Source of the DNA: a virus
Lineage: Duplodnaviria > Caudoviricetes
Length of the DNA stretch: 62,089 bases
Strand: one strand, 5' to 3'
IMG/VR virus record: IMGVR_UViG_3300035307_000014
Span: 1-62,089 of that record
The notes beneath the pieces were generated by a model that was not told where the DNA came from, did not search any database, and saw only the letters and a program-made list of their open reading frames with translations. Below, piece by piece: positions 1-62,089 of this stretch (the first letter of the stretch is position 1; every line of letters starts with the position of its first letter). A program made the position numbers and the translations under genes.

Positions 1-1
1 G

Positions 2-259
2 GAGCGACATACGCACGCGAGAGACATTTTTGAGCGCGCCAAGGAGAATGGCAAAGCAAGCCTCCGACGCGCTCAAATGAAATCAGCGCTCGATGGGAAT
101 GTTCAGGCGCAGATATGGCTCGGGAAGCAGTTGTTGGGTCAGAAAGATAAGCAGGAGCTTGAGCATACCGGCAAGGATGGTCAGCCCTTGGTGAAGGAAA
201 CCACGGTGGTCATCTTGCCGTCCAACAGCCGGGACGGCAGCAATGAGCAGGGCGGTTGA
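2..259 (+). CDS. terS: terminase small subunit, C-terminal part (5'-truncated)
   Basis: Frame is open from the window start; GNVQAQIWLGKQLLGQ and EHTGKDGQP motifs; overlaps the terL start. Confidence 0.7.
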   Translation, partial: ERHTHARDIFERAKENGKASLRRAQMKSALDGNVQAQIWLGKQLLGQKDKQELEHTGKDGQPLVKETTVVILPSNSRDGSNEQGG

Positions 260-2831
260 TAAAGTAGTTCATCAAATCCGCCCTCAGTCAGGTCCACAGC
301 ACCACTTTTTAAGCAGTTCAGCAGATATTGCAATATATGGCGGGAGCGCTGGCGGCGGTAAAAGTTATGCGCTGCTTCTTGAGCCTCTCAGACACATAAA
401 GAACAGCAAGTTTTCTGCGGTAATATTTAGAAGGACACTTACTGACGTTAAAAAGACTGGCTCTCTGTGGGATACAAGTGTTGAACTGTACGGCTCCATC
501 GGGGGGAAGCCAGTTAACAGCACGCTGACATGGGATTTTAAAAGTGGAGCCAAAATAACATTCGGGCATCTAGAGCATGAAGGCACAGTTCTAAACTGGC
601 AAGGAAGTCAAGTCCCACTTCTTTGCGTGGCGGTTGGTACAAAAGTGCGGATGGCCGATGGCTCATTGCTCCCGATAGAGCAAATAACCATCGGTGACAA
701 GGTAATGACGCTGCGGGGAAGTCGCAACGTTACATCAGTGAGCAAGCCGCAGCGAAAGCAATGCGTTGAGGCTACCATTGGTGGGGAAAAGCAGCTACAT
801 CCTACTGACCACCCTATACTGACTGCTGACGGATGGCTGTCTTGGGACGACCTGAAACTCCTTTGCGTGCAAGATTGCGCATCCACGTCACTTTGTGATC
901 TGCGCAGATTTGAGCCGCTAATTGCGAAGAGATGCTGTGCTCAGCAGCCAGTTTCCTCACGGATATCAGAGGGTTTTTCGCCGCTTCAAGCACAATCCGG
1001 ATCGTCTCATGATCTAATCGGTGATGTGGAGTTGCTCTCTTGTGAAGGAGATGATCAAAGCCATAGCGCAATGTCTGGTGACAGACACCAAGCACAGCAG
1101 CAGCCTCAATCGTTGTCCGTCCTTGCAGCGCGGCACGTACCATATCCTCGGTTATCCCCTGAGGGACAGGAATTAGATGGCGGAACTTCTTCTGATATAG
1201 AGTCGCAGTGCTCACTCCAAGATAGGCAGCCGCTTCCCGCACGGTGCGCCCGATCAGGGCGGATCGCACGTCACCATCTTTCAGAAATTGGCGACGGGGA
1301 GGGATTAAGTCGGGATAGTGAGTGCGGATCGAATCAACGCCACACTTCAGCAGCTTCGCGGCTTTTGTCAAACCGTGCGTTAGAATTGCTGGATGAACTT
1401 CCTCTCTTGACAGGAGATGAATGCCCCCTCTTAAGCGGGCATGAAGAGCATGGTGATCAGCTTTCAACATCACATCAAGATTTTTCGGGTTGTTGTTCGC
1501 GGGATCAAAATCTCTGTGGTGAACATCCTCTTCGCGGAAAAGAAGTCTTCCAATGTCATCCTCAGCAACCAAGCGGTGTTGAGGGACCATTTTTTCCTTC
1601 GTTGTCGCGTTCGGATGCCATGGGGCATGCTCAAGAATATAGCCATGCTTATCGTATCGAGTTCTCCCACCCTTATACGTCGGAGGAGAGGGTTTCTTCT
1701 GAACTTGTTCGCTTTGAGGCATGCGAAATAGCTCCTGTAGGAGTGCAAGATGTTATTGATATTACCGTTGATGGCGAAAACCATTATATAACCGAAAATG
1801 GGTTAGTCAATAAAAATTGTTTCGACGAGCTTACCCATTTTAGCCGTGCGCAGTTCTTTTACATGATGTCCCGCAACCGTTCGGGAAGCGGTGTCCGCCC
1901 TTACATTAGAGCGACCACAAATCCTGACTCGGATAGCTGGGTTGCCGAATTCATATCCTGGTGGATCGACCAGAAGACGGGACTTCCCATCCTGGAGCGG
2001 TCGGGCGTCATCCGGTGGTTTGTCCGTGTCGGAGACGTGCTCCAGTGGGCGGACACCCAAGCCGAGTTGATCGAGCGTTTCGGGGCCGAGGTTGTCCCAA
2101 AGTCGGTGACGTTCGTCCCTGCCCGCCTGGAAGACAACGCCATCCTGATGCAGATGGACCCAGGCTACCGGGCGAACCTGCTGGCGCTGCCGAGGGTTGA
2201 GCGAGAACGCCTCCTTGGCGGCAACTGGAAAGTTCGGCCGTCGTCTGGCCTCTACTTCCGCCGCGAATGGACCGAGATCGTTGACGCCATCCCAGAGGGG
2301 ACGGATTTTGTCCGAGGTTGGGATTTAGGCGCAACCGAAAAGACCAGCGAGAATGATCCCGATTGGACGGCCGGCACGAAGATTGGCCGGATGCCAGACG
2401 GTCGCTTTATCGTCGCGCACCATACACGCATGCGAGAGACTCCACTGAAGGTTGAGCGTGCCGTACTCAACACAGCTTCTGCGGATGGTCGAAAGGTTCG
2501 CATTGCATTACCGCAAGACCCTGGACAAGCAGGAAAAGACCAAGCACTGCGATATGTGCGCATGCTGGCCGGATACACAGTTCATGTCGGTCCAGCAACT
2601 GGAGACAAGATCACTAGATTTTCACCGTTCTCCGCTCAGGCCGAGTCTGGGAACGTAGTCGTTTTGCGCGGATCATGGAATGATGACTGGTTCACGGTGT
2701 TAGAAAACTTTCCTGAAGGCGCGCATGACGATGATGTCGATTCCACAAGTGAAGCCTTCAATCATCTTTGTGCTCGTGGACGCATGACTATTTCTGATAG
2801 TGCCGTGAGAGCATCTGGAGCGCTCCGGTAA
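243..2831 (+). CDS. terL: terminase large subunit precursor containing an intein (spliced product about 464 aa)
   Basis: Walker A YGGSAGGGKS; Walker B (C)FDE immediately after the intein; ATTNP motif; RNase H-like nuclease motifs RGWDLG and HDDDVD. Confidence 0.95.
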   Translation: MSRAVDKVVHQIRPQSGPQHHFLSSSADIAIYGGSAGGGKSYALLLEPLRHIKNSKFSAVIFRRTLTDVKKTGSLWDTSVELYGSIGGKPVNSTLTWDFKSGAKITFGHLEHEGTVLNWQGSQVPLLCVAVGTKVRMADGSLLPIEQITIGDKVMTLRGSRNVTSVSKPQRKQCVEATIGGEKQLHPTDHPILTADGWLSWDDLKLLCVQDCASTSLCDLRRFEPLIAKRCCAQQPVSSRISEGFSPLQAQSGSSHDLIGDVELLSCEGDDQSHSAMSGDRHQAQQQPQSLSVLAARHVPYPRLSPEGQELDGGTSSDIESQCSLQDRQPLPARCARSGRIARHHLSEIGDGEGLSRDSECGSNQRHTSAASRLLSNRALELLDELPLLTGDECPLLSGHEEHGDQLSTSHQDFSGCCSRDQNLCGEHPLRGKEVFQCHPQQPSGVEGPFFPSLSRSDAMGHAQEYSHAYRIEFSHPYTSEERVSSELVRFEACEIAPVGVQDVIDITVDGENHYITENGLVNKNCFDELTHFSRAQFFYMMSRNRSGSGVRPYIRATTNPDSDSWVAEFISWWIDQKTGLPILERSGVIRWFVRVGDVLQWADTQAELIERFGAEVVPKSVTFVPARLEDNAILMQMDPGYRANLLALPRVERERLLGGNWKVRPSSGLYFRREWTEIVDAIPEGTDFVRGWDLGATEKTSENDPDWTAGTKIGRMPDGRFIVAHHTRMRETPLKVERAVLNTASADGRKVRIALPQDPGQAGKDQALRYVRMLAGYTVHVGPATGDKITRFSPFSAQAESGNVVVLRGSWNDDWFTVLENFPEGAHDDDVDSTSEAFNHLCARGRMTISDSAVRASGALR
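624..1817 (+). mobile_element. intein (398 aa) inserted just before the Walker B motif of TerL
   Basis: Block A CVAVGTKVRMADGS; block B region DHPILTADGW; blocks F/G VIDITVDGENHYITENGLVNKN followed by +1 Cys; excision restores WQGSQVPLL-CFDELTHF. Confidence 0.92.
814..1722 (-). CDS. HNH endonuclease with about four C-terminal HTH repeats, antisense within the intein
   Basis: QHRLVAE..IGR...EDVHHRDFDPANNNPKNL HNH motif; HTH-like repeats (TVREAAAYLGVSTATLY, TTIEAAAVLGVCHQTLR); AGGAG RBS 9 nt upstream of the ATG. Confidence 0.85.
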   Translation of the reverse strand: MPQSEQVQKKPSPPTYKGGRTRYDKHGYILEHAPWHPNATTKEKMVPQHRLVAEDDIGRLLFREEDVHHRDFDPANNNPKNLDVMLKADHHALHARLRGGIHLLSREEVHPAILTHGLTKAAKLLKCGVDSIRTHYPDLIPPRRQFLKDGDVRSALIGRTVREAAAYLGVSTATLYQKKFRHLIPVPQGITEDMVRAALQGRTTIEAAAVLGVCHQTLRYGFDHLLHKRATPHHRLDHETIRIVLEAAKNPLISVRKLAAEHSISSQLAAQICADHKVTWMRNLARKGVSGRPKTAIRQQSV

Positions 2832-5800
2832 TGAACGCCCAATCCACGCCTATCCGCCGCGAGCACGGGCGCAAGCGGGCGCTGGGCGCGTGGCGGAACC
2901 GCGATGCGCAGTTGTCTCTCGGGCTTGAGCCGGAGCGGGAGCGCAAGCCGATGAAGATTGGCTACATGGCGCACGCCCAGGCGTATGCGCAGCCTCCGCA
3001 GCAACGGGCATCAGAAGAGCCATTCGCGCCGTACAAGCCTGCCACAGGCGTAGTCCCGGCAGGCGCCAGCATGGCGATGGACGACGCCGGTTTCAGCGCG
3101 CTAGGATGGGCTCACCAGGCATATCTTGGTTCTGACGCCTATGCTGAGGGGCAGACCTTTCTTGGCTATCCTGCGCTTGCTCAGCTCGCTGTGCGGCCCG
3201 AGTATCGGCTGATCAGCGAGACCATTGCGACGGAGATGACGCGCAAATGGATATCGATCCAGGGCAAAGGCGACGGGGCGGACAAGTCAGAGAAGATCGC
3301 GCGGATTGAGGCTGAATTCGAGCGATTGAACGTGCGGGACACGTTCCGCGAGATCGCCGTGCAGGACGGGCTCTATGGGCGCGCGCATCTGTATCTCGAC
3401 ACTGGCGATAGCGACAACCAGAGAGAGCTGGAGACCAACCTAGGCGACGGTCGAGACGCTACATCTTGCGCCAAGGTAACTCCTGACCACAAGCTTCGGT
3501 GTATCATGGCCCGCGAGGCCGTGTGGACGTATCCGCAGCGCTTCAATGCGACGAACCCTTTGCGCGCGGACTGGTATCGCCCGGATACGTGGTTTGTGAT
3601 GGGGCAGCAGGTTCACGCGTCGCGGCTTTTGACGTTCGTCGGGCGCGAGGTGCCGGACATCCTCAAGCCAGCGTATGCGTTCGGTGGTCTGTCGCTGACA
3701 CAGATGGCCAAGCCCTACGTTGACAACTGGCTCGTCACCCGGCAGTCAGTTCAGGACATCATCCGCTCGTTCACTGTGTTCGTGCTAAAGACTAACATGA
3801 GCGCTGTGCTTCAAGGCGGCGGCGGAGATGATGTATTCCGCCGTGTAGACATGTTCAACGCCACGCGTGACAACCGTGGCACGATGGTTCTTGACAAGGA
3901 TACTGAAGAATTCGCTAACGTTTCTGCTTCGCTTGGGAGTTTAGACCATCTTCAGGCGCAAGCACAGGAGCATTTGGCATCGGTGAGTCGTATTCCTCTC
4001 GTGAAACTGACAGGTATCTCCCCATCAGGGCTCAATGCATCTAGTGATGGGGAGCTACGTTGCTTCGGAGACCTGATTCATTCCGAACAAGAGAGCCTGT
4101 TCCGCGCCAATCTTACTCGCATTCTCGGATTTGTTCAACTGTCTCTTTTCGGTGAGGTCGATCCGGATATTACCTTTGAATTCCTCCCGATCTACGAACT
4201 GACCGAGTCCGAGAAAGCCCAACTCCGCGCCACCGAGGCGACAACCGGAAAAACCCTGATCGAAGTCGGCGCACTCAGCCCGCAGGAAGAGCGCGCGCGT
4301 GTGGCCCACGATCCAGAGACGCCCTATGCGGGCCTCGACATCGACAAGATGCCGGATCTGCGCCAGGAGGAAGCCGAGGGGCTTATGCCTGGTGGCCACG
4401 AGCCTCCCGCTCCACAGGGCGCGAAGGAAGAGGCCAAGGACGGCGGCGATGAGCAGGTGGAGCTGATCCGCAAGCTATTCGGCAATGGCTTGGATGAAAC
4501 CCAGATCGAGACCATCAGGCGGCTGTTCGGAAGCGGCGAGCACAAAGATGAGGCGCTGAGCATCATCCGGAAGCTGTTTGGCAACAAGGCCACGGCGCAT
4601 GATCACGCCATAGCGATGGACTTTTCGGAGACCGACCACACTCGCGGCGGCAATCCTAAAAACCCTGGGCAATTCAGCAAAGGCGCCGGTGGCGGCACAC
4701 CCAAGGGTAAAAGAAAAGACAAAACTCAGAAGGTTGACCCCGCGCTGATTGGCCAAGTCCACGAAGCGCTGGCGCAGTCTCACCCCGAATTGGCGGCGGC
4801 GATTGCTAAACAGTTTGGGCTGAAGCCTCAGGATGCCAAGAAGAAAGCCGCATCCAAGCAAAAGGCTGGCGCGAAGCTTGTGGGTGATCCGCGCAAGATC
4901 ACCACGCCCGACGGCTCCATGGAAGTCACTGCGCAGCCAGAGCTTGTTGAGCTTGCGGACCTCATGCACGCCGAGGGCGATCTACAGCCGCGTAACCGCG
5001 ACACAGCCGAAAGCAAGGTGATGGCTCGCCAGCGTGCGGCAAGTCTCGACCCTGAGCAGTTGCAGCCTGGACGCGTTTCCGATGCGGGCGCCCCGATTGT
5101 CACAGCCGAAGGGACCGTGATTTCTGGCAATGGTCGCACGATGTCGATCCGCGAGGCGTACAACGATCCGAAGTTTGCTGAGCGGGCGGAAGCCTACAAG
5201 GCTGCGCTCGGGCCGGATGCCGAGGGCATGAAGCAGCCTGTGCTTGTCATGCGCCTGCCGAAAGACATGGATCATAAGCAACTCGTTGAGTTTGCCGACA
5301 AATCCAATCGTTCGCGCATCGAGGGCATGTCAGCCACGGAGCGGGCCAAGCGCGACGCGACGGCATTGGGACCAGACACGGCGGCGCTTTATCAAGGAGG
5401 AGACTTCACATCGCCAGCGAACCGCCAGTTCCTGCACGCGTTCACACAGAAGGCTATGACGGCCAACGAACGGGCGCAATTCTCGAAAGACGGCAAGCTC
5501 ACGAAAGAGGGCGTTGACCGGATGAGCGCGGCGGTCCTGGCCAGCGCTTACGACGATGTGGACGCCTTGTCGCTCATGCTGGAAAGCACGGACGACAACG
5601 TGAAGTCGATCACGAACGCCATGCGCGACACTGCCGGGAAGTTCGCCCAGCTCAAGTCTGGCGTGGCTTCTGGCCAAGTGTTGCCCGGCATGGACGTGAC
5701 GACGCAGATTGCAGACGCGGCCAAGCTTGTATCGAGCCTGCGGAAGCGCGGTGTATCACCGGCGAACCACTTCGATCAACTCGACGCCTTCGATAAGCCA

Positions 5801-6373
5801 GACCCGATGGTTGAGGCTTTGGTTCGGTCCTTCTACAGCGAAGGATTGACGCGCTCAGTATCTCAGCAGAAAATTATAGCCATTCTCGGCGCTTATGCTG
5901 ATGAAGCTGCTAAGCATCAACCTGGAGGCATCTTCCCCGATGAAACCAAATCATCTGAAGTCCTCGCCCTCGCAAACAGAAAAGCCAAAGGACAAGAGTC
6001 CACAGGCGAAATCGACTTGTTCAACCGCCCTACTGGTCATGAGCCAAGCCATGAGCAAGGTGGGGAACGAGACGGGCGACAAGGAGTTGCTGCAACAGGC
6101 GGACAATCTGGCGGCGGCGGCGAAGAAAAGCCAGTAGCCAAGGCGGCGCCAGCCAAGAAGCCTCGGGCGAAAGCCGCGACCAAGCCCAAGGGCGAAGCCC
6201 CGGCGAAGGCCGCCAAGTCCAAAGAGCCCAAGCAGCCGAAAGCAGCGAAGCCCAAGAAGGCGGATCTGATCTCCCAGCTCAAGGGGCTAGGTCAGAGCCC
6301 CAGCTCGCGAGCAACCATTGCAAAGCTGAAAGAGATGCTGGCCGATATCGAGAAGTCGAATGATGCGTCATGA
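2831..6373 (+). CDS. portal protein (DUF1073 type) fused to a DdrB-like ParB domain and a Lys-rich tail
   Basis: First ~510 aa are portal-like (EMTRKWI, IPLVKLTGISPSGLNASSDGE); later DLQPRNRD..LDPEQL..GAPIV...VISGNGR ParB-like motif; lies directly after terL. Confidence 0.85.
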   Translation: MNAQSTPIRREHGRKRALGAWRNRDAQLSLGLEPERERKPMKIGYMAHAQAYAQPPQQRASEEPFAPYKPATGVVPAGASMAMDDAGFSALGWAHQAYLGSDAYAEGQTFLGYPALAQLAVRPEYRLISETIATEMTRKWISIQGKGDGADKSEKIARIEAEFERLNVRDTFREIAVQDGLYGRAHLYLDTGDSDNQRELETNLGDGRDATSCAKVTPDHKLRCIMAREAVWTYPQRFNATNPLRADWYRPDTWFVMGQQVHASRLLTFVGREVPDILKPAYAFGGLSLTQMAKPYVDNWLVTRQSVQDIIRSFTVFVLKTNMSAVLQGGGGDDVFRRVDMFNATRDNRGTMVLDKDTEEFANVSASLGSLDHLQAQAQEHLASVSRIPLVKLTGISPSGLNASSDGELRCFGDLIHSEQESLFRANLTRILGFVQLSLFGEVDPDITFEFLPIYELTESEKAQLRATEATTGKTLIEVGALSPQEERARVAHDPETPYAGLDIDKMPDLRQEEAEGLMPGGHEPPAPQGAKEEAKDGGDEQVELIRKLFGNGLDETQIETIRRLFGSGEHKDEALSIIRKLFGNKATAHDHAIAMDFSETDHTRGGNPKNPGQFSKGAGGGTPKGKRKDKTQKVDPALIGQVHEALAQSHPELAAAIAKQFGLKPQDAKKKAASKQKAGAKLVGDPRKITTPDGSMEVTAQPELVELADLMHAEGDLQPRNRDTAESKVMARQRAASLDPEQLQPGRVSDAGAPIVTAEGTVISGNGRTMSIREAYNDPKFAERAEAYKAALGPDAEGMKQPVLVMRLPKDMDHKQLVEFADKSNRSRIEGMSATERAKRDATALGPDTAALYQGGDFTSPANRQFLHAFTQKAMTANERAQFSKDGKLTKEGVDRMSAAVLASAYDDVDALSLMLESTDDNVKSITNAMRDTAGKFAQLKSGVASGQVLPGMDVTTQIADAAKLVSSLRKRGVSPANHFDQLDAFDKPDPMVEALVRSFYSEGLTRSVSQQKIIAILGAYADEAAKHQPGGIFPDETKSSEVLALANRKAKGQESTGEIDLFNRPTGHEPSHEQGGERDGRQGVAATGGQSGGGGEEKPVAKAAPAKKPRAKAATKPKGEAPAKAAKSKEPKQPKAAKPKKADLISQLKGLGQSPSSRATIAKLKEMLADIEKSNDAS

Positions 6374-7178
6374 GGCTCGGATCGCGCTGATCCGCCGCCT
6401 CTTCGGCCACAAGCCGCATCTGGCGCAAGACAAGGACTTCCGGGCTGAGCGCATCGCTTGGGCACATTCTCGCCGGGCAGAAACACGTTATGCTGTTCAG
6501 TTGCGCAAGCTGTGCCGGAACATCGAGTTCATCATCAGCGGCGGGGTCAACCCCGAGCGCCCGACTGAGACGAATACGATTGAAGACATGTTGCTTGAGT
6601 ACGCCAACCTGATCACGCCATGGGCGCAGGTGACGGCAGGGCGCATGCTCCTCGACATTGATCGCCGGGACAAGGTCCAGTGGGCGCGCCATGCCCGCAC
6701 AATGAGCCGGGCGATCCGCGAGGAGATCGAGACCGCGCCAACAGGCGACATTCTCCGCAAGCTCCAGGATGAGCAAGTGACGCTGATCAAGTCTCTGCCG
6801 ATCCAGGCGGCGCAGCGCGTCCACGACATTGCCCTCAAAGGGATAACCGAGGGGACGCGGGGCGAAGACATCGTTGCGAATATCATGGCTACAGGGCAGG
6901 TGACGCAGTCACGCGCCGAATGCATTGCTCGCACGGAAACAAGTAGAGCGGCAAGCAACTTCCAGCAAGCTCGCGCTCAATACATCGGAAGTAAAAGTTA
7001 TCGTTGGGTGTCTATTGGTGATGTCGATGTAAGGCGAGATCACAAGGAACTAAACGGAAAGACTTTTGACTGGAACAACCCGCCAGTTGCAGACAAAAGA
7101 TCTGGGGCGAGAGCGCATCCAGGTGCAATCTATAATTGCAGATGCGTCGCCATACCAATATTGCCCGATGAATTCTGA
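6360..7178 (+). CDS. MuF / SPP1 gp7-like head morphogenesis protein
   Basis: IARTETSRA, VRRDH and HPGAIYNCRC motifs. Confidence 0.92.
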   Translation: MMRHEARIALIRRLFGHKPHLAQDKDFRAERIAWAHSRRAETRYAVQLRKLCRNIEFIISGGVNPERPTETNTIEDMLLEYANLITPWAQVTAGRMLLDIDRRDKVQWARHARTMSRAIREEIETAPTGDILRKLQDEQVTLIKSLPIQAAQRVHDIALKGITEGTRGEDIVANIMATGQVTQSRAECIARTETSRAASNFQQARAQYIGSKSYRWVSIGDVDVRRDHKELNGKTFDWNNPPVADKRSGARAHPGAIYNCRCVAIPILPDEF

Positions 7179-7202
7179 CAATAGCAAAGTAGAGACAAAC
7201 TA

Positions 7203-8621
7203 ATGCCCCCGGTTTCTGAAAAGCAACGCAAAGCTATGTTTGCGGCGGCAAGTGGGAATTCTACTTTGGGTATACCGCGAAAAGTTGGAGAAGAGTTCGT
7301 TGGAAAAGTCTCCAAAGACGCCGATACTTCTTCAGAGTTGCCTTCCGCTGCTGGCGTGATGTTGACTGATCCCGATGGCCGCGTGCTGTTCCTGCGCCGC
7401 AGCGGTGAGGGCGATCACCCCGGCGAATGGTGTTGGCCTGGCGGCGGCGCTGATCCAGGCGAGACTCCCGAGGAAGCCGCACGCCGCGAGGTTGAGGAAG
7501 AGACCGGCCACAGGATCGACGGTGATCTGTCCCCGGTTGACCATAGTGAGGACGATGTGGATTTCCACACGTTCGCCCATCAGCTCCCGCAGCGCTTTCA
7601 GCCGCATCTGAACGAAGAGCATTCGGCGCACGTCTGGGCGCATCCATCGAAGCCCCCACAGCCGCTTCACCCTGGCGTTGCGGACACGCTGAGCCGCCTC
7701 AGTGGCGCGCAGGACGCCGAAGGCAACAAGGGGAACCCGCAGGGCGCGCTGAGCCAACAGGAAGAGGCCGAAGCCGCCAAAGGTCATGCCGAACGCGAGG
7801 AGATGCCCGAGAGCGTCTTCCTGGAACCGGGCGCGCGCAAATACCCTGTGAAGGAGAAGCACGACGGCAAATGGGTCTACTCCCGCAATCTGTTGTTGGC
7901 CGCCGCCCGCCGCGCTCGGATGCAGGGACATGAGAGTCTGGCCGCGCGTGCTGATGCAATCCGGAACCGAGAATTTGGCGACGCCGAGGCGAAAGATTGC
8001 AGCGGGACCGCGATGGACGCAATGGCGTTTGATCGCAGTTCGGTTCGCTCCTACGACGCCGATGGAAGATTACACGTTTCTGCAACGCCGATTTCGAAAA
8101 GCAACGTGTGCGAGTACCTAGGGAGGGAGATCCCCGGCGCTGAAGAATTGCACCTAGACCCATCGAAACGCTACCGCCTATGGCGTCACCCCGAAGAATT
8201 GGCCAAAGCGGCTCCAACTTTCAACAACATACCCGTGCTATCTCGCCATGTCCCCGTGAGCGCTGAAGACTATCAGCCCGAGATCGTCATTGGCTCAACT
8301 GGCACCGATGCTGTATTTGACGAGCCATATCTCAAGAACTCGCTGGTTATTTGGGCGAAATCTGCCATTGACGGGGTGGAACGGGAGACGAAGAAAGAGC
8401 TTTCATCGGCGTATAGGTACAAAGCCGACATGACTTCAGGCAAAACGCCAGATGGCGAAGCTTTTGATGGTATTATGCGTAGTATAGTAGGCAACCACGT
8501 AGCGGTAGTACCTGACGGTCGCGCTGGTCCCGATGTTGTCGTTGCCGACTCCGCCGATGAACTGCTTTGGGCGCGCATCGAACAAGCCCTAAACGCCGCC
8601 TTCCCCAACGCTTTCCGCTAA
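7203..8621 (+). CDS. Nudix hydrolase fused to a DUF2213-type putative prohead protease
   Basis: Nudix box [23 protein letters not shown]; DUF2213 motifs [30 protein letters not shown]. Confidence 0.85.
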
Positions 8622-8633
8622 CGGACCACCAAA

Positions 8634-9836
8634 ATGCGCGCTCGCGTCGAAACCATCCGCCGCCTCTTCGGAAGCAGCGCCGCTCCCGGCTGCGCTCTCG
8701 ACGCTCGTGATCCGGCAACGATCAAGCGCGACAAAAACGGGCGCTTCGCGAAGTCGGCATCCAGCGGCGGCGCAAGCACAGCAAAGCCCATGCCAAAGAA
8801 AGACGTGAGCGCTCAGGCGCACGCAGCGGCTAAGGCGAAAGTGGCAGAGAACGCAGCGAAGCCGAAGAAGGCTGCGCCCAAAAAGACGGCGGCCAGCAAA
8901 GAGAAGGCTCCGGCCGAGGGCAGGGCGGCGAAGCCGAAGACCGCAAAGGTCAAGTCCGAAAAGACACCGGCTGCCACCAAAGAGGCAAAGCCGGTCACCG
9001 AAAAGCAGAAGAAGAGCATAGTAGCCGCCGCCTTGAAGGAGGCTCCAGCGGCTACGTCAAGACCGCTTCGCAACAAAATACTCGACGCATATCTGAAATC
9101 CACGGGTGGAAAAATAAACACACGCGCGCTGTTGACTGATGTGCGCGCCGCCCTTCCTGACGTGGACAGGGAAACACTAGATAAAGAACTGAAGCAGCTC
9201 CAGGTTGAAGAGAAGGCTTTACTGTATCCACTCGACAATCTTATCGGGGAGCACAATGGGGACCCCAATGGACCGGCAAAGATTGCGGCGTTGAAGGAAG
9301 CCGCAATTCATATCGCTGGATCACCGCGCCATCTGCTCTGGATTGAGAACGGTTGGGAACGAGAGCCAGAAGAGACCGCCGAACCATCGCCGAAATCCAA
9401 GAGGGCGCCAGCCAAGACAAGAACTCAGGAGAAGTCCCCGAAGGAAACGGCGTCGCCCAAGGCAGAGAAACAGCCAAAGACCACCAAATCCAAGAAGCCG
9501 ACACAGGAAGAGCGCGTCGCCAAGTTCAATGAGCGGTACACGAACGCGATGAGCGCAAAGCCGTCCAGGCGAAGGGGCGCGGCGGAAAGCCCCGCAGCAG
9601 CGCCAAAGACCGATGCGACCGTGGCGCCAGCGTCAAAAGCCCCCGTGCCAGAGACCGCGCCAAGGCCAACGAAGAAAGCAGCATCAAAAAAGGCAAGCGT
9701 TGAGGCCAAGACGCCCACGCCAAAGAAACCCAAGCCGCCTACCGCCAAATTCCCAGAGTCGATGGCGGCTAAACCAAGCTGGATGCGCGATCCAGAGGGG
9801 TCAACGTCTGTTTTTGCCAAGAAAAAGTCACCGTAA
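8634..9836 (+). CDS. Lys/Ala/Pro-rich putative internal head protein with a central globular domain
   Basis: Highly basic low-complexity arms; RDKNGRF motif; central helical domain; located among head genes. Confidence 0.65.
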   Translation: MRARVETIRRLFGSSAAPGCALDARDPATIKRDKNGRFAKSASSGGASTAKPMPKKDVSAQAHAAAKAKVAENAAKPKKAAPKKTAASKEKAPAEGRAAKPKTAKVKSEKTPAATKEAKPVTEKQKKSIVAAALKEAPAATSRPLRNKILDAYLKSTGGKINTRALLTDVRAALPDVDRETLDKELKQLQVEEKALLYPLDNLIGEHNGDPNGPAKIAALKEAAIHIAGSPRHLLWIENGWEREPEETAEPSPKSKRAPAKTRTQEKSPKETASPKAEKQPKTTKSKKPTQEERVAKFNERYTNAMSAKPSRRRGAAESPAAAPKTDATVAPASKAPVPETAPRPTKKAASKKASVEAKTPTPKKPKPPTAKFPESMAAKPSWMRDPEGSTSVFAKKKSP

Positions 9837-9847
9837 CCGAAAAATAA

Positions 9848-11527
9848 ATGTCAGTATCACTAGATGGCGCATGGGTCGAGAGCGAACATGCTCGTCGCGG
9901 TGCTGGCAAAGGCGGCGGCCAATTCATCAAAGGTTACTCCCGCGCAGGAACAGCAGCCGCGCATTCGAACGATAGACTTAAGCGCAGCATCTCCCAGATG
10001 CTCCCAAAGGGGATATCCGCTGAAGTTGTTCCGAAAGTCGTAATCGAGAGTCATCCGGACGGCGGGACTCGCGTGCTGAAATTGCAGCAGGGCGAAAAAC
10101 TCAGCCGCCAACCGGGATGCACTTACCATGAAAGCGGCGGCGTCTTCATGAAGACGAGTGGAAAACTCGTTGTCTCCATGGAGTTCGGACCAGAAGAGGC
10201 TGAGGGTCTTGCGTGGCACGAGGCTTTCCACGCGTTAGACTTCGACGGGGACAAAGGCTTGTTCACCCCGAAAGAGCGTGAAGAACTGCTTGCCTATTCG
10301 TTCAAAACTGGCGCGATCAAGAAAGCAAAGCTCCAGGAATATCTGTCGCTATACGAAAGACAAGGTAAGCGCAAGGGACTTACCGGCGATGAGCTGAAGT
10401 CTTACGTTCATCGCCACGCGACCAGCGAAGTCATAAGCCACGCTCTAGAGAAACATCATCCTGATAAGAATAGCCCAATCTCGCACATCTTAGACAAGAT
10501 AAGATCAGGCGAAATAGCAAGAAGGTCTTCGCCGCGTCAAGTTGCGGGAGATCGCGCTTTGCCTAAGGAAAACTCCAAAATGACCAAGCTTGAAAACGCG
10601 TTGCGAGAGAAGTTCGCGACGCCAGCGGCCGCGATCCGCGCTCTCGGCCTCGACGAAGCCTTGCTGCGCGAAGATGGAAACACGATGAGCAAGAGAGACA
10701 AAGCCGTGCGGGCCGGGCTGAAAGAGATGCTCGCCCAAGACGCGTCGCTGGCGGAACTCACTGAGTTCCTCCAGACGCTTAACGCCACTGGAGGCGATGG
10801 TGCCGCTGAAGAGGGCGGCGAATTCGAGGATGAGGACGGCGAAGACGAGATCCCCGGCGCCGTCACCGAGCCGAACGCTGGCGTCCCGCCGATTGGTGGT
10901 GAAGGCGAAGGCGAACATTCCGACGAAGTCGCCACTGACGAACCGGCAGCGGCCATCCACGCGATCCTGAAGGACAAGCTCAGCCCCGATGAGTTGGCCC
11001 GAATCGGCGAGCTGCTTGAGAAGATCGCCACGCCCGAAGGCGACGAAGACAACGACTACGAAGGCGACATAGAAGGCGCCGTCGAGCAGCACACCGGAAT
11101 AAAGCCCGATGGTGAAGAGAAAACCGAGGGAGAAGACGAGGATAACACGGACATGAACGAGAAGCAGGATCTTGTGACGCGCCCGGCGATGGATGAAGCC
11201 ATTCGCACGGCTGTGGCCAATGCTGAGAAGCGTGCCGCTGAGAAGGCAAACGCCTTGAGGATCGCTGAGAGGACCGTAGAGCCGTATGTCGGCAAGCTGG
11301 CCCTGGACGCCGCTCTGGATGCCGATGGCGTCTACCGCAAGGCGCTGACCATGCTCGGCGTTGAAGGCGCTGACACCGTCCACCCGTCCGCGCTCACGCT
11401 CCTGCTCAAGGCCCAGCCTCTGCCTGGCAGCGCTCCGCGTCGCGAACCTCGTCTCGCTCAGGATGCTGCGACTGTTAAGGCGACCCTTGACCGTTTCCCG
11501 AATGCTGGCCGCCTGAAGCGCGCCTGA
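9848..11527 (+). CDS. HExxH zincin-like peptidase domain fused to an acidic scaffold protein (possible internal start at 10580)
   Basis: WHEAFH plus downstream Glu; acidic C-terminal half with AMD/AQD motifs ending RFPNAGRLKRA; AAGGA upstream of the in-frame ATG at 10580. Confidence 0.75.
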   Translation: MSVSLDGAWVESEHARRGAGKGGGQFIKGYSRAGTAAAHSNDRLKRSISQMLPKGISAEVVPKVVIESHPDGGTRVLKLQQGEKLSRQPGCTYHESGGVFMKTSGKLVVSMEFGPEEAEGLAWHEAFHALDFDGDKGLFTPKEREELLAYSFKTGAIKKAKLQEYLSLYERQGKRKGLTGDELKSYVHRHATSEVISHALEKHHPDKNSPISHILDKIRSGEIARRSSPRQVAGDRALPKENSKMTKLENALREKFATPAAAIRALGLDEALLREDGNTMSKRDKAVRAGLKEMLAQDASLAELTEFLQTLNATGGDGAAEEGGEFEDEDGEDEIPGAVTEPNAGVPPIGGEGEGEHSDEVATDEPAAAIHAILKDKLSPDELARIGELLEKIATPEGDEDNDYEGDIEGAVEQHTGIKPDGEEKTEGEDEDNTDMNEKQDLVTRPAMDEAIRTAVANAEKRAAEKANALRIAERTVEPYVGKLALDAALDADGVYRKALTMLGVEGADTVHPSALTLLLKAQPLPGSAPRREPRLAQDAATVKATLDRFPNAGRLKRA

Positions 11528-11548
11528 TTGTCCTAAGGATTTCAAGCA

Positions 11549-12508
11549 ATGACCACAGCTATTATCGGACAAACGTCCATCAACATCACGCAGGCGCCTG
11601 CTGTCGCGGGTGACTTCGCGTCCACCAATCCCCGGCATAGCGCGCTAACTCCGGCTGAAGGCGCGTTCCAGGCTGGTTTAAGCGGCTGCACCATCGGCCT
11701 GTTCGCCTGGATCGACAGTCTCGGCAACTACGTGAACAACTTTGGCTCGGGAACGCCGAATGCTTTCGTGGCGCGTACTCAAGAAGCGCTGATCACGACT
11801 TATGCGAGCCCCTATGGCAGCACGATCCCGGCTGGTTTCATGGTCGGGAATGCTTTCGACCGTGGCGACTTCTGGGTTTCGAACTCCGGATCAACCGCCG
11901 CCATTCCCGGAATGAAAGCGTATGCCAATTTTGTGACTGGCGCCGTGTCCTTCAACTGGACAGGAAACGCGACCACTTCAACCACCGCGACCACTGGAGC
12001 CACTGTTGCAGCCGGAACCGCCGCGACATTCACTGGCGTGATTGTGAACGGCGTGCTCACAGCGAGCGCAGTCACGAACACCATCTATCCCGGCGCCGTC
12101 CTCACTGGCGGATCGGCAATCTCGGGAACCTATGTTACTGCGCAGCTCACTGGCACTGCGGGCGGCGCTGGCACCTATTCCGTCTATCCGAGCAATCAGT
12201 CGGCTGTGTCTGCCGCACTCACCGCGACTCCCGCAGTGCTCAATACCGGCACCATGAGTTCTGGAACCGTCGCCATCGGCGACTCCATTGTTAGCACGAG
12301 CGTTTCTGCATCCGGTGTCCTCGTCGGCGCGATAGTGACGGCCTCAGTCACTACAAATCAGTGGGTCTTGGCGCCCGCTCAGGGACAGGCTGCTGTCGGG
12401 ACCGTGGCGAGCAGCACTATCGTTCTGGCGACCAACATCGAAACGAAGTGGTACGCGAAGTCCAATGGCACGCAGTACGAACTCGTGAAGATCAGCGACG
12501 TCGTTTGA
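11549..12508 (+). CDS. head decoration/cement protein
   Basis: QAPAVAGDFASTNPR N-terminus and ETKW..ELVKIS C-terminus typical of the gene before DUF2184 capsids; Thr/Ala-rich insert. Confidence 0.75.
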   Translation: MTTAIIGQTSINITQAPAVAGDFASTNPRHSALTPAEGAFQAGLSGCTIGLFAWIDSLGNYVNNFGSGTPNAFVARTQEALITTYASPYGSTIPAGFMVGNAFDRGDFWVSNSGSTAAIPGMKAYANFVTGAVSFNWTGNATTSTTATTGATVAAGTAATFTGVIVNGVLTASAVTNTIYPGAVLTGGSAISGTYVTAQLTGTAGGAGTYSVYPSNQSAVSAALTATPAVLNTGTMSSGTVAIGDSIVSTSVSASGVLVGAIVTASVTTNQWVLAPAQGQAAVGTVASSTIVLATNIETKWYAKSNGTQYELVKISDVV

Positions 12509-12536
12509 CGCTTAAAGCAACATCAAGGAAGTAATT

Positions 12537-13568
12537 ATGAGAAAAAATCCTGAACTGGTGCGCTTTGAGCGTGACTGGGGCATTGTGTCTACGGCTATGG
12601 ACTACATGCCAGATGACCTGTCCATTGCCATGGACGCGCAGCCTGCGACCATTACGACTGGCAACGCCGGTATTCCGGTGTTTATGCTGAATTGGGTTGA
12701 CCCTGAAGTCATCCGTATTCTTCAAGCTCCGAATGAAGGGGCGAATATCCTCGGAGAGGTGAAGAAGGGCGACTGGACAACCCGGACAGCTTACTTCCCT
12801 ACCATCGAGAATACTGGTCAGGTTGCTGCGTATGGCGACTTTTCCGAGAGCGGAAGATCGAACGCGAACGCTAACTACCCGACCCGTCAGTCATTTAATT
12901 TCCAGACCATCATCGAGTACGGTGATATGGAAGTTGATATGGCGGGGGAAGCGCGGCTGAATTGGGTTTCTGAGAACCAGCAATCGGCGGCGTCTACCCT
13001 CGATAAGTTCATGGACTTGACCTATCACTTTGGCGTCTCCGGCCTCCAGAATGAAGGCTTGCTGAATGCTGCTGGTCTGCCTTCGGCTTTGACGCCCTCG
13101 ACCAAGGCCGCTGGCGGAACCACTTGGATGAGTGCGACGGGCGTGCAGAACGCGACCGCCACCGAAGTCTATGGCGACGTCCAGTCGTTGGTCAACGCCC
13201 TGCTGATCAACTCCAAAGGCCGCATCAAGCCGACTGACGCGATGAGCTTGGTGATGACGCCTGGCTCGGTTGGCGCCCTGAATGCGACCAACGCCTACGG
13301 CAAAACCGCCGCTGAGCTGATCAAGCTCAACTATCCGCAGATGGAAATCAAGGTCTCCGCCCGCTACGCGACTGCGGCCGGAAACGTGGTTCAGCTCTTT
13401 GCCAAGAAGTTCAGTGGCAAAGACACTGGATACTGCGCCTTTACTGAAAAGCAGCGCGATTTTCCAGTAGTCCGTGAGTTGAGCGGATACAAGCAAAAGA
13501 AGATGGCAGGTACTTGGGGTTTCATCCTCCGTTACCCCATCGCCGTTTCTCAGATGATCGGGGTCTAA
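12537..13568 (+). CDS. major capsid protein (DUF2184 type)
   Basis: AMDAQP, GEVKKGDWT and C-terminal GTWGFILRYP; 343 aa; AAGGA RBS. Confidence 0.9.
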   Translation: MRKNPELVRFERDWGIVSTAMDYMPDDLSIAMDAQPATITTGNAGIPVFMLNWVDPEVIRILQAPNEGANILGEVKKGDWTTRTAYFPTIENTGQVAAYGDFSESGRSNANANYPTRQSFNFQTIIEYGDMEVDMAGEARLNWVSENQQSAASTLDKFMDLTYHFGVSGLQNEGLLNAAGLPSALTPSTKAAGGTTWMSATGVQNATATEVYGDVQSLVNALLINSKGRIKPTDAMSLVMTPGSVGALNATNAYGKTAAELIKLNYPQMEIKVSARYATAAGNVVQLFAKKFSGKDTGYCAFTEKQRDFPVVRELSGYKQKKMAGTWGFILRYPIAVSQMIGV

Positions 13569-13569
13569 G

Positions 13570-13995
13570 ATGGCTGGAACCGTAACAGTTGCTAGCAAAC
13601 TCCCGCATGGCCTTGTGCTTGAGCTTGAGGACGAGACCAAAGACCGGGAGCCAGTCATGGGCGGCGGCCATCGTGAAGTCAAGCGGTGGCGCAAGAACGG
13701 GCAGACCGTGACCATCAATGGCACGGCTCGCCCCTTTGGTGCGCCCTATTCTCCGAACGTGCAGGAAGGCGTCGGCCTCACCTTCGGCGTTGATGCTGAT
13801 TTCTTCGCCAAGTGGCTTAAGCAGAAAGAAGATTTCCCTCCCGTTAAGGCAGGGATGATCTATGCCGCCACAACAGTGGAAGACGCCGTGGATCACGCGA
13901 AGGAAATCAGCGGCCTCAAGAGCGGTTTCGAACCGATTGACCCTTATGCTGTCCCTGACGAGTTCAAGGGCGACGTCACTCAAGCCGCTGCCTGA
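13570..13995 (+). CDS. conserved virion protein downstream of the capsid gene
   Basis: TVTVASKLPHGL..GLTFGVDADFFAKW pattern; position. Confidence 0.7.
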   Translation: MAGTVTVASKLPHGLVLELEDETKDREPVMGGGHREVKRWRKNGQTVTINGTARPFGAPYSPNVQEGVGLTFGVDADFFAKWLKQKEDFPPVKAGMIYAATTVEDAVDHAKEISGLKSGFEPIDPYAVPDEFKGDVTQAAA

Positions 13996-14006
13996 GGAGG
14001 CGATCT

Positions 14007-14807
14007 ATGGCAATCTTTGACGATCAGGTTGGCAGTGTCTCCGATGCTGTCCTGGCCACGCGGCTATCTGCGGCTGGCCTCACCGTTGCGAAGGCGTCCA
14101 GCGCCACGCCACAGGCGTTGGGCGTGGCCGCTGCTGGGTCTGGGACTTCGTTTTCGCGCGACGATCATGTGCACTCGTCCACAGTCCCCAAGCTGACGTT
14201 CACCACGGCGACGAACGGCATTCTCGCGGGTTCGGGGGCCTCGACTGGCCGCACAGCGCTCGGGACCACAGCGGGCAATGCGCTGGAGTTCTACCTCAAC
14301 GCCACGCACACGACCGGCGACATGCGGGGGAACTACACCAATCTGACGTTCAGCGGTGTGGGCGGCTCTGGCGAGGCTCTGCGGGCCTTCGGCATTGTGA
14401 ACGGTGTTACGGCGGCGACTGGCGGCACAGTCAACGGCGCCCACATCTCGCTCGATTTCGTCGGGGCCAACGCCAAGATTTCCGGCGCGGGAAATGCGCT
14501 CCGGGCGACGTTCGGCATCTCAGATGCGGCGGCGACCGCAGTCGGCGGGACCTGTTCCACGATCCAGGTGGACACGTTCTTCGACACGGCCATTACCGTC
14601 CCCAATGGCTTCTCGTTTCTACGGTTCACGAACTCTGGCGTGAAGGTTGCGGCGAACCTGTTCAAGCTGCCAAACGCAATCAATGGCGCGGCTCTTCTGT
14701 TCTCTGCGCACACAGACGTAGCAATGACGCACTCGCTGCGGTGTGTATCTGAAGATGGCACGGTGTACTATCTCATGGCTACAACTAATGCAACAGGGCG
14801 TTCATAA
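14007..14807 (+). CDS. putative structural protein
   Basis: GGAGG RBS; Gly/Ala/Thr-rich; SRDDHVH motif seen in fibre proteins. Confidence 0.65.
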   Translation: MAIFDDQVGSVSDAVLATRLSAAGLTVAKASSATPQALGVAAAGSGTSFSRDDHVHSSTVPKLTFTTATNGILAGSGASTGRTALGTTAGNALEFYLNATHTTGDMRGNYTNLTFSGVGGSGEALRAFGIVNGVTAATGGTVNGAHISLDFVGANAKISGAGNALRATFGISDAAATAVGGTCSTIQVDTFFDTAITVPNGFSFLRFTNSGVKVAANLFKLPNAINGAALLFSAHTDVAMTHSLRCVSEDGTVYYLMATTNATGRS

Positions 14808-14998
14808 TGCCAGTGACTCGTGAATACTTGGAGGAGCAAGCTGTAAGCCTGAAAAAGCAGGCTGAACAGTCCCTTATTGCAGTTCACAATGCAAACGGCG
14901 CCCTATCCGCCATCATGCATCTCTTGGAAGTCATGGACCGGGAGGCGGCGGCTCCTGCACCGGCGCTCCCCTCTCCTGACCAAACCATCCAGGATTAA
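14807..14998 (+). CDS. small coiled-coil protein
   Basis: Stop/start overlap with the previous gene. Confidence 0.6.
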   Translation: MPVTREYLEEQAVSLKKQAEQSLIAVHNANGALSAIMHLLEVMDREAAAPAPALPSPDQTIQD

Positions 14999-15013
14999 AG
15001 GACGGGCAAACCC

Positions 15014-16438
15014 ATGGCCGACAACATCGACGTTACCCCAGGCACGGGGGCCACGATTGCAGCGGACAACATCGCCAGCGTGCTTCACCAACGTGTCAAG
15101 TTGTCGCTTGGCGCTGATGGGGTCGCCAACGATGCCGCTGCGGGCGCAGGTGTTGTTGGCGTGGACACTCAACGCGTAACGCTGGCGTCAAATGATCCTG
15201 CCGTGGTTGCTTTGGGAGAGGTTCAGGCTTCGCCCACTCCCAACACAGTACTTGACAGACTTAAGGCGCTGCTTACCGGCATTTCCCTCGCCGCAGGGTC
15301 TAATATTGTTGGCAAAGTCGGCGTCCAAGTCGGGGGCTCCGATGTTGCGGACGCCCACCCGGTCCCCGTGGTCGAAGGCAATTCGGCCGCGCCAATCACG
15401 GGCGCCTCGATGCCTGCTGGCGGCGTGGGCCTCACGGGATGGCTGTCGGCAATCTGGACGCGGCTGGCTGGCGTGACGCTGGCGTCCGGATCGGCGGTGA
15501 TCGGGAAAATCGGGATCGATCAGACTACACCCGGAAGCACTAACTTAGTCGCGACGAACGCGGACGCTGCCATCGGCGCCGGAACGGCTCCAGCAAAATC
15601 GCACATCGCCGGTGGGGTCTATAATTCGCCAGCGCCCACGCTGACGGCGGGGCAAACCGCCGCGCTTCAGCTTGACGCTGACGGCTCACTGTACAGCAAT
15701 GTCAGGGATTGGACGGTCTCCAGCGCTACCGTTCTCGGCAAAGTAAGTGTGGACCAGACGACGCCTGGAACCACAAACCTCATCGCAACGAACGCCGATG
15801 GCACGGTGACACCCGGAACAGCGCCTTCCAAGTCGTTCGTCTCTGGCGGCGTGTACAACGCCTCTGGCCCCACCTACACAGAGGGGCAATGCGGAGCGCA
15901 TCGCCATGATGTTAAAGGCCGACTCATAATAACTCAGGAAAAGCGGGCAACGTATTCGGCCTGTATTTCCAGCTTAACTGTGGCGTCTAATCCAACTGAT
16001 TTTTTCGAGATATATGGCGCTGTTGGAAAAACTATCATCGTCAAAAGAATAAGAGTAAGTGGAACTTCATCTGGCACTCAACAAGTCCTCCTCATCATCC
16101 TCAAGAGAAGCACGGCCAATAGCGGCGGAACACCTGTGGCGGTGACGGCGGTGCCCCACGACTCGACGAACGCTGCGGCCTCCGCTGTAGTGCGGGCATA
16201 CACGGCAAACCCAACAACAGGAACACTAGTTGGATCAGTGCGCGCCCCTCTATACACGATGGTTGCAGCAAGTAGCAATTATGTGTGCGACTTGATGCAG
16301 TTGGAGTTCGGCACGGAAGAAGACCAAGGGATAATTCTGAGAGGAACAGGGGAAGGATTATGCCTAAACCTCGGAGGCGTATCCGTATCAGGATCGGTGT
16401 TTAACATCTCGGTAGAGTGGCGTGAAGTCGTTGAGTAA
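15014..16438 (+). CDS. fibre-like structural protein with an internal duplication
   Basis: Two copies of GK.s.DQTTPG.TNL.ATNAD...GTAP.KS...GGVYN. Confidence 0.65.
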   Translation: MADNIDVTPGTGATIAADNIASVLHQRVKLSLGADGVANDAAAGAGVVGVDTQRVTLASNDPAVVALGEVQASPTPNTVLDRLKALLTGISLAAGSNIVGKVGVQVGGSDVADAHPVPVVEGNSAAPITGASMPAGGVGLTGWLSAIWTRLAGVTLASGSAVIGKIGIDQTTPGSTNLVATNADAAIGAGTAPAKSHIAGGVYNSPAPTLTAGQTAALQLDADGSLYSNVRDWTVSSATVLGKVSVDQTTPGTTNLIATNADGTVTPGTAPSKSFVSGGVYNASGPTYTEGQCGAHRHDVKGRLIITQEKRATYSACISSLTVASNPTDFFEIYGAVGKTIIVKRIRVSGTSSGTQQVLLIILKRSTANSGGTPVAVTAVPHDSTNAAASAVVRAYTANPTTGTLVGSVRAPLYTMVAASSNYVCDLMQLEFGTEEDQGIILRGTGEGLCLNLGGVSVSGSVFNISVEWREVVE

Positions 16439-16617
16439 TAAGATCAACTAAAATGATAATACTATTCTTTCCCACTCCCCGCCCTCCAATCATAGCAGCA
16501 TCAATGTTTTCTACTGGGATATCTTATTCCGGCCTATCGCAGCATGGAATTTCTAACGCTCCACTACCAAAACCCGTCGTCGTAACAACCACACTCATCA
16601 CTCGGAGGCGTCGCGCC

Positions 16618-16929
16618 ATGGAGTATCCGTTTGCGCCTGGCGTGACCTACACGCTTCAGCCGGGGTCGGCTGTACCGGCTTTCCAGAAACTCTGGGAACT
16701 GCCCACAGGCGCGCCCACAAAGCGCCAGGTGCGCATCGCCTCCGCCGCCGCCAATCCTCTGATTTACATTGTGTTCGGCGCATCCGGGGTCACGGCCACG
16801 TCAAGCGATATGCCTATTGTCGGCGGGTCATCCGAAGTATTCACGATCCCCGAGACCTCGAATTACATCTCATCGCTGTCGTATAGCGGCGCGCCTACGT
16901 TCTATGTGACTGCCGGATTTGGAGACTGA
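16618..16929 (+). CDS. small beta-rich protein (frame open from 16453)
   Basis: GGAGG RBS before the ATG at 16618. Confidence 0.55.
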   Translation: MEYPFAPGVTYTLQPGSAVPAFQKLWELPTGAPTKRQVRIASAAANPLIYIVFGASGVTATSSDMPIVGGSSEVFTIPETSNYISSLSYSGAPTFYVTAGFGD

Positions 16930-16932
16930 CCG

Positions 16933-17715
16933 ATGGCTGGCCCAATTTTCGCTGACCGCGTCAAAGATGTATCTGCCACAACCGGCACAGGGACATTTGC
17001 GCTTGCGGGGAATCCTCCGACTGGGAGCCGGTCATTCTCCGTCGTGGGCAATGGCAACACCTGTTACTACTGCGCATACACGTCGGATCAAGCGCAGGTT
17101 GAGGTTGGCCTCGGCACGTACTCATCCACCGGCCCGACGCTGGCTCGTAACACCGTGGCGTATTCGACCAACGGCAACGCCAAAGTCTCATTTACCGCGC
17201 CGATCACAATCGAGCTTGTCGCGGCGGCCGCCTTCTTCACTGCGGCCCAAGCGGCTAATGCTGTGATGGTTGGCGACACCGGCTCTGGCGGTACAGCGGG
17301 CATTGCTCCCGCTCCAGCGGCGGGAGATGCTGCGGCCAACAAATTCCTTAACGCAGATGGGACATGGAAAGTAATGGAAACGCCAGGAACGCCTGTGCAC
17401 TATCTTAGTGCAGCATCCACGAACCAGACCAACGTCAAGGCGGCACCTGGCGTTCTGATGAACATTACCGCGATAAACACCACGGCGACGGTGTATTATC
17501 TGAAACTACACAACACAGCATCAACTCCTACTGCTGGCACGACCCCAGTCGTGCAGTGTTATGCCATACCTGCAAGTACTTCAGGCAACGGTTTCACGAT
17601 CAGCGTCCCAATGACGTTTGCAACAGGCATTGCGTTCACATTAGTTGGTGGTATTGCCGACAACGATGCATCCAGCGCCGCTACGGGCGTAACTATAGAT
17701 TTTGTGTACAGGTGA
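16933..17715 (+). CDS. fibre/adaptor structural protein
   Basis: ADRVKD...TTGTG N-terminal domain; KFLNADGTW fibre repeat. Confidence 0.65.
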   Translation: MAGPIFADRVKDVSATTGTGTFALAGNPPTGSRSFSVVGNGNTCYYCAYTSDQAQVEVGLGTYSSTGPTLARNTVAYSTNGNAKVSFTAPITIELVAAAAFFTAAQAANAVMVGDTGSGGTAGIAPAPAAGDAAANKFLNADGTWKVMETPGTPVHYLSAASTNQTNVKAAPGVLMNITAINTTATVYYLKLHNTASTPTAGTTPVVQCYAIPASTSGNGFTISVPMTFATGIAFTLVGGIADNDASSAATGVTIDFVYR

Positions 17716-17718
17716 TAT

Positions 17719-19701
17719 ATGTCGTTACTACTGACATGTTCTGGCAATAGCAAGATCCGCACCCCTAAAGATTTGTTTGAGCCAGGGGTGGCTGGGGCAT
17801 TTTACTCGCCGTCTGATAAGACCACGCTCTTTCAAGATACTGGGCGCACAGTCCCGGTCACTTCGATTGGGCAGCCTGTGCGCAGCATTAGCGATGTGTC
17901 CGGTAACGGAATGCACATGTCAATTGTTAATACAGTAATTCCTGGAACATACGTGGAAGTTAACGGCCATGGGGCGGTGGATTGCACTGCTAGTGGGTGT
18001 GGATTTAATAGCGTATCGAGCACAAGACTGCATCTACCTATGTATGTTGCTGCGGCATACAAAAAAACTGTGCCAGAAGACTCTGTGTTATTCGGAATCG
18101 TGGCGAGTCCGAATAACATGTTTGCGCTACGGGGAAGTTCTAGTTTAAACGTCGCCAAATGCCATCTGCGGGATATTCCGGCGTATGGATTGGCATATGC
18201 GCAAACCCCCATGGGCAGTAGCCCCATAAACGGGTTGACAGTTGAGGACGCTGCCGCAGTTTTAGGCACGTTTGACGTTTCGCCAGATGGCCACGCGCCA
18301 ACGTCGAACACTCATGCGTGGACAGCAGATTATGTTAGTCCGTGGCCCGCATCTTACGGCATAAACATCAGCCAACCTGGGACAGTAGCATATTCTAAAG
18401 TAGTATTTTTTGGTGGCTTGATCCTAGAGCATTCGATTAGCAATGCAGACAGGGTTATGGTTTCTGCATATTTGCGCTCACTCATTAATCGTTCATCAGA
18501 ATCAACAGATGTAAACATCATCGTAATTGGGGACAGTACTGGCGACAAAGTGTCGGACGGCACAAATACGGACGGCGAATGGCCGTGGCGTTTCGCCGTC
18601 GAAAAATTGGCGGCGGATCATCCTAATTCTTACGTCGGCATCCGTGGATATAATGAGGACTACCTATCATACACTCCAGAAATAGTCGTTCAGCAGGGAG
18701 ACGGTAGCACTCCAAGTTATAGAGTATATAACTGTAGTGTTGCGGGAAGAATGCCGCAGTTTGTCACGGGAAAACAGTTCTCAGCATCTGTTTCAAACGT
18801 CCCTTCCCCAAGCGTGATTATCTGGAACCATGGCCATAACATAGCTGACGCTGGTCCTCTAGGATCGTACAGTGGTCGCTTCCTTGGCGCCATGGAGCAA
18901 GTCCGGCTGCGATGGCCGGGCGTACCGCATATGACCATTCTCGAAAATCCGTGGAGAGATGGAACACAGATGGAGCCGTTGATCGCGGCCTTGCGAGGGG
19001 TTGTCGCGCTATACGGTGACATTCCGGCCGCAGATGTGCACCAAGTGTACTTGGATTACAGCCCCCCTAAGTCACCAGCATTGTATGCTGATAACGTACA
19101 TCCATCAATTCCTGTTGGAGTTAGCGTATGGCTCCCATCTATTTTCGCAATGTGGGACGCTAATTATCCTGCGGTGGGTCCGGTTGCCCCTGCATTTCTG
19201 GCCACAAGTGGGTCTAACCTGCTTGCCAATGGAGACTTTTCTTCATTCTCCGGCGCGGCGCCCGATGCGTGGTCGTTAAACGGTAATGGCTCTATTGTCA
19301 TCGACGCAAGCATGCACGATAGGGCGTTGCGATCTGTAAAATTGACGAACGGCGTCAGTTCTACGTATATTGCGCAAACTGTATCAGCAGTGGCACAGCG
19401 AGGAACCACAGTAACATTGTCTGTTAGGCAATTTATAGCGGATGGTGGCGATTTGTATGCCGGACAAATCTCGATATCGAGTGATGGTGCGGGCGGATCT
19501 ACTGTTGTTAATTTCGGAGGCGATGACGCAAGAGGCTCAGGAGGTTGGCGGTGGACGATTTTGCAATATGCTGTTCCCGTAGACGCTACGACGATTTCTG
19601 TAGACTTGTATGCCAGCGCTACGGGGGGGGTTGATAAAGGCACCGTGTATATGGACAGGGTTATCTTGGTTTCCGGCAGCGCCCCACGAGATATGGCGTA
19701 A
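17719..19701 (+). CDS. virion-associated SGNH/GDSL esterase with a C-terminal carbohydrate-binding-like domain
   Basis: IGDS, G, GHN and DNVHP SGNH blocks; NLLANGDFS start of a CBM-like domain. Confidence 0.75.
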   Translation: MSLLLTCSGNSKIRTPKDLFEPGVAGAFYSPSDKTTLFQDTGRTVPVTSIGQPVRSISDVSGNGMHMSIVNTVIPGTYVEVNGHGAVDCTASGCGFNSVSSTRLHLPMYVAAAYKKTVPEDSVLFGIVASPNNMFALRGSSSLNVAKCHLRDIPAYGLAYAQTPMGSSPINGLTVEDAAAVLGTFDVSPDGHAPTSNTHAWTADYVSPWPASYGINISQPGTVAYSKVVFFGGLILEHSISNADRVMVSAYLRSLINRSSESTDVNIIVIGDSTGDKVSDGTNTDGEWPWRFAVEKLAADHPNSYVGIRGYNEDYLSYTPEIVVQQGDGSTPSYRVYNCSVAGRMPQFVTGKQFSASVSNVPSPSVIIWNHGHNIADAGPLGSYSGRFLGAMEQVRLRWPGVPHMTILENPWRDGTQMEPLIAALRGVVALYGDIPAADVHQVYLDYSPPKSPALYADNVHPSIPVGVSVWLPSIFAMWDANYPAVGPVAPAFLATSGSNLLANGDFSSFSGAAPDAWSLNGNGSIVIDASMHDRALRSVKLTNGVSSTYIAQTVSAVAQRGTTVTLSVRQFIADGGDLYAGQISISSDGAGGSTVVNFGGDDARGSGGWRWTILQYAVPVDATTISVDLYASATGGVDKGTVYMDRVILVSGSAPRDMA

Positions 19702-19819
19702 CACATCACGGCAATGTTTGTTATGTGGCTTAACCGGCCAATTTAACTGGTCATAATGCATCTTTCGCGTCCGTAAAACCGTGCTTGTGCGAACTCGACG
19801 TGTATGATAAGTTCTTTTC

Positions 19820-20356
19820 ATGGAAAGAGAAGATTTATCTGGCCGCACTTACAACAAGTGGCGAGTCATTGAGTTTTCCCACACTGGGAACAGCAACAAA
19901 CAACACTGGCTTTGCGAGTGTCAATGCGGCACACGCAAAGCCGTTGAGGCTTACAACCTCCGTTCTGGCAGGTCTAAGTCGTGCAGGAAGTGCTCTGCCG
20001 TGGTCGCAACAATCGCGTTGGTAACTCACGGCATGCGCAACAGTAAGGTGTATCACGCGTGGCAGTCGATGAAGACGCGCTGCTACAATGAAAAGCAGGT
20101 CAAATCATTCAAGTATCACGGTGCGGTTGGCGTGAAAGTTGCGAATGAATGGCTGAACGACTTTCAGGCGTTCTATGACCACATTGGCGATCCGCCAACC
20201 AAGTACCATACGGTTGATCGAATTGAACCTTTTGGCGACTATGCTCCTGGGAATGTTCGCTGGGCAACACAGAGCGAGCAGATGAAGAACACACGGCGTG
20301 TGAAGGACAGCGCTAGGTGGGATAGTATCCAGGGACTGATAAATACACCGGCTTAA
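19820..20356 (+). CDS. free-standing HNH-type homing endonuclease
   Basis: WLCECQCG, HGM...WQSMKTRC and TVDRIEPFGDYAPGNVRWAT motifs. Confidence 0.85.
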   Translation: MEREDLSGRTYNKWRVIEFSHTGNSNKQHWLCECQCGTRKAVEAYNLRSGRSKSCRKCSAVVATIALVTHGMRNSKVYHAWQSMKTRCYNEKQVKSFKYHGAVGVKVANEWLNDFQAFYDHIGDPPTKYHTVDRIEPFGDYAPGNVRWATQSEQMKNTRRVKDSARWDSIQGLINTPA

Positions 20357-20389
20357 TGCCGACAACTCACACTAGAAAGTAAGAAACGC

Positions 20390-20833
20390 ATGGCCGGTGA
20401 AAAAGGTTCTGGATACGCCAACGGCTTACTGTTGGCGATCTTCAACGCAGACTTTAGCAATCTTTCTGTATCGAGCCTGATGCGCGATGCTGCATCACCT
20501 CTGACAAACCTATGGCTATCGCTCCACAGCGCTGATCCTACTGCGGCAGGAAATCAGGGTTCCAACGAGATTGTGTATACCTCTTACGCTCGCATATCGG
20601 TCGCGCGCACGAGTAGCGGCTTCACGGTTGTGGGCGGATCGTGCACTTTGACATCGACGATGAACTTTCCGAAGTGCACTGGGGGAACCGCGACCGCGAC
20701 GCATTTTGGGGTCGGCACGGACTCATCTGGAACCGGCCATTTGCTTTATGCGGGACCGATCACACCGAGCATCACGATCACAAATCAGGTAACGCCGGAA
20801 CTGACCTCCGGGACCACGATCACCGAGGCGTAA
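20390..20833 (+). CDS. conserved virion structural protein
   Basis: LWLSLHSADP..E..YTSYAR family pattern. Confidence 0.7.
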   Translation: MAGEKGSGYANGLLLAIFNADFSNLSVSSLMRDAASPLTNLWLSLHSADPTAAGNQGSNEIVYTSYARISVARTSSGFTVVGGSCTLTSTMNFPKCTGGTATATHFGVGTDSSGTGHLLYAGPITPSITITNQVTPELTSGTTITEA

Positions 20834-20837
20834 TCCC

Positions 20838-21509
20838 ATGATCTCTGGAGCGGGCATTGCCAGGGGCGGCATCTCTGCGCCGGATACCGTCTATGCGCCT
20901 GCTGCGGGCTCCGTCACGGGCGTTTGCACGGTCTCGGGCACCGGATCGTCTTTGGCGTCCGCGACAGGGGCGGCTGACGGCGTTGCATCCGTGTCGGGCG
21001 TCAGCGCAGAGTTGGCGGAGGCTGCTGGGGCTGTCACCGCTTCCTGTGCGGTGACAGGGATAGGTGCTGCACGGGCGTCTGGCATCGGCGCGGTGGATGG
21101 AGCCGCCACGGTTTTCGGCTCTGGCGCGGCCGTCCTTGAGCGTTCTACGGCTGTATGGCGGCGTTATATCGTGTCGTCCTTCAGGCAGGAGCTGACACCT
21201 CCGATTTTGGCCGCTGAGCAAGCGATGGTGGACTTCGACTTTGGCCCGCTGCTGATCTCGGGCGAGACTGTGCTGTTGCCGCCGACGCTGACGTGCAGCG
21301 CGACGTGGGGAACGGACGCTGCGCCAAGCGCCAAGCTCATCGGTTCCGCCACTGTGAACCCATCGCCCTCTACCGGGATCACAGACGGAGCTGTCGCCCA
21401 GCTCGTGGGCGGGATGAACGGAGCGACGCGGTATAAGTTGCAGTGCTCCGTGGTAACGACGAAGGGGCAGACGCTGAGCCGTAGCGCCTACCTGAATTGC
21501 AATAGTTGA
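20838..21509 (+). CDS. structural/adaptor protein
   Basis: Gly/Ala repeats followed by a beta-sandwich-like C-terminus (DFDFGPLL..YKLQCSVVT). Confidence 0.6.
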   Translation: MISGAGIARGGISAPDTVYAPAAGSVTGVCTVSGTGSSLASATGAADGVASVSGVSAELAEAAGAVTASCAVTGIGAARASGIGAVDGAATVFGSGAAVLERSTAVWRRYIVSSFRQELTPPILAAEQAMVDFDFGPLLISGETVLLPPTLTCSATWGTDAAPSAKLIGSATVNPSPSTGITDGAVAQLVGGMNGATRYKLQCSVVTTKGQTLSRSAYLNCNS

Positions 21510-21520
21510 GTTTCCCGCGG

Positions 21521-22351
21521 TCAAAACGGGCACTCCTCGACATCGATTTTTGCCGCGGCTAATTTTGCGGCGATCTCTGCGGCCTGCGTTGCTCGTTTCG
21601 CTACGACCGAGGCGACTTCATTCGCGAAATAGTGCCAACTGCGAATTCCTCCACGCCTGGCTTTACCGTCAGTTTTCTGGCGGATCACGATCTCACGGAT
21701 TGCCTCTTCGACAGAGGGAGCGCCGAAGTTGTCCATCATGGCGCCCAACTCGGCATAGGCCGGGGGGTTGAACAGGACGGGAGCCAGACAAGCGTTTTCG
21801 TCCAGCTTTTTCATAGCGATAGCGAACCTTTGCACGTCTTCTTCAGCAGTTGCAGTTCGAGAAAGTTGCGTAGCGTACTTTTTACAACGGACCTCGCGAT
21901 CTTGCTCCGCGTGAAGGACGTTGTCCTTTTGGGACGATGAAAAAGAAAGGTCGTTGTGTTGTGATCCTCCAGTCACAAGGGGTTGTGATGGTACGGTCAC
22001 AAGGGGTTGTGATCCTGGGATCACAAGGTCATTCTCAGGCATTGGAACCTCTGGTGGAAGCGCGGCGTCCATCATGACTCGGTACACGCAAATATTCTGC
22101 CGCTTGTCGCCGTGTTCGGCGGCTCGGTAGTCATGTTTCTGAAGATATTGGAGTTTCGTGAGGCGTGCGATGGAACGGTTGGTTGCCTCTCGGCTCTTCC
22201 CGAGCGCCGCCGCCAGTTTCTTCTGGCTGATGGAGCACCAGCCTTGCGCATTGGTGTGGCGCCCAATGCAGAGCAGGACGCGGCAATCAAAATCTGTCAG
22301 GCGCGCATCGTATCCGGCCGCGCCAGGGACGATGGAATAACGTGGACTCAA
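21521..22351 (-). CDS. phage replication initiator-like protein with N-terminal winged HTH
   Basis: RVLLCIG..GWCSISQKKLAAALGKSREATNRSIARL; internal SQPLVT repeats; probable TTG start after GAGGT (frame open to 22555). Confidence 0.7.
   Translation of the reverse strand: MSPRYSIVPGAAGYDARLTDFDCRVLLCIGRHTNAQGWCSISQKKLAAALGKSREATNRSIARLTKLQYLQKHDYRAAEHGDKRQNICVYRVMMDAALPPEVPMPENDLVIPGSQPLVTVPSQPLVTGGSQHNDLSFSSSQKDNVLHAEQDREVRCKKYATQLSRTATAEEDVQRFAIAMKKLDENACLAPVLFNPPAYAELGAMMDNFGAPSVEEAIREIVIRQKTDGKARRGGIRSWHYFANEVASVVAKRATQAAEIAAKLAAAKIDVEECPF
21959..22026. repeat. three tandem palindromic TTGTGA-N8-TCACAA units with 24-bp period; putative origin iterons
   Basis: Units at 21959, 21983 and 22007 separated by GGGG. 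Confidence 0.75.
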
Positions 22352-22649
22352 GTGATGACCTCGCGTATTGCGAGGCTGGCCAGAAAAGCTCTTGAGCCAA
22401 GGACTACCCCCTGCTATAACAGGGTGCGACACAACGATAGCCCAGCCGAACTCTATGGGTCTACAGCTTTTCTGAGGATGCAGCCTCAGTTCATGGTTCA
22501 AGTCCAGGCCGCCGGTTACCGCCGAGCGGCCAAAACTTTGTCTGGAACCTAGCACGAACTTCTTGCCACATCAAGAAAATCAGTCCAAATCGGCTGCGCA
22601 TCGCGCTGAACTTAACCAAAGTCAAGAGCAATTTTAAGGATCGAACCTA

Positions 22650-23099
22650 ATGGGTGCGGTAGCAACGTTCGACTATGAGAAGTGGAACGCGGCTTATCCC
22701 GAGTTCGCGAATATCGATGAGGTGCGCGCCAGCATCTTCTGGCAAGAGGCGACGCTCTATCATAGCAACGACGGGACGGGCCTCGTCAACGATCTGGCGC
22801 AACAGGAGATGCTGTTGGGGCTTCTCACGGCGCATATCGCATTCTTGCGCGTGGGCACAGTCGGCAATCCATCCCCAGCCTCACAGGGCATCGTAGGGCG
22901 CGTATCGAGCGCTTCGATGGGGCCTGTGTCGGTATCGGCGGACTTGCAGGGATTGCCGGGGACGGCGGTGTGGTTTGGTCAGTCCCCGTGGGGGCTGAGT
23001 TATTGGCAGGCGACGGCAGTCTACCGCACCATGCGTTATCGCCATCGCCACGGACGCACATTCAGCGGATACTACGGCGGCTACGGGAGTTGGCGGTGA
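22650..23099 (+). CDS. head-tail adaptor (DUF4054 type)
   Basis: YPEF, LLTAHIA, GRVSSAS.G.VSVS and WFGQSPWG.SYW motifs. Confidence 0.85.
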   Translation: MGAVATFDYEKWNAAYPEFANIDEVRASIFWQEATLYHSNDGTGLVNDLAQQEMLLGLLTAHIAFLRVGTVGNPSPASQGIVGRVSSASMGPVSVSADLQGLPGTAVWFGQSPWGLSYWQATAVYRTMRYRHRHGRTFSGYYGGYGSWR

Positions 23100-23494
23100 A
23101 TATCTATATGATCGCCGCGCCTATGATCTCGGCTGTAAAGCCCATCGAGAGCTTCATCGTGGCGCGCCGCCAGGAGATCGTGGACAGCTTCGGGCGCAGT
23201 CAGGTCACGACGACACGGTTATCCGCGTCCGGCTCCATCACGCCATCGGGCGACAACATGCTGGCGCGTGATGAAAATTACCAGACTCAGGGCAACACAA
23301 TAACGATCATCACGGCGTTCAAACTGCGTGGACCGTCCAAAGACGCGTTGTCGCGCAGTTATCAGCCCGACATCATCGAGTGGCGCTGGGGCCGTTACAT
23401 CGTGGAGACGCTGAACGACTGGAGTGGCGGCGGCGGGGGCATGGTAGAAGCTGAGTGCAAATCAACTGATCTCATGGATCTTCCGCCTGAATGA
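23096..23494 (+). CDS. head closure protein
   Basis: GTG overlaps the previous stop; PDIIEW..Y.V..NDW; position in the neck cluster. Confidence 0.7.
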   Translation: MNIYMIAAPMISAVKPIESFIVARRQEIVDSFGRSQVTTTRLSASGSITPSGDNMLARDENYQTQGNTITIITAFKLRGPSKDALSRSYQPDIIEWRWGRYIVETLNDWSGGGGGMVEAECKSTDLMDLPPE

Positions 23495-24078
23495 CCGACA
23501 GCTCAACGGGCGGCTATCTGACGCCATCTGCAACGCCAGCGCCGTTGCAGGGCGACAGCCTCAACACGTTCGTGCAGCCCATCATTGTGGGCATCACGGG
23601 GCTGCCTGGGGCGATGGTGAGGCCAGCATTCCAGACTGAGCCCCCAGATGCTCCAGACGGCGGGACGGCCTGGGCTGCGTTCCGCTACACGTCGCGGAAA
23701 ACCGACAATTATCCGTTCGTCGGCCACAACACAGACGGCTCCGACACGCTGCGGCGCCACGAGGAAATCGATATCCTCGTCAGTTTCTACGATCTCGGAT
23801 CGTCCGGCTTGGCTGACCAATACGCCGCGCTACTTCGCGACGGGCTGGCGATCCCGCAGAACCTGGAAACCCTCCGCACTGCCGGAATGGGCTTCGTCTC
23901 CTGTGGCGACCTGACGACGGTTCCCGTGATCCTCAAGCAACGCTGGCTCTATCGCGTTGACCTGCCCTTCACCATCCGCCGCGAAATCGTGCGCGTCTAT
24001 CCAGTTCTAAACCTCCTCACGGCGACCGCAACCGTAACAACGGACGGCGGCGTTACAGTCCACATCGCCACAAATTGA
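23491..24078 (+). CDS. tail terminator / neck protein
   Basis: DSSTGGYL, GITGLPG.MVRP; directly before the sheath gene. Confidence 0.75.
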   Translation: MTDSSTGGYLTPSATPAPLQGDSLNTFVQPIIVGITGLPGAMVRPAFQTEPPDAPDGGTAWAAFRYTSRKTDNYPFVGHNTDGSDTLRRHEEIDILVSFYDLGSSGLADQYAALLRDGLAIPQNLETLRTAGMGFVSCGDLTTVPVILKQRWLYRVDLPFTIRREIVRVYPVLNLLTATATVTTDGGVTVHIATN

Positions 24079-24088
24079 GGCAAACTCT

Positions 24089-25588
24089 ATGGCTTTGACT
24101 ATCGGCTTGCCGGTAAGCCGTTTGATTTCGGCTACCGTAAATCTTGCGGCTGTGGGCGCGGCTGCGCCAAACTTCAGCACATGCCTGTTACTCGGAACAT
24201 CAACCGTGGTCAACGTCACGGAACGCTCGCGGAATTACACGTCGCTCGCGGCTGTGGCCACGGACTTTGGGACCAGCGCTGAGGAGTATCTTGGCGCGGT
24301 TGCGTGGTTCGGGCAGTCGCCCAAGCCATCGAGCCTGTTGATTGGGCGCTGGGCGAACACCGCCAGCCACGGGCAGCTTATCGGCGGCGTGGTCTCGGCC
24401 ACGAACCAGCTTATGGCGACGTGGACCGCGATTACAACGGGATCGTTCCACATCAGCCTGGACGGGACCGGCTACGATGTGACCGGCCTCGACTTCCATT
24501 CTCAGACAACGCTCAACGGCGTGGCATCCGTGATCACTGCCGGGGTGACCGCTCACGGCGCCACGGTGGTCTGGAACGCCACGTACCAACGTTTCGAGTG
24601 CACGCTCACATCCACGGGCATCACCTCAATTGTGACGTTCGCTACGGCGGTATCGCCATCCTCAGGCGTTGACATCTCCTCCATGCTCGCCTGGCGCTCT
24701 ACGTCGTCGGGGGCCTATCAGGCTTCGGGTATCGCGGCAGAGAGCGCGCTCGCTTGTGTCACGATCTTCGATCAGTACTGGAGCGATCAGTGGTACGGCC
24801 TCGTCATCCCCACCGCCACTGACACGGATCATGCGGCCGTGGGCTCGTACATCGAAGCGGCAACCGCCTCGCACATTTACGGCGTGACGAGCAGCGACGG
24901 CGCGATCATTACAAGCAGCACGGGCACCAATATCGCCTACACGTTGAAGACTCTCGGCTTGACGCACAGTCTTGTCCAGTATTCGAGCACAAGCTCCCAT
25001 GCCGTGTTGAGCCTGCTGGCGAGAATCCTCACGACAGACTGGACTGCAAACAATACAGCCATAACGCTCATGTATAAAAATGAGCCCGGAATTACCGCAG
25101 AAACCCTAACTGAAACACAGATGGGTTATCTTGAGGGATACAACTGCAACGTATTCGTAAATTACAGCAATAGTACGGCAATCATTGAGCCAGGAAAAGT
25201 TTGCAGCGGTGATTATATCGACACGATAATTGGAAGTGATTGGCTGAAAGTCACGATTCAGACCGATCTGTACAATGCGCTGAAGACTTCAACCACAAAA
25301 ATCCCCCAGACAGACGGCGGCATGCATCAGCTTGCCACGATAATCGAGTCTGACTTGGCCCAGGGTGTCAACAACGGGCTCCTCGCCCCCGGCATTTGGA
25401 CGGGCTCCAGCTTCGGGCAGATCGTCACGGGCGACTACCTTCCTAAGGGTTATTACGTATACCAGCCCGCGATCTCGTCTCAGTCGTCCACCGCCCGCGC
25501 CGCGCGCCAGTCCGTCGCCTTTCAGGTCGCCGCAGTCCTTGGCGGCGCTGTCCACACCGCGTCCGTTGCAATTAACGTTGCGCCGTAA
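24089..25588 (+). CDS. contractile tail sheath (DUF3383 type)
   Basis: VATDFG...EY, ITLMYK.EPGI, KIPQTD.G, GAVH motifs. Confidence 0.9.
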   Translation: MALTIGLPVSRLISATVNLAAVGAAAPNFSTCLLLGTSTVVNVTERSRNYTSLAAVATDFGTSAEEYLGAVAWFGQSPKPSSLLIGRWANTASHGQLIGGVVSATNQLMATWTAITTGSFHISLDGTGYDVTGLDFHSQTTLNGVASVITAGVTAHGATVVWNATYQRFECTLTSTGITSIVTFATAVSPSSGVDISSMLAWRSTSSGAYQASGIAAESALACVTIFDQYWSDQWYGLVIPTATDTDHAAVGSYIEAATASHIYGVTSSDGAIITSSTGTNIAYTLKTLGLTHSLVQYSSTSSHAVLSLLARILTTDWTANNTAITLMYKNEPGITAETLTETQMGYLEGYNCNVFVNYSNSTAIIEPGKVCSGDYIDTIIGSDWLKVTIQTDLYNALKTSTTKIPQTDGGMHQLATIIESDLAQGVNNGLLAPGIWTGSSFGQIVTGDYLPKGYYVYQPAISSQSSTARAARQSVAFQVAAVLGGAVHTASVAINVAP

Positions 25589-25612
25589 TAAGCCAATCTA
25601 AGGTATTGAATC

Positions 25613-26059
25613 ATGAGCACATACGCGTTTTCAGACGTGTCCTGCACGCTCCTTGGGCCTGGCGGGACGATCTCTCTTGGCTACGGCGCAGGAACCTCCG
25701 ACGAGGGCATCAGCATCACGATGCTCGAAGATAAAACCACGATGACCGTTGGGGCCGACGGCTCTATCATGCACTCCCTGCATGCAGGGAAGGGCGCTGA
25801 CATCGCCGTGCGGCTACTGAAGACCTCTCCGACAAATGCGCAGCTTTCTCAGCTTTATCAGGCGCAGTCCGCGTCGTCTGCACTCTGGGGAAAGAACGTC
25901 ATCAAAGTTTCCGACACGGCGCGCGGGGATATTGTTGCCGCGACTGACGTGGCCTTTGCCCGTCATGCGCCGTTAACTTACGGAAAAGACGCGAATATGA
26001 ATGAATGGACGTTCAAGGGCAGTGTTGTCCAGTTGCTCGGCACGGGGGTTAATGTCTGA
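25613..26059 (+). CDS. tail tube protein (DUF3277 type)
   Basis: TYAFSDV, MTVGADG..MHSL, LLKTSPTN motifs. Confidence 0.88.
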   Translation: MSTYAFSDVSCTLLGPGGTISLGYGAGTSDEGISITMLEDKTTMTVGADGSIMHSLHAGKGADIAVRLLKTSPTNAQLSQLYQAQSASSALWGKNVIKVSDTARGDIVAATDVAFARHAPLTYGKDANMNEWTFKGSVVQLLGTGVNV

Positions 26060-26469
26060 TGGCTGAGTTTACTCTCAACGGCGAAACATATCAGGCGCGC
26101 AAACTTTCCGCCATGGAGCAGTTCCATTTGGGCCGCAAGTTAGCTCACGTCCTCTCGTTCCTCGCGGCCCAAGAGGATCGCACGAAGCTCGCAGAGGCGT
26201 TCCCACGCGCCTTCACGGCTCTGTCGGGGCACATCGATCAGGCTGATGTGGACGCAGTGTTTAAGGCGTGCCTCGGGGCCACCAGCCGCCGCCAGCCCAC
26301 GGGTTGGGTCCCCGTCGCGCCGAACGGCGTGCTGATGTTTAATGATATCGATGATCTAAAATCCATGCTCGCCATCGTCTGGCAAGTGCTCCAGGCGAAC
26401 GGCCTCATTGATTTTTTCGGCGAAAGCCCCTCCGCTTCAGGGACGGGGACGACGGGGGCGATTGGGTAA
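26059..26469 (+). CDS. tail assembly chaperone (G-like)
   Basis: KLSAMEQFH..RKLA; follows the tube gene; slippery T TTT TTC at 26412. Confidence 0.8.
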   Translation: MAEFTLNGETYQARKLSAMEQFHLGRKLAHVLSFLAAQEDRTKLAEAFPRAFTALSGHIDQADVDAVFKACLGATSRRQPTGWVPVAPNGVLMFNDIDDLKSMLAIVWQVLQANGLIDFFGESPSASGTGTTGAIG

Positions 26470-26645
26470 GCATGCCCGGCGACGAAGACTGGCTGATGGC
26501 ACCCGTCCTGGCAGGACTGTGCCGATATGAAAGCCTGATCGACGGGACGCTTGGCGTCGCCGACCTCGCCCGGATGCACGATGCGCTTGCCGTGAGGGCC
26601 GAGAATGAGCGGCGCGCCCGCGAAAGGATGCCGGACCATGGATAG
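26412..26645 (+). CDS. -1 frameshift extension of the tail assembly chaperone (T-like; in-frame ATG at 26472)
   Basis: The -1 frame is open from the slippery site and reads ..DWVSMPGDEDWLMAPV..YESLIDGTL..DLARMHDAL. Confidence 0.75.
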   Translation, partial: FFRRKPLRFRDGDDGGDWVSMPGDEDWLMAPVLAGLCRYESLIDGTLGVADLARMHDALAVRAENERRARERMPDHG

Positions 26646-27156
26646 CGGCGCGCGCACGGTCAAAGACATGACGCCGGAAGTTCTGGAGGCCATCCGTCGC
26701 CTCGCGAACACACGCGTCATGGTCGGCATTCCCGCCGAGAATGCCTTTCGCGCTCCAGAGCCAGGGGAAACGGTCACGCCTCCAACGAATTGCGAACTTG
26801 GCTATATCAATGAGTTTGGAGATCCTGCGCTCCGCATCCCGCCACGCCCGTTTTTGGTGCCGTCTATGATGGAAATGCAGCCAGAGATTATCTCCAGGCT
26901 CAACAAGGCCGCAGACACAGCGCTCGCTGGGCGACCCGATGGCGTCACCAAGGCGTTGATGGCCCTCGGAATGCGCTGCGCCAACGCCGTGCAGTTGAAG
27001 ATCACGAACGGGCCATTTAAGCCGTTGGCAGAATACACGATCTGGAAGCGCCAGCATCGGAAGCCTCCGCGCATGGGGACGAAGCCGCTAATGGACCTTG
27101 GTCATCTGCGGCGCTCGATCACTTTCGCAATCAGAAACATCGGAAAAACACGCTAA
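26638..27156 (+). CDS. neck/tail completion protein
   Basis: VMVGIP..INEFG..IPPRPFL..KPL.D.GHLRRSIT motifs. Confidence 0.75.
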   Translation: MDSGARTVKDMTPEVLEAIRRLANTRVMVGIPAENAFRAPEPGETVTPPTNCELGYINEFGDPALRIPPRPFLVPSMMEMQPEIISRLNKAADTALAGRPDGVTKALMALGMRCANAVQLKITNGPFKPLAEYTIWKRQHRKPPRMGTKPLMDLGHLRRSITFAIRNIGKTR

Positions 27157-28788
27157 ATGGCTGATACAATTAAGGAATTCCTTGTCAGCCTTGGGTTCAA
27201 GGTCGATGAAAGTTCTTTCCGAAAATTCAAAGATGGCGTCGGCATGTCGTCCGCCGATGTCGCCAAGCTTGGCCTCGCCGCGACCGGGACCGCTGTGGCC
27301 GTGGCGGCGGCCGTCGTTAAGATCTCGAAAGAATATGAAAACCTCTATTGGGCCAGCCAACGCACGGGCGCGACGGTCACCAACCTTCAGGCCGTCTCCT
27401 ACGCTGCCAGCCAGATCGGTTTGAGCGCAGACCAGGGCAAAGGCGCGATTGAGGCTATGGCCGCAAGTATGCGCATGAACCCCGGCTTGCAAGGGCTCGC
27501 CACCGCCTATGGTGCCAGCGCGAAAGACCCCGTCGAACGCCTCCAGCAACTCGTCACGGGGATGAAGAAGGCATTCGGGCCGGACGGTTATTTTGCAGCG
27601 GCAATGCAGGCGAGCAACTTCGGCATTCCCGAGCCAGTGTTCTTCCAGATGTGGGCGAACATCGACAAGATGAAGGAAGAAGCCGACGACTACAAGAAGC
27701 GTGTCAAGGACGTTGGATTAAACACAGAAGAGACCGCAAAGGATTCAAATGCGCTCCAGACTTCACTAAGAAGGCTTGGAAGCGATTTCGATCTGTTAGG
27801 CACAGCCATATCCTCAAAGTTTATTGTTCCACTAAAAGACGCTGTGGACTGGATAGATAAAATGATCCTGGCCACAGGGAAGATAACGGCGATGTCTGCG
27901 GAACAGCATCACGAAGGCCTTAAAGAGAAGCGAGAGAAATTCAGGTCTGGCATCAATAGCTGGCTTGGAGAAAAGCTATTTCCTGATCTTCCTGAGAGCG
28001 AGATGCCGACTCCACCGGCTGCGGCCAGTCCCATGGCGCCACGAGAGAATGCGGACTCCATCCGCGCGCCAGCAAATGAACTTGATGTGATCGCCCAGAT
28101 TGAGAGCGGAGGCCGCGCCAATGCCAGAACGGGCCGCTACAAAGGCAAGTTCCAGCTTTCTGACGAAGAGTTCCTGAAGTACGGCGGGGGCGACATCTAC
28201 AATGCGGCGGACAACGAACGCGCGGCGTCGGCCAAACTTGATGCGCAGAAAGCCGCGTTCCGGCGGCGGCATGACAGGAACCCGAGCCTGACCGAGCTAT
28301 ACATGATGCACCAGCAAGGAGAGGGCGGCGCGGAGGCCCACATGGCTCACCCGGAGCGTCCTGCGTGGCTGAACATGTACTCTACGGCTGAAGGGCGCAG
28401 ACGCGGGCCAGAGTGGGCAAGGAAAGCGATATGGGGAAACGTCCCCGGCGACATGAAGGGTCGTTTCGGCGGAGCGTCGTCGATCACAAGCCATGAGTTC
28501 ATGGACCTGTGGCACGAGAAGATCGATAGGTTTTCCGCTCGCCTCGGCGGTGGGTCGCGCGGCTGGAACGCCCGGACGGAGCCGACAGACGAGCAGAGCC
28601 AGGCGGACACGTTCGCGCGCGGGGCCAAGGCGGAGGCGCCGGACATCACCCAGCACAATAACTTCACGGTTCACATCAACGGCGTGACTGAGCCGGAAAG
28701 AGTGCGCGATGCAATGCGCGACGGCGCGCGCGATTGGTCGCGGATCACGGCTGACCAGTTGGCGAAGCGCCAGGACACCATGCGTTAA
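27157..28788 (+). CDS. tape measure protein with a lytic transglycosylase-like domain
   Basis: IKEFLVSLGF N-terminus; IAQIESGG..GKFQL..YMMHQQG lysozyme-fold motifs. Confidence 0.85.
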   Translation: MADTIKEFLVSLGFKVDESSFRKFKDGVGMSSADVAKLGLAATGTAVAVAAAVVKISKEYENLYWASQRTGATVTNLQAVSYAASQIGLSADQGKGAIEAMAASMRMNPGLQGLATAYGASAKDPVERLQQLVTGMKKAFGPDGYFAAAMQASNFGIPEPVFFQMWANIDKMKEEADDYKKRVKDVGLNTEETAKDSNALQTSLRRLGSDFDLLGTAISSKFIVPLKDAVDWIDKMILATGKITAMSAEQHHEGLKEKREKFRSGINSWLGEKLFPDLPESEMPTPPAAASPMAPRENADSIRAPANELDVIAQIESGGRANARTGRYKGKFQLSDEEFLKYGGGDIYNAADNERAASAKLDAQKAAFRRRHDRNPSLTELYMMHQQGEGGAEAHMAHPERPAWLNMYSTAEGRRRGPEWARKAIWGNVPGDMKGRFGGASSITSHEFMDLWHEKIDRFSARLGGGSRGWNARTEPTDEQSQADTFARGAKAEAPDITQHNNFTVHINGVTEPERVRDAMRDGARDWSRITADQLAKRQDTMR

Positions 28789-29375
28789 TGAGCAGTTTTC
28801 TTAGCGGAGCGCTGACCGGGACCGCAGTCGGTCTTGGCGGGAGCGCCGTCACATCGGCGATCTCCTCGATCTTCGTGAACCCGCGCTCCATCGGAGGCTT
28901 TACCGCCGACGTGACGATTGAGGAGCGGCACGAGGACGTGCTGACTGTGACCTCTCATCCCGTGGAGACGGGCAGCACGATCTCGGACCACGCCTATCGG
29001 CAACCGAGTAAGGTCACGATCCGCTGTGGCTGGAGCAACGCGAGCATTGGCGCTATCGTCGGCACGGTTACGTCTCTGCTTAGCGGCTCATTCGACACGA
29101 ATTACGTCAGAACCGTCTATAACAATTTCCTGACGTTGCAACAATCGCGCCAGTTATTCGACGTACTTACCGGGAAACGCAACTATAACAACATGCTCAT
29201 AACGCGCCTGAGCATCGTCACGGACGCCACCAGCGAAAACGCCCTCATGATGACCTGTGAGTGCCAGGAGATAATACTGGCGACCACGCAGACGGTAAAG
29301 GTCGGGAGCACGAGCAGCGGTGGGACCAAGGCGCTTACGCCAGCGCCGACGTTCAGCAGCAAGACGCCGACGTAA
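28788..29375 (+). CDS. baseplate / tube initiator protein
   Basis: EERHED.L.VTSHPVETG..ISDHAY motif. Confidence 0.8.
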   Translation: MSSFLSGALTGTAVGLGGSAVTSAISSIFVNPRSIGGFTADVTIEERHEDVLTVTSHPVETGSTISDHAYRQPSKVTIRCGWSNASIGAIVGTVTSLLSGSFDTNYVRTVYNNFLTLQQSRQLFDVLTGKRNYNNMLITRLSIVTDATSENALMMTCECQEIILATTQTVKVGSTSSGGTKALTPAPTFSSKTPT

Positions 29376-29399
29376 AAAGGCCCGGCATGAACCGGGCCT
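29373..29399 (-). terminator. intrinsic terminator of the Rha gene
   Basis: AGGCCCGG/CCGGGCCT stem plus T-run on the minus strand. Confidence 0.7.
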
Positions 29400-29405
29400 C
29401 CATGC

Positions 29406-30362
29406 TTACGCCGCTGATCCCATCTTTTGCAGAACGTCCTTGGACCACTTCACCTGGGGTACTGGAGTTCCGCTGTTGTGTTTCTTGTTGGTGTCAAAAA
29501 TCCGGCTGTATTTCTCTCCGGCCTCAGTGGGTACCCACTGTTTTCCAGAAGGGTTTGTCTGAAGACCTGCCTCCACAAGCATTTTGTTGATCTTCATGCC
29601 GCTTAAGCCATTCTCCATCTTTCCAAGGTCTGTTGGTGTGTACCAAATCTGTTGGCTTTCAGATTCGATATGCGTGATCGCCGTGGTGGCCCGAATGTCC
29701 ACCCCATGAGCGGCTTTGGCGGCGTTGCAACCAGCGAGGAAGGCAGCGTTGATGTCCATTTTGAGTGTGCGCTGGAGCAAGTCAGCATAGCCTGAGGCTG
29801 TTGCCATGGCGGACTCCTGAACAATGCGGGTCGTCTCTGCCTGTGTGCGAGCAATCTCAGTCTGTGCACGGTTAATCTCGGCGGCGGCGCGGGCGCGGTC
29901 AATGGCCACCTGCTCTTTCGAGCGGCGGTTGCTGATGCGTTTGACTGGCGGCGCCTTAAGTTCCGCCTCCATTGCATTGAACGCGGCGATGTATGCAACC
30001 TTCCACCTAACGGCCTCCTTTCCGGTGAAGCCCATCGCCAGATGGACAAATCCATCGCGGTTCATGAGGTAATGCGAAGTGGTCTCTCCAGTTAAGTCTT
30101 TGATTTTAAACGACGCAAAATTGCGTTCAATGATTTCAATGGGTTGCCGCGCGTCCTCCTGAAGAGAGCGAATTACATCGCGGATGGCACGAATTACATC
30201 AGCGTGGCGCTTTCCAAAGCGAGCAGCCACATCGCGGCTGTCCACCGTTGGATCTCCACTAGGGCCGATGGAAAGGGTTACAGCGGCAGTGGGAATTGAT
30301 GGTAAATTCCGGGTAGCGCCGTCAGTGGAATATGTCGTATGCTTACTAATGTCCTCAGACAT
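29406..30362 (-). CDS. rha: Rha-family regulator / antirepressor
   Basis: DSRDVAARFGKRHADVIRAI, YLMNRDGF..LAMGFTG..A..WK..YI.AFNAME; antirepressor-like C-terminus. Confidence 0.88.
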   Translation of the reverse strand: MSEDISKHTTYSTDGATRNLPSIPTAAVTLSIGPSGDPTVDSRDVAARFGKRHADVIRAIRDVIRSLQEDARQPIEIIERNFASFKIKDLTGETTSHYLMNRDGFVHLAMGFTGKEAVRWKVAYIAAFNAMEAELKAPPVKRISNRRSKEQVAIDRARAAAEINRAQTEIARTQAETTRIVQESAMATASGYADLLQRTLKMDINAAFLAGCNAAKAAHGVDIRATTAITHIESESQQIWYTPTDLGKMENGLSGMKINKMLVEAGLQTNPSGKQWVPTEAGEKYSRIFDTNKKHNSGTPVPQVKWSKDVLQKMGSAA

Positions 30363-30516
30363 AAATTTGTCCTTGTGGTTGATGGATAGGCTCGGCCCAG
30401 AGATTTAGCCCTCGGGTCGAGCCATTAATTGACAACGTTTGACATTGGTGATAGATAATTACCACTGCAATATGCAGCGGTCAACAACCAATCGCGAACA
30501 TTGGAGATTATTTTCC

Positions 30517-30714
30517 GTGAAAAGATCAACAAACATTGGAATTCGTGTGTCGCCGGAGGTTTCCGAACTGGCGAAGCAAGCAGCAACTATCGATAGCCGA
30601 TCAGTATCTGCCATGGTGGAGAGATTGCTGATTGCGCACTTGGTGACGTTGGAACTATTGACCGCAGACGCAGCCAAGAAGGCGGCATCACGCACAGGCT
30701 CTTGCGCCAGATAA
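30517..30714 (+). CDS. ribbon-helix-helix (Arc-like) protein
   Basis: IGIRVSPE...AA..DSRSVSAMVERLL; GGAG RBS; divergent from rha. Confidence 0.7.
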   Translation: MKRSTNIGIRVSPEVSELAKQAATIDSRSVSAMVERLLIAHLVTLELLTADAAKKAASRTGSCAR

Positions 30715-30753
30715 GCCACGCATCCCCTCATCACGCACACGCGAAAAAGACAG

Positions 30754-30783
30754 AAGCCGCCCACTTGGAGCGGCTTTTTTGTT
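30754..30783 (+). terminator. intrinsic terminator
   Basis: AAGCCGC/GCGGCTT stem plus T-run. Confidence 0.75.
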
Positions 30784-30809
30784 GCCAAAAACCTTAGAAA
30801 GACACCCAC

Positions 30810-33122
30810 TTGGCCGCATACGAGATCCCGCTCAGTTCGACAGATCAGGTTTTCCAGATTCCGTTGGGCGGCGTCACCTACACGCTTACGTCGAAGTGGT
30901 GCGCGCCAGCGAACGCGTGGACGCTCGATATCGCCGACGCAAATGGGGTTGCGCTCGTGAGCGGCATCCCGCTTGTCACGGGCGTCGATCTGCTGGAGCA
31001 ATACCAATATCTCGGCATCGCGGGCCAACTCGTCGCGCAGACTGACGGCGACACGTTCGCGGTTCCGACGCAGGCTAACCTTGGCACGGGCGGGCGGCTC
31101 TATTTCGTGATCGCCGATGGCGCGGCATCGACCCCGGCGCCAGAGGTCATCACATACACGCCGATGTTCACGCGCGGCGTCCAAAATTTCGATCCTGACC
31201 TGCAATCCATTTCTGATCTGACGACTGTCGGCATTGCTGTCAGGGGCGCCAATTCAGCATGGACAACCACTGACGCCGTCATGGGCATCAGCGTGCGCGA
31301 CTATGGCGCCGTGGGGGATGGGACCACGCATGATGCGGCGGCGTTCCAGGCGGCTCTAAACGCAGCAGCGTCATCCACCACGACCAAAACGGTCCTCGTG
31401 CCACACCGGCCAAATGGCTACATCCTGGAGGCTACCGTTTCTGTTCCGGCCGGTGTCACGCTGTTGGGGGAAAACCGCAAAGGTGGAGAGACTAGCCGCA
31501 TCAAGCCCGCAAGTGGTTTCTCAGATCCTCTTATCCAAACGCAGGGATATGGGACGGGACGTATACTGAGGCCGCAGGTTGTCGGGTTGTTTCTCGACGG
31601 ATCAGGGACAACGCTCACTGCCATGCAACTCATGATGCAAGAGGGCATCGTCAGAGATTGCACTATAAAGAATTGCTGGACATATGGAATTCACATGTCT
31701 GGCTATGGTAGCGGGATATCACAGCAAGCCCTAAACAATCTGCTAGAGAACAACTACGTTGCAGGGGAAGGCGGGACCACCTTCTATGATGGTATATTTA
31801 TAGATTATCATTGCGCAGACACCACGTTCAGAGGGAACTATGTAGAAACCGCGACGAATTCTTGCATAAGGTCTCGCGGATTCAATGATATGGTTGTTGG
31901 AAATCACCTATACAACGCACCAAATCTTTATAAGTCTGAAACAAGTTGCGATAAGTTAATAATTGGCAACTATCTTGAAAATAGCACAGGATCAGCGATA
32001 GACATAGCTGGAGGCTCCAGTTCTGACAGTACGCTAAGTGCAGCCATTGGCGGGAATACATTCAGGAACATAAACAAAGGTGGATCGTCGAGCGGAATAA
32101 TAACCGTTTCTGGTAGCAACATTGACGCGTTGACCGTCATCAATAATACCCTGCGCAGAGACGGAGCAACGTCATACACGGCTCCTTATCTTGTGTACTT
32201 TAATGGAATTTCTCCTGCAACCAGGAGAGTAGTAGGCAACATTTGGCAATCCGGCGTCATAACAACGGCGGAGAGCAATCTACCAGCGGATTTCCAGCCG
32301 TGGGACGCGGAACTCACCGCGCTGGCGGCTGTGACCTCAGCGGCGGACATGGTCCCGTACTTCACTGGATCGGGAACGGCGGCCACAACCAGCTTCACAG
32401 CATCTGGGCGCGCCCTTACCGGGTTGACCGGCGCGGCCGACAAAGTCCCCTATTGGACGGCGGCGGGAACGGCATCCACAGCCGACTTCACAGCCGCTGG
32501 GCGGTCTGTAGTCGGAGCCGCCAATGACGCGGCGCAGAGAACTGCGCTTGGGCTCGCCATCGGCACAAACGTCCAGGCACACAGTTCTGAACTCGATGCA
32601 GTCGCAGCCATCGCTACTACGGGATTTGTCCAGCGCACGGCGGCTAACACATGGTCTGCGACTACGCCTCCGGGGGCTCTACTTGGGATACTCCAGGATC
32701 AAAAAGCACAGAACACGGCCGGTGGGACGTTTACACATGGCGGATGGCGGACGAGAGATTTAAACACTGAAGTACACGACCGCAATTCCATTCTCTCGAT
32801 ATCAGGTAACGAGTTTACAATATCTGCGGCAGGCTCATATGAAATTGAGTGGAGGGCCTCCGCCTATTGTTGTGGGACACATCAATCAAGGCTTTATAAT
32901 GTGACAGATGCGTCTGTTGTCTCTGTTGGAGACACTGCCGCGTCATACATCACTGGGTACACCACCACGCCCTCATCCGGAATAGCTCAGTTAACAATAG
33001 CCTCAGCAAAAACATTCAGGATTGAGCATGCTTGTTCTGCAACGTCAACAACGTATGGTTTCGGGTATCCTGGTAACCTTTCTACCGAAATATATACATC
33101 TGTTACAGTCAGGCAAGGTTGA
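30810..33122 (+). CDS. small baseplate protein domain fused to a beta-helix tailspike
   Basis: N-terminal YEIPL..W.LDI.D..GIPLVTGVDLL.QY.YLG; SVRDYGAVGDG pectin-lyase-like start; fibre repeats. Confidence 0.75.
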   Translation: MAAYEIPLSSTDQVFQIPLGGVTYTLTSKWCAPANAWTLDIADANGVALVSGIPLVTGVDLLEQYQYLGIAGQLVAQTDGDTFAVPTQANLGTGGRLYFVIADGAASTPAPEVITYTPMFTRGVQNFDPDLQSISDLTTVGIAVRGANSAWTTTDAVMGISVRDYGAVGDGTTHDAAAFQAALNAAASSTTTKTVLVPHRPNGYILEATVSVPAGVTLLGENRKGGETSRIKPASGFSDPLIQTQGYGTGRILRPQVVGLFLDGSGTTLTAMQLMMQEGIVRDCTIKNCWTYGIHMSGYGSGISQQALNNLLENNYVAGEGGTTFYDGIFIDYHCADTTFRGNYVETATNSCIRSRGFNDMVVGNHLYNAPNLYKSETSCDKLIIGNYLENSTGSAIDIAGGSSSDSTLSAAIGGNTFRNINKGGSSSGIITVSGSNIDALTVINNTLRRDGATSYTAPYLVYFNGISPATRRVVGNIWQSGVITTAESNLPADFQPWDAELTALAAVTSAADMVPYFTGSGTAATTSFTASGRALTGLTGAADKVPYWTAAGTASTADFTAAGRSVVGAANDAAQRTALGLAIGTNVQAHSSELDAVAAIATTGFVQRTAANTWSATTPPGALLGILQDQKAQNTAGGTFTHGGWRTRDLNTEVHDRNSILSISGNEFTISAAGSYEIEWRASAYCCGTHQSRLYNVTDASVVSVGDTAASYITGYTTTPSSGIAQLTIASAKTFRIEHACSATSTTYGFGYPGNLSTEIYTSVTVRQG

Positions 33123-33125
33123 TAC

Positions 33126-34031
33126 ATGTCTGATCAATGGATTAGGAAGATTGGCCTTGTTGTTACGGCTGGCGAAAATGGTCTAGACCTGTCTAATTTG
33201 CATATAAGATTTAAGACCCAAGCAATGAACGAGTCTGCGCCGAATACAGCGTGGATCAGAATATATAATCTTTCGACAAATACCGCTCTGAAAATTCAGA
33301 AAGAATATCAGGAAGTAAGCCTGCAAGCTGGATACGAAAATGGTAATTACGCCATCATTTTCAAAGGCCAGATTATGCAGGTTAAGATTGGGCGCGAAAA
33401 CAACGTAGACTCTTATGTTGATATCATTGCCGCCGATGCTTTGCTTGCATATACATTTGGGTTTGTCACCAAGGCTTTGGAGTCGGCCTCTGTTGACGAC
33501 AGGCTAAACAGCATCACGACGGCCCTCAAAGAAAAGGGCGTAACCTTGGCGCCCGATGCGGCCGCGACGATAGGCAAGAGCAAATTCGGCGGAGTACTCC
33601 CGCGAGGGAAAGTGTTGTGGGGGCTGGCCGCACCTTTGCTTAACGATCTCGCTGAGAGCACGCAGACGGTTTGGAACATCCAGAATGGCGTGCTCACATT
33701 CACCGAGCGTTCAGGATATCGCCCCGGCGAGGCTGTGAAGATCAACTCCGAAACCGGCATGGTCGGCGTGCCTGAGGCCACAGAGCAGGGCATTGAGATT
33801 AAGACATTGCTCAACCCCCTGATCGGCATTGGCGGCCGCGTCGAGATCAACAACTTTGACGTCAACCAGACTAGCGTTACGAGATTTGCATATAAGCAAG
33901 CGCCGCCGATGTACGCGAATGTGACAAACGACGGTATTTATAGAGTATTAGTTGCCGAGCACTCCGGCGATACTCGCGGCCAAGAATGGTACACGCAAAT
34001 AGTTTGCCTCTCACTTGACGGCTCTTCATAA
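33126..34031 (+). CDS. baseplate hub protein
   Basis: PNTA.IRIYNL, LQAGY, TGMVG.PE, GDTRGQEWY motifs. Confidence 0.85.
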   Translation: MSDQWIRKIGLVVTAGENGLDLSNLHIRFKTQAMNESAPNTAWIRIYNLSTNTALKIQKEYQEVSLQAGYENGNYAIIFKGQIMQVKIGRENNVDSYVDIIAADALLAYTFGFVTKALESASVDDRLNSITTALKEKGVTLAPDAAATIGKSKFGGVLPRGKVLWGLAAPLLNDLAESTQTVWNIQNGVLTFTERSGYRPGEAVKINSETGMVGVPEATEQGIEIKTLLNPLIGIGGRVEINNFDVNQTSVTRFAYKQAPPMYANVTNDGIYRVLVAEHSGDTRGQEWYTQIVCLSLDGSS

Positions 34032-34741
34032 TGGATAGACGCGTTAGAATTGACAACGACCTGATTAAGTTTCAGGCGTTGCTAAAATCATGGCAGTCGA
34101 ACATCTTTACGGCGTTGCCTGGCATCTATCAGGCTGCGGGTAAGGGCAACCAAACCGCCAACGTTCAGCCATCCGTGAAGGCCAAGGTGCTCGGACAGGA
34201 CGGCTCATGGAGCGACATGTCGTTGCCCATGTGCATCAATTGCCCGGTTGTCTGGCCAGGCGGCGGCGGCTTCCAGCTCACGTTTCCGCTGTCCAAGGGT
34301 GACGAGGGGCTGATCGTCTTTGCCCAGCGCTGCATCGATAGTTGGTGGGAGTCTGGCGGCATCCAGTCCCAAGCAGAGATGCGGATGCACGATATCTCGG
34401 ACGGCTTTTTCATCCCGGCGATGCTCAGCCAATCGAAGGCGCCCGCCACGGCAGCCAGCACGAGCACGGTGCAACTTCGGAGCGGCGACGGCGCCACGTA
34501 CATCGAAGTGGCGGCGGGAAACCTCGTGAACGTCCACGCCAGCGCCGGGACTACGATCACCGGCCCGGTCACAATCACTGGTCCCCTTACACTGGGCGGC
34601 ACGATTTCGGGAACTGGCGGCGGCCCCATCTCGGGCAACCTTCGTATGTCGGGCGACGTGCAGGCGGCCAGCGTGAGCCTTGCCTCGCATATTCACGGCG
34701 GCGTCCAGGCGGGCGGCGGGAACACGACAGGACCAATTTGA
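34031..34741 (+). CDS. baseplate central spike (Gp138-like)
   Basis: GDEG..VFAQRCID.WW, RMHD.SDG; C-terminal HxH (HIHGGVQ). Confidence 0.88.
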   Translation: MDRRVRIDNDLIKFQALLKSWQSNIFTALPGIYQAAGKGNQTANVQPSVKAKVLGQDGSWSDMSLPMCINCPVVWPGGGGFQLTFPLSKGDEGLIVFAQRCIDSWWESGGIQSQAEMRMHDISDGFFIPAMLSQSKAPATAASTSTVQLRSGDGATYIEVAAGNLVNVHASAGTTITGPVTITGPLTLGGTISGTGGGPISGNLRMSGDVQAASVSLASHIHGGVQAGGGNTTGPI

Positions 34742-34742
34742 T

Positions 34743-35096
34743 ATGCGTGTCAGAGCACTCGACGAAACCGGCGACATGACGTTTGGTCGGGGCTCCGGCA
34801 ATTTCCTCGTGGACACCCCTGCGGCAGTCGCCCAATGCGCGAAAACGCGTCTCGGCTTAATACAAGGCGAGTGGTATCTCGACAAAACAGCCGGGACGCC
34901 CTGGAACACCAAGGTTTTGGGGACCGGCACAGCCGCGACCCGTGACATCGCGGTCAAGCAAGTGGTGCTCGGGACGCCGGGAATGCTGTCGATTGACACG
35001 TATTCAAGCACTATTGATCCTGTAACGCGCAAATTTTCCGTAAACATGGACGTAACTACGCAATACGGCACAACAACAATCTCCACCACGGTTTGA
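34743..35096 (+). CDS. baseplate wedge protein (gp25-like)
   Basis: RALD..GD..FG, TRL.L..GEWYLD...G.PW motifs. Confidence 0.8.
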   Translation: MRVRALDETGDMTFGRGSGNFLVDTPAAVAQCAKTRLGLIQGEWYLDKTAGTPWNTKVLGTGTAATRDIAVKQVVLGTPGMLSIDTYSSTIDPVTRKFSVNMDVTTQYGTTTISTTV

Positions 35097-35100
35097 TCCA

Positions 35101-36321
35101 TTGACAATCCCTGTTCCAGTGCTCTCGGCTACGGGGCTGTCCGTGCCGAGCTACGCCGACATATTCACGGCATATCAGAACGATTATATGGCGATATTCG
35201 GATCTGACGCGGTATTGACCGCTGATTCTCAGGACGGACAGTGGTTATCCGTCCAGGCGCAAGCCCATTTCGATCTGTGCCAAGTCTGTCTGGCGGTTTA
35301 CAATTCGTTTTCGCCAGCAACGGCGCAGGGCGCGGCGTTGTCGTCTGTCGTCAAAATCAACGGCATCGCGCGGAAAATCCCAACGGCAAGCACGGCGACT
35401 GTGACGATTGTTGGCGTTGCTGGGACCACGATTACTGGCGGCCTCATCGGTGACAACCAAAACCTCGGAACGCAATGGGCGCTCCCGACGACCGTGACCA
35501 TTCCTGGCGGCGGATTAATCACGGAGACGGCGACCTGCACAACATCGGGCGCCGCGTCCGCCGCGCCTGCGACACTGGTCAATATCCTGACACCCACGGC
35601 TGGCTGGCAGAGCGTCACGAACGCCGCCGCTGCGACCCTTGGCGCGCCCACAGAGAGCGATGCGGCGCTGCGCACACGCCAGACCGTCTCCACGTCATTG
35701 TCGGCGCTGACGGCACTAGACGCCATTTGGGCGGCGGTAGCAAACACGGCTGGCGTTGGCCGCACCATCGTTTACCAAAACAACACGGGTGCGGTGGACA
35801 CAGCCGGCCGCCCGGCGCACTCGGTAACGGTCGTGGCTGAGGGTGGCGACATGGATCTGATCGCGGCAGCAATCGCGGCGAAAAAGGGACCGGGGCCAGC
35901 GACTTACGGCACGACTTCACGCACGGTTATCGACGCCAAAGGTGTAGCTGAGGTCATCAACTATTATCAGCTTACGGCGGTCCCGATCACGCTCACGATC
36001 AACATCAAGGCGCTGACTGGTTACCTCTCGACCACCGGCGATATGGTGAAAGCGGCCGTTGCGGCATTTATCAACACGCTCAGCATTGGCGAGACCTGCT
36101 ATCTCAACCGGCTATACGCCCCGGCCAATCTACGCGGCGACGAGGCCTTGGCCGCCACGGGATACACACAAGCCGCTCTTGAGGCGTTGTCAGAGACCTA
36201 CAACGTCTCCAGCATCCTGCAATCCCGCACGGGGCCGCCAGCCGCCTCGGATGTCGCTATGACGTTCTACGAGGCTGCATCGTGCGTGGTGACTGACATC
36301 ACTGTCGTGGTGACAACGTGA
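35101..36321 (+). CDS. baseplate J-like wedge protein
   Basis: DSQDGQW, ATAQG..L, ESDAALRTRQ motifs. Confidence 0.88.
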   Translation: MTIPVPVLSATGLSVPSYADIFTAYQNDYMAIFGSDAVLTADSQDGQWLSVQAQAHFDLCQVCLAVYNSFSPATAQGAALSSVVKINGIARKIPTASTATVTIVGVAGTTITGGLIGDNQNLGTQWALPTTVTIPGGGLITETATCTTSGAASAAPATLVNILTPTAGWQSVTNAAAATLGAPTESDAALRTRQTVSTSLSALTALDAIWAAVANTAGVGRTIVYQNNTGAVDTAGRPAHSVTVVAEGGDMDLIAAAIAAKKGPGPATYGTTSRTVIDAKGVAEVINYYQLTAVPITLTINIKALTGYLSTTGDMVKAAVAAFINTLSIGETCYLNRLYAPANLRGDEALAATGYTQAALEALSETYNVSSILQSRTGPPAASDVAMTFYEAASCVVTDITVVVTT

Positions 36322-36965
36322 CGGCAGACATCACTCCATGGACGTCGCTCGTAACAAGCGAGTTCTCCGAAAAGCCAAAGTTTATGGCGACGCTGGCAGT
36401 GGGCCTTCAGCCGCTCGCCGAGATGCGTGATCTCTTGCTGAGCCTTCCATCCGCGTTCGATGTTGACAACGCCGTGGGTGCGCAACTCGACGCCGTAGGG
36501 CTGTGGGTCGGCGTAACCCGCACATTGCCCAACGAAATCTCCGGCGTGTACTTTTCCTTCGACACGGATGGCCTCGGTTGGGACGAGGGCACATGGTGGG
36601 CGCCAGGTGATCCCGCAACCACTCTTATTTCCCTGCCCGATGATGCCTTCAGAACATTCATAAAGGTCCGTATCAGCTCCAATCACTGGGATGGCACCAC
36701 TTCTGGAATTTACGCCGCATGGGACGCCCTGCTCGCGAGTACTGGTCTTTCGGTTCTTGTCGAGGATACTCAGGATATGGCGATGAACCAAGTTCTGATT
36801 GGCGGCACTCCTGACGTCATCACGTCAATACTATTCGAAGGCGGATATTTTGACTTAACTCCAGCCGGTGTATTGGTAAATTCAGTAGTTGGCTCCTACC
36901 CCCCCTCCGCGCCCATTCTCTTTTCTACCGCCGCATTCGGCGAAGCGACATTTGGTGAAATCTAA
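36318..36965 (+). CDS. baseplate wedge protein (DUF2612 type)
   Basis: FDVDNAVGAQLD.VG.WVG..R, NHWDGT motifs. Confidence 0.85.
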   Translation: MTADITPWTSLVTSEFSEKPKFMATLAVGLQPLAEMRDLLLSLPSAFDVDNAVGAQLDAVGLWVGVTRTLPNEISGVYFSFDTDGLGWDEGTWWAPGDPATTLISLPDDAFRTFIKVRISSNHWDGTTSGIYAAWDALLASTGLSVLVEDTQDMAMNQVLIGGTPDVITSILFEGGYFDLTPAGVLVNSVVGSYPPSAPILFSTAAFGEATFGEI

Positions 36966-36967
36966 TC

Positions 36968-38965
36968 ATGGCCACGCCACAGCTTTACGATCTTGTCAAG
37001 ATGACAACTGCAACGACGGGGGCTGGCACGTTGACGCTCGGGTCTGCCGTCGGCACATTCCGCTCATTTGCTACGGCGGGAGTCCCAACCGGAACTACGG
37101 TCAGATATGCAATCGCTGATCCAGGGTTGGCCCCGACACAGCGGGAGTACGGAACCGGCGTCTACACGGCCGCAGGGACAACGCTCACACGCGTTCTGGG
37201 CGGCTCCAGCACAGGGGCGCTGCTCAATCTCAGCGGGGCGGCGCACGTCGCTATTGCGCCAATGGCCGAGGACCTCCTTCCCTACGTGGCGACGCGGGCG
37301 GATATCGCGACCTCGGTCATTCACACTCCCACGTTCACAACGCCAGATGGAGCCCCTTGGATACATGGCACGTCCTCTGGCCCGATGGCCATTCAGGACG
37401 CCACGGGGCAGTGGTGGCAGCTCGACCTCTCCAGGGGGGCGTGGCTTGAGTGGTTCGGGTGTGTGCTAGACGGCGTTACGGACGACTCCACTGCATTGAC
37501 CGTTGCGCTAAACAGTGGATCAAAAGTGCTTTTCGCAATATCGGGCCACGTATGCTATTGCGCTTCGGCAATAACGATCCCTGTTGGTGTAACGCTACAC
37601 GGGTTTGGCTTCATCGCCGGTACTGTTGTTACAACTGGGTTTGAGCTTCTCTTCGCAGCATCTGTGGCGACATGCGTCACGCTGGCGGGAACCGCAGGAA
37701 GTACGGGTTGCGGATTGCGTGGCGTCGTTGTAAGGCGCACAGGAACACCCCCGTCGGGGTCAATTGGCGTCAAGTTAAGTGACGGCTATAACTCAATTTT
37801 AGAAGACGTTGCAAGTTATAACCATGCTATCCCGTACTATTTTGACGGGAACAGCCAGGGTATCTGTTGCCATCCGCATCGTATATATTCTGGCGGCGCA
37901 ACTGACTCCCATGTAGTTATAAATAATTTCCCGGAGGTGCGGTTCAACCAATGCCGTTTCGGGACGAATGGTACATTTGATGTTTACTGCAACGCTTTTG
38001 TAAGATTTATAGGAAGTCTGTGGAATACAATAACACTGGCGAATTGCCAATTTAGCCAAGGGCACACTCTTGGGCACAACATGTGTGGGACTGTTCTTGA
38101 TTATGTCTCATGTACATCACAAAATCAGATTGTCCAATTATCAGACTGTTATAGCGAAAATACTACCAATTTTTTAACGACTGATGCCGCGACAACATAT
38201 ATACACAAATTATCATTGTCTAACACCATGTGTGGGGGAAGTTCAGACCCAATAGAATTTTTCAACATTAACGCTGCGACAACAATAAATACGCTTCAGT
38301 TAGGTAACTGCATTGTAAATTATCCGCTTACGTTTGCGCCTGCACTTAATTTTTATGAATTACTTGCTAGTGGGACATGGTTTCGCGCTGCGGTTTCTAT
38401 AACTGGTGGCGGCACAGGTACATCACGTTGCGCAATTTCAGGTTGTGGATTTACTGGCAATCTGACTGTCGCGGGGGCGTTTGCGTCTGCGTCATTTGGT
38501 GGGGAGATTTCCGGAACTGTAACAAACACAGCAACTACACCGGTAGAACTTGACTTCCCGAACGGAAAATGTTGGACCAGTTTCACACCAACTATATCAT
38601 TCGGCGGAGGGGCAACCGGCGTAACATACTCTGTGCAATATGGCAGATATAGAGTTATCCAAGGTGAGATCCGCCTTGAAGTTCAAATTAATCTTACATC
38701 CAAAGGCACATCCACAGGAACGGCAAGGTTAGAAGGGCTTCCGTTTACGGCTAGCGCATCACGAGCCGTAGCGGGCATGGGCGGAACCGTGGGGCTGTAT
38801 TCTAATATGGCGAGTCTAACCAGTGTCCCTGTAATATCTGTCAACAGCTCAACCACGAACGCCACATTTTCACGCTTTACTTCCACCGATTCAGTGGGGC
38901 TTACCGACGCAAACTTCACCAATACGACCATTATACAAGTGCAACTTTCGTATTCACCGTCTTAA
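36968..38965 (+). CDS. tailspike / receptor-binding protein
   Basis: Anchor domain like that of 16933; WFG..DGVTDDSTAL; beta-helix-like body. Confidence 0.75.
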   Translation: MATPQLYDLVKMTTATTGAGTLTLGSAVGTFRSFATAGVPTGTTVRYAIADPGLAPTQREYGTGVYTAAGTTLTRVLGGSSTGALLNLSGAAHVAIAPMAEDLLPYVATRADIATSVIHTPTFTTPDGAPWIHGTSSGPMAIQDATGQWWQLDLSRGAWLEWFGCVLDGVTDDSTALTVALNSGSKVLFAISGHVCYCASAITIPVGVTLHGFGFIAGTVVTTGFELLFAASVATCVTLAGTAGSTGCGLRGVVVRRTGTPPSGSIGVKLSDGYNSILEDVASYNHAIPYYFDGNSQGICCHPHRIYSGGATDSHVVINNFPEVRFNQCRFGTNGTFDVYCNAFVRFIGSLWNTITLANCQFSQGHTLGHNMCGTVLDYVSCTSQNQIVQLSDCYSENTTNFLTTDAATTYIHKLSLSNTMCGGSSDPIEFFNINAATTINTLQLGNCIVNYPLTFAPALNFYELLASGTWFRAAVSITGGGTGTSRCAISGCGFTGNLTVAGAFASASFGGEISGTVTNTATTPVELDFPNGKCWTSFTPTISFGGGATGVTYSVQYGRYRVIQGEIRLEVQINLTSKGTSTGTARLEGLPFTASASRAVAGMGGTVGLYSNMASLTSVPVISVNSSTTNATFSRFTSTDSVGLTDANFTNTTIIQVQLSYSPS

Positions 38966-39012
38966 CATCTTCTCCGGGCTAAACCCCGGAGTTTCCAGCG
39001 CGCAAGGATTGA
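38962..39012 (-). mobile_element. short remnant resembling an IS200/IS605-family right end
   Basis: CTGGAAACTCCGGGGTTTAGCCCGGAGAAGATGTTAA; 26/28 identical to 44957-44984. Confidence 0.55.
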
Positions 39013-39042
39013 TGAAATTCTGTCGCCCAAGAAAGCAATCCC

Positions 39043-39987
39043 ATGACCGTTGATTTTCTCCCGTTCGCGAACGACGCCAGCGCCGCGAATGTCGTCACGC
39101 AAGCCGACTATCTGGCGGCGGCGTCTGGCTCTGGTTACGTCCAAAATGGGTTTCCATCTGGGCGCGCGGACAGCAACAAAGCCAACAAGGCGATCCGTCA
39201 GTCATCGGTGATGGTTGCGGCTCTCGCCCAATTCATCTCGGCGAAGTTGAGCGCCAGCGTGCTCGACAGCGGTGGCGCTGCGTCCGTGACCGCGATCCAG
39301 GCGCAGTTGGCGGCAGTGCTGGCTCAGGCTGAGATCACGAGTGGGACGATCACCGGGATCACAGATTTGGCTGTCGCCGATGGCGGAACGGGCGCCAGCT
39401 CAGCATCTGGCGCCCGCACAAATCTTGGATGCGGATCGATCGCGACGCAGGATTCCAGCGCGGTCTCGATCACTGGAGGATCAGTTGGCAGCGCTGTTGC
39501 TCTCGGCATGTTTCCGGCTGGGACCGCGCTGCTCTTCGCGCAAACGGCAGCGCCTGCGGGATGGACCAAATCAACGACGCACAATGACAAAATGCTGAGG
39601 ATCGTGTCCGGAACTGCGGGCTCTGGCGGATCGGCGGCGCTGAGTACAGCGTGGTCCTCAGTTGCACTGAGCGGCACGGTTGCCGGGCACACGCTGACGG
39701 TGACGGAATTGCCGTCTCATACGCACTCGGGGACAACGAGCGGTCAGAGTGCGGACCATCATCACAGCCTCCCCGTGACCACATCGCCCTATGTCTGCAA
39801 CGGCTCCGGCGCAAATTTCGCCATTGTCGGCGCAGGCACATCTGGCGGAACGAGCAATGACCACACTCACAATATCACAACAGACGGAGGAACTGGAGGC
39901 GGAAGTTCTCATACCCACGGGCTGAGCATCAATTCATTTACAGTAACTCCCGCGTATGTCGATGCGATTATTTGTGTTAAGAGCTGA
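39043..39987 (+). CDS. tail fibre protein
   Basis: DFLPFA..ANVVTQADY..NKAIRQ N-terminus; collar-like FAQTAAPAGW; HxH repeats. Confidence 0.82.
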   Translation: MTVDFLPFANDASAANVVTQADYLAAASGSGYVQNGFPSGRADSNKANKAIRQSSVMVAALAQFISAKLSASVLDSGGAASVTAIQAQLAAVLAQAEITSGTITGITDLAVADGGTGASSASGARTNLGCGSIATQDSSAVSITGGSVGSAVALGMFPAGTALLFAQTAAPAGWTKSTTHNDKMLRIVSGTAGSGGSAALSTAWSSVALSGTVAGHTLTVTELPSHTHSGTTSGQSADHHHSLPVTTSPYVCNGSGANFAIVGAGTSGGTSNDHTHNITTDGGTGGGSSHTHGLSINSFTVTPAYVDAIICVKS

Positions 39988-39988
39988 T

Positions 39989-40339
39989 ATGAGAAAACAA
40001 ATACCTGCCGGGCCTGACGACGAAACTTGTTTTCGTGATGGCCGCCCATGCTCAGAGACTTGCTACGCCAATGGGCGAAAATGTGTGCTGTGGTCTCAGT
40101 TCAAGGGCAGAGACGCCACAGGGCAAGAGATCGATGGCTGGTACTGTTCGCAGGCGCTACTTCCGCAGCTCATGCTCGAAGTCGCGCAACAGACGCGCCA
40201 GGGAGCCGCTGATATTGTCGCGCGGGTGAAGGAGAGCACGGAGGCCACGGAGAATTTTCACGGAGCGATGGCGCAGCCTAGGATCGAAGTGCAGTCTCTG
40301 CCTGATCTGGCGAAAATGCTGCAAATCTCAGCGAGCTGA
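39989..40339 (+). CDS. Cys-rich protein after the tail fibre (possible fibre chaperone)
   Basis: C..C...C..C.W..G.D..G..ID.W.C pattern. Confidence 0.6.
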   Translation: MRKQIPAGPDDETCFRDGRPCSETCYANGRKCVLWSQFKGRDATGQEIDGWYCSQALLPQLMLEVAQQTRQGAADIVARVKESTEATENFHGAMAQPRIEVQSLPDLAKMLQISAS

Positions 40340-40504
40340 GCGCTCGTCGATCCGTGCGAGCAGCTTCCAGCGCAGCGCGTTCGCCTCGGCGTTCTGTGTG
40401 TTGCGGGACAGAGCGTTCGCGGCCAGCAAAAGCTCCCGTTCGCTGAGAAAAACCATGAACGTTCTGGAAGTAACGCGATGAATTAGCTTAACAAATATGC
40501 TCAT
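40328..40504 (-). CDS. hypothetical 58-aa protein
   Basis: ATG with AGGA RBS; read by hand, below the ORF-track cut-off. Confidence 0.4.
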   Translation of the reverse strand: MSIFVKLIHRVTSRTFMVFLSERELLLAANALSRNTQNAEANALRWKLLARIDERSAR

Positions 40505-40681
40505 TTTCCTACCGAAATCTTGGGGGTCAATGAGGCATTATGCGCCGTTAGCGGAAGAAAAGCAAAGGGCCCGGCGATGAACCGGGCCTCCGCGCTTAAT
40601 GACCGTTAATGGGTTCTGGTGTAGGATCGTTCATAGCCTCAGGCATAAAAATATCCTCGTGGTTGATGGTCAGACCCGGCT

Positions 40682-40948
40682 TTGGTGCTGATACGCCTCG
40701 CCGGGTCGCTGCATTTGTTGCGCATTGATAGACGATTACCAGCGCGCGCTGCCCTGGGATGGGGCGTAAGAGAGCTGGCGCAGGCAGCCCAAGTCGGCAC
40801 CATGACTGTTGTTCGATTTGAGAACGAGAAGGGCGGGTCAATATGCTCAACCATAAAGGCGATGAAACGAGCATATGAGGATCATGGCGTTTCCTTTTCC
40901 GAAGACGGAAGCGTCCGGCCTCCAACGCCAAATAAGAAATCGAACTGA
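40682..40948 (+). pseudogene. XRE-family HTH regulator with a probably damaged 5' end
   Basis: ARAALGWGVRELAQAAQVGTMTVVRFE..G.SF; no good start codon; ITSA in another frame suggests a small deletion. Confidence 0.6.
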
Positions 40949-40955
40949 GCAAAAT

Positions 40956-40988
40956 AAAAGCCGCCCAATCCTGAGCGGCTTTTTTGTT
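40956..40988. terminator. bidirectional intrinsic terminator
   Basis: AAAAGCCGC/GCGGCTTTTTT between convergent genes. Confidence 0.75.
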
Positions 40989-41005
40989 GTCCACTTCCCC
41001 GGCGA

Positions 41006-41467
41006 TCAGGCTTTCTTGCCCTTCTTGATCACGGCGTCGCTTCCTGTTCCGGCGCGGCGCTGACCAAGGCCCATGACTTTGGCGAGCTGTGATCTTGCGG
41101 CGGCATATACTGGGGCAACCATGGGATATTCTGCGGGAAGGCCCCATTTCTGCCTGTATTCATCAGGAGATATGTTGTAATGCGTGCGCAAATGCCTTTT
41201 GAGAGACTTGAACTTCTTGCCATCTTCTAGACAGACGATGTAATCCGGCGTCACTGACTTCTTGATAGCGACGGCGGGAACCAGTTCCACCTTCGGCTCA
41301 ACAGCGCCATTGACAGCCGCCGCGATCAATGACGCATGCACGGACGCGATGAACTCCGGCAGCTTTTCCGCGACGATGGTGTTATGGGAAACGTAGGCAG
41401 AAACGATCTGCGCCGTTAACGCTGACAAACCGCCTTCAACTTCCAAATCTTCGATAATATCGCTCAC
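41006..41467 (-). CDS. mucR: MucR/Ros family regulator
   Basis: LTAQIVSAYVS; PAV.IKKSV..DYIVCLEDGKKFKSLKRHL..Y..KWGLP..YPMVAP.Y. Confidence 0.95.
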   Translation of the reverse strand: MSDIIEDLEVEGGLSALTAQIVSAYVSHNTIVAEKLPEFIASVHASLIAAAVNGAVEPKVELVPAVAIKKSVTPDYIVCLEDGKKFKSLKRHLRTHYNISPDEYRQKWGLPAEYPMVAPVYAAARSQLAKVMGLGQRRAGTGSDAVIKKGKKA

Positions 41468-41508
41468 TTTGAGCCCCCTTAATCTGTTGTGTTTCGTGGT
41501 TGTTACGC

Positions 41509-41537
41509 ACAGTATTCAGGGGGTTTTTCTTTGTCAA
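41509..41537 (-). promoter_or_regulatory. sigma70-like promoter for mucR
   Basis: TTGACA-17 nt-TACTGT on the minus strand. Confidence 0.55.
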
Positions 41538-41567
41538 CAGAAAACCTCCTTCACGCGGCAGGAAAAC

Positions 41568-42095
41568 ATGAAAACTTCTCAATCCGGTATTGATTTCATC
41601 AAGATCGTCGAAGAAGGAGACCTTGCGCATCTCGATAAAGTTCCACCTCCCAAGCTGCATGCTTATAACGACGGCGTGGGCGTCTGGACTATCGCGTGGG
41701 GGTGCACGGAAGGTGTCCGCAAAGGCATGGTAATTACTGCGGCGCAGGCTCAGTTAATGATTGAGGCTGAACTACGTAAGTTTGAGATTGCTGTAGGAAA
41801 ACTTGTTAAGGTTCCGCTTAATCAAGGGCAGTTCGACGTGCTTGTGAGCTTTTCCTACAACGTTGGCGTCGGCGCGCTGGGGGGCTCGACGCTGCTCAAG
41901 AAGCTCAACGCTGGCGACTATGCGGCGGTCCCATCCGAGTTGCTGAAATGGGATCACGGCGGCGGCAAGGTCATGCCTGGCTTGACGGCGCGGCGCCGGG
42001 TGGAGGGCGAGCGCTGGCGAACGGCGACGGCCCATCATGTCCTGGCCGAAACTCCAGTTCCCGCCCAGCCTATCGCGGTTCCCGCTGAGCCTTAA
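41568..42095 (+). CDS. endolysin (GH24 lysozyme)
   Basis: AYNDGVGVWTI, NQGQFD.LVSFSYNVG, PGLTARR..E motifs. Confidence 0.92.
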   Translation: MKTSQSGIDFIKIVEEGDLAHLDKVPPPKLHAYNDGVGVWTIAWGCTEGVRKGMVITAAQAQLMIEAELRKFEIAVGKLVKVPLNQGQFDVLVSFSYNVGVGALGGSTLLKKLNAGDYAAVPSELLKWDHGGGKVMPGLTARRRVEGERWRTATAHHVLAETPVPAQPIAVPAEP

Positions 42096-42158
42096 AAACA
42101 GTCGATGATTTTATAGACATTCATTGACAAACATGTGCATGCATGCCAATGTCTGCGC

Positions 42159-42731
42159 ATGAAACTTTCTGTTTGGGCCGAAAGGCAAGGCATTTCCTAC
42201 AAGACTGCGTGGCGCTGGTTTAAAGCCGGGACGCTTCCTGTGCGCGCAGAGCAAATGCCATCTGGAACCGTGATTATTTACGAAGATGAAGCGCCATCCG
42301 CTGCGGTTGCGCTGTACGCTCGCGTCTCCAGCCATGAACAGAAAGATCAACTTGCGGCTCAGCTTGGTAGATTGTCGGAATACGCCAGCAAAGAAAAGCT
42401 TGTCGTCATTCGGTCCATAAGCGAAATCGGCTCAGGACTAAACGGACACCGTCCCAAGCTTATGAAGCTTTTGCGTGATCCTGCGATCTCGGCGATTGTC
42501 GTTGAGCATCGCGACCGGCTTATGCGATTTGGCTCCGAATACGTCGATAGCGCGCTTGCCGCGCAGGGGCGCCGCATCATCGTCGTCAACGTGGACGAGA
42601 TGAAAGACGATCTCGTCCGCGACATGATCGAAGTGCTCACATCCTTCTGCGCTCGCCTCTACGGACGCCGGTCATCGAGAAATCGCGCCAAGAAGGCTGT
42701 TGAAGCCATCGAGAGTGCATCCGATGACTGA
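42159..42731 (+). CDS. tnpA: IS607 serine transposase
   Basis: N-terminal HTH GISYKTAWRW; YARVSS; EHRDRL.RFG; ARLYG.R. Confidence 0.93.
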   Translation: MKLSVWAERQGISYKTAWRWFKAGTLPVRAEQMPSGTVIIYEDEAPSAAVALYARVSSHEQKDQLAAQLGRLSEYASKEKLVVIRSISEIGSGLNGHRPKLMKLLRDPAISAIVVEHRDRLMRFGSEYVDSALAAQGRRIIVVNVDEMKDDLVRDMIEVLTSFCARLYGRRSSRNRAKKAVEAIESASDD

Positions 42732-44331
42732 AACATCGATTTTCACCTACAAGGCCCGCGTCCACGTAACGCCCGAACAGGATGCGCTGCTCTCGGCGTG
42801 GGCGGAATTGCATGGCCGTGCCGAACGGCGCTTCGCGAGCGCGTTTCTGCGCGGAGAAAAGCTTTCATCAGCGCACTGCCTGTTCAAGTCGATCCGCGAC
42901 GAGATGGGCCTTTCTGACCGCAACGCTGGCGCGGCGCTCGTTTCCGCTGACGGCAAGGTCCAGGCTGCGAAGGAGGCCCGCAAGCGTCACGTCTCCGATC
43001 TGCAAGGCAAAATCTCGCGCGCCGAAAAGGTTTTGGCTAAGCCACGGAAACAGCGGCCGATGAAACCGGACGTGATCCACCAGAAGCGCCGCCGTCTAGC
43101 CACGCTGCGCGCCCGGCTCTCTGCGATCCAGACGGAGATGCGCCCCAAGTTGGTTTTCGGCTCCCGCAAACTGCTTCACGCGCAATTCGATCTCGCGGCC
43201 AACGGGTTCGCCAATCATGCGGAGTGGCGGAAAGCGTGGCTGGCGGCCCGCTCCGGCGAAATTATGATCACCGGCCGGAACTCCGAGGCTTCCGGAAACC
43301 TGACATGCCGCGCCAGCTTCGACGGCGACGCCTTCGCGCTGACGCTGCGCGTCCCCTATGCGCTCGAAGCCCAGTTCGGCAAGCACCTGCGGCTCGACGG
43401 CGTCAACTTCCACCACGGCGCAGACGCCATCCTTGCGGCGATCTCGGCGCCGGAGACGCCCTCGACCAAGAGCCAGAAGGCGACCGCGCCCGTCACTTGG
43501 TGCTTTGTCCGCCCTGACGATGGCAAAGGTTGGCTGGTCTACGTCTCGACGCACGTCAAGGCGGCGCCGGTTGTCACGCGTCGCGAGATGGGCGCCATCG
43601 GCGCAGACTTCAACGCGGACCACATCGCCGTTTCGGAGATTGACCGCCACGGCAATCCGCTCCCGACTCGATGCAAGCGAATTGACCTCGTCACGCGCGG
43701 CAAGACGGCGAACCAACGCAGGGAGCTTGTCCGCGTCGCAGCAAAGGAGATTGCGGAGCACGCCCGCGTCGTCGGCAAGCCGGTCGTCATCGAAAAACTA
43801 GATTTCGCCGAGAAGAAACGCGCTCTTGAGGCGGTTGACACGCGCCGGGCTCGCATGCTTTCCGCGCTGACCTACTCGGCATTTGCCCAAGCACTGCGCG
43901 CGGCCTGCTTTCGCGCTGGCGTCGAAGTCATCGAAGTCAACCCCGCGTGGACCAGCGTCATCGGCGCTGTGAATTACGCAACAAAAACAGGTTTATCCGT
44001 CCACCTTGCGGCTGCTGTGGCAATCGCAAGACGTGGACTGTCTTATCGTGAGACTGCAGTTGGCCGCTCGGCGAAAACGCCGAACGGTCGCGGCGGCCAT
44101 GTCACCTTCGCGCTACCGGATCGGAATCGTGCGAAGCATGTATGGTCGCATTGGGCCGCAATTTCACGAGCAAGGCAGGCGGCGATTAAATCGCATTTCC
44201 TGTCGCTTCGAAAGAGGCGAACAGCGGACAAGTCCTTGGATGAAGACCGCAAGTTCTTACAGGAATTCATGGCTGCGACGCCATGCGCTAATCGTGCTCA
44301 AAGCGGTTCGGAGCGCGTCCATGCCCAATGA
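42724..44331 (+). CDS. tnpB: TnpB-family RNA-guided nuclease-like protein
   Basis: RuvC-I GADFNADH; RuvC-II VIEKLDF; VNPAWTS; no zinc finger. Confidence 0.85.
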   Translation: MTETSIFTYKARVHVTPEQDALLSAWAELHGRAERRFASAFLRGEKLSSAHCLFKSIRDEMGLSDRNAGAALVSADGKVQAAKEARKRHVSDLQGKISRAEKVLAKPRKQRPMKPDVIHQKRRRLATLRARLSAIQTEMRPKLVFGSRKLLHAQFDLAANGFANHAEWRKAWLAARSGEIMITGRNSEASGNLTCRASFDGDAFALTLRVPYALEAQFGKHLRLDGVNFHHGADAILAAISAPETPSTKSQKATAPVTWCFVRPDDGKGWLVYVSTHVKAAPVVTRREMGAIGADFNADHIAVSEIDRHGNPLPTRCKRIDLVTRGKTANQRRELVRVAAKEIAEHARVVGKPVVIEKLDFAEKKRALEAVDTRRARMLSALTYSAFAQALRAACFRAGVEVIEVNPAWTSVIGAVNYATKTGLSVHLAAAVAIARRGLSYRETAVGRSAKTPNGRGGHVTFALPDRNRAKHVWSHWAAISRARQAAIKSHFLSLRKRRTADKSLDEDRKFLQEFMAATPCANRAQSGSERVHAQ

Positions 44332-44358
44332 GATATTTGGCTATGGTTTTAGGAACCC
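44225..44358 (+). ncRNA. putative omega-RNA scaffold at the IS607 right end
   Basis: Stem-loops similar to the equivalent region of the second element; position matches known TnpB biology; boundaries approximate. Confidence 0.5.
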
Positions 44359-44433
44359 TGACTAAAGCGGCTGCGCCCAGGCTTCGGGGCCGAGGCACAG
44401 CCTACCACCAACCAGCACGGAGATGCTGATCAG

Positions 44434-44895
44434 ATGGCAGTTCGAGATATATCGTGTACGACTGAAAAAGTCACTGAAGAAAAAGTGAATGCATTTCCTG
44501 TGAATAGGACGTTGTCCTTAGCGTCAGCGTCAGCATTTGGAATGTTTGTTCTTGGTTGCATATGGTGGTTTGTTCGAACCGACTATGTGAACGAGGGGCT
44601 GATGCCCGCTAAAGCGTATCAGCTCAATGATGTAAAGGACGGCGTGGCGAAACTTGACGACAGGCTCAAGGGGTTTTCGGCGCTGACGGATCGACGATTG
44701 GAAAACCTGCAAAAGGACGTTCAGTCTCACGGCGAGCAGTTGTCGGCTGTGCGCGCCGCCCAGGAGCGGACGAACTCGACGCTGGACGCCCTGACGTCGG
44801 CGATGTTGCGGACGGCTCCTACCACCACGCCGATGCCGAACCATCGGACACAACCACACGTAGAGCCAACACGGGCGGCTGACAAAAGCCGCTAA
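44434..44895 (+). CDS. single-TM coiled-coil protein, possibly lysis-related
   Basis: One hydrophobic helix followed by a coiled coil; adjacent to the endolysin once the IS is removed. Confidence 0.55.
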   Translation: MAVRDISCTTEKVTEEKVNAFPVNRTLSLASASAFGMFVLGCIWWFVRTDYVNEGLMPAKAYQLNDVKDGVAKLDDRLKGFSALTDRRLENLQKDVQSHGEQLSAVRAAQERTNSTLDALTSAMLRTAPTTTPMPNHRTQPHVEPTRAADKSR

Positions 44896-44956
44896 CACAA
44901 CACTCGGAATTGGCCACGGGCCGCGACAATCCGCGCCTCAGATGTCGCCAAGGAAA

Positions 44957-44992
44957 CTGGAAGCTCCGGGCTTTAGCCCGGAGAGTGGTCAC
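44957..44992 (+). mobile_element. short remnant resembling an IS200/IS605-family right end
   Basis: GAAGCTCCGGGCTTTAGCCCGGAGAGTGGTCAC hairpin ending in TCAC. Confidence 0.55.
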
Positions 44993-45528
44993 TGAGCCTG
45001 CGTTAAGTTTGTCAGCCTCACAAATTCCCCAAACGGCGTCGCCTCCCGGCGCGGTGATCTCGGCATCCACGGAACGCCAGCGGCGATCTTTGCCAGCCTT
45101 TCGTGGTCGGCAGGATCGTCTTCCGACCAGCGCTCTCCAGCCTCAACCGAAATGGATACGGGACCAACCGCGTCGCGGAGTTCGGCGGCAATGCTCGATA
45201 TCGGCCGGACGCCAAGGATATCTGCCCCGGCGCCGTCTTCAGGGAGATAGACGACGGCATGGGCGATCCTTCCCAAGATGGTGTCGCCGCGACGCCTGAA
45301 GATCGCCATGGGTGAGGCGGTCTCCAGCGCCACAGCGTTCGCCAAGTCGTAGCATCCGCCAACCGCGAAGTTTCTGATTAGGCCATAAAGCCAAGCTTCC
45401 TGATCGACGCCGGACGACGCCCAATAGTCGCGGTTATCGAACATTGACCATTCTACGAGCTGGGATAGGCCGACACGCTCAAGCGTTAGCCAGCGGGAAA
45501 CTTCGTCTGTAGCGGGGGCGATGGTCAT
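44989..45528 (-). CDS. hypothetical protein
   Basis: ATG overlaps the upstream stop; GGCYDLA..HAV motif. Confidence 0.55.
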   Translation of the reverse strand: MTIAPATDEVSRWLTLERVGLSQLVEWSMFDNRDYWASSGVDQEAWLYGLIRNFAVGGCYDLANAVALETASPMAIFRRRGDTILGRIAHAVVYLPEDGAGADILGVRPISSIAAELRDAVGPVSISVEAGERWSEDDPADHERLAKIAAGVPWMPRSPRREATPFGEFVRLTNLTQAQ

Positions 45529-45722
45529 GACGTCACCGCCTTCGCAGTCGCCTTCCTGTCCCGCACCTTCCCCGTCCCACCACACGCACCACACGAGGGC
45601 GAGCCGCCAGCGTCGTAATAACCGCTCCCGCTGCAAGCTGTGCAGGTGACCATTTTTACGCCGTGCTCTCGGTCGTAGCGCTCTTTCCGGGCGGCTTTGC
45701 GGTCTTGATAGGTTTCGGTCAT
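45525..45722 (-). CDS. small DnaJ-type zinc finger protein
   Basis: CTACSGSG and CGACGGTG. Confidence 0.65.
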   Translation of the reverse strand: MTETYQDRKAARKERYDREHGVKMVTCTACSGSGYYDAGGSPSCGACGGTGKVRDRKATAKAVTS

Positions 45723-45961
45723 GCCAGCCCCCTAAGCTTCGCCACAGGCACATCAATCAGCCTCGCGAAAGCCTTCAGCGCTTCGGAGCATCGACGGCCG
45801 CCCCACATGTCATCAGGCGGACACGACGCAAGGAATACGGCGACGGTGGTCAGGTCTTCGATGCGTTCGTGGGCAAGATCCTCGACGGAGCGGGTGTGCA
45901 GCGGTGGTTCGCCGTTGCGGCCGATGTAGCGGTCTGCCGTGCGTGTTGTTGTCTTGCTCAT
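45719..45961 (-). CDS. hypothetical protein
   Basis: ATGA coupling at both ends. Confidence 0.55.
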   Translation of the reverse strand: MSKTTTRTADRYIGRNGEPPLHTRSVEDLAHERIEDLTTVAVFLASCPPDDMWGGRRCSEALKAFARLIDVPVAKLRGLA

Positions 45962-46227
45962 GCCGTCACCTCCCAGACGACGCCAAACGTGGATGGTTCT
46001 CTCTTCTCTTCCCTGAACCTGCGCCCGGCGCCTATCTTGATGTATCCTCCGCGATCTTTACCAGCCCATCCTTCGCGGGTCGCAATGCTTAGAGCCAGAT
46101 AGACCGCGCTGTCTTCAAGATCAAGACTATGCTCATGGTTCAACTCCGCAGTGATTATGGTGCCGCGCTTGTGTTCCGTTGGGCTGAGGACGGAGGGAAG
46201 CAAATCAATGATGTCTTGGATGTTCAT
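45958..46227 (-). CDS. hypothetical protein
   Basis: ATGA coupling with neighbours. Confidence 0.5.
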   Translation of the reverse strand: MNIQDIIDLLPSVLSPTEHKRGTIITAELNHEHSLDLEDSAVYLALSIATREGWAGKDRGGYIKIGAGRRFREEKREPSTFGVVWEVTA

Positions 46228-46637
46228 GCCGTCACCACGGCCGCAGCCGCGTCCTTCTCGATTTCCCGAAGCTTCGCCCGTATCAGGTTGGCGGCGGCTA
46301 TGGCGCGGGTCTTGCCGCTTTCTCCGCCGTGCATTCCCGCGTTGAAGGCTGCCAGCCAGTATCCACCAGAACACTTCTCTACCCAAATGGCTCCCTCCCC
46401 AATATCTTTCCTGAGAATACCTCCGAGAGACTTGGCGTATTTGGGGAACTCTTCGGAATAAATCTGTCCCCAGCCGCGCCGCATACTGCTCTCTGTGTTG
46501 GCGAACCACGTCGATGCGCTGGAGCGGTCCTCGCGGTCGGCTTTGACTTTTCGTTTCGTTTGGTCCATTCTGTCCTCGCACACAATCTGATTTGGAACGG
46601 TCGGGGAGCAATCCTCGGCCTTTTCTGCGTTTAGCAC
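46224..46637 (-). CDS. hypothetical protein
   Basis: Part of the coupled minus-strand operon. Confidence 0.5.
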   Translation of the reverse strand: MLNAEKAEDCSPTVPNQIVCEDRMDQTKRKVKADREDRSSASTWFANTESSMRRGWGQIYSEEFPKYAKSLGGILRKDIGEGAIWVEKCSGGYWLAAFNAGMHGGESGKTRAIAAANLIRAKLREIEKDAAAAVVTA

Positions 46638-46654
46638 GTTGTTTTCTCTGAGTT

Positions 46655-46924
46655 TTACGGATTTTCCTTGGCTTGGCCGGGTTGTTCCGTAAAATCCTTA
46701 GTTAACAGCGGCTTGTCGTTTTGTGCCATGTCCGCGACCACCTTCGCCGCCTCAGCCAATCCCATCGGGCGAGAGCCGTGCGCTAGCTTCAGCAAGACCT
46801 GCGCAGCTTCCCCAAGCGCCATCTGGCGGGATATCTTGATCGCCGTCGCCGTGATGGCCTCCTGCTCTCTGATGGCTGCTTCCAGCTCGGCTATACGCTT
46901 GACGTGGTTCTCGTTCTGGTCCAT
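46655..46924 (-). CDS. hypothetical protein
   Basis: GAGGA RBS. Confidence 0.55.
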   Translation of the reverse strand: MDQNENHVKRIAELEAAIREQEAITATAIKISRQMALGEAAQVLLKLAHGSRPMGLAEAAKVVADMAQNDKPLLTKDFTEQPGQAKENP

Positions 46925-46981
46925 GGTTAGTCCTCTGCGGTTTTTGTGGTGGAAATTGGCGACTGGAATGCGATCCGGGCG

Positions 46982-47308
46982 CTATTTTTTTAGGCCGGAT
47001 CGTCTTTTCTGTAAATCTCGGATGAAGTCACAAGCAATCTCCGCCGTGGTCGCTTCCATTTCCTCTACTAGACGCCTCTTCTGTTCATCTGGATCAATGG
47101 TCCTGGGAGCATCTACCGGCGCAACCTTCTTGGGCGCGAAGAATTGGCCATCGTCGTCGTTATCCTTAGCCATAGGCATGGAAACGCGTCGTTTGGTGAG
47201 TGCGAAACCAGATTGAGCCAAGCTAAAAATAACCTCTCTGGCGGCTCCGTTTGCGTCGTCGCAATGGCCGCGTAGTACTTTGGCGATTATGTCTTTGGGC
47301 GTGGTCAC
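46982..47308 (-). CDS. hypothetical protein
   Basis: AAGGA RBS; coupled to the upstream gene. Confidence 0.55.
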   Translation of the reverse strand: MTTPKDIIAKVLRGHCDDANGAAREVIFSLAQSGFALTKRRVSMPMAKDNDDDGQFFAPKKVAPVDAPRTIDPDEQKRRLVEEMEATTAEIACDFIRDLQKRRSGLKK

Positions 47309-47748
47309 TATTTCGTCCTTTCATGTCGTTCTATCCACATCTGAGCTTCGATAAGCCGCTCCCGCGCCGCGTCAATGCTTTCTGAGCCTCCGATAACATC
47401 CACGCAATCAATGATCATTTCGATTGCGCCGATGACTTCCGCCGCAGTAAGCAGCGGGCCGGTGGGAAGAACGACTGATTCAGTATCGGTAATGATCTGC
47501 GCATCTATATCAGCAAAAGCGCTGGAAATACTCTCGGACTGCTGAGGGCTTGGAAGCTTAAGCCCCCTACTGAGAAGCGAAATTTGAGATTGAATGATAC
47601 CTGTTTTCTCTGATAATGCTTTCTGTGTCAGATTATGCTCAAACATTTGTTTGGTAAGCCACGTTCCGAAGCCGCGCCCTTTGGGCATGGCTCCATTTTT
47701 GTGTGTATTGGTCATTTGATTGCTTGCTGTCCTTCCTATTAATTCCAA
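47308..47748 (-). CDS. XRE-family HTH protein (start may be later)
   Basis: LTQKALSEKTGIIQSQISLLSRG..PS. Confidence 0.7.
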   Translation of the reverse strand: MELIGRTASNQMTNTHKNGAMPKGRGFGTWLTKQMFEHNLTQKALSEKTGIIQSQISLLSRGLKLPSPQQSESISSAFADIDAQIITDTESVVLPTGPLLTAAEVIGAIEMIIDCVDVIGGSESIDAARERLIEAQMWIERHERTK

Positions 47749-47780
47749 GAATTCATGATATCACAATGAAATAAAATATT

Positions 47781-47999
47781 TCAACGAATATTTCTGATCT
47801 CTCCTTCGAACTTCTCCCACCGATATCCGTCCCGCTCCAATCTCGCCCACGCTTCCCTTACCTCGGTCTTGCGCATCCAGGATAGCGACACCGAACACTC
47901 GATGCAGCGCCAGGGGTTGTCGTCTGTCCTCAGCCAAACAGCCGTGGCGTCGGGCTCACCCTGGCGTGAGACGAGAAGAAGGACGGCAAGGTCCATCAC
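47781..47999 (-). CDS. hypothetical protein, paralog of 54140-54469
   Basis: Shared LAVLLL..PWRC..CS.SL.WM.KTEV..WEKFEG. Confidence 0.65.
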   Translation of the reverse strand: MMDLAVLLLVSRQGEPDATAVWLRTDDNPWRCIECSVSLSWMRKTEVREAWARLERDGYRWEKFEGEIRNIR

Positions 48000-48418
48000 A
48001 CCCCCTTGCGCAATAGCGATATCAACTCATCGTCTCGAAAATAGTGCTCGCACACATCGCCAACGGATGCCTGAAAGCTCGGCGAGTGCCTATTGTGGCA
48101 GTCTCCGGTCTGCTCCAGCCACTTGCCGTTGGCGTCGAGGCCACCGCCGTCGAAAAACTCACAGGTGGCGCATGTGGTGGGGATGGCTTCGGCGTTTGCC
48201 GTTGCTGCCTTGATCGCGTTGGCGGCAACCATCTCCAGTTCTGCTTGATTGTGGATGGCTGTTTCCAGGATCTCCGCTCCCATGCGGGCGTACTCATCCG
48301 GGTCTTCGCCGTTTTCCTTTAGCTCAGCCAACAGTTCATCGTCCGACATCGCCAGAATATCCTCAACGAGGGCGGCTTCGAGATTGTCGAGTTTTTGGCG
48401 TGGGGTGAGTTTTGTCAA
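47996..48418 (-). CDS. hypothetical protein with a C-terminal Cys cluster
   Basis: CATC..C..C; GGAG RBS. Confidence 0.55.
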   Translation of the reverse strand: MTKLTPRQKLDNLEAALVEDILAMSDDELLAELKENGEDPDEYARMGAEILETAIHNQAELEMVAANAIKAATANAEAIPTTCATCEFFDGGGLDANGKWLEQTGDCHNRHSPSFQASVGDVCEHYFRDDELISLLRKGV

Positions 48419-48614
48419 GTTCTGTAGCTCCTTGTTTCTGGATATGCTCTAGATCATCGGGGAAAATGTATTCAACATCATAGTCTTTTACCACGCGCCC
48501 GCAAGGACAGCACCATTCGGCGTACCAAAACAGAGTGTCTAATTCACCTTCGTCTTCGCCTTCAAAGTGGTGCTCACGTTGGTTGAGAACGGTTCCACAA
48601 CGAGGACATGTCAT
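48363..48614 (-). CDS. small zinc-ribbon protein
   Basis: CPRCG..CPCG. Confidence 0.5.
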   Translation of the reverse strand: MTCPRCGTVLNQREHHFEGEDEGELDTLFWYAEWCCPCGRVVKDYDVEYIFPDDLEHIQKQGATELDKTHPTPKTRQSRSRPR

Positions 48615-48642
48615 TACGCCCTGATCTTTCAGTGGTGTGCCC

Positions 48643-49614
48643 CTACCTGAAGTGCTTCGACAGCTTAAGCCCCTGATCCTGATAGTGCGAGCCGATCTCC
48701 GCCCCGTAAAGCTGCTCAGGAACTGTCTCCATGCGCTCATAGACGATGCTCCCCACGATCTGCCCGTCTTCGAGCGCGAACGGCGAATAGGCGCGGATTT
48801 CGAGCACGGCGCGGCCAACAAAGCCAGGGTCAAAAAACCCTGCGTAATGAACGCGATATTCTCCCATGTTAGCGTTAAAGGGCAGCATCTCAGCGGCGTG
48901 CGTCGGCGGAATGGACACGGCCTCTTTCGATGCCAGGATGTAGAATTGATCCGGATCGAGGATCATCCGGCCGTCTCTGGCGTGGATCGGCTCCCAAAAG
49001 TCTGCGGCGTCGTGCTGGGCCACAGCATCAACATCCACAGCTCCAGTGAAGCGCTTTGCTCGGTAGCCGACAACGCCGTCGCCCGCGAGGTCAATGCTCA
49101 CCGTTTCATTGCGCCGCGCCGTCCCCGCCAATGGCGCCGGACGCTCGAACCGCAGTTGCGCCAGCCTGGAACCGGGCCGAACGATCACGGGGAACGTCTG
49201 CGGACATATCACCGCAAACAAAGGCCCATCGTATCCTGGGGCGATGCGGTCGAACTCCGTCGAGCCGTCTCCGATCACCCTCACGAATACGTCAAGGCGC
49301 CCGATGGAGCTTTTGGGGTTCGCGATCACCGTCGCATCGGAGCCGAGCAGATATTCCTGGAGTTGGGCGACGTAGACGCAGCCCGTCTCCAGTATCGCGC
49401 CGTCGAGGATATTCACCTCTCCGATGGCCAATCCAGCCAGCTTCTCGCGTACAGTTCCGGCGCCAGGCAAGAAGCTCGCCCTCACGCGCCACGTCGGCCC
49501 AGCCAAGCGGAGGTCGAGACTAGCGGGCTGGATCTGAGATGGCCACACACGATTGTTGGCTGATATTGCGCCACCGTTGATGAGTGCGTTGATGGACTGG
49601 CAGGATAGGATCAC
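48643..49614 (-). CDS. dcd: dCTP deaminase (two-domain alphaproteobacterial type)
   Basis: QIQPASLDLRL, ANPKSS.GRLDVF, EYRVHYAGFFDPGF, YQ.QGLKLSKHF. Confidence 0.92.
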   Translation of the reverse strand: MILSCQSINALINGGAISANNRVWPSQIQPASLDLRLAGPTWRVRASFLPGAGTVREKLAGLAIGEVNILDGAILETGCVYVAQLQEYLLGSDATVIANPKSSIGRLDVFVRVIGDGSTEFDRIAPGYDGPLFAVICPQTFPVIVRPGSRLAQLRFERPAPLAGTARRNETVSIDLAGDGVVGYRAKRFTGAVDVDAVAQHDAADFWEPIHARDGRMILDPDQFYILASKEAVSIPPTHAAEMLPFNANMGEYRVHYAGFFDPGFVGRAVLEIRAYSPFALEDGQIVGSIVYERMETVPEQLYGAEIGSHYQDQGLKLSKHFR

Positions 49615-49940
49615 CGCGACACCTCCACGTTGGCGTCAGGATGCGCCTTGCAGGCGTTCAGATAGCTCTCGACGAAGGGTACGAAGTGTTTATACAGGCC
49701 CCATCCATTAGAAGCGTTGAACTGTTCGAAGTGTTCTGGGCGCGCCTTCAAGTCAGCCAAGCCCTTCTCAAGAGGCTGAATGAGCTGTTCGGCCTTGGTA
49801 ATGCCGATCTCATCTGGACGCCACAGGCATTGATAGATGCCAGCCTCCGACGCCATCTTGCCGAGGTTGTGGGTTATGTTCCCGTCATGCACGCACTTCT
49901 CTTCAGTCACGACTTTTGTCAGGTAAACGTCTAGGCTCAT
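49611..49940 (-). CDS. conserved phage protein
   Basis: MSLDVYL..NITHNL..M..AGIY..LW..NGWG pattern. Confidence 0.65.
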   Translation of the reverse strand: MSLDVYLTKVVTEEKCVHDGNITHNLGKMASEAGIYQCLWRPDEIGITKAEQLIQPLEKGLADLKARPEHFEQFNASNGWGLYKHFVPFVESYLNACKAHPDANVEVSR

Positions 49941-50137
49941 GCTGCTATTTCCTTTGATTGAGCTACCATCGCCGCACGTAGAAGCGTGGTTGCGGACTCG
50001 ATTGGCGTGTTCCTGCTTCTATAAACGTGCTCAAACGTGCGCGTCATAGAATTTATCCGCAGCCTTATCATGGTTTTGCGTCCTTCTCTTCCCGCTTCTC
50101 AAGCGAGCGTATGAAATTGCTTTACAATGGGTATTCG

Positions 50138-50740
50138 TCAAACATCACACTCCAATGCCATCGCGAAGGCGTCGTCTCGCGTGACGCCAAGATACAAATG
50201 CGTGGCGGACGGGTTTGAATGACCAAGCAACTCCTTGATCGCTACAATGTTTTTCGTTTTAGCATACAGGATAGTCGGCTTCGTCCTGCGGATACTGTGT
50301 GTCGAAAACATGGTTCCATCGATCTTGATCATGTCGCACCACTCCTTCACTCGGCGTTGATATTGCCTCGTGCTGACGGCGAAGACTCTAGCGTCTGGGT
50401 CCATCAATTCAGCATGCTCTAACCACGCATCTAACGCCTCCCGAGTTTTGGGGAGCAGGACGCATTCGACAGTCCGCTTCGTCTTCTTCTGTTGGAGAAC
50501 AATCTTCGGTAGCGTCTTCCCACCCCGAGACACGTCATCAACTGTTAGGCTTGTCAGATCGACGGAGCGCAGCATCGTATCAAGCCCCATGCGGAGCAAT
50601 GCGAGATCGCGGATTGATGTCGTGCAGTCGTCCGCCTTGAGCAGATTTTCCAACATCTCGATATTCTGTTGTGTGAATGGACGCATTTGACCGACTTTGC
50701 GCCCAGGCTTCTTTGCTGACTTTTTACGTCGTATTTTCAT
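50138..50740 (-). CDS. tyrosine recombinase, catalytic domain only
   Basis: MLR, K, HSIRR, LLGH, YLG residues; GGAGG RBS. Confidence 0.88.
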   Translation of the reverse strand: MKIRRKKSAKKPGRKVGQMRPFTQQNIEMLENLLKADDCTTSIRDLALLRMGLDTMLRSVDLTSLTVDDVSRGGKTLPKIVLQQKKTKRTVECVLLPKTREALDAWLEHAELMDPDARVFAVSTRQYQRRVKEWCDMIKIDGTMFSTHSIRRTKPTILYAKTKNIVAIKELLGHSNPSATHLYLGVTRDDAFAMALECDV

Positions 50741-51024
50741 TACCACCTCCATAAATGCGACATATGATAACAAGGATGGTGGGCTGTGGCAACCAAAAGT
50801 GTTGTCTTGTATGGCTAATCTCTTAGATACGAATATCGCTTACTATCTAGTAAGCGCCTGTCGCTTTTTATAGATTGGATAATTTCTAAAGTTCGCGAGG
50901 TGCGCCTCTGCATCTGAGGCATTGCGCCACACCCCGTGTCAAAGCCCCAAAACCCGTCCTTGTGGCACGCACTTTGCTTCTGTCGCGAGCGCGCCACAGG
51001 GGGAGGGTCTAGCGACACATCCCC

Positions 51025-51255
51025 TCAGCCACCAGCGCCAAGGAGCATCACTATTATTTCCGAGTACCTCGCTTTTAGGGCGCGCTCCATCTCACCTTCC
51101 TCGCGGTTCATGACTTCCATGCGGGCCTCGTTGATGGCGATCCAAAGGGCCAACGTCTGAGGCGGGGTGAGGGGAACGCCATTGATAGTGACGTCCGCAC
51201 GCAAGGCAAGGCGATCAACGCCGCTTGCGGGTCTATTTTCGATGGTGGCTTTCAT
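51025..51255 (-). CDS. hypothetical protein, similar to 51776-51982
   Basis: VTINGVPLT..Q..AL.IA. Confidence 0.55.
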   Translation of the reverse strand: MKATIENRPASGVDRLALRADVTINGVPLTPPQTLALWIAINEARMEVMNREEGEMERALKARYSEIIVMLLGAGG

Positions 51256-51546
51256 TCAACAGCTCTCCCAAACGCCGTTTCTCAGAAACCCGTGCCAATG
51301 CCCAATCCAGTGGACACTTGGCGTCAGCGTCGGCTTCTCCACGTTGCCGTCCCAAATCCATGACGGGCTTCCGTGAGGCTTGAAGTCCAGCGCTCTTATT
51401 CCACCGCAACCGCACGGGCAAATGTAAGTCACGCCCGCTGGCTCATTGTCGCCAGCAACGAAGTACTCAAATGATCCGGCTTCTTTAGCCTCGTCAATGT
51501 CGTCAACTCGCTTGGCTGTAACTGGATTGGTTCTTACATCAGTCAT
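51256..51546 (-). CDS. DUF6527-like zinc-binding protein
   Basis: CPCGCG..W.WDG....PTL.PS....HWHG.LR.G.W. Confidence 0.7.
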   Translation of the reverse strand: MTDVRTNPVTAKRVDDIDEAKEAGSFEYFVAGDNEPAGVTYICPCGCGGIRALDFKPHGSPSWIWDGNVEKPTLTPSVHWIGHWHGFLRNGVWESC

Positions 51547-51779
51547 GATGGGAACCTACTTTGAACGTCAAGCATAACGGCCGCCAGCTTTAGCCCGTCT
51601 GGCGTCAACTCATTCATTGGCAAACCCTTGTATGGGCCATCTTCAAACAACCGGCAGCGCTGGGCTATGCCAAGTTTTACGAGCTGGGTTCTGGCTGGCT
51701 TCGAGATAAGAGCGCCATCCCAAACGGGGCCTTGCTTCAGTTGTTGAATGGCGTCAACGTCACATTGTGATAGCATCAT
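51543..51779 (-). CDS. small winged-helix-like protein
   Basis: GPVWDG.LISK..R..LV..G...LT..G. Confidence 0.55.
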   Translation of the reverse strand: MMLSQCDVDAIQQLKQGPVWDGALISKPARTQLVKLGIAQRCRLFEDGPYKGLPMNELTPDGLKLAAVMLDVQSRFPS

Positions 51780-51982
51780 TTTTTTGGGTCCCTATCCGAG
51801 ATAAGCCTGATGATTTCCGAGCAATTATTTTCGTTTATCTTCGCAACTGCAATGCCTTCCTCATCCTCCCCAAGTCCATTCTCTCGCATATCGACCCAAA
51901 AAGCGGTAACTGCGATACGCAAAGTCATCGACTGACCAAGGGTGAGCGTAACGCCGTTTATGGTGATATTGGCCTCTTGCAT
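51776..51982 (-). CDS. hypothetical protein
   Basis: AGGAG RBS; ITINGVTLT. Confidence 0.55.
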   Translation of the reverse strand: MQEANITINGVTLTLGQSMTLRIAVTAFWVDMRENGLGEDEEGIAVAKINENNCSEIIRLISDRDPKK

Positions 51983-52075
51983 TTTGCTCCTATCTGAAAT
52001 GCTTCGACAGCTTCAACCCCTGCGCCTGATAGTGAGACCCGATGCCCGAGCCGTAAATCTGGCTCGGGACTTCGG

Positions 52076-52603
52076 TCAGAACGGCGGCGGTTGCTGCCAC
52101 CTTCGAACTTCCAAACTCGGCAACATCCGCCACGCATCCTCAGCCACCGCCACAATCTCAACGCCCACCTCGGCGTACATCCGGGCCGCATGCGCGCAGT
52201 TCTCTCGCCAGCGGTCGCCAAAGTCGCTCTGCTCTGTGTGCGGGTACACGACGCGCCAAATTCCGCTTTGGATGATCAGCCCAGCGCATGTCGCACATGT
52301 CGGCACGAACGGCGCCGGAACCCAGATGTGCATGGTGCATCCGTCCAGACGCTCACGGGCGAAGGATAGGGCGTTCTGCTCGGCGTGGATCACTCGCGGA
52401 TACTTCACTTGGCGGTCGGCGAACAGTTCGGGACTGTCGTCGCATCCGCGCGGGAAACCGTTAACACCCAGCGACGCAATCGTGTTGTCCGGGCGCGAGA
52501 TCACGGCGCCGCATTTGGTGGACGGGTCCTTGCTCAGTCTGGCCGCCACATAGCGGGCGATGCCGAGGTATTCGAGATCCCAGTTGGTGGTCTTGCTCAT
52601 CAC
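52076..52603 (-). CDS. dCMP deaminase
   Basis: SKDPST..GA, NG.PRG, HAEQNA, CATC. Confidence 0.9.
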   Translation of the reverse strand: MMSKTTNWDLEYLGIARYVAARLSKDPSTKCGAVISRPDNTIASLGVNGFPRGCDDSPELFADRQVKYPRVIHAEQNALSFARERLDGCTMHIWVPAPFVPTCATCAGLIIQSGIWRVVYPHTEQSDFGDRWRENCAHAARMYAEVGVEIVAVAEDAWRMLPSLEVRRWQQPPPF

Positions 52604-52772
52604 GCCTCCCTCCGCGCTATCCGCTCTCGCGCCAAGTCAGCAACCGACTTCCGCGTCTTCCTCGCGATCACGCGCTCAATATCCCGCATGGTTTCGGCGG
52701 GGATTGACCGGGGAGGTAGCCTGTCGGCTCGATACGTGTGGGTGACGGCGGCGGGCTTTCGGGGTGCGCTGT

Positions 52773-53087
52773 TCATTGGTCGGCCCCGTGCAACTTAGTG
52801 GCGTCCCACACATCCCACTCCCGCCCAATGGTGGCGCCACGGTCAGCAATCACCATCCGCGCAGCATCCCCTCTCTTCGGCTCTGCAAACCAGCCAACAT
52901 GAACCACGCACTCACGATGTCCGCATAAGTCGTATGGAAACGGCAGGAACTTCACTTCGGCTTCCGGGCCGGTTTCGTCGGCCGGGCGCAGCCACACATC
53001 ATTGCGTATGCGCCTCCATCCCCAGTCGATGGATGCGGTGTTGTCCGCTTGGCGGAGATTGTCGGCAACGAGAAATTCGCCCATCAC
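52773..53087 (-). CDS. hypothetical protein
   Basis: Coupled operon member. Confidence 0.5.
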   Translation of the reverse strand: MMGEFLVADNLRQADNTASIDWGWRRIRNDVWLRPADETGPEAEVKFLPFPYDLCGHRECVVHVGWFAEPKRGDAARMVIADRGATIGREWDVWDATKLHGADQ

Positions 53088-53788
53088 GCCACCCCTTCCG
53101 TCTTGACCACCGCATCATGCCGAACCGGAAGGAAAATCCCGGCTTCGGCATGTTTCTGCATTATCTCCCGAACCCAGTCCTTGACGTCCACCTGCGGCGT
53201 CCCCGAGTCCGGAAAGCGATCAGTGACAATCGCAGTCCCAGCTTCGCGCTGGGCAATGCCTTTGGCCAGTTCGTTCCACACAGCGGTTGCAGCGGCGTCC
53301 GTGGTGGCCTTCGGCCCAACGTGTCCGCACGCGCAGCGGATGAAACGCGCGTCGCCGCTGATCTCCCGGCTCACGTTGTCCTTGGCCTTGCAGACTGGGC
53401 ATGGGGCGCATGTTTCTTCAAAGTCCAACATATTAATCTCCTCAAGCGTTCCGACATTCGCCAGTCTCAACAGCACATCCCCGTGGCACGGGTCGCCTTC
53501 CGCGCAGAAACACATCAGGGTTTTCCCGCGCAATTCACTTAGCCTGTTCAGGATAAAATTCCGACGCTCTCTCTCGACCCACCACAGATTTCTTTCGCTG
53601 ATCCAATCGTCGAACATATGGACGGCTTTGGCCTGAGCTTCTATTGGCGAGAGTTCAGGATTTAGTTCCTGGACGCCTTTGACGGTGAACGGGTTCCCGA
53701 ATTTGCCGGGGCGGCAGACGCTGACGGCTCCTTCTGGGGCTTTCCAGCCTCTTGTGCGCTTGCGCTGGATGCGTCGAGGCTCAACCAC
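53084..53788 (-). CDS. DUF4326-like domain in frame with a Lar-like zinc ribbon (internal RBS/ATG at 53431)
   Basis: RIQRKR..GW..P..V.RPGKFGNPF; L.CFC...CHGDVL; CPVC..CACG...A...WN. Confidence 0.7.
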   Translation of the reverse strand: MVEPRRIQRKRTRGWKAPEGAVSVCRPGKFGNPFTVKGVQELNPELSPIEAQAKAVHMFDDWISERNLWWVERERRNFILNRLSELRGKTLMCFCAEGDPCHGDVLLRLANVGTLEEINMLDFEETCAPCPVCKAKDNVSREISGDARFIRCACGHVGPKATTDAAATAVWNELAKGIAQREAGTAIVTDRFPDSGTPQVDVKDWVREIMQKHAEAGIFLPVRHDAVVKTEGVA

Positions 53789-54056
53789 GGCCGATCCTAT
53801 CAGCCAGGGCAACCAAGTCGTGCCCCCGCTGTCTGAGTGCATCCAGGACCATGCGCAGTCGATTGTCGCGGTTGGCAATGTATTTCTTTAGGCTGTCAAT
53901 CTGATTTTGGACTATTTCGTCAATGCCGATTCCGGACTCGATATATTCTAAGCGCCGCAGCTTATCCGCGATTTCATCGCGTTCTTGCCTGCACTTGTCG
54001 CACTTCTGGCATGCCGTCCCAAGAAGCAGTGATCCTTTGCATATCGCTTCATTCAT
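53781..54056 (-). CDS. hypothetical protein
   Basis: AGGAG RBS; CKGS..LGTAC..C..C. Confidence 0.55.
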   Translation of the reverse strand: MNEAICKGSLLLGTACQKCDKCRQERDEIADKLRRLEYIESGIGIDEIVQNQIDSLKKYIANRDNRLRMVLDALRQRGHDLVALADRIGRG

Positions 54057-54139
54057 AATAATATCTCCTGCAATTCCTCAAATCATGCTACAGTATTGGC
54101 GCGTCGCCATCAACATAATTTCACCAATCCCGAATAGAA

Positions 54140-54469
54140 TCATTCAAGCACCCGAACAACGCCCTCGAATTTTTCCCACACATACCCCTCCATCTTCAGC
54201 CTCTCATGCGCCGCACTGACTTCCGTCTTCTTCATCCACGCCAGCGACATGGAGCAATCGACGCAACGCCACGGCCCAATGTCTTTGAGCCATGTCGCGT
54301 ATGCCGAAAACTTCGGATCGTCGGCGCGGGTGATCAGCAGCAGGACCGCCAGCGGTTTTGTGTATGGCTTTGGCGCTTCCGCCACACGCAACGCGTTTTG
54401 TGTGTGGTGGGCCATACGCATCAGCTCAACGCTCTGCCCACGAGGGTTCGCCAGGCGAGTGCAGCGCAC
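54140..54469 (-). CDS. hypothetical protein, paralog of 47781-47999 (start uncertain)
   Basis: Alignment by eye. Confidence 0.6.
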   Translation of the reverse strand: MRCTRLANPRGQSVELMRMAHHTQNALRVAEAPKPYTKPLAVLLLITRADDPKFSAYATWLKDIGPWRCVDCSMSLAWMKKTEVSAAHERLKMEGYVWEKFEGVVRVLE

Positions 54470-55091
54470 GCGGGGACTTGTGCTTCGCCGTCGCGGCCAT
54501 CTTCAGCAGAATATCCCGGAATTCAACCGGCGTGGCGTTCCGGATCTCGGTCTTGCGCTTGCCACCAACCATCGCCATCATTCCAATCCGCCTGGCCTTC
54601 TCGTAGCCGTATCGTTCGAGGGCGACCGGATGCAGCCGCTGCGGCAGGCGATCCCAGCACAGTTCGGGAAGCTCCGTGTGGCAGGCGTACAGCCATGTCG
54701 GCTTGCGCGACAGGTGCCCGTAATGGCCTTGCTCGACATAGCAAGTCCATCCGCCTTGGCTGTCGGCGCGCGCCCACCCGGCTCCCCGTTTGGGTTTGCT
54801 CAGCCCGAAATGCGCCCAAGCATGGCTGTCTGCTGGGTGCTCCAGCACGCCACCCCACTTGCGGACAGATGCCAGGGCCGAAGCGAAACAGCCATCATCA
54901 GCGCCAAGTTCGAACTGGTGAGGCTTGCGCGTAGACCCGTGCCAAAACTTTCCCCAGCGTTGGCACGGTGGATGCAAAACGCAAGGGTGCGGCCCCGCGT
55001 ACTGGCGCGCATCCCTGGTGATATCCCAAGGATCGACGCCATCAACGCCGAAATAGCAGCCGTTTGTTTCGACGAAGAGAGCGGAGATCAT
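54426..55091 (-). CDS. atypical C5 cytosine methyltransferase-like protein
   Basis: HPPC, VLEHP and RKPTWL motifs; motif I is not the canonical FxGxG. Confidence 0.55.
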   Translation of the reverse strand: MISALFVETNGCYFGVDGVDPWDITRDARQYAGPHPCVLHPPCQRWGKFWHGSTRKPHQFELGADDGCFASALASVRKWGGVLEHPADSHAWAHFGLSKPKRGAGWARADSQGGWTCYVEQGHYGHLSRKPTWLYACHTELPELCWDRLPQRLHPVALERYGYEKARRIGMMAMVGGKRKTEIRNATPVEFRDILLKMAATAKHKSPRALHSPGEPSWAER

Positions 55092-55672
55092 TGGGCGGCC
55101 TCCGTATGCAGAAACTTCTGAGCCAGATCCTCCGCTTCCGCCATATCGGCTTGCGCCTGGCCAACGGCGTGATTTGTTATCCCCGTGCGATAGGTGGTCA
55201 CAGCGTTGGCGAGCTGGCTCAGCAGGTTTTCGAGGGTGGCTATGCGCTTTCCCGCTTCCTCCAGTCTGGCGTCGCGCTCGTGAATGAGGCGGTCTGCTAG
55301 GTGGCGGCTTTTCTTCTCTGCCGTGAGGGAGACTTCCAGCGCGGAGATGCGGGCGCGAAGTTCCTCCACCACGAACGCCGCCGCGCGACTTCCGGCCGCC
55401 ATCTGTGTAGCCCTGCATGCTGCGTCTCCCGCCTCGGCATGCAGACTCAGGATCTGGGCGCGCAGCTCGTCCTCTATGGGGCGGGCGTTCCATAGTTCTT
55501 TGGGGTCGATGTGATAGTCGGCAGGAAACTTAAAACTGATCCTGCATTCTGCGCACCCGTATTCACGCCAATCGACGATATTGTATCCCGCGCGAGATTT
55601 GTCCTTGTATGCCTTATGACGGGCGGCTCCTCCGCAGAACGGGCAGGGCTTGAGTTCGATGGCGTCGGTCAT
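55088..55672 (-). CDS. Lar-family zinc ribbon with coiled coil
   Basis: LKPCPFCGG..C..C..WNAR. Confidence 0.7.
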   Translation of the reverse strand: MTDAIELKPCPFCGGAARHKAYKDKSRAGYNIVDWREYGCAECRISFKFPADYHIDPKELWNARPIEDELRAQILSLHAEAGDAACRATQMAAGSRAAAFVVEELRARISALEVSLTAEKKSRHLADRLIHERDARLEEAGKRIATLENLLSQLANAVTTYRTGITNHAVGQAQADMAEAEDLAQKFLHTEAAQ

Positions 55673-56037
55673 TGTGCGGCCTCCGCATACGCCTGCAAGC
55701 CCTGATAACTCACATCAACGCCCGCAGGCCAATACGGAGGAGCCTTCTTCAGCCCCGCAAGGTCTTCGCGAGCCTCATCTATCATATCGCCGATGGCTGG
55801 CAGTTCGTCCTGGTGACGGCGTGCCTCCTTCAGCAGGAAGTCAGCCTGCGCCTCAGATATCGCGCGGCACACCTCATGATAGTAGTACGTCTGAAAATCT
55901 CCGCTCCATGAGCCTTTGAGGATTACGTATCTCTGCCCGGCGTTTATTGGTCCGCAGCATTCGCAGCACTTACGGGTCTTACCGCGCGAACTGCGAATGT
56001 GGGTTGTCTCGGTCATGAATTCTGGGGCGTCAGCCAT
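55669..56037 (-). CDS. Cys-rich phage protein
   Basis: CCECCG.I..GQRY...G.W.G....H..C. Confidence 0.6.
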   Translation of the reverse strand: MADAPEFMTETTHIRSSRGKTRKCCECCGPINAGQRYVILKGSWSGDFQTYYYHEVCRAISEAQADFLLKEARRHQDELPAIGDMIDEAREDLAGLKKAPPYWPAGVDVSYQGLQAYAEAAQ

Positions 56038-56530
56038 TGGCGGCCTCCTTTATCTTCGCCAGCACGTCCCGTCCGGCGTCTGTGAGCTTCACAGTGTCGG
56101 CGTCCAGCTTCTTGAGTAGTCCGCGCGCCACGAGGCGGTTGATGGTCACCGACGCGAACGAGCTGCCATAGCCGTTGAAATCGGACCATGATCCGCTAAC
56201 GATGCAGAGCAGGCGGTCGTACTTGTCGGCGGACTCCAGGGCGTCAATCTCGGCAGTCGAGAGCGGCTTGGCATGGGCGGCGGCTTCTTTCGCGGCTTCC
56301 GCATCCTTGATATCAGCCAGCAAGAGCCGCCCTTCGGCCGTGATATACGCGACCGTGTTCGAACGAGGCTTTTTCATTAGGTCCAAGTCGCACAGCTTCT
56401 TGAGCGTTCCTGGAGACACTTTGACGCCGTTGTCTGCGATCCATCCATTGATGGCTGAGTTGATGAGGTCGCCAGCTTCAGCGGCTTTCAGTGCCTTGAT
56501 CTGGGTGGGGGTGAGTTTGGGGGTGGTCAT
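56030..56530 (-). CDS. protein with two winged-helix-like repeats
   Basis: LTPTQIKAL..ITAEGR and LSTAEIDAL..LTDAGR. Confidence 0.6.
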   Translation of the reverse strand: MTTPKLTPTQIKALKAAEAGDLINSAINGWIADNGVKVSPGTLKKLCDLDLMKKPRSNTVAYITAEGRLLLADIKDAEAAKEAAAHAKPLSTAEIDALESADKYDRLLCIVSGSWSDFNGYGSSFASVTINRLVARGLLKKLDADTVKLTDAGRDVLAKIKEAANG

Positions 56531-57117
56531 GCCGCCGCCCTCGCCATAGAAGCCCGCATTTGCCGCGCCCATTCCTGGAGCGCCTGAAAATGCCAGTTGG
56601 CGTCAATGCCGTATTTGCGGCAAAGCTCCTCGCTGTCGTTGACAAGCTCGTAGGCTTCATCCTCGGACAAGTCGTCGGCCCTGGCATTGGTCAGCAGAGA
56701 CCTGCACGCTTCCTTGCGGGCGTCAGGACAGTCGATGCGGTCACCAACGAGGTCAACGATGCGCTCCATTATGCTTGGATCGCCTTGGCGGAATTGGTCG
56801 TATGCGTTGCGAACGATGCTCTTTGCGGTTGCGTAGGCGTTATATTTCAACTCATGCGTTGACTTGCTTGTCAGATATTCGAAGTCGCCGTGGCTGATGA
56901 TCGCGAGCGTCTCCTCCAGCGTCGCGAACCCGTGGCAGCCATACGCTGAGCCGCCAAGGTCGCCACTCACAAACACCGATCCTGGTGTCCATGTGACGAC
57001 GAAGTGATTATGGATGTCTTTGCCGCGAACCATCCAAGACTTGCTTGGATAGTCGCTGATGGCGTGGCTTGCGAATTCTTCGGCGGCGATTGCGGCGATA
57101 ATTTTGTCTGCGGGCAT
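56527..57117 (-). CDS. conserved phage protein
   Basis: W.PG.V.VSGDLG...YL.SK; GAGGA RBS. Confidence 0.6.
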   Translation of the reverse strand: MPADKIIAAIAAEEFASHAISDYPSKSWMVRGKDIHNHFVVTWTPGSVFVSGDLGGSAYGCHGFATLEETLAIISHGDFEYLTSKSTHELKYNAYATAKSIVRNAYDQFRQGDPSIMERIVDLVGDRIDCPDARKEACRSLLTNARADDLSEDEAYELVNDSEELCRKYGIDANWHFQALQEWARQMRASMARAAA

Positions 57118-57118
57118 C

Positions 57119-57589
57119 TCAAATCCTCTCGAATTCGCCAAGGCAGATCACGCCCTTGGCGTCGTAAATTGTCGGCATGGTGACGCGGATCATCTCGCCA
57201 TTTGCTGGGATTTCGGATGGAGCGAGATCGCCGATGAAGAATTCGCCGTCCTTGTACGGGACGGTGTCGCCAACCATCGGATAGAAGTCGTGGCGCTTTG
57301 CCATCGCGCCGATGGTGTCGAGCAGCGCGTTCTTGGCGACGGCGGCCAGTTCGTTGCCTTCGACGGCGAAGATGGGCAGGGACGCCTGATAGATGCGGGC
57401 CAGCTCCATGTCTCCGATGTATTTCAGTCTGTGCGGAGTGAAATAGTTGCGGATCTGCTGGAGCAAGAAGCGCCACTCGGGTGAATGCTGCTTCACGACG
57501 TCCACCCCCTGCGGGATGGCTCGGGCGACCTCGCGGATGGCGTTGATGGATTGCTGCATCTCAAGCCTCGCTCGCGCTGCTGCGCACAA
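57119..57589 (-). CDS. hypothetical protein (start uncertain)
   Basis: Operon context and GC3-rich codons. Confidence 0.5.
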   Translation of the reverse strand: MCAAARARLEMQQSINAIREVARAIPQGVDVVKQHSPEWRFLLQQIRNYFTPHRLKYIGDMELARIYQASLPIFAVEGNELAAVAKNALLDTIGAMAKRHDFYPMVGDTVPYKDGEFFIGDLAPSEIPANGEMIRVTMPTIYDAKGVICLGEFERI

Positions 57590-57836
57590 GAATTCCGTTC
57601 AGAATCTCATTTGCCGCCCTCATCGACGCCACGCGCCGCAGAAAGACGTACCGCCGCTGTGCAGCCTCCCAATCTTCGAATCCAGTCTCGATAACCTCGG
57701 TATTGCGGTTCACTTGGACAGGTAAAATGTTTTGGCCTTGGCATTTGGCTGAATAACGGACCTGCCAAGCCATCGCCTCAGCCTCGTAGGCGATGGCTGC
57801 TTCGTATAGGTCCTGATCGGTGATGTATTGCTGCAT
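57561..57836 (-). CDS. hypothetical protein
   Basis: Coupled to the upstream gene. Confidence 0.5.
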   Translation of the reverse strand: MQQYITDQDLYEAAIAYEAEAMAWQVRYSAKCQGQNILPVQVNRNTEVIETGFEDWEAAQRRYVFLRRVASMRAANEILNGILVRSSASEA

Positions 57837-58012
57837 TATGGTTTCTCGTCTTTCCCGGTGTCTTCCGTCTTTGGCCCAACGCCGTGGCGCTCAGCCTCTG
57901 TTCTGAGCACGCGTTCGAGCACGGCGTATTGCTTTTCGCCTGTTGCAGCCGCGATCAGCCGCAACAGGCGTAGGGCGTAGGGCGTAATCTTCGATGTGAT
58001 TAGCTTTGGCAT
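57836..58012 (-). CDS. ribbon-helix-helix-like regulator
   Basis: TSKIT..ALRLLR.IAA.TGEKQY.VLERVL; palindrome directly upstream. Confidence 0.6.
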   Translation of the reverse strand: MPKLITSKITPYALRLLRLIAAATGEKQYAVLERVLRTEAERHGVGPKTEDTGKDEKP

Positions 58013-58013
58013 G

Positions 58014-58138
58014 GGTGTAAATGTACACCTTTCGCGGCGGATGCGCAAGGCCATTTCGACACCGTGGTGGAAATGGTCATTTTGCCATCGCCATCTGTTT
58101 CACGGGCCATTTTCCCTCATTTCACGGCAAAAATGGCC
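58014..58138. promoter_or_regulatory. cluster of inverted repeats (operator-like)
   Basis: GGTGTA-N4-TACACC; GGCCATTTC..GAAATGGTC; GGCCATTTT..AAAATGGCC. Confidence 0.5.
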
Positions 58139-58186
58139 TCTGTGGAGGGGTCGGGAGCGGGAATGACGCCTTACTCGCTGCGGCGG

Positions 58187-58384
58187 TCACTGCCTGTACG
58201 TCGAGATCACAGCGGCGATCAACGTGTCTTTCGTGGCCGTCGAGTACGCTTTTCCAGTGTGCTTTTTGAGCCAGTAGCGAAGCTCCGCGTTCGTGTGCAC
58301 GCTAAGCGCATACCTTGGCTCTTCGTCCTTGCTGCGGGCCGCTGCGGTGATCTGGTTGAGCGCTCTGCTTGGTGGGTTTGCCAT
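58187..58384 (-). CDS. small hypothetical protein
   Basis: GGAG RBS before MANPP. Confidence 0.45.
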   Translation of the reverse strand: MANPPSRALNQITAAARSKDEEPRYALSVHTNAELRYWLKKHTGKAYSTATKDTLIAAVISTYRQ

Positions 58385-58410
58385 CGGGGTTCTCCGTGGT
58401 GAAAGGTTGG

Positions 58411-59975
58411 CCGCTCCTAAAACCCTGCACATCTCTGATCATCCCTGAACAAAGTTGCACATGGACGGCCGCCGAGCAGTTTTGCGGCCGGTTCGCGTGA
58501 CGGGATTGCGCCGTCATGCGTCCGTGGCGGAAACATCGGGTTCGCAAGGAACTCGGCGTCATCCTCCAGCGACCTATCCCAGGCCGGGGCGGCTCGCGCC
58601 GTCCTCGCCGGGGAAGGTCCGGCAACCTTGCGGCGGCCGGTCGGACACAGCCCTTTGAGGGCCGCTTTCCAAGCGCCCATCGCTCTCGCCCATTGGTCCC
58701 GCACATGCCTACGGCCGATCCTTGCAGGTCGAACGAGGGTGACGTGAGACTGGTTGCGTTTCCTCGCAGCCGGGATATCCCCGGCCGGGAGCGCAAGCGA
58801 GAGCGGCAGACGCTCGGAATAATTCATGGCGCGCCTGCCGATGACAACGGCGGCTGCGTGATGGACGGAAAGTCCGTAGCGCTCCATGAAGCGGGCGCGG
58901 CCTTGGAATGAGGTGTAGGCCGGATCAACCGCCAGCACGGCGACGACTTCGCGTGCGGCGCGGCGTTCCAACATCGTGCGGAAGCCGTTGAAGGCGAAGG
59001 CCGAAAGCAAACGCGCCATGCGCGGCCGAGCTTCTTCCCGAAGCCGCGTCTTCTTGGCCTCGAAGTCCAGATCCTCGATAACGATAGGAACGCCCCGGCG
59101 TTTGGCCAGCGCGACCAGCCGCGCGTGAAGTCCGGCGCTGCGTCGGGCAACGCCTGAAACAGGCTGACGAACACGCGCCAGCCCTTGGCGTCGCGAACGA
59201 AGCGCCAGGACAGCGCCTCGCCTGCGCCGGTGGCGTGAGCCTGGATTGCCGCCGTCACAACGTCGTGGCCATAGCCGAAGCGCACGGGGCCGAGCGAGAT
59301 GTATTTCTTGGAGCCAAGCTCGCGCCAAACAGCGTCGGGCAGGCGCAGGCGCAGCATAACCGAGCCGTCGGCGGCGAGCGTCGCCGTGCAAGTCTGGTTG
59401 CCGCCCGTCTCATCCTTGGAGCCGAGACAGAAGAATTGGCTTGCGCGGTCGGCGCGCCACGCAGCTTGCCACTCGGCGTGATTGGCGTAGCCGTTCGCCT
59501 CCAAATGATGCTGCGCGTTGAACAGTTTGGCGGAGCCGAAGCATAGCGCTGGCGCCGGGCGCTTCATCTCCGCCCGGATTGCCTTCTGACGGTCTCGCAG
59601 AAGGCCAAGGCGTCGCTTCTTCTGGTGGAGCTTCGCGGCGGACGCCTTGCGCTTCTCCAGCTTGCGGATGGTCTTGAGTGTGGCCTTGATGCGGGCGTCC
59701 AACTCGCGAATGCGGAGCTTGCCGATCTCTTTCAGGCTCGACGCCTTGCCTTTGGCCGCAACCGCCAGCGCGTTGAACTGGCGCGCCGTGATGCTGAACC
59801 GGCGCAGGAACTCGCTCTTGCAGTCGTTCGGCTTGCGGCCTTTCGCCATCTCAGCCCAGAGGCAGCGCTCGGCGCGCGAAAGCAACGCGGCCGTGGCATC
59901 AAGCGCTGGGTGGCCGTCGATGCGGGCTTGGAAGGTGCGCGCTTGCTGGGTCATGGCTTGTCAGCCTCTGCAACC
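58411..59975 (-). mobile_element. degenerate IS607-family element (no tnpA or left end)
   Basis: Right end GGTTTTAGGAGCGG resembles that of the first element; carries tnpB. Confidence 0.75.
58417..59954 (-). pseudogene. tnpB: tnpB pseudogene (frameshifting deletion near 59120 removes RuvC-I)
   Basis: N-half in one frame and VIEDLDF..VDPAYTS..VHHAAA in another; the GxDxN motif is absent. Confidence 0.8.
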
Positions 59976-60162
59976 CCTCTGAGAAGATCACGCACCGATG
60001 CCACTCGGATTTTGATTTGCGTTCGCCAGTGGTCTTGTCGCGCCAAGATTCTTCAGTTGCCACGCGAAGGTTGCATATGGGTCTGCCGTCCTGCGTTCTG
60101 CGGATTTCAGGGTCAGCCCCTAATAATCCCAGTAAAGTTACTTCATTTATTGATCCGGCCAT
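59899..60162 (-). pseudogene. ssb: single-stranded DNA-binding protein truncated after about 64 codons
   Basis: GSINEV.L.G.LG.DPE..ATEESWRDK.TGERK...EWHR; similarity ends at EGL where IS-derived sequence begins. Confidence 0.85.
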
Positions 60163-60254
60163 ATTGATCCCCTTTGATCTCCGTGCTTCCGGTTTCTACT
60201 TTTATCGTAACAGCTTGGATATCCCGCCGCAGTTGCAGCGAGATCGCGAAGATG

Positions 60255-60401
60255 TCACGATAACGCCGTAACAATATACACAAAACCTCCAATAAACGCA
60301 ACCATTAGAACAGACGCTCCTATAATTGCCATCGCTCCTCCAGCAAATACTTCTGTTCTCTCTATTATCTTTTGCACTACGCTTTTTCTGTTCCGCTTCA
60401 T
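60255..60401 (-). CDS. small membrane protein
   Basis: Read by hand: MKRNRK..GAMAIIGASVLMVAFIGGFVYIVTALS; ATGA coupling. Confidence 0.45.
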   Translation of the reverse strand: MKRNRKSVVQKIIERTEVFAGGAMAIIGASVLMVAFIGGFVYIVTALS

Positions 60402-60682
60402 TGTTTGCCAATCCTATTGTTTTCTTTTTCCACTTTATCTGCGGCCCCTGCAAGAATACATCCAAATGCACTAACACTCAGCAATGCAAAACCCCGTGAC
60501 CATGTGAATATTTCGCTGAACCCAGCGAGGTAAATTATGATGAATAGCGGGGCGAATGTCAGGGAAATAATCACTATCGCTAGTATAAATCTCATTAATT
60601 TCTTTAGCATTATTTCGTCCTTCCGCTTACGATCAATGGAAACATTAGTCTTTGTTCTTTGCCCACCTGACAAAATCATCAA
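60398..60682 (-). CDS. small two-TM protein (likely start about 60610)
   Basis: Hydrophobic helices; AAGGA before MLKK. Confidence 0.5.
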   Translation of the reverse strand: MMILSGGQRTKTNVSIDRKRKDEIMLKKLMRFILAIVIISLTFAPLFIIIYLAGFSEIFTWSRGFALLSVSAFGCILAGAADKVEKENNRIGKQ

Positions 60683-60851
60683 AGTGATGGTTCAAAAGAA
60701 ACACATCTATAGCCATGAAAAAGCACAAATTTGCTGCTCTTGTTCCGTAGAAACTATCTGAGATATATGAGTCTACCGCCCTCCCTGTATCGACTGTCAC
60801 CATTGCACACCAGAACATGAATAATGCTGCTCCGAATAGTTTATCGTTCAT
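60645..60851 (-). CDS. small two-TM protein
   Basis: Hydrophobic helices. Confidence 0.45.
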   Translation of the reverse strand: MNDKLFGAALFMFWCAMVTVDTGRAVDSYISDSFYGTRAANLCFFMAIDVFLLNHHFDDFVRWAKNKD

Positions 60852-61317
60852 GATGATATCTTCTCTGAAACAATTGGCGATCCTCTTTCGTCGGGAACCC
60901 TCGACCTTTCAGCTTTTGCGTCGGCCACGTCCGCTTCAGCTTATCGGCCATATCGACGGCCCCGCCGCATTTCGCCTCCATCGCAGCTAGGTGCGCTGTG
61001 TGGAGCTTGGCAGCTCCGTCTGTCCTGGCGCGCTCGCGTGCCTCTCTTGCGGACTTGGCCTTGTGGCAGACGTCGCAAATCATCCATCCGTCGGCAGATG
61101 TGAGAGGATGACGCTCTTTGACCGGGACCGCGCTCTGTGTCCAGCATGGGCAGCGGTGGTCGATCTGCGCTGCCCGCGCCCCTTCGATCTTTTCCCCGTC
61201 CACCCGCACCAGATGTCCGCAGCACTCGCACCGGCGCACGCCGTGCTCATCGACGGCGCGCGCCTTGATCTCGGATTTGACCGAGGGGCGGAACTCCTGG
61301 CGAGGCGATCTGCTCAT
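60841..61317 (-). CDS. HNH endonuclease-like protein
   Basis: CECCG..IDH...C..CH..K zinc-binding HNH pattern. Confidence 0.75.
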   Translation of the reverse strand: MSRSPRQEFRPSVKSEIKARAVDEHGVRRCECCGHLVRVDGEKIEGARAAQIDHRCPCWTQSAVPVKERHPLTSADGWMICDVCHKAKSAREARERARTDGAAKLHTAHLAAMEAKCGGAVDMADKLKRTWPTQKLKGRGFPTKEDRQLFQRRYHHER

Positions 61318-61490
61318 TTCCCGACCACGATGCATGTTTTCGACAAGCTGTTTATGGCATTAGACAGCCTTACATTGTCACTCTGCAAGCTTTCATTGTC
61401 GGTTATCAGAGAATATAACGCAATAGCGATAATTATAAAAAAAGAAAACTTGATTACCCGCCATGCGTTGACGGTTGCTGTGTGCCTCAT
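61314..61490 (-). CDS. small single-TM protein
   Basis: Read by hand: MRHT..FSFFIIIAIALYSLI; coupled at both ends. Confidence 0.45.
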   Translation of the reverse strand: MRHTATVNAWRVIKFSFFIIIAIALYSLITDNESLQSDNVRLSNAINSLSKTCIVVGK

Positions 61491-62089
61491 GGTCGTGCCT
61501 CAAATTCTTCCTTGGTTTCGAAGCTGTATTTCCCACGAGCCGCCATCTCGACGTCTTCGCCGCTCTTAAACTTGGCCACGAGAGCATCGGAGAAATTGAC
61601 AACCGTCAAATCTTCGACGGCGGCACGGATGCATGCTTCTGTTTCCGCCCGATCAGCAAGGATCGTCTTGATAGCGTCTTCCTTGGCTTCCTCAGTCGTG
61701 GCGCCGAAGCCGAGGGGATCGCCGCAGTCGTCAAGGACAGCTTTCTTGACGGGCGCGGCGGTCTTGGCCCACACTGGCTTCCCGTCTTCATCAGCAAACT
61801 GACGATGAAAGCCATTCGACTCCCAGGCGGCCTCCATGCGCTGGTTCACCACACTCCATTCCGGGCTCTTCGATGAAGACGGATCGGTGAGGGCTGTCCA
61901 GTCTCCGCACTTTTCTGCCAGGTCGCCTGCCAGCGCCGCCTCTTTCAGATCGGCAAACGCGGCGATCCGCCATCCGGTTACGAGATGGGTCAGTGATGCG
62001 ATGGGCATCCAGCCTACCTGTTTCGCCTCTGTGCTGATCATGACGATGCCGAAGCTTCCCTTGGTCCATCCAGCGCAAGATTGCTCGCC
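61487..62089 (-). CDS. hypothetical protein, probably 5'-truncated
   Basis: Frame is open to the window end. Confidence 0.5.
   Translation of the reverse strand, partial: GEQSCAGWTKGSFGIVMISTEAKQVGWMPIASLTHLVTGWRIAAFADLKEAALAGDLAEKCGDWTALTDPSSSKSPEWSVVNQRMEAAWESNGFHRQFADEDGKPVWAKTAAPVKKAVLDDCGDPLGFGATTEEAKEDAIKTILADRAETEACIRAAVEDLTVVNFSDALVAKFKSGEDVEMAARGKYSFETKEEFEARP

Follow-up and report, generated by a model that had tools for sequence, protein, structure and literature searches.

The virus DNA analysed here appears to carry a head module in which capsid-internal proteins would be built from up to three short modules ahead of interchangeable cargo: a clade-specific loading leader (IR[RK]LFG), a protease site (hydrophobic-A-x-D) and a general peptide at the head of the cargo. 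We infer loading, cutting and injection alike, and the reading as a whole is assigned a probability of about 0.55. The stretch, called the window below, comprises 62,089 nucleotides (Duplodnaviria; Caudoviricetes), and the locus would be the head module of a temperate myovirus. Unfused cargo would be brought into the assembling prohead by the leader, for which such a core-targeting role has about even odds. The DUF2213 head-maturation protease would cut after Asp at the hydrophobic-A-x-D sites, leaving the junction peptide as the new N-terminus of the cargo; the same cutting would trim the capsid protein at its leader and both the portal and the protease itself at their N-termini, and would dismantle the scaffold. 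As putative cargo the window encodes a DdrB-like ParB domain, a basic protein rich in Lys, Ala and Pro, a HEXXH domain and NUDIX, all of which would be released within the head and exit together with the DNA. The features concerned are as follows.

2831..6373, + strand, portal and cargo fusion (Phage_portal_3, aa 115-472, Pfam 7.6e-74)
3074..3082, + strand, portal N-terminal A-M-D (aa 82-84), likely maturation site
4466..4582, + strand, three IR[RK]LFG leader repeats in the portal linker
4613..4621, + strand, A-M-D junction of portal linker and cargo
4622..4675, + strand, junction peptide FSETDHTRGGNPKNPGQF at the head of the ParB cargo (junction HMM 9.9e-08)
6360..7178, + strand, MuF minor head protein (PF04233 Phage_Mu_F 2.4e-19; TIGR01641 7.6e-18)
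6390-6407, + strand, MuF leader
6420-6431, + strand, L-A-Q-D of MuF
7203..8621, + strand, NUDIX (aa 47-159) and DUF2213 (aa 282-450) domains, by Pfam
7707-7715, 8010-8018 and 8025-8033, + strand, border sites G-A-Q-D, T-A-M-D and M-A-F-D of ORF 7203
8634..9836, + strand, leader-tagged cargo ORF 8634 (leader 8655-8672; C-A-L-D 8691-8702; KRDKNGRF 8727-8750)
9848..10579, + strand, HEXXH cargo domain (S-L-D 9857-9865; HEAFHALD 10217-10240)
9872-9925, + strand, junction peptide WVESEHARRGAGKGGGQF, after the S-L-D of ORF 9848
10580..11527, + strand, scaffold, in frame with the cargo domain of ORF 9848
12537..13568, + strand, major capsid protein (leader site I-A-M-D/A-Q-P at 12624-12644, the slash marking the candidate cut)

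The portal ORF encodes Phage_portal_3 and a ddrB-like ParB domain (aa 697-808, Pfam 6.9e-25) with a Lys/Ala/Pro-rich tail in one frame of 1180 aa, so that an effector is fused in frame to the portal. Its relatives in the PDB are the portals of E217 and Pa193. In relatives the fused domains are Acb1+ART, ART, His_Phos_1, Zeta_toxin-like or NUDIX. The junction between portal linker and cargo reads CAMD, VAMD, CALD or IAED in P0002-P0005 and in the related locus L055, with different cargo behind it.

Sites of the A-x-D type are located at aa 595-597 of the portal (AMD), aa 22-24 of MuF (AQD), aa 21-23 of ORF 8634 (ALD) and aa 4-6 of ORF 9848 (SLD). A[QM]D is found 10 times in the seven head proteins of the window (3,545 aa), against a single occurrence among the remaining 75 crude ORFs (16,236 aa). 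Across 80 related loci the motif is 8.2 times as dense in 303 head ORFs as in 311 others, and for the control motifs A[QM]N, G[QM]D and S[QM]D the head/other ratios are 1.1, 1.1 and 0.6; the sequences behind these comparative counts are related, and the counts are not independent events. The A and D of the portal N-terminal site are invariant in 61 of 61 distinct related portals. In the capsid protein A31, D33 and A34 are invariant (24 sequences), and A-x-D-A stands at this site in all 29 distinct relatives. The scaffold carries L-A-Q-D, P-A-M-D and L-A-Q-D, whose aspartates (D54, D205 and D295) are invariant in 24 scaffolds, and 50 aligned DUF2213 domains begin with A-x-D-R (A 98%, D 100%).

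Published observations agree with cutting at this place. The capsid-protein site aligns to AMD62-64 of Pa193 and E217, and the first residue modelled in the E217 capsid protein is 66, directly past AMD64. The E217 portal holds SVAMD72 and its model begins at residue 97; in the Pa193 portal, LC-MS detected nothing of the first 93 aa. For the missing N-termini of both phages the authors allow disorder instead of cutting. The published Edman N-terminus of the capsid protein of coliphage TLS, ASDMGIW, comes after K-N-D32 in the RefSeq gene; the TLS paper itself surmises the removal of 45 residues. The preliminary description had taken A-x-D both as a protease site and as a feature of the tag. The first part is strongly supported by sequence comparison and by the E217 structure and TLS Edman data; the second falls, as the same motif also marks the leader of the capsid protein, the N-terminal part of the portal, the beginning of DUF2213 and three places in the scaffold. 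As far as the aligned sequences indicate, A-x-D is a general maturation motif of the whole head and not a part of the tag.

The candidate protease is the DUF2213 domain of ORF 7203, whose product ends in an FPNAFR tail. The domain model (pLDDT 89) matches T4 gp21 (5jbl_A; Z 10.3, rmsd 2.9, 129 aa) and the VZV protease (1vzv_A; Z 9.8, rmsd 2.8, 115 aa) in VIA, the next unrelated structures lying at Z about 5. Foldseek gave three matches at E ≤ 0.001, all of them herpesvirus (EBV, KSHV) proteases (E 1.7e-4 to 6.6e-4). H86, S138 and H169 are invariant (36 and 50 sequences), are kept in Pa193 gp24 and are candidate catalytic residues. As modelled, the domain thus matches an enzyme of the assemblin/T4-gp21 fold with an invariant His-Ser-His. 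A comparison with Mu gpI by hhalign was not significant. The protease is named in neither of the texts on the E217 and Pa193 structures and is stated as not identified in the XM1 paper; its fold is assigned to DUF2213, by modelling, in the present analysis. By comparison and the published E217 and TLS data, the DUF2213 protease very probably cuts after Asp in hydrophobic-A-x-D.

It is highly unlikely that the cuts are made instead by the zincin-like HEXXH domain of ORF 9848, as has been proposed for polyvalent proteins. HEAFHALD fits the phage-type metallopeptidase signature given in the consulted part of Iyer et al. 2017 (PMC5512222), and zincins are among the weak fold matches of the domain model (best Z 5.6; lethal-factor-like domains 5.2-5.6, PPEP-2 5.3, PprI 4.7), by which a zincin fold is weakly indicated. 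However, no family or fold match reaches significance (none in Pfam, PHROGs or NCBIfam, and none in Foldseek at E ≤ 0.001), and A-x-D is invariant in relatives with no detected HEXXH, such as E217 and TLS, both of which have DUF2213.

IR[RK]LFG had been described from the portal linker (three times) and from the N-termini of MuF and ORF 8634, and this was confirmed: a six-frame search of the 62-kb genome (124,174 positions) returned five matches where 0.014 were expected; over 300 base shuffles the mean was 0.013, and no shuffle yielded more than 1. The copies lie at 4466, 4514 and 4565 (portal ORF 2831-6373), 6390 (MuF ORF 6360-7178) and 8655 (ORF 8634-9836), and in all six frames of the window the motif is limited to these three proteins. 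The fuller form, [V/I]-x-x-I-R-[R/K]-L-F-G, is amphipathic. The leader is kept in all four homologous portals, at 3-4 copies each, and in MuF it is invariant together with A-x-D in 8 of 8 close homologues, while hydrophobic-A-x-D is kept in seven of the eight next-closest MuFs, which have no leader. Among relatives of the window proteins and locus it is also present on P0014, P0016 and four L055 proteins, so that one short N-terminal peptide is common to unrelated proteins (MuF, ORF 8634, P0014, P0016, L055 5611-7134 and L055 7131-7931), and at least five different cargo types sit behind it among relatives. P0014 shares just aa 1-128 with ORF 8634 and differs in its C-terminal part. The ORF 8634 product itself carries Lys/Ala/Pro-rich stretches and belongs to no family in Pfam, PHROGs or NCBIfam.

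That such shared peptides are by-products of DNA-level linkers promoting the recombination of cargo cassettes, with no function as peptides, is extremely unlikely. The MuF and ORF 8634 copies have 17 identical bases in common, and cargo cassettes occupy different places in L055 and the window, as linkers of this kind would predict. Against this, each position of the motif is written with 2 to 6 codons over 20 copies from four genomes while the peptide is kept; synonymous choice varies among the five copies of the window, and the portal copies too differ from one another.

The leader is restricted to a very small clade, being present in 2 of 80 related loci and absent from 78. In those 78 loci MuF and portal cargo function without it, so the leader is not essential to the general mechanism. 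The preliminary description had proposed a shared modular address; the order of leader, A-x-D, G[QR]F and cargo holds, with cargo that is exchanged among relatives, but among the 80 related loci IRRLFG reaches only these two. The capsid-binding helix and the DNA-binding or ejection motif that it also proposed are conjecture. A role in targeting is consistent with the HEXXH cargo. The domain in ORF 9848 has no IRRLFG leader and is fused to the scaffold, whereas the same domain in P0016 and L055 5611-7134 has the full leader, together with an ADP-ribosyltransferase. A leader that is present when the cargo is free and absent when it is scaffold-fused is expected if the leader supplies targeting.

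The portal copies call for an explanation other than incorporation, since the portal cargo is covalently attached and needs no leader to be incorporated. IRRLFG might serve as a docking or recognition element (exosite) of the protease, or provide extra cut sites, ensuring cleavage at the nearby A-x-D, with the cargo entering the head otherwise. An A-x-D at which cleavage is predicted follows 5-10 residues downstream of the leader in every tagged protein, the first portal repeat is followed by G-L-D-E, a motif near-invariant in scaffolds, and fusion already ensures loading of the portal cargo. Such a role is nevertheless quite unlikely, as most A-x-D sites have no leader (capsid protein, scaffold, portal N-terminus, 78 of 80 loci) and the scaffold-fused HEXXH cargo keeps its S-L-D site without one.

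The leader helices might also pair, the 3-4 portal repeats docking the single leaders of MuF and free cargo and so parking cargo at the portal vertex. The SPP1 homologue of MuF, gp7, is recruited by the portal, and here the portal and its would-be recruits carry the same peptide. In L055 three portal repeats go with three other tagged proteins; the window has three repeats and two tagged proteins, with one cargo moved onto the scaffold. This is numerology from two genomes with nothing structural behind the pairing, and in Burkholderia phage vB_E192a a single motif of this kind sits at the extreme end of the portal, with none on MuF; the chance of pairing is accordingly put as low as that of the exosite. 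The loading leader, placed ahead of a protease site and a cargo-head peptide, is preferred to both.

The third module is the junction peptide. The preliminary description had reported R..G[QR]F in three proteins ahead of cargo, and it is found there as HTRGGNPKNPGQF at 4643-4675, KRDKNGRF at 8727-8750 and HARRGAGKGGGQF at 9887-9925. The short G[QR]F is common (31 six-frame matches in the window) and not significant alone, so the extended form and the position are what count; the reported motif is the core of a far more widespread peptide, [W/F]-x-E-x-x-H-P-R-x(3-9)-G-[Q/K/R]-F, after which comes a Gly-rich stretch. A small-x-D lies 0-3 residues upstream in 16 of 19 distinct core matches. In related phages the peptide heads LPD3, ParB and cargo holding ADP-ribosyltransferase, and it is also found within longer portal tails holding His-phosphatase, Zeta-kinase-like or NUDIX domains. 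In the structure model it comes out as disordered (pLDDT <30 for aa 1-35). The junction peptide is real and widespread, and it may act as a flexible handle by which cargo is retained or leaves.

The scaffold, which ends in an RFPNAGRLKRA tail, is probably also made alone from ATG 10580, judging by the sequence: AAGGA lies 10 nt upstream of this ATG, and in relatives a stand-alone scaffold of 323 aa begins at the matching Met.

A bolder form of the preferred reading is a portable address. The leader would dock cargo to the prohead core, the Asp cut by DUF2213 would free it, and the Gly-rich H-P-R...G-x-F peptide left at the new N-terminus would be a general handle that retains it in the head and lets it exit with the DNA; the portal repeats may be docking sites, one per cargo type. 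This form is speculative and rather doubtful. If it is true, this large phage family, therapeutic PB1-like phages included, could take up and deliver any protein.

Beyond T4 and P1, little is known of how non-structural proteins get into phage heads. The leader, the Asp-specific cut and the junction peptide provide a concrete, testable set of rules. It applies to the large head-module family of Phage_portal_3, MuF, DUF2213 and DUF2184, to which T1-like coliphages and the therapeutically used PB1-like Pseudomonas phages belong. The cargo of relatives (Acb1 anti-CBASS, ADP-ribosyltransferases, ParB-like nucleases, NUDIX, kinases) suggests a pre-packed counter-defence kit, and a defined address would permit cargo engineering in these phages.

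The prohead protease of T4 follows the rule L/I-x-E and cuts after Glu, whereas the cut predicted here is after Asp in hydrophobic-A-x-D. As with the capsid targeting sequence (CTS) of T4 (IPI-III and Alt; removed by gp21), several internal head proteins share a short N-terminal peptide followed by a protease site, here a candidate, and the DUF2213 model has the fold of gp21 (5jbl, Z 10.3). The two leader sequences are unrelated; in the window, moreover, the leader is repeated in the portal linker, and a second, Gly-rich peptide would remain on the cargo.

Nested protease and scaffold genes are known from lambda C/Nu3. In Mu I/Z, according to the Mu annotation, translation of the scaffold likewise begins in frame inside a longer head gene, as proposed for ATG 10580. 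The window differs from both in that the upstream part is a cargo domain and the candidate protease is encoded in a separate gene, ORF 7203.

Coliphage TLS (T1-like; DUF2213 gp33, capsid gp36) has the same head set as the window (DUF2213 4.4e-23, PF09950, PF06381), and its mature capsid N-terminus likewise follows Asp, although at K-N-D/A and not at A-x-D/A; tagged cargo did not appear among the TLS genes examined. The PB1-like Pseudomonas phages E217 and Pa193, known from cryo-EM, have a related portal, capsid protein and DUF2213-scaffold, with A-M-D bordering the ordered part of the capsid protein and also lying in the portal's unseen N-terminal region, and have no IRRLFG leader. Pa193 gp24 is called a putative scaffold in the structure papers.

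[quoted passage not shown] The ddrB-like ParB cargo of the window resembles the P1 Dar/DdrB system, with the difference that it is portal-fused and not free. In the consulted part of Iyer, Burroughs, Anand, de Souza and Aravind 2017 (PMC5512222), polyvalent proteins are described as carrying effector domains in fusion with portal or MuF, their injection is presumed, and processing by a metallopeptidase domain is proposed; the portion of its main text consulted gave no leader, A-x-D rule or H-P-R...G-x-F junction peptide. DdrB-ParB, NUDIX, ADP-ribosyltransferase and 2H/Acb1 are effectors listed there that the window or its relatives share; the HEXXH peptidase is listed too, and the window has a candidate for it. 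The system of the window is a variation on the T4/P1 capsid-targeting and polyvalent-protein theme.

The A-x-D triplet is well supported as a protease motif that runs through the whole head of this phage family; the IR[RK]LFG leader peptide is modular but rare. The genome is complete (62,089 bp); it also holds a module for a contractile tail, endolysin and integrase genes, and an IS607-like insertion. The head module reads as follows.

243-2831, plus strand, large terminase
2831-6373, plus strand, portal fused to a ddrB-like ParB cargo, 1180 aa
6360-7178, plus strand, MuF
7203-8621, plus strand, NUDIX and DUF2213 protein (ORF 7203)
8634-9836, plus strand, ORF without family (ORF 8634)
9848-11527, plus strand, ORF 9848, cargo domain and scaffold
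listed between 9848-11527 and the major capsid protein, plus strand, XM1-gp53-like minor capsid protein
12537-13568, plus strand, major capsid protein

The scaffold is formed by residues 245-559 of ORF 9848; in relatives it is a separate protein of 323 aa with the same starting Met, and the corresponding ATG at 10580 has AAGGA 10 nt upstream. ORF 8634 gave no family match in Pfam, PHROGs or NCBIfam, and megablast with 2831-13568 gave no match. The terminase (243-2831, plus strand, 862 aa) contains a Hint/intein-like insert at about aa 128-520, which begins C-V-A-V-G-T-K and terminates N-K-N|C, with the Pfam Hint families below cut-off. The interior of the insert is open in the plus frame yet resembles nonsense, and antisense to it (814-1722, minus strand) lies a 302-aa HNH_3 and HTH endonuclease; the insert may be an intein with its homing endonuclease on the opposite strand. 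The closest relative, locus L055, has a different terminase of 469 aa and no insert. The IS607-like pair at 42135-44331 separates the endolysin from the early genes; it consists of a TnpB-like ORF and a transposase of the serine-recombinase type (phrog_6620, 3.4e-50).

In the window, A[QM]D occurs 10 times per 3,545 head residues versus once per 16,236 other residues. Across 80 loci, whose sequences are related and whose counts are thus not independent, head ORFs are 8.2-fold richer in it (364 in 125,841 aa versus 40 in 113,891 aa) and 16-fold richer in [LIVMF]A[QMLFY]D, with head/other ratios of 0.6 to 1.1 for the control triplets A[QM]N, G[QM]D and S[QM]D. In the capsid-protein leader A31, D33 and A34 are invariant (24 sequences), and A-x-D-A is present in 29/29 distinct relatives. 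The A and D at the portal N-terminus are invariant in all 61 sequences, DUF2213 domains have A-x-D-R at their start in 50/50, and the invariant residues of the poorly conserved scaffolds (n=24) are chiefly the Asp of three A-x-D-type sites. Seven of the eight nearest MuFs without a leader carry a hydrophobic-A-x-D near the N-terminus. The preliminary description had combined leader, A-x-D and G[QR]F into a modular address that loads effectors into the capsid for injection; its A-x-D triplets and three G[QR]F stretches are present where it placed them, and its interpretation holds in outline, with the weight shifted because A-x-D belongs to the whole head across the family.

DUF2213 families are annotated as head maturation protease in PHROGs. 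A literature search on 'DUF2213' found no paper about protease function by title or abstract, a term search of the papers on E217 and Pa193 (PB1-like Pseudomonas phages with cryo-EM structures) found no protease named, and the XM1 paper describes the protease as unidentified. An AlphaFold2 model of ORF 7203 aa 264-472 was built from a 36-sequence alignment (pLDDT 89). When it was compared by VIA-align with 48,161 chains, the best-scoring was T4 gp21 (Z 10.3, rmsd 2.9, 129 aa); VZV protease came next (Z 9.8), and unrelated rows set in near Z 5. All three Foldseek matches at E <= 0.001 were herpesvirus proteases, followed by T4 gp21 at E 0.03. H86, S138 and H169, invariant in the DUF2213 alignments, are candidate catalytic residues. 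In hhalign, the comparison of DUF2213 with Mu gpI fell short of significance (probability 0.44%, E 0.14), and the Atlas similarities of DUF2213 to Mu-like_Pro (0.90) and YonD_N (0.94) are a lead only. A profile from the DUF2213-scaffold alignment had Pa193 gp24 as its sole match among PDB sequences.

The C-terminal tails of ORF 7203 (A-F-P-N-A-F-R, 8540-8618) and of the scaffold (R-F-P-N-A-G-R-L-K-R-A, 11470-11527) are alike, and the latter is conserved in 24 scaffolds. The F-P-N-A tail may be the real capsid-binding element of both proteins, and is a candidate for a piece retained on both halves after cargo genes split a protease-scaffold gene. At its other end (7203-7320), ORF 7203 has a conserved peptide, S-E-K-Q-R-K-A-M...S-T-L-G-I-P-x-K-V-G-E-E-F, which also stands at the start of P0042 and of the L055 homologue, is internal in P0140 and P0048, matches phrog_16759 weakly, and may be another tag-like peptide.

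The IR[RK]LFG motif, reported earlier from the portal, MuF and ORF 8634, is borne out by five six-frame matches, all in these head proteins, against 0.014 expected; 300 base shuffles gave a maximum of one match. Synonymous positions vary among the five copies, and 2 to 6 codons are used per leader position (20 copies, four genomes); selection therefore acts on the peptide and not on the DNA. When the portal linker was used to search a large protein collection, four of 1,978 candidates proved to be homologous portals. Each has 3-4 leader copies, then a conserved [C/V/I]-A-x-D, and beyond it a ParB cargo or else some 50 residues of unrelated tail. I-R-x-L-F-G-x-x-P-x-L-A-x-D is kept in 8/8 close MuF homologues, one of which has two copies. 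Homologue P0014 has only aa 1-128 in common with ORF 8634 and diverges beyond.

The main argument for targeting comes from the HEXXH domain of ORF 9848. In homologue P0016 and in a gene of L055 this domain has a complete leader before it and an ADP-ribosyltransferase behind it; in the window the leader is absent, S-L-D and the next motif are kept, and the domain continues in frame into the scaffold. Since the domain has either leader or scaffold fusion, the leader would supply targeting. The domain itself, a candidate zincin, gave no Foldseek match with E <= 0.001, a weak best VIA Z of 5.6, and no tblastn match for aa 1-281 against 50,697 phage records.

The productive search for relatives was the portal-based scan, in which 2 of the 80 loci whose portal is related (46-74% identity) carry the leader. 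When viral, metagenome and genome contigs were scanned with MuF, only distant relatives turned up, none with the motifs, and tblastn with portal linker aa 534-630 gave no match in the 50,697 phage records. The portal C-terminal end of Burkholderia phage vB_E192a has a similar L-L-R-R-L-F. A single complex prediction with MuF aa 1-45, scaffold, capsid protein and DUF2213 domain scored 0.00 twice, with a mark of 0.32, and counts neither for nor against binding. No relevant paper on packaging signals for MuF or cargo came up in a literature search. IRRLFG is a local add-on with a plausible role in loading.

The junction peptide of the cargo is widespread. G[QR]F forms the core of [W/F]-x-E-x-x-H-P-R-x(3-9)-G-[Q/K/R]-F, which runs on into a Gly-rich stretch; this peptide has 19 distinct matches in the sequences examined (two were excluded as out-of-context frames); in 16 of the 19 a small-x-D lies 0-3 residues upstream. 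As it lies directly after the predicted cut, the peptide would be the mature cargo N-terminus. Residues 1-35 come out disordered in a model of ORF 9848 aa 1-244. A junction HMM (17 copies) also picks up weaker copies, among them one in ORF 8634 and another that forms a second junction within a portal-Acb1-ART fusion; in distant Firmicutes loci it found no copy. In vB_E192a the peptide precedes an LPD3 domain. Fifteen distinct longer portal tails in relatives carry ParB, Acb1 and ART, ART, His-phosphatase, Zeta-kinase-like or NUDIX domains; in loci L073 (10825-12618), L110 (11264-12331), L119 and L122 the portal C-terminal cargo is Acb1 (anti-CBASS, 2.3e-39) with ADP-ribosyltransferase, a Zeta-toxin-like kinase, or histidine phosphatases. 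The peptide as a self-cleaving Asp-Gly element was dropped, as D-G occurs in only some copies. A literature search for H-P-R...G-x-F found no relevant paper; the supplements of Iyer et al. 2017 (PMC5512222), outside that search, may list such motifs.

Two published data sets fit maturation at A-x-D or Asp. The E217 capsid model begins at residue 66, and its authors describe the first 65 residues as perhaps cleaved or disordered; the gene reads S-A-M-D64|S-N, and its A-M-D aligns with the A-M-D of the window capsid protein. In TLS, a T1-like coliphage whose head genes include DUF2213, PF09950 and PF06381, the published work gives ASDMGIW as the N-terminus of the mature capsid protein by Edman degradation and surmises the loss of 45 residues. 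That figure disagrees with the position found, since in the RefSeq gene (L135, 15072-16061) ASDMGIW starts with residue 33, directly after K-N-D.
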